A stretch of 54,249 nt of DNA, filler included, from Catajapyx aquilonaris (Eukaryota): assembly GCA_000934665.2 (NCBI GenBank). It is 2 parts of 2 records of this genome, joined end to end, with 100 filler letters (N's around TTAATTAATTAA, not from the genome) between each part and the next. Parts side by side here need not be neighbours in the genome. Positions count along the whole stretch, not along the records: positions 27,153 to 54,249 come from JYFJ02005122.1; 1 more part is not named here. One strand, 5' to 3'. The notes beneath the pieces were generated by a model. The model was given only the letters and a program-made list of their open reading frames with translations, was not told the origin of the DNA and ran no database searches. The position numbers and the translations under genes are program-made. Numbering within the stretch: the first letter of the stretch is position 1; each line of letters opens with the position of its first letter. This document shows positions 1-54,249 of this stretch, in pieces.

Positions 1-600
1 CTGGGCGCGGATGAGCAGGGGCACAAAAGTGTGCAGGAGGTGGCATGTGGACGCTACATGCGGGACCCAACATGGCCGCCGCCAGTCATGTTGGGTCCCA
101 CATGCCCGCCATTTTGAGCCTGTCTACCTCCGCGCATATTTTGATCCCCGGATAGTGGCGCCCTGCTAGCGCCTACTTTTTGACGACGAATTTGCTTGAC
201 TTTGAGTCTGAAAGTTGCCGATACCTATCCGGGTATCAGAATATGTGCAGAGGTAGACACGCTCAAAATGGCGGGCATGCGGGACCCAATAGGGCATAGC
301 TGGCGGCCTTATTGGGTCCCGCATGCCCGCCATTTTTTCGCTGTCTACCTCTGCACATATTCTGATACCCGGATAGGTATCGGCAACTTTTGGACGCAAA
401 GTCAAGCAAATTCGTCGTCAAAAAGTAGGCGCTAACAGGGCGCCACTATCCGGGGATCAAAATATGCGCGGAGGTAGACAGGCTCAAAATGGCGGGCATG
501 TGGGACCCAACATGACTGCAGGCGGCCATGTTGGGTCCCGCATGTAGCGTCCACATGCCACCTCCTGCACACTTTTGTGCCCCTGCTCATCCGCGCCCAG
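1..600. mobile_element. Near-perfect 600-bp palindrome (MITE/foldback element)
   Basis: 1-~290 is the reverse complement of ~310-600 (CTGGGCGCGGATGAGCAGGGG ... CCCCTGCTCATCCGCGCCCAG); the mirror-image ORFs 166-405(-) and 196-435(+) are a by-product. Confidence 0.8.
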
Positions 601-1469
601 TTTGAACCAAATTGAAAAGAATAGCCATATTTCTACCAGGGTAGCAGAAGTGGACAGGAGGTATGCACATTCAACTAATAAAAATATTTGTCATTATCCT
701 GTGGCGTCATTAATTGCAATTACCCTCTTTTTCACTGTGAAAAAAATGTTCGCCGAGAGGTACTCCAGCTCCTTACCTTCTGATCACCCAGCGGTGGACG
801 TCGCCAATAGACCAACTCATCGCATGAAGTTTTGTTGCGTTACAAACCTGTACTGCATACGCCATGGAATTAGATAGTTAATACTGGCCAATGGGTTAAC
901 TTCAACAATTATTTGAGTAACATATTTTAATGTCTTTAAAGACGAAGCAGTCTCATATGCTAATGACAGAACCGTTCATTAATTAAATTGTACACTTACC
1001 GCCCTGAAGACCTAATATAAAATTTAACAATTTAAAATGCCCTGTATGGAGAAAATAAGGTGTTGAAATATGTCGTGATGGACAAGTTGGTTACATACTG
1101 TTCAGTTCACATGTTTATTAACACAGTAATTAACAATTATGCACATAAATTATTTCTGTTTGTTGAGCGTTTCTTTTTTTAGATCAGTTTAACACTCGGG
1201 CTATACCGAAGGGCCTTTAACTCTTGTATCGACATTGAATTTTTACGCCCCAGTAATAACTTGCGACAAACCCGAGTCGAACCCGCCGCAAATTCCGTGC
1301 CTCGTTAGCACTTGACGAAAAAATACCGGGAAAAGCATTGATAATAAACAATGGAAAATCAGTCATTGCGGGTAGGCGGTATACTGTCTTTTACATTTTC
1401 GTACTTTGGCCCACTTGTCGCAAGTACATGCGGAGCAACGAATAAATACAGAGCACACGATACTTTTCT

Positions 1470-6757
<5,288 letters not shown>

Positions 6758-9700
6758 TATCTCGCCCAAGTCGATCCAATTCTTATCTGGGCAGGGGGGG
6801 GAAATAATTATTAGTCGGAATCACACGCTACAACAATGCAACTGGTGCAATGTTCCCCCAACCTGGGCTTGAACCGCCCGTCCACACCAGTGCAGCACCA
6901 GCAGCCAGGCTGGGTCATTCCCAACACAAAACAGGCCCAGGAAATGACGGAAAATGATGGGAAAATTAATAAACAAAAAATATTATTATAATTCCTTATG
7001 GAATGTCCGCCATCTTGGAAATCAAACTTTTCCAATATGGCCGACCTTTTTTTTTTCATGTTCGATTTTTTCGGTTTTTCATGGTTTTTCGCACCTTCTT
7101 TGCCCCGAATTGCATGTATTTTTCGCGTGCAATACTCACCGGTGGTTTCCACTGGACGGACCCCGGTATCCGGAAGGTCCGTACGGGCCACAGTTGGCGC
7201 AGAAATACGGAACAGACGGGGGGAGACAACAACAACAAACGTACGCCGAACTGGAACAAGGAAGAAGAAAAAAAATGAGCAAAAAATCATACCGCACATT
7301 ACATCTTACATTTCAATAAAAATTACAATCAATCAATATTAATTGCTAAAATTGCAACTAATTAATAGTCAATTAAATTTGCGGTTCATCATACGGAACG
7401 CCAGTTCGTTCCGGTTATTTAGCTGCGATCGTTCCTTTGATTAGCGGCCATCTTGGTTCGTTCCTATTGTTAGCGGGAATTTTTGAATTCTTGCTCCAAA
7501 CCGGACCCGGTCTAGACTCGGTCCACTTCTGTAAAAAAAAAACTTATGTAAACTAAATCCACTGAAAAGTATGCGGTTAAGTCAATCATCATAATCAACA
7601 TCGAAGCTGGATTTTTAATTTTTATTTCTCTGGCCCAATAAATGATAATACAATGTTGCCTGCTTTACATTGCAGGGTTGCCAAATAAGTGTCATGGAAA
7701 TTTTACAGCATTAAAATATTTAATGATGCTGCCCAGTATAACATGGCGGCAATAGGCAGAAAGTGTGAAGCGGACAGAAGCGGCGCTGTTGTGATTCCAA
7801 TGCGGGTCGTACACTACTTGTCCTGTACGAAAAATTAGTTAATGACAATCCCATCAAAAAAAAAAAAAATACTTACGTTTAATTGCTTCCGGATATTATC
7901 AGCCTGAACATTCCGGACTTTTATAGTCGACATTGAAACGCCTTTGGTCGTCACGTACTTATCCACACACTTCAGAAGATCTGAAGCAGTCCTGCAAGTA
8001 TTACATGTATTATTGTGCAATTAAAAATAATTGTGTTGTACGTACTGGCAGTCCGTCTTGATATGGCTACTCTTGAATAGTCGAGTAGCTCTCACGGGAA
8101 AGTTTCTCATGCAAAGAGGCGGGCTTCCTGCGCCGTAACACACTGCCGAAAGACACAATATTATTAGATTAATAATTTCAGGCTCATTTTTGTAGTTAAT
8201 GACGGCTCAAGTGAATCTACTACATACATACGTGCTCTGATCATTTATATATACTGTTTAATCTACTCAAATTCGGCCCAACCCTCGACCGATCCTAAAT
8301 AATTCCTGACGGTGTGAATCACATCGTTACGCCTTCGCTAATTATTTCCTCAACTAGTGATTCATGACATATTTTTTCATGCCATTGATATAATTAATTG
8401 TACCGTACTCAGAACAAACTGCTTGTTGTTCAATCACAGAGATAACACAGTGACACGATCAGGACATTTATCTTTCAACCCTTTGTGATAATTAATCAAT
8501 ATTAATTATTACTCTCACGATAATGATCTGAAGTGCGTACTTTGTTCGTTATTACAACTCGAGGGTATGTAAACTGATGTAAACTCTCCAATAATGAATG
8601 GGATGAGTTATTTTTTCAACAGCGCAATTTTTTTCTCCATCTGGCTCCTTTTTTTTTTTAATATGAAAAATTGGCGGCCGAATTTAACTTAACGATGCTT
8701 TCGACATTATCCAAAGTCCAATCAAACTATAGTTGACAATATTTATCTATACTTTCCGTGCTTTTGTCCAATAAGTATGCGCATAACCTCAGCATATTGA
8801 GCAATGAACAATCCGCAAATATATTATCCGTGCATTTTACATCATCAAGTGCGACTAACATATTTAAAGGAGACGAGTTCAACAAACCGGATTAAATAAC
8901 AAACCTAAGCCTGGGATAACATATCAATCGCACACATTTAAGGCAGACATGTTGTCACAGTTACATTCTGCGTATGACATTCACTTTCCAAATAAATTGC
9001 ATGGAAAATGATTGCAAGTCACAGGGTGTTGCTAAGCTGTGCGATCAAGATTGTGTTGGGGATAAACTGTTTAAAACTATAGCTAAAAATCAGAGTTACG
9101 TAAGTATATATGAGTCACGAGTTATCGTCCAAGTCATAAAGTTATGCGCCAGATTAAAATATGCCGTACATATCTTCTCCGAATCAACGAATTACTGATA
9201 CACTGAATTACACTCACGATGATAATGATCTGAATATAGTGCATATACGTAAATTTACATACGGGTAATGTGGGGCACTCGAATATATTACACTGGCGAT
9301 ACGCTTAAAATCAGCTAAATCCATACAGAATTATCTGGCGACTATGTAGTTTAACAATCTTGTACTAGACATATATTAAATAAAATAAATATAATATTGT
9401 TCCATATCTTTCGTGGCCTATTCTTATATATTTTTTTTTGGAAAATTAATTCCAGTATTCAACTTGTGGAAAAAACATTTCATCTTAATTTGGCTAGGAA
9501 ATCCAGAAACTTTGTCTTGCACGAACAGACAATGTGATCAGGGTTGGACTTCTGACCAAATATTTTCTGCATTCCACCGATTTTAAGCCAGTGTAATTCG
9601 AATGCCCCACATTACCCGTATGTAAATTTACGTACACTACTGACACTTCCGTTGCAAACATAGTCATATCTCGAGTGTCAACCCCATAGTCGCCATGCAA

Positions 9701-10362
9701 TAGTCCGGTTGTGACGTCCCCGTTCAACATGAACATGTCGCTGTTACTTCCGCCGTAAAACATTTTTCGGCCATTTCCGACCACGAATATGTTCGAGCCG
9801 TCGCCAAATCCTTTTGCCGAATCGTCACCTTCGTACAGTTAACATGGCACGTAGCCATAATTAGCGTGAACCTGCGTACCATTTTTTTCCTTCCTGAGAA
9901 ACGTCTCTTCAGTACTTCAGTCGTCAAGTCAGATCCGCAGCATCTGTTGTCCGCTGTCGTAGATCAAATCAGCTTCTGAAAGTTAAATCGTATCAAACAA
10001 AATTCATCGTCTTTTAATCCTATTAATGCGATATGATAAATGGGTTATCATTACAAGAACTCGTAATCAAGACGATATTACGAGAAAATTCAAGGGAAAT
10101 TATGTCAAAAAATTAAGACATCATCTACCATTGCATACAAAAAATGTAGAGTCAGTCATACTTACCTGTATTGTCCCGCAGTAATATTTTGCTGAATAAA
10201 TAAGTGCAATTGTACAAAGAGAAAATTTAATAAATGGCCGTGAAATGAACAAATGCAATAAAAATGGTACACAAACTGTCATCTCCGAGAATATTTATTA
10301 ATAAATTACAATTAACTAGGTTTTTCTTGATGGACTCATGCGATATTTAACAAAAATTATTC

Positions 10363-11548
10363 CTATTGTTCATCTGTCGCTTTATGCAAACTTTGCGTAC
10401 GATTTGTTAACTCAGATTCACTCGCAAAAGGTGCACCACAAGATCCGCATTTAAACGACTCGTCATTGTGCTTCTTTACGTGTTGACAGTAGTAGCGATA
10501 GTCTTTAAACGACTTTTCGCAAACATCGCATTTGTGCAACCCTTTCTTGTGAACCACCCAAATGTGGACCCCCAAATAGCTTTCAGACGATAGGATTTTG
10601 CTGCAAATGTGGCACTTGTACGGAGAATCGTCTGAGTGTTCGGCTTTGAAATGCTCCACCAGACGCCTGCTCTGAGCGAACGACTTGTGGCACTCGCTGC
10701 ACGAATATGGCTTCTTTGAATGAGTCGATTCGTGCGCTTCCAAACCGGATTGAAATTCAAAGCACTTTGTCACATGCATAGGACTTCTTGAAGTGTTTGC
10801 GCTGATGGTTGGCAAGGTTGCAAGGGCGGAAGAACTGCTTGTTGCAGTAATCGCACGTGTACGGATTCTCCCGATGGCGTGTCCGCAAGTGACTCTTCAA
10901 CCACTCGTCCTTGGCAAACGTCTGATCGCACCGGCTGCAAGCAAACGGCTTAATCTTCTGCGCACTATGCGTAATCACATGCATGGTCAGGCTGCTCTTT
11001 TGGCTAAACGATCGACCGCATATGTCGCACGTGAAGGGCTTCTCCCCCGTATGACTCCGCATGTGACGGGCCAAGTGGCCGAAGCAGCTGAAGGTTTTTG
11101 CGCACAGTTCGCATCTTGCCATGCTCAAATCCGGATGTCGTGTCCGCATATGCTGGGTCAGCCATTGTTCGGTTGCGAATTTGGCTTGGCAATACTTACA
11201 CGGGTGGAGCGTACCGTGGTTCGTACTCTCAGGCTGCTTATCCGGATGCGCTGTCTTAATGTGATGCGACAACCAAGCCTCGGTCGTGAAGCAGGAGTCG
11301 CAGTACTCACACTGGTGCGTGTCGCTACTTCCCGGATTCGCATCGAGCGGATCCGTCGCTTCCGTCGTGTCGAAAGTGGCCTCAATTTCCTCCTCCTCTA
11401 TCTTCACCTGTACGTCGCACTCTGCCGTCTCCTCTTCTGCAGGCTGCGGTGCATGTTCCTCCTTGATTTGACCTCCAGCTGACCCGTAGTTGACCTCCAT
11501 TTCCCATGTCTCTTCAGCGGAACAAGTGTCTTCCACCTTGACCTCCAT
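10363..11548 (-). CDS. Multi-finger C2H2 zinc-finger protein (about 11 fingers) with a frameshift near 10766; pseudogene or sequence error
   Basis: Acceptor at 11561-11560, then ATG 11548 (MEVKVEDT...VKIEEE). The fingers of ORF 10757-11758 continue in ORF 10363-10815. At the junction (tgt gac aaa gtg ctt tga) there is one extra base and the finger lacks one Cys. Confidence 0.75.
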
Positions 11549-14133
11549 CGCAGGCTGATCTGTAGAGAAAGTAGTTAACACCAATCGCAATCTCACGTAT
11601 CTGCACATACCCACAGCTGCTGGGGTTCGCCCTGATGCCATAGGGCGTGCTAATTGGCCCCGGGGCGAACAAGCCCGGGCAAAAACACCAGAGAAAACAC
11701 AGGGGCCAGAATCGAACGTTTCACAAAGGGTAACAGCGCCATTGACAGACGCGGCCAAAATATGGACTAAATAGCAAAGCGGCTGCTAGTAACAGTTCCA
11801 GAGCATAGCCGCTATTTAAGCCACTCTAAAAGTAACGTCTGAGTTTTCATGCTATTCGGCTATTTATGCCCGCAGGGACACAAATAAGCCACATAAAAGA
11901 TAAAACATACCTGGAATCGGACGCTTTGGCTGACAATTAACATACCGTACATTATACTAAAGGCGTCGCAGCATATCCTGGAACAGGAAGTGCGGGAAAG
12001 AGGGTCACACATTTATACGTCTGTTGACATTCATTGGTTCAAATCATGACAAGCATCCAGTGTAATTATTTTGGTCAATATTTTAGTTTTATTTCCAGAA
12101 CAATAAAAGAATACAAATTCTTCTAACACATTCACATTAAACATTTTTCTAACACAACTACAACCAACGGCCTCGTTGTAACCCTTTTAAAACACAACAT
12201 GTCACTTCAATGTCTTTCTCAAAAGTAGGGCAATGTGTCGAAAAGACTAATGCCATCCTGAACGAGGCAATATCAAGGAAGCCATCAGTTATTATGATAT
12301 TAATTATAAGCAAAATTTCCAATCCGGAAAAAGAAATAATGGAAACCTTAACAATATTCAATGTGCTGCATGTCATTCTGATTATTATAAAGAAGGCGTA
12401 GGCTACGCCACGATCAAGTACATGGTCTATGGCAGCCGTTAAAGTGATGAATGAGGTGCAACAATTTCTTCATTTTAGAAAACCATACAAGATTAAATAT
12501 TTTGTTGTAAATTTCGCAAGGCACTAAATAAAGCCGAAAATATTAATGATCCTATAAACTGTGAACTATGCCGCCCTGTTGTTCACCTCCTTATGGATAT
12601 CCTAAAATCTAATGAAACTTATCTTTGAGATGCGGAAGTCTATACACACAACCATCGTGAACTGAGGCACCTTGTGGCAAGTCCCTGCTGGTAATAAATC
12701 AATAGCCGACGTCGTCTAGGTTCAAATATCTAAAACTACACCATAACTTTCTGTTAATTTGCAATACACATTTATTTTCCATCGTATTCAGCAATATTTC
12801 AATTAAGGTAGTTTGAATTTTGAGATTATTATGCCTTCTCGAATTTGTCACTCACACAAACCTATACGGAGCATTTTAATCGTCTTTTACTTTTCAAAGC
12901 CGTTTCGGCGATACTTGCCGTAAAATATCTTCCTTCATGTGTGTTTTCACGTGTCTTTTCAAAGTCCCTGAGAAAGCAAACAATTTCTGGCAGACATGAC
13001 ATTGAAATGGTTTTTCCCCTGTATGCACCCGCATGTGTGTTTTCAAATCCCCTGCCTGCGTGAATTTCTTTTGGCAGACTTGGCAATGAAATGGTGTTAC
13101 TCCTGTGTGCACCCGCATGTGTTTTTTCAAATTCCCTGCCGTCTGGAACTTCTTCTGGCAGTCCTGGCAATGAAATGGCCTTTCTCCTGTGTGCACCCGC
13201 ATGCGCATTTCTTTTTACACACCTGACAACAATATGGAGTTTCTCCTGTGTGCAGCAGCATGTGTGTTTTCAAATGCCCTGCCAGCGTGAATTTCTTTTG
13301 GCAGACTTGGCAACAATATGGCCTTTCTCCTGTGTGTTTTCGCAAATGTCTCTTCATGCTGTGTATGTAGCTGAACTGTCTGTGGCACACTTGGCAGCTG
13401 AATGGCTTCTCCCCAGTGTGTGTTCTCATATGATCTTTCAACTCACGTCCAGAACTAAATTTTTTGGGGCAAGTTTTGCAGTGGTGCGGCTTTTCCCCAG
13501 TGTGATGTGTTCTTATGTGCATCTTCAACTGGTCACCTCTCCCAAACCTCTTCAGGCACGTTGAACAACTGAATGGCTTCTCCCCAGTGTGTGTTCTCAT
13601 ATGAATATTCAATTTACTTGGCTTTCCAAATTTCTTTTTGCAAACACTGCAACTGAATGGCTTATCACCTCTGTGGATTTTCATGTGTACTTCTAAATTA
13701 TCTGCTGTACTGAACTTCCTCCGGCACATTTGGCAGGGAAATACCTTCTTTTCTGCTCCTGTCTTTCGTTTACCTTGCACGTGGACTTAATTCTTCTCAA
13801 TTCCAGCAGGTGAGTTCCTTTGTCTTTTCTGAAAGGTCAGCATATGTCAGGTGTGTGGGACGGAGGTTCAGATAAAACAGAAAAACTCCAATCAAGTATT
13901 TGAGTGCTGTGAAATGGGGTCGTACATTGCACTCGAGCAGAAATATCTGGCTTGAACTTCATGTGATCAACACGCAACTACCGGCCCACAACATGCAAAA
14001 AAAAAAACATGTATGTTGAGATAAGCAAACCACTGCACTCCCCTTTATGCAGCCCAAGTAATGGTAGAAACCTCGTTTCTCTATATATACGAGCCTAATC
14101 CGTTGCAAAGTAAGGGACAGAGTAAAACCAAGG

Positions 14134-17100
14134 GACACTATCCAAGTGTCACTCGCCGATTTTCATGAAATTCGGTGCATTGGTAGCCCACCCCAAGGGA
14201 TGAAAAACGCACCTAAAGTTACCTGATCAAAATGATCCTGCGACTCATTTTTGAGGGGGCCAAAGGTCAGCTCCTAAAATTCCGGCATCACCGATTTTCA
14301 CAAGGGGGTAATCACTCGACTGAAAACAGTGAAAAGTGTACACCGGAGTACCAAATTCAAGGAGTACCAAGGAGTACCGAGGAGTACCGAGGAGTGCCAA
14401 AGAGTACCAAACCTAGCAGTGGCGTAGGGAGGGGGGAGGTTGGGGGGGGGGGGGGNGGGCCATTGTGTGGGTTCCGGAATATATTCCGGAAGCCACATCA
14501 CATGTCCCGAAGTCGCACGGTCGCGTGGTCGGACGGTCCGAGTCGTGGTTTGAGACCACAGCAGCTGGTAGTGTAATAGGCCAAAGTATACTAACTTGAC
14601 CTTTTGGCCCAGACATTACAAAATGAGACGACAAGATATAATACAAAGCGACACTGCAAAAGTGCATCAGACTTATTGTAGTACCAGGATCAGCGGCGTA
14701 GGGAGGGGGATGGGGTTGGGGGAAGTTGTAACCCTCCCTGCCCTGGACCCCCAAAAAATATAGTTCAAATCAGCTATTTTAAGGTATAAAACCGCACCTT
14801 CGCAAATATTGTATGTGGTGGATGATGTAAGTCATATAATTATATTCCAAATGGAAAATAACTGTAACGTGACAATACATCCCGAATTTTCCGGGGCAGT
14901 CCCGAATTTTCATCCTTTGTCCCTGATTTTTTCAAGTGTCATTCGGGACGCCCATTTGTCCCGGATTCGGCCAAACTGTCACAGTTAGGGCTAGTGTTGT
15001 AGGGAAAACCTGATTTTTCGTTTTTTCCTATGAAAATTTGGGTTTCTCTCGTTTTTTACAAAGACCCAGGTTTTTAACAGAAAATCTGCATAGATTATTA
15101 TGTTTCAAAAATTTAACACATAAAATGATGAGATCAAAACTCTCACAATCATAAAATATTTCCATTTTTTGTGATGTAGGCTATTCCAACTTGTCAGTAG
15201 CCTACAAAAATGGAAAAACTAATCTAGCCTACAGTTCTGGACATCAGTATGCCCATCACTACTGCTTGTGTCACCTTTTTTTTGTTAGAATCAGATTCCA
15301 CCACAGTAAAAGTGCAACAAAGCAGGTTTTTTTCTGAGTTTTTAAAATTACTTCTCATCGTGACCCATTTCTTTTTCCCATGTAATGTAGTCTAATGTCG
15401 AATATGGAGTTTGACTACAACTTGTACTACAATTATTACATATCCCATGCACACATTTTTCTGGTATTTATACCTTTCTAGGTTTATACCTTGAATATAT
15501 TACGCTCTTTGTATATACAGTATTTCAGCCAATTCCCAAAGAGTCTGTTGGGTCATTTGCCAGTTGTAATTATCTTGCATTTTCATCTTGCATAAAATAT
15601 CTTGAAAATTTTCATTTAAATAACTGGTGGCAGATATCCCGACATGTTCATAGTACACATATCCCCTGCACATAAAACCACTTGGAGATTCTATATGATG
15701 CCAAGATGCATATTGTGTCATAAAACCTTTGCGCTTTGGCAAAACGACATGGCCAGTAGTTAATAGGCAGCAGTGCCTGATCCCATCCATGATTCTGTCA
15801 GAAGGAAACAATGGTTTAGCGAATGCCCCCCTTTGCCCACCTCCTCCTCTCAACCATCTGGTCTCCTCTTATTGTTACGTACGTTAGCATATCAATTTTA
15901 TCGTCGCGCCTTCCGACGGGAGTAGGCATACCTGGGAATACCAAAGGAGTACCGAGGAGTACCAGGGAGTACCAAGGAGTACCAAAGGAGTACCGAAGAG
16001 TACCACTGCAGGTGTACACCGGAGTACCGAAGTGATTACCCCCTTGGATTTTCATGAAATTCGGTGCATTGGTTGGATTTATAAAGAATGACATTTTCTC
16101 AGGACATATTTATGTCAATAAAGCAGTGTTTGACACAAACAAAATGATGTCAAATACTGGACAAAACGTACTTGTGAAACAAAAAACAAGAGAGTCATTC
16201 CATGTCAAATCATCAAATAAATAATAAGTTTTGGATTTTGATGTCATGGATTTGGCTAATTTTTGGGAGACCTGTTCCTTCCCATCTGACATGGACAAAA
16301 ATATTTTTAAAAATTTTTTTTCCTGTCATCGGTTTTTGAATTTTGGAATGTTCAATAATTGCAAAACCTCCCAAAAACCACTCACCGACAAACCTTTAAA
16401 TATTATTTCCCAGAGAACCGTTCCAGATACAAGCTGGCAATGATCTCATTCTAAAGCCAATGAATAGGGCTTTCATATGATATATATGTAACATGTATTG
16501 TTATTCAGGACACATACGTTTTTCAGGACTTTTCAAAATTTCTTTTTACATTTTCCAAAATTAGGTATGATTTAAAATGTTCCTAAAATTCACACATATT
16601 GGTACACATCTACTGAAGGTCTAGTGAAAATTTCAGTGCGGGATCTCTATGCTGTCATACGAAAATGGAATTTCATTACATGTGAGGAAAATAATGATAA
16701 TTGGGTCATTCCATCTCAATTCTATTTCTGAAAAGTTGTGGCTTGACCCCTTCCGATGTAACTGAAAAGATCAAGTATGTAGGTATCCACACCTAATTGC
16801 GAAATCCTCAATTTGAGGCCGCTGGAGTCAAATCTCACGGAGATATAAAAATGGAAAGTTCAACAATGACGTCCAATACATGTTACATATATATCATATA
16901 TGAAAGCCCTATTCATTGGCTTTAAAATGAGACCATTGCCAGCTTGTATCTGGAACGGTTCTCTGGGAAATCATATTTAAAGGTTTGTCGGTGAGCGGTT
17001 TTTGGGAGGTTTTGCAATTATTGAGCATTCCAAAATTCAAAAACCGATGACAGGAAAAAAAAATTTAAAATATATTTTTGTCCATGTCAGATGGGAAGGA

Positions 17101-17633
17101 ACAGGTCTCCCAAAAATTAGCCAAATCCATGACATCAAAATCCAAAACTTATTATTTATTTGATGATTTGACATGGAATGACTCTCTTGTTTTTTTGTTT
17201 CACAAGTACGTTTTGTCCAGTATTTGACATCATTTTGTTTGTGTCAAACACTGCTTTATTGACATAAATATGTCCTGAGAAAATGTAGTCATTCTTTATA
17301 AATCCAACCAATGCACCGAATTTCATGAAAATCGGTGATGCCGGAATTTTAGGAGCTGACCTTTGGCCCCCTCAAAAATGAGTCGCAGGATCATTTTGAT
17401 CAGGTAACTTTAGGTGCGTTTTTCATCCCTTGGGGTGGGCTACCAATGCACCGAAATTCAAGAAAGTCGGTGATGATTGAATTTTACGAGTTGAAATTTG
17501 GCAACCTCAAAAGAGGGTCACAGGATCATTTTGAGCAGGTAACCTCAGGTGCGTTTTTCATCCCTTGGGGTGGGCTACCAATGCCAATGCACCAAATTTC
17601 ATGAAAATCGGCGAGTGACACTTGGATGGTGTT
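14134..17633. mobile_element. Foldback/MITE with long inverted arms (left arm ~14134-14300 plus 16047-16500, right arm ~16874-17633), interrupted by a nested element
   Basis: 16047-16500 mirrors 16874-17331; 14158-14298 mirrors 17327-17460; the outer ends CCAAGTGTCACTCGCCGATTTTCATGAAA mirror each other. Confidence 0.8.
14301..16046. mobile_element. Non-autonomous DNA transposon (hAT/P-type, 8-bp TSD) inserted in the foldback arm
   Basis: 16-bp TIR CAAGGGGGTAATCACT; TSD GATTTTCA at 14293-14300 and 16047-16054; subterminal GGAGTACC repeats at both ends. Confidence 0.85.
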
Positions 17634-20600
17634 CTTTCAGTCCAATGTGCTACGATAAAATTGGTTTTTTAAATCCTTGCATTAAAATGCGCAGAACATG
17701 CGACATCTGCAAGGCGCGATATACATTTTTAAATTCCGTGGTAGATTTTTTGTAATTAATTTTAATGCTGTCTTAGAATAATTTGTGTGGCCCCCTCAGG
17801 TAAATTATTAAAATTAATGCCTTGCTAAGTAACATACAAACGTAGTGGCATCAATATTTACCAGACCCCATGGAAATTCACTGTCCAAGGTGTAATCTAA
17901 TTTATTTCAGTTGTTAACTGTCAAATCAACTTCAACTTTCGTCTCCTCCTAACTCCAATGTTACAATTTATAATTATCATTTCTAAAGTAAAATTATCTT
18001 AATGGAGATTTTGTATCACATTTTGTTTTTTACTCCCACCACTCCACTTTTTGGGGGTGGGCGAACTACACTGGGGTTGGGCAAGTAGTGTTAATAGCAC
18101 TTTCAAACTTCCCAACCATACCCACTGAGATCATAATTATGATAAATAAGGATTACAAGGGATCACCCACCTTTGCTTTTCCTGGAGTGCCATCCGCTGC
18201 CTTTGCTGTAGTCTTCCTGTTACTCCTGAGGAATCTCTTCACCCTGGTCTGCTCCTCTACGGCAACCTCTTGTTTGACATCTGCTGCCAAGGACTGATGG
18301 CCTCCATTTCTCGTCCTGATTGCTTCTTTTTGATGTTCCCTTGCCAACTCCAAAGGTATTGGCAACTAAAAAATTCAGAACAGGGATAAGAAGCTGATGC
18401 TTTCTGTGGTCGTTTCGAACTCATTTTATGCAGTATATTCCACAGAAAAATATTGTGTCACTTGTCACATGACATCAATATTAAAGAAGGCATTAAATGC
18501 AAATAATCTCAAGTGCTCTCCAATCAAGTGCTCTCCAATCAAGTCAAGAGGAGTTAGCAGGACAAAATGCATACCGGTGCTTGTGCTTGGTCAACTGTGG
18601 ACCAGGATGCTACTGTTATCTCCATTATGTTGAGAAACATTTTCTAGTTCAGATGTTAATAGCTTTCCATAATCATAAAAACAGTCTGGTCATCAAGTAA
18701 TAAAGAATGACAAGAAATCCTGCTTGTACATCAATCTAGATATGAGTAGGTTTAATAATGTTGCGTGACGTAAATTTCCCACATCATTTTTTACAAGAAT
18801 GGCCCTCAAATATTGCAAAGCACTTTGCAGCAGCAATTGCAGATATTGGTATGTCCGGGCCATTTCCCTGGCATGTGACGGTCTCCCTCACCTGTCCTCC
18901 ACTCCTTCCCGCCTCCTCTTCCTTCTCCTGAGGCTCCTCCTTGATTCGGACTGCGGCCTTCACCTGTCCTCCACTCCCTCCTGCCTCCCCCCCTTCCTGG
19001 AATCGAATAGTCGTGACCTTCACCTGACCCCCACCACCACTGATGAGTCCTTCCTCCCCCTCCTGAAGCTCCCTCTTGACCACATCGCACTTGGGATGGG
19101 TGAAGCTGTGTCCCAGGAGTGTCACCCTCCTGTCAAAGACCTGGTCGCAGTACAGGCAGGGGAACCTTCCAGTGGCCATCCAGCCCGTGTTGGACTGTCC
19201 TTGCTGCTGTGGAGTACACCCAGAGTTAGACTAACGAGAGTTATTGTCCCCTTGCACGCGATGGTCTCCTCACCTGTCCTCCGCTCTCTCTAGCATCCTC
19301 CTCCTTCTCTTCCTGAGGCTCTTCCTTGATTCGAACTGTGCTGACCTTGACCTGACGACGACCACTGACCAGTCCTTCCTCCCCCTCCTGCAGCTCCCTC
19401 TTGACCCTGTCCCACTTGGAGTGGGTCATGCTGTGTCCCAGGAGTCTGCATCTCATGTCAAACACCTGGTCGCAGTACAGGCAGGGGAACCTCCCCACTG
19501 CCAGCATGTCCATCTTGATCCCTCCAACCAAACAGTAACTGTTATCCTAAACTGAGGAGAGCAAATGCAAAATATGCAATGTCTTATCGACAATATATCC
19601 AAAGGTGGTCGCACTGCTAGGGTTGAGCAGGGAATGACTCCTCTCGTTGTTCACCCCAGCAACTAATCTAACCCATGCTCACCCTTCTCCCGCCCCTCCT
19701 CATGCCCAACCCCGCCCCCTACGAAAACAAGGTTGGGAAATTTTGCAGTTGGAAGAAAGAGAAAGGGTCGACTGATAAGACAGGATGAGTAATCCTGCAC
19801 CGAAATATGCGCAGGTAAACTAGGGGCCATACATGCAGGAAAAATCCGCTTCAAACCGATATGATGCGTGTAGGTAAAGGGTGGCTCAAATGAATGCGTC
19901 TACTGGCTGAGAAGCTCGGTTTGGTGCGAATGTTCACAAGTTATAATAATAATTATGCCAGAAATGCGAATCCGTAACCTGCGCACCTTTCTGCACAGCC
20001 TGTAACAGGCGTCATGTAATGCAGCTCATGGAGCCAAAATAAAAACAATCCAACTTTGTTTCCTCCGCCTATCGCGATTTTTGCAAGTCAAGCACGTGGC
20101 AAAATTATTATTGAGAATTTGAAATGCGATCTTAGCAAACCCCAAATCGATGTAATGATGATTGTGTCCCAGGCAGTCGCCGTACAGCGATGCAAATGTA
20201 GCAGACTATACCCCCGCAATCACCGCGACATGTATTGGCAAATGGCACCAGGTGACAACGATGTTGCACATTGCACTTATGAGAAGTATTGGCCAGACGT
20301 ATATCCTGCAGTTATACAGCCCTCAACCACCATTTTTTTGTCCCCAGTTTCACCTTGTTTGTTGTTAGATTGCTGATGGTTGCACAACGGCAGGATGCGA
20401 CAGTCGAACCTTTTTTTTTTTACAGAGACTGGCTTAGCACACACCATCACTGAAAAGTGAAAACACGAGTCTATCTACTGCTGTAGGCCTACCAATTATT
20501 TAGGTGAATCACACCAGGTGAGACCCAACTCCATGAAGACAGCTCCACAAGGTTACCGGTGACACTTTCCTCACCCTTGAAGCCACCAGCTTGTTGCAGC

Positions 20601-21635
20601 AGAGAAGAACCCGCAGCGTGATGGTCACTTGGCTGGACTCGTGGACTGGACTGGACTGAGTGAGTCATTCGTCATTCTTCAAGACCCCTCATGGCGACAT
20701 CGGGGCGCCTTTCATTGGGCCACTCAGGGAAAGAATGACACCTTACAGTGATTGGCGGCGACCGCTGGAGTTACAGTCATGGCAGCCGAAAGTGGTTCTT
20801 GAAGCAGGCCGAGTAGGGTGACGAAGCGAAGAATTGCTGCAACTTTGGCTTTGGGCGCATGTCGCGTTATGATCGTGCCAAAAAAAAATACGGCTGCACT
20901 TATTCCCGAAGTATTTACTTGCCTGATGGAGGCATGGGAGATCGAACCGCATGGGAAAATGTGCCAACACCTATTTGCACATGACTGAAAGGACACTGGA
21001 CATGCTGAAAATGAACTTTGTCAAAGTATTTGCAGTAAATCCTTATCTGCATATACGCAGTCACAACCAATATGCTAAAAATTGCTATAAAATGTCCAAA
21101 ATGCATCATTAGTTCAGGTGTTGCATTTACCCCATCTGCAGTAAATAAAATTCTAACTGACCCCCTCCCTATGATATTGCATTCCCGTACGGGGTAATTC
21201 CGACACTTGTTAGGAAAAAGTTTGCTTAAATTTAATCCGCTATTTTTTCCCATATAAATAAATTGAAAAGAAAAGAGCTTCTCCTTAGTGATGATTTTAG
21301 ATTCCATATTGTGCAATACTTTAGAGACAGTGTGAAAAGAGTTACATCCGATGTTGCAAATGGGCCTATACCCCGTCTCACCCTAGATATTTTAAAATTA
21401 ATATAAATGATGCGCTTGATTCTCCTCTTTTACGAAACATTAATATTTCGTATTTTAGAGATGCACAATAACATTCAAAAACCACCATCGACATCGCAGA
21501 AGAGGTGGGCGGCCTGCTTTTGTTTTATACTTGCCGTGCCTTGACGATTGAAAATATACTGTAGTTTCCATCATATTCATAATTTGCATAATTGAGGGAA
21601 TCATTGTGCACATATATATATATATTTGCGCCATA

Positions 21636-21854
21636 TTTTTTATATTTTTTTATTTATTTATTACCCCTTGCTCAGGGCTGTAGCCCTGTTTCGGGGGGAC
21701 ACACATTTCCAGTTTCCATATTACAAAATTACAAAATTCCTTACATCTCTATTTCAATCTCAGTTTATTCATTAACAACACTGACCTTTTGTTCACTTTG
21801 TAATAAAAAAAGCAGAAAAAGAAAAGAAAAGAAGAAAAGAGGACAGGGAATTTG
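21636..21854 (-). mobile_element. 5'-truncated retroposon insertion
   Basis: 14-bp direct repeat ATATTTGCGCCATA at 21622-21635 and 21855-21868, with a T-rich (reverse A-rich) tail at the left end. Confidence 0.55.
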
Positions 21855-22119
21855 ATATTTGCGCCATAGAGGAAATCGCTGAAAAATGTCAGCAAATGCT
21901 ATATAATTACAACTGGCAAATTACCCAACAAACTCTTTCTGAATATCAGAAAAATTCATGCGTCGGATAATAATATTATTACCGTATAGTACGTGCAGTA
22001 CAACTGGTATATAGCCAAACTCCATATTAACCCCTTCAGCCCCAGCTATACCCCGCCAGCGCCTATTTTTCCGCTTACTTCTACTCTGAAGATACGGACA
22101 AGATATTTGACACAAAATA

Positions 22120-22660
22120 ACAGCTGTACTTACCCGATCAGGGAAAACACTATAATATTAATGTGTTTGGAACTATTTTCCTCGTCTAGAAGTCTCTAAA
22201 TTAATTTCCCAAAATATCGATGTAAATCTCGAAATTCGAGTACTTCCGGCCAACTACTTGGCTGATTTAATTATGAAATACATTAAAATACGCGGAATAA
22301 CTATATTGAGAAGAGCGCCTGACGAATTTACTGAAATCGTCGTACTTTGCGAGAAATAAATCGTGTCTTATCTGCGGCTTTCCTGTTACTTCGTAAATCT
22401 CCCAAATTCATTATTTTATTTCTCGCCAGCAAGTACGACGATTTCAGCAACGTCGTCTGGCAAGGTTCTCAAGGTGAATATTCAGTATATTTTAATGTAT
22501 TTCATAATTAAATCAGCCTAACAGTTGGCCGGCAGTTTTCGGCGAATTTCGCGTTTTTTTTACAGCGATCTTTTTGTAAATTAATTTAGGAACTTCTAGA
22601 GGAGGAAAATTGTTCCAAACACATTCATAGCATTTTCAAGGAACATGTAAGTATAGCTGT
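22120..22660. mobile_element. Diverged palindromic MITE
   Basis: ggctgatttaattatgaaatacattaaaata (~22260) mirrors tattttaatgtatttcataattaaatcagcc (~22490); the outer tgtgtttggaac / gttccaaacaca also mirror. Confidence 0.6.
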
Positions 22661-24437
22661 TGTTGTTTTGTAAAAAAATATATTGTCCTTATTATCTCCA
22701 CAGTATACGTATAATGGCAAATCTAGGCCATGGCCTAAAGGTTGGCCAGTAGTAATTTGAATTTCAAGTTATTACTTTTGAAAATTAATTTAGGGACTTC
22801 TATACAAGTGAAAACTGTTTCCAACGCATTCATAGCGTAGAGCATGAACGTGTAAGTGTATATGTAATTATTTGTGAAATATATCATCTTCCTTACCTTA
22901 TCCTTATCTTAAGAGTAAGTGATCTGTAATAGCCAAATCGCCACTTTTTTCAAGAATATACGCAAAATTTTCCGTTTTCCATATGCCTAAACAGTGCACA
23001 CAACTGCATACTGATTAATGAAATTATTATCCACAAAAAAAATAATTATGCAAAATTAGCTCACCCATTTTTAATCCTGTAACCGCTACTGACTATATTA
23101 CATAGCGACTATATAAATATTGGAATGAATTGTTATTATAGGGATAATTGTAATGAAGATTTCTCAGCCTTATACTGTCATTGTCAGTAATGTTTCAAGG
23201 GCCAAATAAATATGCTGGCTGCATATCCAAAATCTAAGTAATAATTAAATTCCAGGTGCTGTCGTCACTAAAACTGCCAGCACTTGCAATCGAGCTGCAA
23301 AATATGTTTTAAAGAAGTGAAATAAGGTGTTGACGAAAAAAAAAAATCTTTATTTCCAACAGAGGACACTGCATGTAAAATAATTGGAGTTTTCTCTCCC
23401 GTTTTTCAACCAGAGTTATTTACATTGTTTCCAGTCAAATGGAAGACAAGGTACCGCACATATTATTTTCAGTGACTTTTGCGGGCGTATGGCGGATAAT
23501 GTTACATAAAATAAAAAAGACAAAATAATTTAATAGTCATAAAGTATAAATATGAGGTCACAAACGATAGCAAAAACCTAATAACAACGACAAAATGACA
23601 GGAAATAGCGAAACTTGGGCAAAAAGACACAAAGTGCAAGCAAGTATCACTTGCTCTGGACTCTATATCGCTTGCAGTTTCCACTTGCACAATATGTTGC
23701 CAAAACGCTTTTCTAGATTTTCCTCTGTTTGGAAACAGTCCGAGGAAAATGTAGAAAAATATTTGGCATACGCGTCACGGAAACATGATTCGTAGTATTA
23801 CTTCTGAACAGTTTTGGTCCTTTCAGCAGGAGCACAAAAAATACTCCGCAAAACACAATCATGCTTCTGAAGGAATAGGTCCCTAATAGGCCCACAAAGT
23901 CCCGAAATTTTTTTTTGGGATCGTTTTTGAACATTATGAAGCAATTGCTTCATAAAGTTAAAAAACTATCCCAAAAAAGGCCGAATAGGCATCAACAGTC
24001 GCAAAAAGGCAGAATAGCCAAAAATAGTTCGCCACACCTCGAAATAGGCCATTTTAGGCACAATGAAACCTACATTTTCCCCCATCCTGCACTTATGAAA
24101 TGGATAGATCTCTTCACAAAACCATCCCAACTGCAAAGGAAATCTATAGGCATTTGCCTAAAAATCCGGACTCTACATACACATCACGTATTATATAGTG
24201 AGTAGGCTTAATAGTTGTTCCTTTCTCCTGAAATAAGTGCAGGAAATTACATTAATTACTGCCTTCATGTGTTACATGAAGTGTACAGGCAAGTAACTTT
24301 CTGATCATTCTCCCCACGTTCAGTGCCGAAAACCATTCAGGTAATTTAAAAATAATCTTACGCGACCATATTATTAGTTAAATGAAAATTAAAATGAAAG
24401 TCGGTCGCTGTTACCTTTTAAATAACTTCCTCAGAAT

Positions 24438-26899
24438 TCAGAATTTGCCTTTTGTACTCCCAGTTTGTGAGGATTCCATATCACTCTTTGTGAGAAGAGT
24501 GTGCGGATGGTCACGACCCAACACTTTTTCCTGCCTTTCCAAAACGTCCTTGTATGTCCGCAATGCTTCCTCGTGATTTCCTTGGTTATCTAACACTCGG
24601 GCCATGTTATGCTTTGTGTTAAGAGTGCCCGGATGGTCACGACCCAACACTTTTTCCTGCTTTTCCAAAACCTCCCTGTATCCCCGAAAGGCTTCCTCGT
24701 AATTCCCTTGGGTATGTAACGCTAGGGCCATGTTATGCTTTGTGCTAAGTGTTTCCAGATGGTCATGACCCAACACTTTTTCTTGCTTATCTAAAACCTC
24801 TCTGTATGCCCGCAAGGCTTCGTCATAATTTCCTTGATTCCACAGCTCCCCTGCTATCTTCATCTTTGTGTTTAGAGTGTTGGGATGGTCATGACCCAAC
24901 ACTTTTTCCTGCCTTTCCAAAACGTCCTTGTATGTCCGCAATGCTTCCTCGTGATTTCCTTGGTTATCTAACACTAGGGCCATGTTATGCTTTGTGCTAA
25001 GTGTTTCCGGATGGTCACGACCCAACACTTTTTCCTCTTTTCCAAAACGTCCCTGTATGCCCGCAAGGCTTCCTCGTAATTTCCTTGGTTATCTAACACT
25101 ATGGCCATGTTACTCTTTGTCCCAATAGTGTCCGGATGGTCATGACCCAACACTTTTTCCCTCTTATCCACAACTTCCCTAAATGCCCGCAAGGCTTCGC
25201 CATATTTTCCTTGAATCCGTAGCACCCCTGCTATGTTCATCTTTGTGTTAAGAGTGCCCGGATGGTCATGGCCCAACACCTTTTCCTGCTTATTCAAAAC
25301 CTCCCTGAATAACCGCAAGGCTTCCTCGTAATTTCCTTGATTCCGTAGCACCACTGCTACGTTATTCTTTGTGGTAAGAGTGTTGGGATGGTCATGACCC
25401 AACACTTTTTCCCTCTTATCCAAAACGTCCCTGTATGCCCGCAAGGCTTCCTCGTAATTTCCTTGGTTATCTAACACTATGGCCACGTTACTCTTTGTGT
25501 TAAGAGTCTCCGGATGGTCATGACCCAACACTTTTTCCCTCTTATCCACAACTTCCCTATATGCCCGCAAGGCTTCGCCATATTTTCCTTGAATCCGTAG
25601 CACACCTGCTATGTTCATCTTTGTCCTAAGAGTGTCCGGATGGTCATGACCCAACACTTTTTCCTGCTTATCCAACACCTCCTTGTATGCCCGCAAGGCT
25701 TCCTCGTAATTTCCTTGATTCCGTAGCACCACTGCTACGTTCATCTTTGTGGTAAGAGTGTCCGGATGGTCATGACCCAACACTTTTTCCTGCTTATCCA
25801 AAACGTACTTGCATGTCCGCAAGGCTTCCTCGTAGTTTCCTTTGTTATCTAACACTAGGGCCATGTTACTCTTTGTGCTAAGAGTGTCCGGATGGTCATG
25901 ACCCAACACTTTTTCCCTCCTATGCAAAACCTCCTCGTATGCCCGCAAGGCTTCGTCGTAATTTCCTTGTGTGCACAGCACCGCTGCTACGTTCATCTTT
26001 GTGTTAAGAGTGTTGGGATGGTCATGACCCAACACTTTTTCCTGCTTATCCAAAACCCCCATGCATGCCCGCAAGCCTTCGTCATAATTTCCTTGTTTGC
26101 ACAGCACACCTGCTACGTTCATCTTTGTGGTAAGAGTATCCGGATGGTCATGACCCAACACTTTTTCCTGCTTATCCAAAACCTGCCTGTATGCCCACAA
26201 GGCTTCGTCGTAATTTCCTTGATACCCTAGCACCCCTGCTATGTTCATCTTTGTGGTAAGAGTATCCGGATGGTCATAACCGAACACTTTTTCCTGCTTA
26301 TTCAAAACCTCCCTGTATGCTCGCAAGGCATCCTCGTAACTTCCTTGGTTACGTAACACTACGGCCATGTTATGCTTTGTGCTAAGAGTGTCCGGATGGT
26401 CATGGCCCAACACTTTTTCTTGCTTTTCCAAAACGTCCTTGTATGCCCGCAAGGCTTCGTCGTAATTTCCTTGTTTCCGTAACACCCCTGCCATGTTCAT
26501 CTTTGTGCTAAGAGTATCTGGATGGTCATGACCCATCACTTTTTCCTGCTTATCCAAAACCTCTCTGTAAACCCACAAGGCTTTGTCGTGCTCTCCTTGG
26601 TCATCTAACACGTTGGCCATGCCCTTCTTTGTCCCAAGAGTGTCCGGATGGTCACGACCCAACACCTTTTCTTGCTTTTCCAAAACGTCCTTGTATTCCC
26701 GCAAGGCCTCGTCGTAATTTCCTTGGTTCAATAGCACCGCTGCTACGTTATGCTTTGTGCTAAGAGTGTCCGGATGTTCATGACCCGACACCTCTTCCTG
26801 CATTACCGATACAAGCCTGTAAACTGTTGAAGCCTCATTCCAATTGCCTGCTTCACGGAAGGCGTGAGCAGAATTGAGTATTTCCTTCCAGCCCCCCAT
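24438..26899 (-). CDS. Intronless 42-aa TPR-repeat protein (kinesin-light-chain/nephrocystin-3-like TPR_12 type), 18 full repeats plus one partial, 1-nt frameshift near 25033
   Basis: ORFs 24974-26899 and 24438-25028 carry the same LGHDHPDTLxTKxNxAxVLxxQGNYEEALRAYxxVLDKQEKV unit (126-nt period). One C is missing at ...aacactttttcctctttt compared with other units. Confidence 0.85.
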
Positions 26900-27052
26900 C
26901 CCATGATATTTCCCAGAGGAGTCTGTCCCCTTTTCATCCCCACCTCCTTCCCGTTATGGTGACCCGGCAGGCAAGCCATCCCCTGCCGGCGTCACCTCAC
27001 GGGCAAATGTCCCCTGACTCCATCGTCCTCCAAACCGATCCTGTCCCTTGCT

Positions 27053-27152
27053 NNNNNNNNNNNNNNNNNNNNNNNNNNNNNNNNNNNNNNNNNNNNTTAA
27101 TTAATTAANNNNNNNNNNNNNNNNNNNNNNNNNNNNNNNNNNNNNNNNNNNN
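27053..27152. other. Artificial gap/contig spacer (Ns around TTAATTAATTAA, stops in all six frames)
   Basis: 100-nt block of N with a central TTAATTAATTAA. Confidence 0.9.
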
Positions 27153-27429
27153 AAGGGTTCAATTGGATGTGGGTTTCACATATATATTTTTTTTTTAAAT
27201 CGAAGACCATGACTGGGCACCCTCCGTCTGGATTGAAATGGAACCAGCCCACAGATCCAGCATGAGATCTTTAGGAGATCTGTATAGGAGATTATAGTAA
27301 ACCTCTAGGTATGCCCATATGTGCCTTCTGGCTAATTATAAATTTTGTTGTACCACCCGTCTTTGCCACACCACACATCATGAATATCAATGTGCACAAT
27401 TCCCCTAATTTTTTTAAATATTTTTTAAA

Positions 27430-27642
27430 ATAATGGATACCCCGTGATAGGCCCCTTCGGCCTCCTAGGGGATCATCTTTTGAATAACCGACTTTAATCA
27501 TTTGCCTGTAGTGTGATGGATTTTGATAGTGGGAGGAAACGGGAGAACCCCGAGAAAACCCACGCGAACACGGAGAGAACCCATCGAAACTCTATCCACA
27601 TAAGTATCCTCCGTCCGACCCGGGGATCGAACTCGGGACCTT
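27430..27642 (-). mobile_element. tRNA-derived SINE (V-SINE-like core), 5'-truncated copy
   Basis: Reverse complement of 35130-35335; B-box GAGTTCGATCCC. Confidence 0.75.
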
Positions 27643-27970
27643 AGCAATTCCCCTCATTTTAAAACTGTGTCATATCTGCATTGTGTCCAAACACTAAAAT
27701 ACATACCCAAGTGAGTCCTCTTGGATATTTGTATAACAGCAGTGACCAAAAATACTATTATGGTCTGGTGCACTGAATTTTGGTAACTTGGGTTTTTACC
27801 ATGGCGCGGACTGAATGTTTTGGTGCCAAGAGTGTAAGGACACTCATTTTATGCCAACATTATTTTTATCAAAGTTGTTATTATTATTTGCTCTCAGATG
27901 TGGCCTTAAGAAGTTAGATTTTACAATTGTTGATGGAATGCTGAAGAGTTAAATGCGCTTCTGTTTTCAG

Positions 27971-30900
27971 CTATTTTATGACTGCCCTTAGTCCAGCATT
28001 CTTTGCTGGTCTGACTCATCGTGATGTGATCTATATTCCTCTGCCCATGTACCACACTGCTGGTGGGATTGTTGGAATAGGTCCAGTGCTTCTCATGGGA
28101 CTCACTGGAGCCATGTGTGCCAAATTTTCAGTATCTCGTTTCTGGACCGATTGCATTAAATATGAGTGCACGGTAAGCAGGGCATCAATGCCAGTGAAAA
28201 TTTCTGTGCAGGAGCTCTTGTAGTATATTATGAATTTAATTCAGCTAAATTACGCTTTTATGCCTATTTGTCAAATCTGGTGCTTCTTTAGAGTTTAGAT
28301 TGTGTCCAAAAAGTCCTCTGCATTTACATATTTTGTTTTTTTGTGCCCAAAAATGCTGCCTAGAGCTGCCATTCTCAAAGTTCAGTACATAGCTTCTGCA
28401 GATTTGCCTGAAACATGTTTGGTGGGGTGTACATCACAATCACAATCAATCATGGCATTTTCCAATGATAGGGTTACCAGCGATGACCAGGTACATTCAC
28501 CTGGTCATCTTGCTGGGGTGTACTGTACATATGGAGCATATTACGATATTTTCTCATATAGTTGAGTTAACTTATGTTATTGACAAGAATTTTTAGGGTG
28601 TGTATGAGGTAGGAAGGAAGGAAGGACATCGTAGCTGTATAGATACTCACTTCTTGGTATGACAAAAAACTTCGTTTTTTGTCTGTTACCTGTCAGTGTA
28701 TTATGTGGCTGTAAGTCTACAGAAAGGATCAGGTGGGATCACCTGATCTGAAACCAGGTTCCACTGCAAGGAAGATTAAATTACGTTATTTTTCCAATTT
28801 AAAACTGGTGAACAATCCAGAACGTCAGTGTAAAATCAGACTGAATTTGTGGTGTTCATAAGTACCTGCAGGCCAGCAGAAACTGTAATGTTTCAAACAA
28901 TGGTTTCCAACCTTTTACCAACTGCGACCCCCTAATCATGTTTCCATAAATGTGCGACCCCCCCCCCCCCTTCATTCCCTCCCCCAACCCCTTCTACAAC
29001 TGCCCACTTCCCAGAAAACATACACTCTGTACGGCTGCAAAAACGGTTCAATTGACACAGAAATTGAAAAATAATAATAATTTTGAACCAAGGCTCACGA
29101 CCCCCCAGTTGGAAACCACTATTTTAAACAGTACATTTTTGTCAAATCCACTTGAGATGTGGAGAGAGTTACGGATTTTATCAGCAACTGGAAAGTACTG
29201 AATTAATTTGGCCAAGTAACTATCAGATTCCCATTGCTTCTCATGGTTTCCAAAGATTTCTCCCTGAATTGACACTGTTTCGACAAATTTTAAAGGATGC
29301 TCATTTAGTTTATGGAAAGTAGTGAGATGGTAGGAATGTATGATTTGTTAATCGTTTTTAGTATCTTTTGATATGGAAGCTGCAGTGATGCCTGAAGATT
29401 CTGTAGTAATGTTAGTGAGTCAGTTTTTTCCTGAACAACAGGCAGTGTTTCAAATCAATTTTGTCCAAAACCAAAGAAATTTAATTGAATGGCTTGGAAA
29501 GGTGGTACGGAGCATTTTGGTCTTTAATCAGATCATGCAATCCCTACACTTGCCCGATATTCATGGCAGTTACGGCCCGCCATAGCTACACCATGAGTAA
29601 GGAGAGGGTCATCATTAATTGCATTATTTGTGCCAATTGTTGTGTGAAACTGAAAATATATAACTGAATGCCTTTCTTCAGAAGGAAGTGTGTCACACGG
29701 TTTTGTTTTCAGGTAACACTTGGCATTAATAATCCAGTTGACCCTTGCCCTACTTGATGAGGAGCCAGGGCAGCTCATGCTACTGGGCAGGTAGGATTAT
29801 TCCCTGATCCATTCAATGGCCAAAATGCTGTACATCACTTTTCTACGTCCCTGTAATTATTATTCATTATAAAAAGTCTGACAGGTGCAAGGTAAATTTT
29901 GTGTTGCATGGCTGCAATAATTTTGCTTTTTTGAAGGACCTTTGCACATAGCTTGGTGTAAAAATATGGTTTCACTGCAGCTTCAAAATACTTTAATTTC
30001 TGAGAAGCAGCATCCAACATGTAGGTTTGGCATCAGACGTAACTACATAGCAAAGAGGGCTCCATTTCAGCTACTTGTTTGCTGCCTTGGGTCCTGGGAT
30101 AACTTTTGGGCTAGGCCTTGACGATGTTCTCTATATGCCTCTGCCCCTGTACCACACTGCTGGTGGGGTTATTGGATTAGGACCTGTGCTTCTATCAGGG
30201 GTCACCGGGGTCATGCGTCACAAATTCTCCGTCACTCATTTCTGGACCGATTGTATTAAGTATGAGTGCACGGTAAGCAAGGCATCAACTGATCCAAAAG
30301 TAAAGCTACCTTGGTTTCCCAAAGGACAAAGTGCGCACTGTACTACTTGTTATAAATAACAAGCATTGCTATGTTAATTATTTTTGCCTGTTATGCATCC
30401 TGCCATGTTTTGTGTGCTAATTCTCATGTTGTTTGCTTCATATAAGTGAATGGAGAACTAATCATGTCCATGTTAATGTTGACGTTGGCATGACCAGGGC
30501 ATGACTGCTGTTCGTTAATGTGGAAATGCATCTTGCAGCTTAGCTATTTGTGAACGAATGTGTTTTGCAGAGCATGTAACCGTTGATTTAAAAAAAAATT
30601 AATTTCTGATTTAAATCACTGCATTTCAGAGATTATGTGAGTGGTATTTGCATTATATAAAATGAAATATTATGTATTTCATGGGTAACAAATTTTGCTA
30701 AATGATTTGAAACTTTGTAATTATGTTGCCAAGTGCACATATGAGTAATATATACACTGACAAGGTACAGTATGTATTAATATTGTGTGTACTGGCCAAC
30801 CCTGCCTAAAATAGTGCAGGGACTAAATTGTTCAATCAGACCCAAATCTTGCATAGTGGAGAGTATAAATCCTTGGCGAAAAGTATAAGCTCCAAAACTG

Positions 30901-33231
30901 GCTTCATAATGAAATGCTGTTGCAAAGTGGTTGCATGATGCTTCAACCTGGAAAACCAGTGCATGAGAATTGCAAAGTCCTAAACACCGGCCAAGTAAAT
31001 ATTTTGAAAGAGCAAAGTTTTCACCAAGGATTACCATCTTCCTACCTATAAAAAACCTAGAATAGATGGCTGATATGAATGAGGGATTGATGTGGGATAG
31101 GGAACTGCAGAAGGGGAAGCATGGTTGTGATTAGTTGGTCATGTGTTCCGGCAGCTTCGTCTATTATACGGCTGGGATCCACTACTTCTTTGGTCTGAAC
31201 CATTCAGAAGTGATCTATTCCCCCCTGCCGCTGTATCATACAGCGGGGGGCATGCTGGGAGCAGGACAAGTGCTTCTTTACGGCTGCACTGCAGCCCTGC
31301 GCGCCAAATTCTCCGCCTCTAACTACTGGAAGGATGCTGCTGCCTATCAATGCACGGTACGCATGCCAGCTTCCTCCTCACATATCCTTCTCTTCCCTCC
31401 TTGTGACAGACATGGATATACCCGAGGCAAGTACCTCTTGAGAGCCTCACATTACAAAAGATGGTTATTTTCTTCCTCAGAAATACTCCAGTAAGGAGAT
31501 GATTTTATTGAGCTGCTGTAAATGGAGTAATGCCAGAGTGACATTCACTAATATATGAAGAGGCTCTCTCTTCTTACCTTTGCATTTTCCTGACATGAAG
31601 TTGTAGCATGAAGTGTAGTCTGGTATGGATTAGGTAGCAAGCTACTTGACATTTCACCATGCACATGCATTTAGGACAAGTGATTAATTTTATATGAATA
31701 ACACAGATTTAACACTTGTAGATTTACCACAGATAGACATTAATGAGGAATGAATTTTTTTTACATGCATTGAACTAAAATATAATTTTATAGATGGATA
31801 TCATCAGGAGTTGATTTTCCTGAAGTGTCATTAGGAATATAATGCTTGATGTGTGTGTTGTGTACTTGCTCATTTTTAAACGTATGTTGTGGTAATCAAC
31901 CTGGAATATTTGCTTGCATTTCTATGTCTGTAACTGCTTTTGCTACGCATTTTTTAGTTAGAGCAAGCATTGACTGTGGGAATAGGACATCTGTTGGGAT
32001 TTATATCTGGCATCTTAACTGTGATGATGACGATAATAATAGTGATAATAATAACATTTTTGTGTTGATATCATGCATTATGCAAGCATATAATGAAACT
32101 GGATTTGGGATGAGTGTGGATTTATGGTAATTTTTTTTAAATGTCTTTTTGTTCACTCACTCAAATAGTAAATTTTGAGGGAATATAATTTGCATGACAT
32201 TCATGCATGTGCTCAATATTAGCACTGTTTCATTGATTAACACCTAAAGTCACAATTTGATTGTTTAAAAATTTACGTGTTGCTATCCTTACTTGATAAG
32301 GTACCATAATATTTTTTCTGGGTGTGCCACCAACATTTAGGCTGCCCAGTACATCGGAGAGTTGTGCCGATACCTGCTCTCTGCGCCACCCCGTCCAGAG
32401 GACACCCAACATAAGGTGCGCCTTATGTTTGGAAATGGACTCCGCCCACAGATCTGGACACAATTCCAGGAGAGATTCAACATTCCCAGGATTTGTGAAT
32501 TCTACGGATCCACTGAAGGAAATGCCAACATTGGTATGACACTGTGCATGTGAATGAGATATTGCATGTTTGGACGTCACAAGTCCACAAGTGTGTTTCA
32601 GAATTGAGCTCACTCCTGTATAGGAGGGAATTTTATGAACTCTCCTGAGTCTATATGGTAATCCTGTACCCAAATGTACACTATGTATGATCCAGGTGGA
32701 GGAATGAAAGTGCATTCCCACGTGAAACTCCCCTAATTTACAGTCATGGATCAACGTGACATTTCCACCAATATGAATGCGATTCCAACTCTGAAACACT
32801 TGGTTTAGCTGAAGTACTTTTCTCTTTTAAGTGGTCATCATAATTCAGCAGCTAATTTTATGCTTTCCTGTCTTCCACAGTGAATATGGAGAATAAGGTC
32901 GGCGCTGTTGGATTCTGTTCTAGAATCCTTCCCTTTGCATATCCTGTGACTTTGATTAAACTAGACGAAACTGGAGAACCAGTCAGAGATAAGAAAGGAC
33001 TGTGCATTAGATGCAAACCAGGTAAGTAATTGGCAAAGGTGCAACTCATGTTGGAGAAAAAGGACAATGTTTTAAGCATAGATGTTATTGCAGGGGAACC
33101 TGGTGAATTTGTGGGTAAGATAGTAGCCAGTCATCCCCTTAGAGCATTCCATGGATATGCAGATAAGACTGCCACTGAGAAGAAAATTGTCAAAGATGTC
33201 TGGAGCAAAGGAGATTTAGCCTTCCGATCAG
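27971..33231 (+). CDS. Fatp: Long-chain fatty acid transport protein / very-long-chain acyl-CoA synthetase (SLC27/FATP), internal part. Alternative exons 27971-28172, 30071-30272, 31155-31356; then exons 32341-32533, 32881-33021, 33094-33231
   Basis: Motifs [84 protein letters not shown]; all junctions are GT-AG and phase-consistent. The 5' exons and the 3' exons are not visible. Confidence 0.92.
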
Positions 33232-33569
33232 GTGAGTTCATTTAATGCATTTTACTGATATACTTTTAACTGCGAACTGTGCTGTAGCTTGCTATTGTCT
33301 CTTAAAAATTGTCTATCAAGAGCTAATAACTGAGAGCATGTTACAAGTCCTTTGCCGTGACTGAACCTCTGATAGACCAGGGAAGTGTTGAGATTAGTTT
33401 CCCTCTGGCGCGACAAGACCGAACCAAGAAGGGAACCTTTGTCCCTCCTACAGAGGCGTGGCTTCTTCAGGGGGTCAACTCTTTCTGTTCCTCATTTATC
33501 ACCTTGGGTTGGGGTGGGTGCGAAGAAAGGCCCCAGGGCTCCTGGACTTTGACCCCCNGGGGTCAGATA

Positions 33570-33990
33570 AGTCAGACCCTTCCTAATCTACTACCCTCGG
33601 GCTTATCGCAGGTACGGAATGAACCTTTTAAAATAATCCGCAGAATTTTTTAAGGACGCACCTTTTTGCATTTTTGACGGCAAATATGAATTCTAAGGTG
33701 TCGAAAACCTATCTTTTCATACTCGATTCGTACCAGGCATGTCACAAACAGGCCCATGGAAACCCATGTGTATATTAAGAAAACTTGTTGAAGTTATCAT
33801 GCTAGATCTACTTTTTGACATGCCTGGTATGAATCAGGTATGAAGATATAGGTTTTCGACACCTTAGAATTCATATTTGCTGTCAAAAGTGCAAAAAGGT
33901 GCGTCTTTAAAAAAGTAGCCGGATTAGTTTAGAAAGGCCACTACCCCCTCCTGCTATAAGCCCAAGGAGGGTAGATTAGGAATAAGGGTC
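33570..33990. mobile_element. Palindromic MITE
   Basis: gacgcacctttttgca...ctaaggtgtcgaaaacctatctt (33655-33715) mirrors 33843-33905. Confidence 0.7.
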
Positions 33991-34418
33991 NCCCCCCCCC
34001 CCCCCCCCCCACGGACCTTCTAGTCTGAAGAGGAGCCCATGTGTCCGATTCTGGGCCTCTGAAGAAACTGGTCTCTGATTGGCCACTGGCCAAATGGGCT
34101 GGACCTTCCTCCAAGGAGGGGGGGCTGCCTCAGGACTCGTTCATGATGACGTACTCCTGATTTTTCCCATGTATCCCTCAAGGGTTAACTGAGCTGCCAT
34201 GATATGGCTGAGCCCGTCTGGGGAGTCGCCAGTTCCGCTGAGAGGATGAGGAAGCCTGCTATACGGCAGGGATAGGGCACTCGGAGGCTCTCAGTTATTA
34301 GCTCTTGATCACACTATTGTTCACTGATATGTAACACAAAATGGAAAAAATATCAGGTGTCTATGTACACATAGTGAGCCTAATCATGTGGTTGTTTCAG
34401 CTCATGACAATGACAATA

Positions 34419-34945
34419 CAGGGTGTTTACGAGCTAACTTTACCAACTTCTAGGGGTAATAGAGGGGACCAAGACAAACATATTTCACATAGGAACCCGT
34501 GTCCGGAAACGCCATCTAGAGGGGGTTCACAGACAAGGAACGGGTGCGCTCAGACGCGTCAGGCGGGCGGCATTAGTGAGCAGACCGTTTAGTTTCTAGG
34601 TGGCGGGCGGATTGTACACAACTCAGCAATTCGCCATAACCTGGCAACAACAGAGTTGTTGTTTATTATCTGCGCACTACCTAGCATGCTGACTTTAGTT
34701 GTTAGGTGGTTCTGTTGTTGCCAGGTTATTGAGAATTGCGAAGTTGTGTACAATCCGCGCGCCACCTAGCAACTAAACGCTCCGACCGCTAATGCCCCCC
34801 GCCTGACGCGTCTGAGCGCACCCGTTCCTCGTCTATGAACCCCCTCTAGATGGTGTTTCCGGACACGGGTTCCTCTGTGAAATATGTTTGTCTTGGTCCC
34901 CTCTATTACCCCTGGAAGTTTGTAAATTAGCTCGTAAACACCCTG
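34419..34945. mobile_element. Tc1/mariner-type palindromic MITE
   Basis: TA|CAGGGTGTTTACGAGCTAA ... TTAGCTCGTAAACACCCTG|TA; the arms pair almost to the centre. Confidence 0.85.
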
Positions 34946-35079
34946 TATATTAAACTTAAGTATGAACATTGTGCCAATTGGAGACCCTGCATAATTTGTT
35001 AACAGGTGCATCTTACCATTTATTCAGTGGTTAAAGCAGGATGTGAATGTGATGTTGTCTTGAAATAATGTGCTGGCTC

Positions 35080-35337
35080 ACGGGTGACGCGGTGGCAGAG
35101 TGGTTAGCGCCACAGCCTTCCACCTCCAAGGTCCTGAGTTAGATCCCTGGGTCGCGCAGAGGATGCTTATGTGGATAGAGTTTCGATGGGTTCTCTCCGT
35201 GTTCGCGTGGGTTTTCTCGGGGTTCTCCCGTTTCCTCCCGCAATCGAAATCCATCACACGCAGGCAATGATTAAAGTCGGTTCACGAAAAGAAGATCCCC
35301 TAAGAGGTCCAAGGCCTATCACGGGGTATCCATTATT
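35080..35337 (+). mobile_element. Full-length tRNA-derived SINE with V-SINE-like central domain
   Basis: A box TGGCAGAGTGG; core GTTCTCTCCGTGTTCGCGTGGGTTTTCTCGGGGTTCTCCCGTTTCCTCCC; (ATT)n tail; 15-bp TSD ATAATGTGCTGGCTC at 35065-35079 and 35338-35352. Confidence 0.85.
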
Positions 35338-36441
35338 ATAATGTGCTGGCTCTATGTAAATAGAGCGACCACCTTTAACCCCCAGAGCCCGGCAAGGCTT
35401 TTGAATTTTTTAAAAGCTTTTTAGTAAATTCTGTATGGCCCCAAAACAATGTTACAATAAAGATTATATTATAGGAAAGTTATACATCAATGCTTAGCTT
35501 AGACTTGGGGCTTTTCGAAAAAATAAAAATAATGCTAATTTGATGGTCATGTGACCATGGCGGCCATTTTGAATGTATAATTTTGTGTTAACGGATGGTA
35601 ATCAATATAAACTCATATTTCTGAAGTTAATCATAAAACTCAGCCATATTTTTCTCAGTGATTGTCTGTAGGCCTAATTTACAAATGCAATCAAGAAATG
35701 CAGTTGAATCAGGATGTAACACCCTTGGCTGTAACAGACTCTCGGTTATAACAGACTCGAAGTGTGGTCCTGGCAAACTTCCATAAGACCCTGTATAGTT
35801 TTTCTCCTGATATAACATACTCATTTTCACCTCACCTCGGGTGTTACAGACCCTTTCATGGCCCCTCAGTTGGGAAATATTCTGCTTTTGATTACTCAGC
35901 CTCCTTTCCCATGCACGGAAAGCATAATGGAGATGGGGTGATTTTTCCACTTGTCCCTGATCTAACACTTGCAGAAAATGTCAAAATCATTATTTTGTGG
36001 TACATCTGGCAAGAACGAGACGTCAGAAGAAAATGAGGTTTTTTTGTTTTTTTTTGGTCCTCCTTGATTTACAGATGAGCTCATTTTGCATGTTTGTGGA
36101 TAGTTTCATTAATCAGCATGCATTTGACTATTAGTGCATTATAAGCATATGAAAGCAGAAACTTTTGTTTTATTGCAAAAGTGGCGATTTGGCTATAACA
36201 TAAGTGGTTATAACAAACTGATTTCCTTGGTCCATTGAAGTCTGTTATATTTGAATTCTACTCTATAACAAATGTCTAGGAAGCCAGAAAACCAGAGCCT
36301 GACACATGCTGCCCTCTGTTGTTACCAAAAGTAACCATCCCTACATTTCATCCAGAAGCACATGGTGTTGATCTAAAAATAGAAGAGTCACAAAGCCCAT
36401 ATATATACTGGGTGAAGCGAAACTCGCGCCCAATCGCCAGG

Positions 36442-36643
36442 TATAGTCAAAGGACGTCCAAGAATGCACGTCTGGAACCTCCCACTTTTCCAGTTTCCAT
36501 GGAGATTTCCTCACACAACAATAGGAGTAAACAGTGCTATTTTGTTGACACTGTTTACTCCTATTGTTGTGTGAGGGCATCTCCATGGAAACTGGAAAAG
36601 TGGGAGGTTCCAGACGTGCATTCTTGGATGTCCTTTGACTATA
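36442..36643. mobile_element. About 200-bp palindromic MITE
   Basis: TATAGTCAAAGGACGTCCAAGAATGCACGTCTGG ... CCAGACGTGCATTCTTGGATGTCCTTTGACTATA. Confidence 0.8.
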
Positions 36644-37377
36644 GACTGATAGTATTCGCAAAACTAATATAGGGACGTCCAGTTAGTTTTGGGCGCAGGT
36701 GCGTAGTTAATGCGTACACAGGGCCGGCGGCGTTAGGTGAGATGGCGCCCTGTGCCGTTTGACATATATTACGCCCCCCCCCCCCGAACGTAGGAATTAA
36801 AATATTCAGCAATAAGGCAGAAAATTTCGGGTGGGGGCCCATTTCATAAATCATAAGCACTAGGCGAGCAAGCGGTAAATGGCGGGGAGGAAGCCCGCCG
36901 CAGGCGCAAATTTTTTGGGGGTGCAAGGTCATACGAGCTTAGGTGAATGTGGGAGATTTGAATGAGTGTATATTTGATGTAATTGGTAGCACTCCCCCCC
37001 AATTATGAATTAGTAATTTATAACGCTATTTCCGGCTATTTCAAACATTTCGTGGGGGGTGGGGGGGGGGCGACCCGCATGGGCCCCGTGCCCCCCTGCA
37101 CACGCCACTAAGGATAATTCACTGCCACGGGAAAGCGGGTATAGTACTCCCGTCACTACTTTGACTCCCTTTTCCGATGAGGAATTGCTTACTATTATGA
37201 AGCATTTAAGCGTGGAGCTAGAGGTTCGTCAGTATCGTCACAAGTAGTTATTCTTAATTTTTAATAATAAAATAAAATATGTTAAACTTTTGTGGGTGCC
37301 CCCTGGCAGGGGGGCCAGGGGCGCTCGTACCCTGCGCCCCCCTATTAATCCGGCACTGCCTCCGACTGCTTTTTTAC

Positions 37378-37552
37378 TTTTTGGAAGGGGGCGCTTTTTA
37401 GAAGGGGCTCCTTTTTGGAAGGGGGCGCTTTTTAGAAGGGGGCGCCTTTTTGGAAGGGGCGCCTTTTTGGAAGGGGGCGCCTTTTTGGAAGGGGGCGCTT
37501 TTTAGAAGGGGGCGCCTTTTTGGAAGGGGGCGCATTTTTGGAAGGGGGCGCT
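37378..37552 (+). repeat. Minisatellite, about 9 copies of 18-19-bp GAAGGGGGCGCYTTTTTG
   Basis: Directly visible tandem array. Confidence 0.9.
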
Positions 37553-38897
37553 ATGACGACATGTTTTTGAAGCAGATGAAACGCTGAAAGAATGTGGTGA
37601 GCATTGTCAATTGGAAGCCATTGGAAGATGCTGAGTAAGTGGCTCCCTTGTGGCCTTGTGTGCGCCATTAAGGAAGAAAAATTTAACGACATTTTTAATT
37701 TTTTATATTATTTGGAAAGGGCTCATCACGCGTCTTTCGCGCCCCACACGCATCTGCGCCCTGTGCGGTAGCACTGGTCGCACACCCCTAGCGCCGGCCC
37801 TTGCGTACAGCGCCTTTAACCCTTTGAGGGCTACGAGCCTCATATTAGGTCCTTCGGGTTTTTGAACTGGCGTGCTAGAGTTTAGACACAAATGCTCAAA
37901 CTGCTCCTACCACCTCATGGAAGGGAGGTCAACTACCATGGCATATGCTAATCAGTTTTTCCGCCTCCAAGCATGAGCTGAACATATACCCCCTCCCGCG
38001 GTGTCAGAACAGGGTAGCCAATAAGTCTGGACTCTTATGAATTTCTCATAGTACAGTGTTTCAGTATTATTTTGTAACCATAGCAACAATTTTATAGTGA
38101 CTTTAAAATTTTAATACATTTAATTACATTAAAGTTAATTGCACTTAAAAAAAAATCTGAAACACCCTGTAGATGAATTTTTTTGGCATTTTACATTCAA
38201 CAGGACCACCACGAGTTAAAATTATAAATATTGGAGCATATTGTTTTTCATTAATATCACTCCTACTACAAATTTTCATTGAGAAAAGAAAAAAAAAAAA
38301 CAGCCGAGAAAAACAGGCGTCAAAGGTTCCCAAACTTTTTGAGTCGCGGAGCACTTTTCAGGAGAGATATTCAGGATGGAGCACTAACATCATCGATCCG
38401 CGTAGGCAGAACAATTTTCGGGGGGGAGGGGGGGGGGCAGCGCCATATTAGGAAATCGGAAGGTGAGGGGCACTGCAGGCGAGAAAATTTAGGGTTCAAG
38501 GTCACACAAGCTACTGAGAGATTAGAATGGGTATAACTTATTGAAGAATTCCTTTTTTCCCCCAACCTCTTCGCAGAGCACTTGGACAAGCTTCGCGGAG
38601 CACAGTTTGGGAACCTCAGGGTTAAAGTGTAGAGGGCCTGATGGTAAAATATAAAGTAAAAACGACCAAGTGCACGGGTGTCGTACCCGGATTCTTACTT
38701 TGACGGGATTTGATCACCTATTGCACATGGACATTGTGTTATGGACCCAAGGCTGGATTGTTCAAGGGGCTCGAGCTGGCTTTTGCTTCTTTATAGCAAG
38801 TGGAATGGATGTGATGTCACGAAACTTTGACGGCGCCGTACACATTAACTATGCATCGGCACCCAAAACTAATTGTACATCCCTATATTAGTTTTAC

Positions 38898-39244
38898 GCG
38901 GGGAGATGAAGTGGCGTCGCGGTAACGTGTGCGCCCACGGATATGAAGGTCCCGGGTTCAAACCCCAACCGGGGTTCCCACCTTTATCCGTGCAGAGTTG
39001 GGCCATCTCTGGCTTCATTTCGGGTGGCAATTTCCGACAGACTAAGCCACCCGGGGGAGTTCACAAAATGACCGTTAGAGCCATTGCACTTGCACTTTGC
39101 ACATCCCCTCCCACCTACTCTTGGAGTACACTAATAAGATCCATCTTAACACGCTCCAAAATAAATCCCAATGGTGGTAAACCACCCCCCCTAAGGAGTA
39201 GATAACTCCCCCCGTGGGATAATGAGAAAAAATAATGAGAAAAA
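38898..39244 (+). mobile_element. tRNA-derived SINE (separate family)
   Basis: A-box-like TGGCGTCGCGG; B box GGTTCAAACCC; repeated ATAATGAGAAAAA tail; 13-bp TSD ATATTAGTTTTAC at 38885-38897 and 39245-39257. Confidence 0.7.
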
Positions 39245-39482
39245 ATATTAGTTTTACTAGTAGGCTACTATAAGTCTACCTGGCGATTAGGCGTGAGTTT
39301 CCCTTCACCCTGTATATATAGGCTCGCTGGTCTCTGAGGGTTAAAAGTTCAAAAGGAGTGGAGGTAAATTGGCTTATTGGTGCAGATCATTGTTCTGAAA
39401 AACTAACTGTGGGAGCTAAGTGTATTGCACAATCTATAATGCTACATTTCTTGCCAGCATGTGTCATGTATAGTGTCTTGTT

Positions 39483-39779
39483 ACCGGAGCAGGTTGGCAT
39501 AGTGGATAAGGCATCCGACCGCTAATCGGGAGGTCCTGGGATCAAATTCCGGAGCCGGTAACTCTGACCGTGGTTTTCTGTGGTTTCCCACGGTCCTTCC
39601 AGGAAAATTCCGGGGTTGCTTCCGTAATTAATAGGCCACAGCCGCTTCCTTCCGTCCCTATGCTATCCCAAAAAGCGCAGTAAAATGAGAGCAAAGAGTT
39701 CCAGGCAAAACAAAACTTCCCCCCTAAAGAGCCGATGGCTGATAACGGGGTATGAATTATTATATATAATAATTATTAT
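39483..39779 (+). mobile_element. tRNA-derived SINE (core resembles arthropod Talua/Lm1-type SINEs)
   Basis: A box TGGCATAGTGG; core GGTTTTCTGTGGTTTCCC...TAGGCCACAGCCGCTTCCTTCC; flanking direct repeat TATAGTGTCTTGTT. Confidence 0.75.
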
Positions 39780-40209
39780 TATAGTGTCTTGTTTTTGCTA
39801 CATGTCATGACCTTGCTAGAGCTTGATGCTGGCATGCTGCATTGTATTGTCTAATCACTGTACTGAGGCACAGCTGCAGACATTTGTGCCATGGTAATCA
39901 TAACAGTTGGCATTACTGAATGTTATTAAATGCCGAGGTATTTCTTGGGGAAATTGGGTAATTCACCATTGTACACGTAGACATTATGGAAGTGAGAGTG
40001 TATAGGTTTGATGTGTTGTTAGTGTTTCACTTAGCATTTATATTCATGCAACAAATGCCACCATGTAGTTAAACCATGTACAAATTCAGCACTGAAATGG
40101 CATTCATACCAAGAACCACATGTTCTTCCCATCAGGCGAGCAGACGTCCCACTGTTGCCACAGGTACCGGCAACACAGAAGGGTATACCGTACAAATTGA
40201 ACATTGCAG

Positions 40210-43200
40210 AGAGACCAAGGAGGTCAAGGAGATGAAGATGAGGAGCCCAAGTTTGAAGATGTGCTGGAATTGGTCGGTGGAAAGGGAATCTGGAACTGGG
40301 CCCTGTTTTTGCTGGCATCTTTCTCTGGCTTTTGCTCCTCTCTACACAATTTGGGGTATGCCTTCCTAGCCTTCAGGGTACCATACTGGTGCCATGTGGT
40401 TATGTTGGACCAGTATGACTTGCTGGAGCAGGAAATTTTGCTCAACTACACAATACCATGGCAAGTATTGATATTAGATATAAGCACTGTTGTTGTGTGT
40501 GAGGGTGTGATGCAAAAAAAGAAGTGTAACAAGATCCCAGATCCTGACACAGAACAACACTCAAATCCTCCATTTGGTTACAGGGAGCATAAAGATGACA
40601 AATGGCAGAGGAGTGAATGTTTCATGTACGACCGACATTATGGCAACAACACCGAATTTATATTGGAGGCTGCGGAAGAACAGTCATCAGCGAGAATATA
40701 CCTGACTGAGACTGGGCATGATTTGTCCTCTTTGCAGTTGCCATCTACAATCGCATGTGATACTTGGTATTTCAACACCACCGAGTTTAGCTCCACTATC
40801 GTAACAGAGGTATTTTATTGAGCGTCTGTCTTCCTGCATACAGTATATAATAACCAAATTGTCATTTTGCAGTGGTCACTAGTGTGTGGTCGAGAATGGC
40901 TGGCGTCAACGAGCCAAGCAGTGTATATGCTTGGTATTCTGCTAGGCTCCCCGACATTTGGCTGGGCATCTGACAAATGGGGGCGTCGCAAGAGTGTGCT
41001 AGCTGCTGTCATTCTCTATGCTGCCACTGGACTTGCCACTGCTGGTGCTCCTTGGTTGTGGGCACTATTTGTTCTCAGACTGGTTCTGGGATTCGCCACA
41101 CCGGGAGTATATGCAGGTACTTTTCATATGAAATCAATACCCATGTTTAGCTTTACCCCATTAGAGGGAACAGAGCCCTTTTAGGGGAGTGGATTACCAC
41201 CATTTTTCTTAGAAATTTCTTCGCATTTTTTCTCTCCGGTGCAGGGGTCAGGATAGGGATTTGTGAGGGGGGGATATGGTTGCAAGTGCGATGTCTCAAA
41301 TTGGGGGTCGTGTGCAGTCCCCCAGGGGGTCAAGCTACACGACACCCCCCTAGGTGTGGGTCAGAAATCCCCCACCAACACCGCACCTCCTCATGGATGG
41401 GACAAGGATAGGAAAGGAAGGAAGTGGCTGTGGCCTATTATTTAGGAAGCAACCCTCCTGGGTGGACCGTGGGAAAGGGAAACCACAGAAAACCACGGTT
41501 AGGATTGCCGGCCCCGGGGCTCGAACCCAGGACCTCCCGATTAGCAGTCGAACACCTTATCAACTCCACCAAACTGCTTCGGTAAATCAATACCCATGTG
41601 ATGTATGTCTAAAAAGAAATCACTATTAAATCTGCCTGTAAGAGTCTGAATTCAACTAAAACCTACCAAATTTGTGTGGGCCCAGCAGGACAAATTCAAT
41701 GCATTTTGTCATGTACTTGTACAATTGACACCGGATATAACAGCCTCAGCTATTTGCGAGACCCATGGCCTGTAGAGGTGCTGAAGGCGAATCCAAGATG
41801 TCCAACGGATGGGGTACTCGAGCAGGCAGGGCATGAGCTTGGCATGAGGCAGGGAGAACAGTAGACAAGGCTGAGCACACGCTATGTGGGCAGGGAGAGG
41901 GGAGGGGTACACATATGGCCAGAGTGGGCAGGTGGGGCAGGCCCCAGGCCAAGGCACATGAGGTAGCTGGTACCTATGCAAATGGCTGGGAGAGCAGCGC
42001 GATGCGACACGGGGCCCAGCCGGCGTGGCTGTAGGGGAGTGGGTCCAGACGTGCAGGGAGACATTTGGGAATTAATTGCGACCAAACTAGAAGTGGGAGG
42101 AGGGTGACAGTGCTCCCGTCGTTGACAGGAGATTTCGATTGTTCAGACAACGTCCACAAATAAAATAAATACCCACAGGTTATTTTACAAGGGAATTAAA
42201 TAGGGAATATCTCTGCAAAAAGTGGGACTTAGTTTCTGGACGAGAGAATCTGGCAAGCTGTAATCGTATCGTTCCCGGGGTGCAGGTTGACCTTTGGGAA
42301 TTAATTGCATCCCAACTAGAGATCGAAGGAGGGTGACAATGCTGCCATCGTCGAGAGGCGATTTCAACTGTCCTGACAACGTTCAATTTAATATTACATA
42401 CCGTGCGGGTAATTTACGGGGGAATTGAATAGCGAATATCTCGGCAAAAACCACTGGACAAGAGATGGCTGGTTGACTGTAACCGTCTGGGTCCAGAATG
42501 CAGAGTGACCTTTGGGAATTATTTACGCCCAAACGAGGATTTGGAAAAGGGTGACAGTGTTCCCAGAGGAGATTTCGATTGTCCAGACGATATCCGCAAG
42601 TAAAATTCCTACAAGTAATTCTCAGGGGGAATTAAATAGCGAATTTCTGGGCAAAACGTGGGGCTTTTTCTCAGGATGACGCAACGACTACTACTTATGG
42701 ACGTCGAGACGTCCACAAGTAGCAGTCCCGCTCATAAAGAATGGTATGACTCTATGGACGAAATGTTCATCCACAATGCCCAGCAGTTTTCCCTACCTTA
42801 TTTCGACATGACCCTAAGGAAAACCTTTTCCTGACCTTTGGTGACTCGGGTGACCCATCCCGAATTCTAAATAAAAATTTTAATTATCAAAATGTTCAAC
42901 CAGGTATAGTGCGGAAAACTAAACAATGATCTGACGTCATGAAGGTTTTCATGGAAATACCCTCACAGAACTATATGAGTAAACAGTGTCAACAAAAAGC
43001 AACAATGTAAGAAATGATGACGTGAGATCATCGTTTGGTTTTCCGCACTATACAATGCTCATGTAGATTTGATGTGAATTTTCCCCCTAAAATTTTCCTA
43101 CTTTGCCTTGTTTTTTCTTATCTCTTTTACTTTATTTTGATTCCCCTTTCCCAGACTTCCTTGCGGCATGCTGGCGACCCAGGGGTTGGGAACAGGATAA

Positions 43201-46200
43201 ACATTTCGTCCATATCGAGTCGTTCCGTTCTTTATGAGGGTAGGCTACTGATACATAAGAACTTCGAGTTACATCCCACCACGAAACATAATTTGTTACT
43301 TGTCAGTTGTCACCACTTTACTCCCTTTTTCATTCCCGTGCATGGCAGGACTCTGACAGTCAATCCCTTGTGTCCACCATTACTCAGTTCCGTGCCCGCT
43401 GCCAGGTGTCAGCCACTTCTATGGGTCTTGCCAATAAAGATTTTCAGTTACAGCATATTCGAAAGGCTGGTTCCAGCATCCTATGGCCCTATGTATTAGG
43501 CTATAACAGACCTCGGTTATAGCGGACTGATTTCCGCAGTCCCTTGAAATCTATCTGGAGACTACAGTAAAACAGACACCTGCTTAGCAAGGAAAATGTT
43601 TGTAGAATTATGCAATTCCAAAGGAGGCAGAGGTTTTCTCATAGTCCGGGTGCTAAGGGGTTAAACTTTGCATTTTGTGACAAAAGTATGAAACTCGGTA
43701 CACTTGTTCTTTGGACACTTCTGATCATATCTGGACGTGGAGCCACGATGACCCACCCCGGTGGTGGTCCATTTCGCAGGGTTTCCATAACTATAAGATG
43801 CAGCATCCTTTTAGGACCTTGTATTCGGTGACAAAAACATGAAACTCGCCACAATTGGTCTTTGCACACTTCCAAACATATCTGGACGTGGGGTGACGAT
43901 GACCCACCCCGAGGGAGGGCACTATTGCGGCGTTGCCGTATATAGTCGGGGCAACCTAGGAATACTCCATATGAATAGGGAGCTTGCATTCGGTGACAAA
44001 GCCATAAAACTTGGTACGTAAGTTCTTTGGACACTTCCGAACATATCTGGACGTGCAGCCACGATGACCCACCGAATGCAAGCTCCTTATTTAAATATAA
44101 ACACATGTTGCACATTCTGTTAGATATGGCAACCCTGCGAAAGTGCCCTCCCTCGGGGTGGGTCATCGTGGCTCCACGTCCAGATATGTTCGGAAGTGTC
44201 CAAAGAACTAGCGTACCAAGTTTTATGGCTTTGTCACCAAATGCAAGCTCCCTATCAAAATATAAACGCATGTTGCACAGTCTGTCAGATATGGCAACGC
44301 CTCTATAGTGCCCTCCATCGGGGTGGGTCATTGTGGCTCCACCTCCAGATATGTTCAGAAGTGTCCAAAGAACAATTCTACCAAGTTTCACGTCTTTGTC
44401 ACCAAATGCAAGCTCCCTATCAAAATATAAACGCGTGTTGCACAGTCTGTTAGATTTGGCAACACCATGATAGTGCCCTCCATCGGGGTGGGTCATCGTG
44501 TCCCCAGGTCCAGATATGTTCGGAAGTGTGCAAAGAACTATATTGTACCGAGTTTCACGTCTTTGTCACCGAATGAAAGCTCCCTATTCACATAGTCGAC
44601 TTAGAGAGCCCATTAGATCTGGCAACCCTGCGAGTGACCCCCAGCGGGGTCATCCATAGTGGCCTCACTTCCAGACATGTTCAGTAGTGTCCAAAGACCA
44701 ATTGGGGCGTGTTTCATGTTTTATCAGTGTTTTATCACCGAATGCAAGGCCCTTATTCATGTAAAGGTGTGCAACGCATGTTCGATTTGGCAACTCCGCG
44801 ATAGTGACCCCTGGCGAGGCCACCAGGGGTCACCCACCGTGACCCCACGTCCAGATATGTTGAGATGTGTTCAAAGAACTACCGTACCGAGTTCCACGTT
44901 TTTATCACCGAATGCAAGCTCCCAATTCACATGATCTTCGGAGAGATGTATGTTTGGTCTGTTAGATCTGGTTACCCTGCAAGTGGCCCACAGCGGGGTC
45001 AGTCATCATGGCCCCACATCCAGACATGTTCAGAAGTGTCCAAAGACCAATTGTGGCGAGTTTCATGTTTTTGTCACCGAATACAAGGTCCTAAAAGGAT
45101 GCTGCATCTGGTAGTTATGGAAACCCTGCGAAATGGACCACCACCGGGGTGGGTCATCATGGCTCCACGTCCAGATATGATCAGAAGTGTCCAAAGAACA
45201 AGTGTACCGAGTTTCATACTTTTGTCACAAAATGCAAAGTTTGGGTCAAATTTGTCCCTTAGCACCTGGACTATCATATTTTTATGCAAAGAAGATGGTG
45301 ATGTTCTGTGTTTGCTGAATACTAAATCAGGCATTTTCACACGTTTTAGGTGCCTTTGTTCTGGCAGTGGAAGTGACGGCCCCTAGCAGAAGAGCCTTGG
45401 TTGGGGTACTTTTCTGCATGCCTTTTGCTGCTGGCTACATGATGCTGCCCCTTATGGCCTACTTTGTGCGACACTGGAGGTACTTGAACCTCCTCCTTGC
45501 TGCACCATCCTTATTGCTCTTCATCTACTTTCCCCTCCTGCCTGAGTCACCTCGGTGGCTCCTGCAGAAAGACCGCATAGCTGAAGCTCAGCAGGTGCTT
45601 CAAACTGCAGCCAAATGGAACCAGAGACCACTCCCTGATCAGGAGACCTTTCGACACCTTCTCACTGCAGTGGCCAAGAATGTCAGTTTCTGCAATTTCT
45701 GTTCAAGTTACTCTCCTGCTTCTAACATTGAACATTAAGGGCCGAATTCAGAGAGGTTGGTTAACATAAACTTGCATGGTTAACCCTGTAACGGTGACAT
45801 ACAAAATGTTCGTCTTCCGGTGACATGGGCACTTTTTGTGACCAAGGTACATTTTTTGTTATACCATGGGATATATAGCATATTTGGGCCTCATTCCTGA
45901 GACAATCTTGGTTTGATTTCTTGTGTGATGAGGGGTATTTCATTTACATTTTTTGAGCATATAGTACAATCAGAAAAAAATCAATTGTGCATCGATGTGC
46001 AGTTGAGGCCAAATTGTGCCAGAGTCACCAAGGCTGGACTGGTTTCTTTTTGAGATGCTGCTATCAGTTCAAACCCTCAGGGATTGTTTTCCTAATTTTT
46101 GAAGTCTCAGGAAGGCTGGCTTCATTTTACAATAACTTGAGACTTCCGAGTGTTCATGAATCACGACTGATAAGCTCAGGTCCCCCTCCGGTAAGCCCGC

Positions 46201-49200
46201 TGTGAGTCATTCTTGGAATGCAGTCTTGGCCCTCATGACCACAACTATAGACACCCTGAAAACGCGGAGGTCTCTCTGCCTTGCAACCGGAGTTGACAGT
46301 TTTTGTGTTCTCATATGGCTGTTTGCAATGGAAGACATGCAGGAAACGAAGCTCGGAAACAAATCCAAATCGCATTGTTCTGTGGTCGGGTGCCACCATT
46401 CCTATCGCCGAGGCATGCCTAGAACTATGCTGTACACTTTTCCTGGAAGTCCCTGGGGAAAGGAGCAGTGTGACAAGTGAATTCAGGCAGTGAAAAGAGT
46501 CATGTTTGCTTCATGGGTCATATTGATGAGCACTCACAAAATAATAATTCCAGGGTTGGGGTGCCCCAGGCCATATCCTCTAAAAACGTGGGTCAATAGG
46601 AAGGGCAGGATCCTCTTCACCCCCCAAAAAATCCAGGGGATGGTCTGTCCCGGGTTCAGCTCGCCAGATATGGAGGAGCAGAGACCAACCCAAATGCACT
46701 GAGATAGTGCAATGCAGACTTGCTCCTCCATATCTGTGGGCTGAACCCTGGATTTTTTGGGGCGTGAAGAGAATCCTGCCCAACCTACTGGCCCACGTTT
46801 TTGGAGGTTTCGGCCTGGGGCAGCCTGACCCTGGACTGACTGCAATATTACATAACTCTATGAAAGACACATGTCGACATAGCAATAAAAGTGTACTGTA
46901 CTAACTCGCTGCCCAGAACAGCACCGTACTGACCCCCCACATAAGGTGCATCAAGTAGGGAATTACACTATTGTAAATATTTTTTTTGAGGCAATGTGCT
47001 GCATTATTATCTTATGAAAGTAAAAACGATGCTGCAAGTATGTCAGCATATCCTGAAAATGGTGAAGAAATGCGCGCAATTCAGACTGAGCTGTATAATG
47101 AATCTGGCATGAATGAGAGGATTCCATTTCTCTGTTGTTCTCATATGTTAGGACAACAGGGCATACGCATTGCATGTGATCCCAAGACATATGCTGTCAT
47201 ACCTCCCCAAAAGGCTGTTTAATACAGAAGTACAGAACCTATGTGTAATTACTCCTCTCGTTGCTCAAGATTGTGCAAAAAAATTGTTTCCATGGCGTTG
47301 AGGACGTTGCAGAGCTTGGCAAGGTACTGCAATTTGATGGATTTATTTCACCCCTTGCACATGCCCACTCTTCCAAAGATTCTTTTGTTTTGTTTTGTTT
47401 TGTTTACCCCATTAGAGGGAATGAAACCCTTTTAGGGGGGTGAATTACCAGCATCAGGATTGATTTTCTGTTTTTCTTCAGTCATCGTGCAAGGACATTT
47501 AGGATGTAGGGTAAGGATGGGGGGAGTTGGGAGGGGACACAGGTGCAAGTGCAATGTCTGAAAAGGGTCATGTGCAGTCCCCCAGGAGGCCGGTTGCCAA
47601 GGCGCCTCCTTAGGCGCGGGCCAAAGACCCATTGACACAGGCGAAACGTAACTCCCAGTCGGGGATTAGAACCCGGGACCTTTCACACAGCGATCTGAGA
47701 CGTTACCATCTCAGCCACCACACCTTCCCCAGATATTTTTATTTCATAAGAGACGTTTTCCGAAGGTCAGGAGGCACAGTAACATTTAAGAAAACGTACT
47801 CCTGGGCCAAGATTTCGCTCTTTTTCTGCAGCTCGCATTACGCGTAAGTATATGACCAGCAACCGGCCTTGGAGGGCTGAAGCACACAAAAACTTTTGAA
47901 TTTGGCCGCCAATGCTGCCACCTCCGATTTACTGGGTGTCTATACACATCGGTGGATATTTTATTTTTTCCTGGTCATGCTATTTGCTAAAAAATTTAAA
48001 CTAAGTGCCATTAATTACAGAAAGAATCAAATTAAGATGTCCTCAGAGGTGAAGCTCATGTGCTATATTTCCAATGTTATAGCAAAAATAGTAGCATTGG
48101 TCACATAAAGTGCCCACGTCACCATCGGAGGGTTAAAGCCTTTAGTTGCCCTCGACTAGCAAATTTAACCAACCTCCGATACAAGGATGGCGATTAGTGC
48201 TAAACGGCCCCTAATTGTGCTTGGGTAGCACTCGAGATTTTAACCAAGGGGAAGGGAGTTGTTTAAGGGCTGTTTAGAAGGAAAGCTGGCTGACCTGTCC
48301 GCCAATTTCCGCCATACGACTGGTATCACTGAGATTATAGACCTCATATGCCTAGGGCAAGATATTGCGGAACAAACACAGGTTCCCGTAGGAAATGGCA
48401 CACACTGTCACTACTACACACTGGTGGAATAACTGCACTATCACAGGCGACACAGGTCGAACCATCGGGCGGGAACCCCCTGGATACCCTGCGGTTTTAT
48501 TATAGAGGCCTGGCCCTCCGGACATTGGGGGGAAACTGCCAGGATTTTCTCAGCTGACCATGCTAACCATGCTCCAAATGTTCTTTCCTCCACAGCACTA
48601 TGATAGATCAGGCAGTCTGGCGGGTGGTGGGGGTTGGATGGCAAAAGTTATGGGTTCATCTTTTTGCTACCCAGCCTCGGTTAAAGATCTTTGTGTGGGA
48701 GATTGGTAAAACACTTTAACCACGTGGTTAGTTACACATCGTCTAACCATGCGGTTAGGACTATCTCTCTGAATTCAGCACTAACTGTACAGGGATTAGT
48801 GATTTAAAAGGTGGTGGTGAGCTGAAGTTGACTTTTTTGATTGCCCTTAAAGATTTCAAAAGCCTACATATTTGCCAACTGAGTGTCTCAGAATTCTACT
48901 GACAAGAAGCTCTATACTGTATCTTGAGTTGTGTACCACTGACAGAATTTTTTGACATTTTACGAGGATGTTGATATGTAGGCCTATATTTGTAAAAAGG
49001 GGAAATGTAGCAAAGATCTGTATTATCTGATCGTACCTGTTGTGACCTGATAAATGCCTTCCAGGAGCGGTCCAAGTTGGGAATCAGTGACAAAAGAGAA
49101 GAAGCGCCCAAAGGCCCTGTGCCACTGCTAAACCGCATCAAGTCCCTGGCCCTCCTTAGACTTGTGGCGACTCCTGTGATACGGAGGCGCTTCCTGGTCG

Positions 49201-51161
49201 TGGCCTGGTGTTGGTGCACTTGCGGCCTGGTTTATTACGGGCTGGCCCTCAGTGCCCCGAACCTGCTGGCAGATCCTTTCGTCTTTGTACTTGTCTCAGG
49301 GGCCTTGGAGATACCAGCATATGTCCTCTCCCCACCGCTGGTGGCTCATTTTGGACGCCGACCTGTGTTTTCTGGGCTGATGGCATTGACTGGTGTTGCT
49401 CTCATGTTCCTGGTGCTGCTAACTCTGCCACCTGAGGCTGTGCAAGCACTGGCTCTGCTGGGAAAACTGGGTGTGGGAGCAGCTTATGCTCTTGTCTACC
49501 TCTATGCTGCTGAGGTAAATATTAGTACAGTGAAATCCCGATAACTTGAACCACCATGGGACCATTGAGAAAAAATTTGACTTATCAAATATGGTGGGGA
49601 AAACAGCACCCGCACAAATTAAATACCTACAGTATGCATCTCGCTACTGGGACACGATTGCAAGTGACCGCTAGATGACTGTAGACTAGGGCCTCTGCTC
49701 AGAAGCAAAAGGTGGCAAAAGGCATGTCACCACTGCAAAGGCATGCATGAGTCACTACCTACAGGAAAGGGAGCTTAAAACACGTGGCTTTCAGAGTGCT
49801 TTGTGCATTCCTTCGCGGATTATCGAGAAGAACCAGCTGGGGTGGAAATCTCCAAGAATGAATCATGCCACATGTTTGCCCAACTTGGAAATTCCCTGTT
49901 GTTGACAAAATTCGACTTATTAGTAGTGAAAGTGCTGCGGAGTTCACAAAATATATTTGACTTATCGAGACAATCGAGTCATACAAAAGTTATCAGAATT
50001 CAATTTGCATTACATAATTATGTGGAGAATCCGCCAAGTCCTAGATTTTCTTTGACTAATCGAGAATTTCGAGTTATCGGTATTCGAGTTATCGGAATTT
50101 ACCTGCATCAGCTTGTTACAAAGTGCTTCTCTGATATAAGCAGTGCTGTCGCAGCGGGGGTACGCAGGTATATGGCGTATACCCAGTCGAGAAAATACGA
50201 AATGTGAGGCTATACGAGGGTATACACTGCATATACCTTACACCTGGCAAGGCTCTCAATAAGGCTCATTTCATTTTAATATCCGAGTTGCGTGCTAATT
50301 TACGGAGTCTGCTGCGGAGCTGCGGCAGTCACCTCTCACTCGAAAGATTGGGTCGTGTCTTTTTCGCCCAGCTGTGACACTTGACAGATTTCATCAAATG
50401 CACACCCATTCAAATCTCCCACATTCACCTAAGCTCGTGTGACCTTGAACCCCCCCCCCNCCCGAAAAAAAAATCCTGGGTGCGTCTCTGTACCAGTGTA
50501 TACCCAGCTGAAATTTTCCCAAGACAGCACTGGATATAAGGTACCCAATGGTTTTCATTAAAATACACCTTGATATATGCTGACACACAGGATGATGCTG
50601 TTGGCTGACTCAAATGGAATGAAATGGTTTAGTACATTCTGGTGTTCAATTTGCCTTTCACTACATTTTTTCTTGTCCACTTGAGATTTTACCAGCAGAT
50701 CCTGACGAGATTGCTTTTACTCAACCCTATTCCAACAGGGTAGTACTTATCTTTGGAACTGTCCTTTTGTGCATGATGGTTATGCTGTAAAACTGAACAG
50801 TAATTGACAGAGCCATTAAATATGCAGTATATTGTTTCAGGTATTGCCAACTGAACTGCGTAACCTTGGTCTTGGAGCTGCCTCGATGGTAGGCCGCCTT
50901 GGCTCAGTTTTAGCCCCATATGTGGTGGACGTACTGGGAGCCTACTCCAGTGTTGCTCCCTCTGCAGTCTTCTCATGTTGTGCCATCCTTGCTTGCCTGC
51001 TTGCACTTCTCTTGCCAGAAACTCTTGGTCAAAAACTTCCAGACACTGTGTCGGAAGTGGAGGAAGCAGTGACTAACACATGTAGCAACATATCAAGAAA
51101 ACTTGGCCATAAAAAATTTGCACCCTCTAGTGACGAAGATGAAGAAAATAATAGGTTGTGA
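40210..51161 (+). CDS. SLC22 organic cation transporter-like (Orct-like) MFS protein. Exons ~40210-40460, 40584-40809, 40873-41116, 45350-45681, 49065-49514, 50841-51161; start exon uncertain
   Basis: Motifs FEDVLELVGGKG, STIVTEWSLVC, SDKWGRRK, LPESPRWLL, GALEIPAY, FGRRP, YAAEVLPTELRNLGLG, LPETLGQKLPDT; junction phases are consistent. Confidence 0.9.
41147..41583 (-). mobile_element. SINE (head related to 39483-39779) in an Orct intron
   Basis: B box GGTTCGAGCCC on the minus strand; 16-bp TSD AAATCAATACCCATGT at 41131 and 41584. Confidence 0.75.
42050..42660. repeat. Three diverged ~220-230-bp tandem units
   Basis: tttgggaattaatt...agggtgacagtg...gatttcgattgt...gac recurs near 42065, 42293 and 42511. 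Confidence 0.65.
42715..43280. mobile_element. Diverged palindromic MITE
   Basis: tatggacgaaatgtt mirrors aacatttcgtccata; tatagtgcggaaaac mirrors gttttccgcactata. Confidence 0.55.
43641..45274. mobile_element. Foldback element built from ~180-bp subrepeats in inverted arrangement
   Basis: Termini ATAGTCCGGGTGCTAAGGG / CCCTTAGCACCTGGACTAT; 43665-43860 mirrors 45050-45240; internal repeated CCAGATATGTTC.GAAGTGTCCAAAGA units. Confidence 0.8.
45738..48782. mobile_element. Possible degenerate PIF/Harbinger-type element
   Basis: Inverted ends GCCGAATTCAGAGAG / CTCTCTGAATTCAGC with GCATGGTTA / TAACCATGC, flanked by TAA; no intact transposase ORF. Confidence 0.4.
47385..47730 (-). mobile_element. 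SINE sharing its 3' tail with 41147-41583 but with a different tRNA head
   Basis: TTTACCCCATTAGAGGGAA...CCCTTTTAGGGG at 47403 and 41152; B box GGTTCTAATCCC on the minus strand. Confidence 0.6.
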
Positions 51162-53686
51162 TTGCTGTCGGATACATGGTAGTGAGAAAACCAGTGATAT
51201 TAGTGTATCATGTTATAGTGAATGTATAAGACCATGATACAGTGAAACCTGTGTATAGCGGAATCACACGAGACCCCAAAATTTTCCGTTATGGACAGGT
51301 TTCTGCTATATTAAGATCAAGGATGGTACTGATTTTTTCCCCCGCGAGAACGAGAGGAAAATGGGGAGAGCAAAAATAAGCACCATACCTCAATATGGTA
51401 CAAAATCATAATTTTGCCTGCTCCATTGGACCATCAGCCCGGGCTCAGGGAATATGTTTAACTCCTGTCAACCCCTTCCCCCGAAATTTTAAAGCTGGAC
51501 TGAACTGTGAACTAAAAGAAAGGCACCTACTAATCACATCTTCTTGGCCTGTCCCACAAGCAGTTTTTCTAGTCTCCCAACCAAAAATAATCCCTTTTCC
51601 TCACCCTTTATATTCAAGGCCACAGAGCAAGTAGCAAAGAGTTACTCAGAGGCCTCCTGGGAGGGCTGATAGGGAACTCAGCTGTAGTTTCTATTTTTGT
51701 GACCCTTAGGAGATAATGCGAGCCTTTTGATCCTATTGATTTCCTTTATGAACAGGGATTTTCTTTGAAGGGAGACAAAAATCCCTTCTGTTTCCGCGTT
51801 GGACAGGTTCCGTTATATCAGTTAAAAAATACATTAAATGCCCTATGCATATGCCATCGTTCTCGGAAAAAATTCCATGATGGATAGGTTTCTGGTATAC
51901 CCAGGGTCTGTAATGGGCAGGTTTCACTGTAATATGTCTTTGAATGTAATGCATTTTAATGAACAACAGCGAATCTAGTTTTGGAACATTCAACATTTGA
52001 AATTTAGGTTGGTGATTGATGGTATTGCTCATGCAGCATTGTATTGGCTACTTAAACAGCAATAATTATGCGAGACCACTATATAACAACTTCCTGTGAG
52101 GGACGGAGAGTGTCTTATGTTAGGAACTCGGCTGGAAGATTAATCCACCAGGATACTTGTAGGTTGTCAGGTGCGCTCTTCCTGCATAACTTGATACTAT
52201 AGGTTGTGAGAAACATAATATTGATGAAGTCCAAAATGAGAGACCTGAGCACCACTTATTTGCAATTTTAGTACAGTTATAATTTATTACTGCTCTTTAG
52301 CAATTAGTCTTTTATGCACAGCATAATGGTGTAAATTATTATTTTGAGACACTGCATAATACAAAAGGCACTCATCTATACTATTAAAATCGTAGTCAAG
52401 GTCATGGTGTTTGTGCAAGACATAGTCTGGTGTTATTTTAGCATTCAAAATGTGACCACAATATGCAATGAAAAACAGAACAATGATAGGCTGTATTTAT
52501 TGCAATTTCCTGATTTCAAGTGCAAAATTAGCCCCCATTTCTTCTTACAGGTGAAAATGACTTATTTCCTGTGTTAGTCCCACAATAATTATTTTTTCGG
52601 CTTCACACAGTTCTGCATATCTAACCACACATCCCCCTCAAAAAACCGGCCAATCATGACCTCACTTTAAAACTGAAATCATTTTACTTTTATAAACGTC
52701 CATGGAGGTGGCTAGTGACCATAGCAGAGACCGACTGTAGGTTCAGGTTGTTCCACATTCCCTCCTCTTGCTCCCCCCATCCCTCTGCGCCTGTCCCCTC
52801 CGCTCCGCTGTCTCCTATTCACCTGTGATGTTTTCATTATTTACCAAATGGCACGGGGTCGGGGGGGGNGGGGGGAGAGAGAGAGAGAGAGAGAGAGAGA
52901 GGCAAACAATGTTAGCCTGGCCCAACAGCAAGCAAGTCCTCCCAACCACCACAGTCACTGCCTCCTATGTCCTATCATTGCGCAGTCACAGAACGGGGAC
53001 CAATAAGAATCCTCGCACAAACACCATGAACTTGGCTACGGTTTTAATAGTAGTGATAGGTCGTGCATCACAGTCGTGAGGGTTTAACGGGCACCACGTG
53101 GTGCCTTCATTTATGTACTGTATTTCATGGCAGAAATAAATAACTTCTGTAATGCTTGATTTTTATTAATGCAGCCAGTTAATGAAAATGCTGCAGCACA
53201 ATCCCATTAAATGAATGTATGCATGATTAATATGATACATAATACCTTACTCTTGATAATACTGAATAAGTCTGTACTCATTTTTCCGCACAACTTGATT
53301 AATGTTTTTGTCCCAAAATAATATTTTACGTACTTAACCCTTTGACGACGGAGTTTTTGAGCCGTTACCTTACCCAAGGACCTGAGTTCTTTTTCCCCTT
53401 TTCAGGATTTGATGAAAAGTGATATTAATGAATAATAATCCGCGGACTACCCGGATTACCCCTGGACTGCCCTGATTACCTATAGTTACATGATCAAAAT
53501 GACCCTGTGGCCCATTTGGGGGGGGGGGGGGGNGCATTGGCATTGGTAGCCCACTCCCGCATATAGTTACCGGTACCTGCTCAAAATGACCCTGTGATCC
53601 ATTTTTGAGGGGGGGGGGGGGGCAGAGGTCAAATTCTGACCTCACCTACTTCTAGAAATTCGGTGCATTGACATAATTATGCCCCC

Positions 53687-54249
53687 CTCGATGAAGCCCC
53701 GATGGCGCACAGGTTTCTGCTGGAGATTCTCGACAGGTCACTAAGGGATCTCATGCAGTCGAGAGAACCTTTCGGCGGCAAAATTGTCATTTTCGCCGGT
53801 GACTTCAGGCCAGGGATGGAAAAAGAAGCGCTTCCTTCCAAGAAGCGCTTCTTTTTTCCATGTGCAGGGATGGAAAAAGAACCGCTTCCTCCCAAAGAAG
53901 CGGTTCTTTTTCCATCCCTGCTTCAGGCAGATCCCGTCTGTTGTTCCTGACGCGAGGACCCCTTCCGATGTCATTGCGGTGTCCTTCAGGGCTTCCTTCT
54001 TGTGGCCAACAATGAAGGTCTTCCGGTTGACGTCAGCACAACGAACTAGAGGAGATGCGGCCTACTCGTCGTTCCTGCTTCGGGTCGGGGAGGGCAAGGT
54101 GTCTGAACGTCTCTTTGGCGAGGGACGGGACACGCAATCGTTGATTCCCCTAGAAGGTCTCAAGACTTGCACTTCAGTTGGCGATCTCATCGGTTTCGTG
54201 TTTCCACCTCACGTGCTGATGGATCCCAACGAAGTTGCAAAGAGGGTTG
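53687..54249 (+). mobile_element. Helitron Rep/Hel PIF1-like helicase remnant (pseudogene)
   Basis: DEAPMAHRFLLEILDRSLRDLMQSREPFGGKIVIFAGDFR, then after removing the insertion QIPSVVP...SFLWPTMKVFRLTSAQR...FLLRVGEG, matching PIF1/Helitron helicase motifs II-IV. Confidence 0.85.
53811..53920. mobile_element. 110-bp hAT-type MITE inserted in the Helitron helicase
   Basis: TIR CAGGGATGGAAAAAGAA / TTCTTTTTCCATCCCTG; 8-bp TSD CTTCAGGC at 53803-53810 and 53921-53928. Confidence 0.9.

Follow-up and report, generated by a model that had tools for sequence, protein, structure and literature searches.

Arthropod genes such as Dscam, MRP, myosin heavy chain and 14-3-3 carry mutually exclusive arrays, in which tandem homologous exons are present and one is chosen per mRNA. 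The passages of PMC6071210 and PMC9013439 that deal with multi-exon arrays of this kind in arthropods place them under the control of competing RNA structures. In vertebrates, a mutually exclusive pair of gate-domain exons is described for ACSL6 and ACSL1 in parts of PMC1543647 (Soupene and Kuypers, 2006). The same parts give the gate motif common to long- and very-long-chain enzymes as D-x5-LPL-x-H, and assign the form x-LPL-Y-H to the very-long-chain (FATP) group.

The closest counterparts of the locus described here are found in the public annotation of the orthologous gene in eight arthropod species, where equal-length NCBI isoforms differ only within the same 67-residue segment. These isoform sets are automatic NCBI models annotated as ‘long-chain fatty acid transport protein 1/4-like’, and they come from Palaemon carinicauda (X1-X4), Macrobrachium nipponense (X1-X4), M. 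rosenbergii (X1-X5), Panulirus ornatus (X1-X8), Oratosquilla oratoria (X1-X10), Pollicipes pollicipes (X1/X2), Periplaneta americana (X1-X4) and Bacillus rossius (X1/X2). There are four variants in Oratosquilla, three each in Palaemon, Macrobrachium nipponense and Panulirus, and two each in M. rosenbergii, Pollicipes, Periplaneta and Bacillus rossius. When 16 equal-length isoform pairs from these eight species were compared, all differences (28–41 residues) fell inside one span of 62–66 residues in 15 of them; the remaining pair differs at the N-terminus only.

Literature searches returned no paper that describes mutually exclusive exons in genes of the FATP/SLC27 family. The terms ‘SLC27’ and ‘Fatp’ are absent from the main texts of PMC9741552, PMC5740500 and PMC3303723, whose supplementary gene lists might list a case. 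The original prediction for this locus regarded the arrangement as not known in FATP genes, a claim that is overturned by the isoforms already present in the relatives' public annotation. The array in Catajapyx aquilonaris is a new member of the cluster already publicly annotated in shrimps, lobsters, a barnacle and a cockroach.

The window, by which we mean the whole stretch of DNA analysed (54,249 nt), contains three copies of the segment, here called exons A, B and C. Our main reading, to which we give a probability of roughly 75%, is that these are mutually exclusive alternative exons of an arthropod FATP/SLC27-type very-long-chain acyl-CoA synthetase gene. It agrees with the original prediction of a mutually exclusive cluster that swaps the LPL-Y-H segment, and the support comes from the equal-length isoforms in the eight species, from the logic of the reading frame and from splicing between exon C and the exon that follows it.

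The exon array and its gene family

All exons described here lie on the plus strand. Variant exon A (27971–28172) provides 67 codons after one leading base and carries the gate motif PLPMYH, while variant exons B (30071–30272) and C (31155–31356) both carry PLPLYH. Each copy is 202 nt long, is preceded by ...cag and followed by gta(a/c)gc, is entered in intron phase 2 and left in phase 0, and is stop-free over its 67 codons, so that the coordinates, phase, AG/GT sites, open frames and translations originally given for the three exons were all reproduced. A repeat search groups them as a single direct-repeat family, the copies being spaced 2100 and 1084 nt apart. Identity is 73% in nucleotides and 64% in amino acids between A and B, 60% and 51% between A and C, and 58% and 48% between B and C. 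This likeness ends at the exon edges, where ungapped flank identity is 20–48% over 50–100 nt.

The cluster is followed by the constitutive exons D (32341–32533; 193 nt), E (32881–33021; 141 nt) and F (33094–33231; 138 nt). Exon D occurs only once in the window, in keeping with the earlier statement that the downstream exons are single-copy. Exon E is placed by spliced joints, by its boundaries as read and by tblastn, and F is the last FATP exon within the window. On the 5′ side, the cluster is preceded by a gap (27053–27152) made up of two N runs, 27053–27096 and 27109–27152, and the constitutive upstream exon lies outside the window. There is no fourth copy in the window: a tblastn search with 43 variant peptides had no match elsewhere with an E-value below 0.038. 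Further copies may lie beyond the gap, as the original prediction suggested; relatives have 3–4 variants, which fall into three clades.

Exons A/B/C match the Pfam AMP-binding family (PF00501) at profile positions 198/200/201–258 and exon D comes next at 266–325, the four matches having E-values of 1.5e-5 to 3e-4 at consecutive profile positions. A scores 20.8 bits and B 24.5 bits, in neither case less than the 20.1 bits of C; single exons of 64–67 residues fall short of the whole-protein cut-off (29.9 bits), which is to be expected at such length. All three copies align to residues 242–306 of human FATP2, whose solved structure is PDB 20zn / 9vzp and which is also the best PDB match over those residues (E 3.3e-11), followed by oxalyl-CoA synthetase with an E-value of 0.01. 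The top named matches are all arthropod long-chain fatty acid transport proteins 1/4, at no more than 83% identity, and exon D is 83% identical to the FATP of Armadillidium and Meganyctiphanes. A word-index protein search of longer proteins with exon A gave 39 candidates, none of them significant.

The very-long-chain gate motif D-x5-x-LPL-Y-H is present in all three copies, with E instead of D in one copy and M instead of the second L in A; M at this position is also found in variants of the relatives. The swapped segment of the relatives has the same gene family, position and 67-residue length as that of the window, apart from a length of 68 in one Oratosquilla variant. It starts after the same residues (K-H-S-R in crustaceans) and stops before ..QYIGE.

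The window holds the middle of the gene only, exons A to F. Neither the P-loop exon (..SGTTG.PK) nor the C-terminal domain (PF13193) occurs anywhere in it, and no FATP exons for the N-terminal ~245 or C-terminal ~170 residues were found in the 54 kb by tblastn with four full-length FATPs, which at E-values up to 200 gave only noise outside 27936–33266. With a TPR gene just upstream on the other strand and an MFS transporter gene downstream, the locus could be taken for a middle fragment of a dead FATP copy, whose array would have no product. We consider this very improbable in view of run X1, the sole sequencing run used, whose kind is unrecorded and which contains RNA-like, spliced contigs. 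One spliced contig of 1018 nt, at a depth of 64, carries D, E and F without mismatch and then continues for 541 nt that are found nowhere in 27153–42000. It follows that transcription and splicing of the locus yield a longer mRNA, with other exons missing from the assembly or far away in it. Because the contig runs those 541 nt past exon F, the P-loop exon and the C-terminal domain probably exist outside the assembled stretch, where N runs or single Ns mark gaps at 27053–27152, 33558 and 33991.

Reading frame and splicing

Each of the three orders that contain a single copy (A+D+E+F, B+D+E+F and C+D+E+F) is open for 225 codons, and all four multi-copy orders as well as the no-copy order run into an early stop. 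Inclusion of exactly one copy is thus enforced, since the reading frame closes with two, three or zero copies. It had been proposed that two or three copies would shift the frame. Three copies amount to 606 nt and restore the frame count; despite this total, the three-copy order reaches a stop 49 nt into copy B.

Contigs from run X1 join C to D, D to E and E to F, in each case at GT..AG, with a depth of 48.5 at the C>D joint (31355>32340). The original prediction had suggested looking for a junction from each copy to 32341: exon C is so joined, and the 10 joints listed from the run include none of A>D, B>D, A>B, A>C or B>C. Exon B is touched by a single listed contig (30100–30405), which crosses the B donor unspliced into the intron at a depth of about 6, a level like that of introns. 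Cover is absent over exon A and most of the A–B intron, which says nothing on the use of A.

The same contigs bear on the assembly itself, which is gapped nearby and in which the stretch from A to B is nearly without independent cover from the run. It is scarcely credible, though, that the array is an artefact in which the assembly collapsed or wrongly joined exons of alleles or of separate paralogous genes. Exons A to F lie inside one N-free stretch (27153–33557), and contigs with 0–1 mismatches (30100–30405, 30497–31183, 31428–31728 and 31777–32369) between them reach exons B, C and D in parts. Moreover, the copies are 27–42% diverged in DNA, far past alleles, and the relatives show the same array logic.

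Divergence and age of the copies

A tree of 40 variant segments contains an alpha clade (support 95/96), a beta core (98/83) and a gamma clade (87/88), the last including exon C of the window together with the third variant of the relatives. The three variant clades are common to decapods, a stomatopod and an isopod. Exons A and B are sisters (99/97) and fall outside both the alpha clade and the beta core, being weakly nearest to beta by tree and nearest to alpha by BLAST. The AU test does not reject a placement of A and B with alpha (p 0.31) or a single clade of A, B and C (p 0.19), and because the latter tree is retained, the view that C is orthologous to the gamma variants is favoured but falls short of proof. 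The cluster as a whole appears to be old, with C in one of three old crustacean variant clades and A and B as a younger duplicate pair. This lineage-specific pair sets the window apart from its relatives, as does the fact that only C is seen in the RNA-like contigs.

The latter observation would also fit a locus in which C is the sole working exon, A and B being remnants of tandem duplication that have dropped out of splicing and drift as pseudo-exons. We judge this unlikely, although several results agree with it: C>D is the only copy-to-D joint listed from run X1, the contig on B is unspliced, and residues absent from all 39 other variants are more numerous in A (11) and B (9) than in C (4). 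The dN/dS comparison suggested in the original prediction rejects neutrality for the copies taken together: one omega of 0.40 fits all three, and omega = 1 is rejected with an LRT of 12.8 (p 3.5e-4). Branch tests on the 67 codons do not reject omega = 1 when only A (p 0.30) or only B (p 0.23) is considered. On the other hand, A and B have kept their AG/GT sites, exact length, phase and open frame at a dS of 0.64 from each other. Both retain all 9 invariant columns and all but one of the 15 columns conserved at 90% or more among 39 arthropod variants, which is within one column of the expressed exon C. Alignable similarity has been lost in the introns flanking the copies but not in the exons, which keep 58–73% identity, and the relatives use two to four variants at the same position. 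Returning to mutually exclusive use as the preferred reading, we infer that A and B, too, are used in mature mRNA.

Proposed isoenzymes and their parallels

Under mutually exclusive use, each mature mRNA would take exactly one 202-nt copy, placed between the P-loop exon outside the window and exon D. The copies would encode alternative versions of 67 residues, a segment that carries the fatty-acid gate motif (D-x5-x-LPL-Y-H) together with the strand/helix lying behind it. Because the gate segments are alternatives, one gene would give rise to several isoenzymes with shared ATP-binding and C-terminal parts and different gate regions. Exclusivity would be upheld at least by the reading frame, through a premature stop and presumably then nonsense-mediated decay. 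The choice of copy is probably regulated by tissue or stage, and the variants might conceivably differ in fatty-acid preference.

In arrays of the docking/selector type, a single docking sequence is complementary to a selector beside every variant exon; in the FATP array, the frame shift is the only demonstrated means of enforcement. Of 43 inverted repeats in 27153–32400, where the upstream intron is cut by the gap, the 25 longest show no evident docking/selector pairing; most of these 25 are rich in A/T, and not one is repeated next to every exon.

The ACSL1/6 exons, as portrayed in the relevant parts of PMC1543647, resemble the array in that they belong to the same superfamily and that the fatty-acid gate motif near the P-loop is exchanged by a choice between mutually exclusive exons. 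They differ in belonging to the ACSL subfamily and to another phylum, and in having two variants that are mainly one aromatic residue apart, whereas the window has three copies with only 48–64% identity. The exon duplications of the two cases are not homologous, and the resemblance is therefore convergent. We tentatively propose, as a wider scheme that may well need revision, that vertebrate ACSL1/6 and pancrustacean FATP gained gate-swapping mutually exclusive exons independently, and that the A/B duplication enlarged the FATP array in this lineage. In this scheme, one gene would produce three or more isoenzymes differing in chain-length or unsaturation preference and picked by tissue, and the array would date back at least to the malacostracan–barnacle ancestor, perhaps to the crustacean–insect ancestor.

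If our reading is right, arthropod FATP genes vary the fatty-acid gate through exon choice rather than gene duplication, in parallel with vertebrate ACSL1/6. Gate variants on an otherwise identical enzyme would also form a natural set that is handy for testing the determinants of FATP substrate preference.

Within RNA-derived (Logan) proteins, a search for two variants in one species found one per species (alpha in Panulirus, beta in Penaeus). A member of the Penaeus cluster, P0312, was rejected as a second variant, as it differs along its entire length and so probably comes from another species. The array also matters for annotation, as gene predictors may string such copies together or choose one of them arbitrarily. 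The Armadillidium vulgare gene model P0001 is an instance of the former: in it the segment appears three times in tandem, an indication that a genomic array exists in that species as well.

Anatomy and reading frame of the exon cluster

The three tandem exons of the FATP/SLC27-type gene, A (27971-28172), B (30071-30272) and C (31155-31356), all on the plus strand, were re-read in the sequence, and the original prediction is borne out in their coordinates, 202-nt lengths, flanking splice sites and open frames. Each is preceded by ..cag, followed by gtaagc (A and B) or gtacgc (C), and carries 67 open codons after one leading base. A repeat search returned them as a single direct-repeat family of three members, with spacings of 2100 and 1084 nt. 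DNA identity is 73% for A-B, 60% for A-C and 58% for B-C (protein: 64, 51 and 48%), and the likeness fades within ~20 nt outside each exon, identity falling to 20-48% across 50-100 nt of ungapped flank. Just inside the introns that follow A (28173-28192) and B (30273-30292), 20 bases are 75% identical (gtaagca.ggcatcaa..), the remaining intron being unalignable; this likeness may reflect a conserved splicing element or simply mark where the duplication ends.

Pfam AMP-binding matches start at profile positions 198, 200 and 201 for A, B and C, respectively, and all end at 258, while exon D, which is present singly, covers positions 266-325. The closest solved structure to the segment is human FATP2 residues 242-306 (E 3.3e-11). 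D (32341-32533), E (32881-33021) and F (33094-33231), all on the plus strand and with boundaries set from spliced contigs and sequence, were the only further exons found by tblastn with four full-length FATPs, and all lie downstream of the cluster. The same search found no coding exon anywhere in the 54 kb for the first ~245 FATP residues, P-loop included, or for the last ~170.

With the split codon from the absent upstream exon treated as undefined, A, B or C joined to D, E and F gives 225 open codons in each case, and a stop is met in A+B, A+C, B+C and A+B+C, as well as with zero copies. The claim that two or three copies shift the frame stands for two, where a stop is met; three add 606 nt and so bring the downstream exons back into register, but translation nevertheless meets a stop 49 nt into B. 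The frame shift is the sole enforcement of exclusivity that could be demonstrated, and no docking/selector RNA pairing was evident among the 25 longest of 43 inverted repeats in 27153-32400.

Transcription and constraint

Contigs from X1, a public run of unrecorded kind, were compared with 27153-42000. They contain a joint from C to D (31355>32340, GT..AG, depth 48.5), so C is used, together with joints 32532>32880 and 33018>33091 (both GT..AG, depth 64). A 1018-nt contig spans D, E and F with zero mismatches, then continues for 541 nt that are absent from 27153-42000. The locus is thus transcribed and spliced, and its 3' exons, which this part of the assembly lacks, probably exist elsewhere. 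Splicing of each copy to D, as originally proposed, was seen for C, but none of the 10 joints listed starts at A or B; the contig on B continues unspliced across the B donor site. Low-depth contigs (6-8, with 0-1 mismatches) at 30100-30405, 30497-31183, 31428-31728 and 31777-32369, together reaching exons B, C and D, give independent, partial support to this assembly stretch.

Among the copies, dN/dS (Nei-Gojobori) is 0.38-0.45, with dS of 0.64 for A-B and 1.1-1.2 against C. In a purpose-written three-taxon codon model, one shared omega is 0.40 and omega = 1 is rejected (LRT 12.8, p 3.5e-4); on single branches it is marginally rejected for C (p 0.049) and not for A (p 0.30) or B (p 0.23). Set against 39 arthropod variants, both A and B retain all 9 invariant columns and 14 of the 15 columns that are at least 90% conserved, their departures being residues found in other variants; private residues number 11 in A, 9 in B and 4 in C. 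We put the probability that at least two of the copies are used alternatively at roughly three in four.

A conserved arthropod array

A profile built from A, B and C had 2004 matches among 1.84 billion representatives. The best is a 604-residue Armadillidium vulgare gene model (RXG72415.1) in which three copies of the segment follow one another directly, so the gene predictor read straight through an exon array; the model is an annotation error caused by that array. It also lacks the beginning of the next exon. In a search with exon D, malacostracan FATPs rank first (Armadillidium and Meganyctiphanes, 83%).

NCBI isoforms from cluster listings were compared from the P-loop to ..QYIGE. Oratosquilla oratoria has four variants, Palaemon carinicauda, Macrobrachium nipponense and Panulirus ornatus three each, and M. 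rosenbergii, Pollicipes pollicipes, Periplaneta americana and Bacillus rossius two each. Cephus, Eurosta, Aedes, Argiope, Uloborus and Tetranychus show one each in the rows examined, and Schistocerca has four near-identical versions, drawn from six species. Of 16 equal-length isoform pairs, 15 have all their differences (28-41 residues) confined to one 62-66-residue span; the other pair differs only N-terminally. The segment swapped in these isoforms is that of exons A, B and C. Full-text searches of the literature and the main text of catalogue papers yielded no mutually exclusive exons in FATP/SLC27. At least eight species, however, already have the arrangement encoded in their NCBI isoform models, which overturns the earlier hint that it was unknown in FATP genes. 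The cluster is a real, conserved arthropod mutually exclusive exon cluster, an ordinary-to-moderately interesting example, and, as a new member of this set, carries an additional duplicate specific to its lineage.

A maximum-likelihood tree was built from 40 variant segments (67 columns), leaving out the near-duplicates Schistocerca_2, Schistocerca_3, Panulirus_4 and copy 2 of the Armadillidium model (P0001). Its alpha clade (95/96) comprises decapods, a stomatopod and an isopod; the beta core (98/83), the orders of the alpha clade plus Penaeus; and the gamma clade (87/88), decapods, a stomatopod, krill, a barnacle and C. A and B are sisters (99/97) and sit weakly beside beta (88/88); their best BLAST matches are alpha variants (60%). 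AU tests rejected neither a single A+B+C clade (p 0.19) nor a grouping of A and B with alpha (p 0.31). Taken with the tree, these results make an old crustacean origin of the array well supported and favor membership of C in gamma. An additional exon copy beyond the assembly gap is possible.

All three copies carry x-LPL-Y-H, which Soupene and Kuypers (2006, PMC1543647) give as the fatty-acid gate motif for very-long-chain (FATP) enzymes; they also describe a mutually exclusive exon pair swapping the gate domain in ACSL6 and ACSL1. The FATP cluster likewise swaps the gate by exon choice but belongs to another subfamily and another phylum, and so is taken to be of convergent origin. From the position of the motif, the variants may differ in substrate preference.

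Neighboring genes and repeats

N runs occupy 27053-27096 and 27109-27152, and single Ns lie at 33558 and 33991. A TPR-repeat gene on the minus strand (24438-26953; a 659-residue ORF and an adjoining 216-residue ORF) has ~14 TPR_12/TPR_10 repeats of nephrocystin-3/kinesin-light-chain type, and its open frame runs up to the assembly gap that precedes the FATP exons. Between exon F and the missing FATP 3' exons is placed an MFS/sugar-transporter-type (SLC22-like) gene, starting near 40201 (40201-41184, plus strand), with two adjoining open frames and a Pfam match in the second only (MFS_1, E 1.2e-11).

A block of repeated units at 43639-45386 is open over long stretches of either strand (308 residues, minus; 192, plus) and has no Pfam match. 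One interspersed repeat occurs in opposite orientations at 27498-27644 (plus) and 35078-35281 (minus), with a long identical peptide common to both translations; an opposite-strand X1 joint (27512>35265) falls on this pair, and X1 depth is high (223) in the 27153-27647 bin. Depth is very high at 38538-40022 and 41508-42000 (bin means up to ~6,250), where related repeat copies with similar translations lie at 39510-39683 (plus) and 41350-41556 (minus); these copies probably represent a short interspersed element that is abundant and transcribed.
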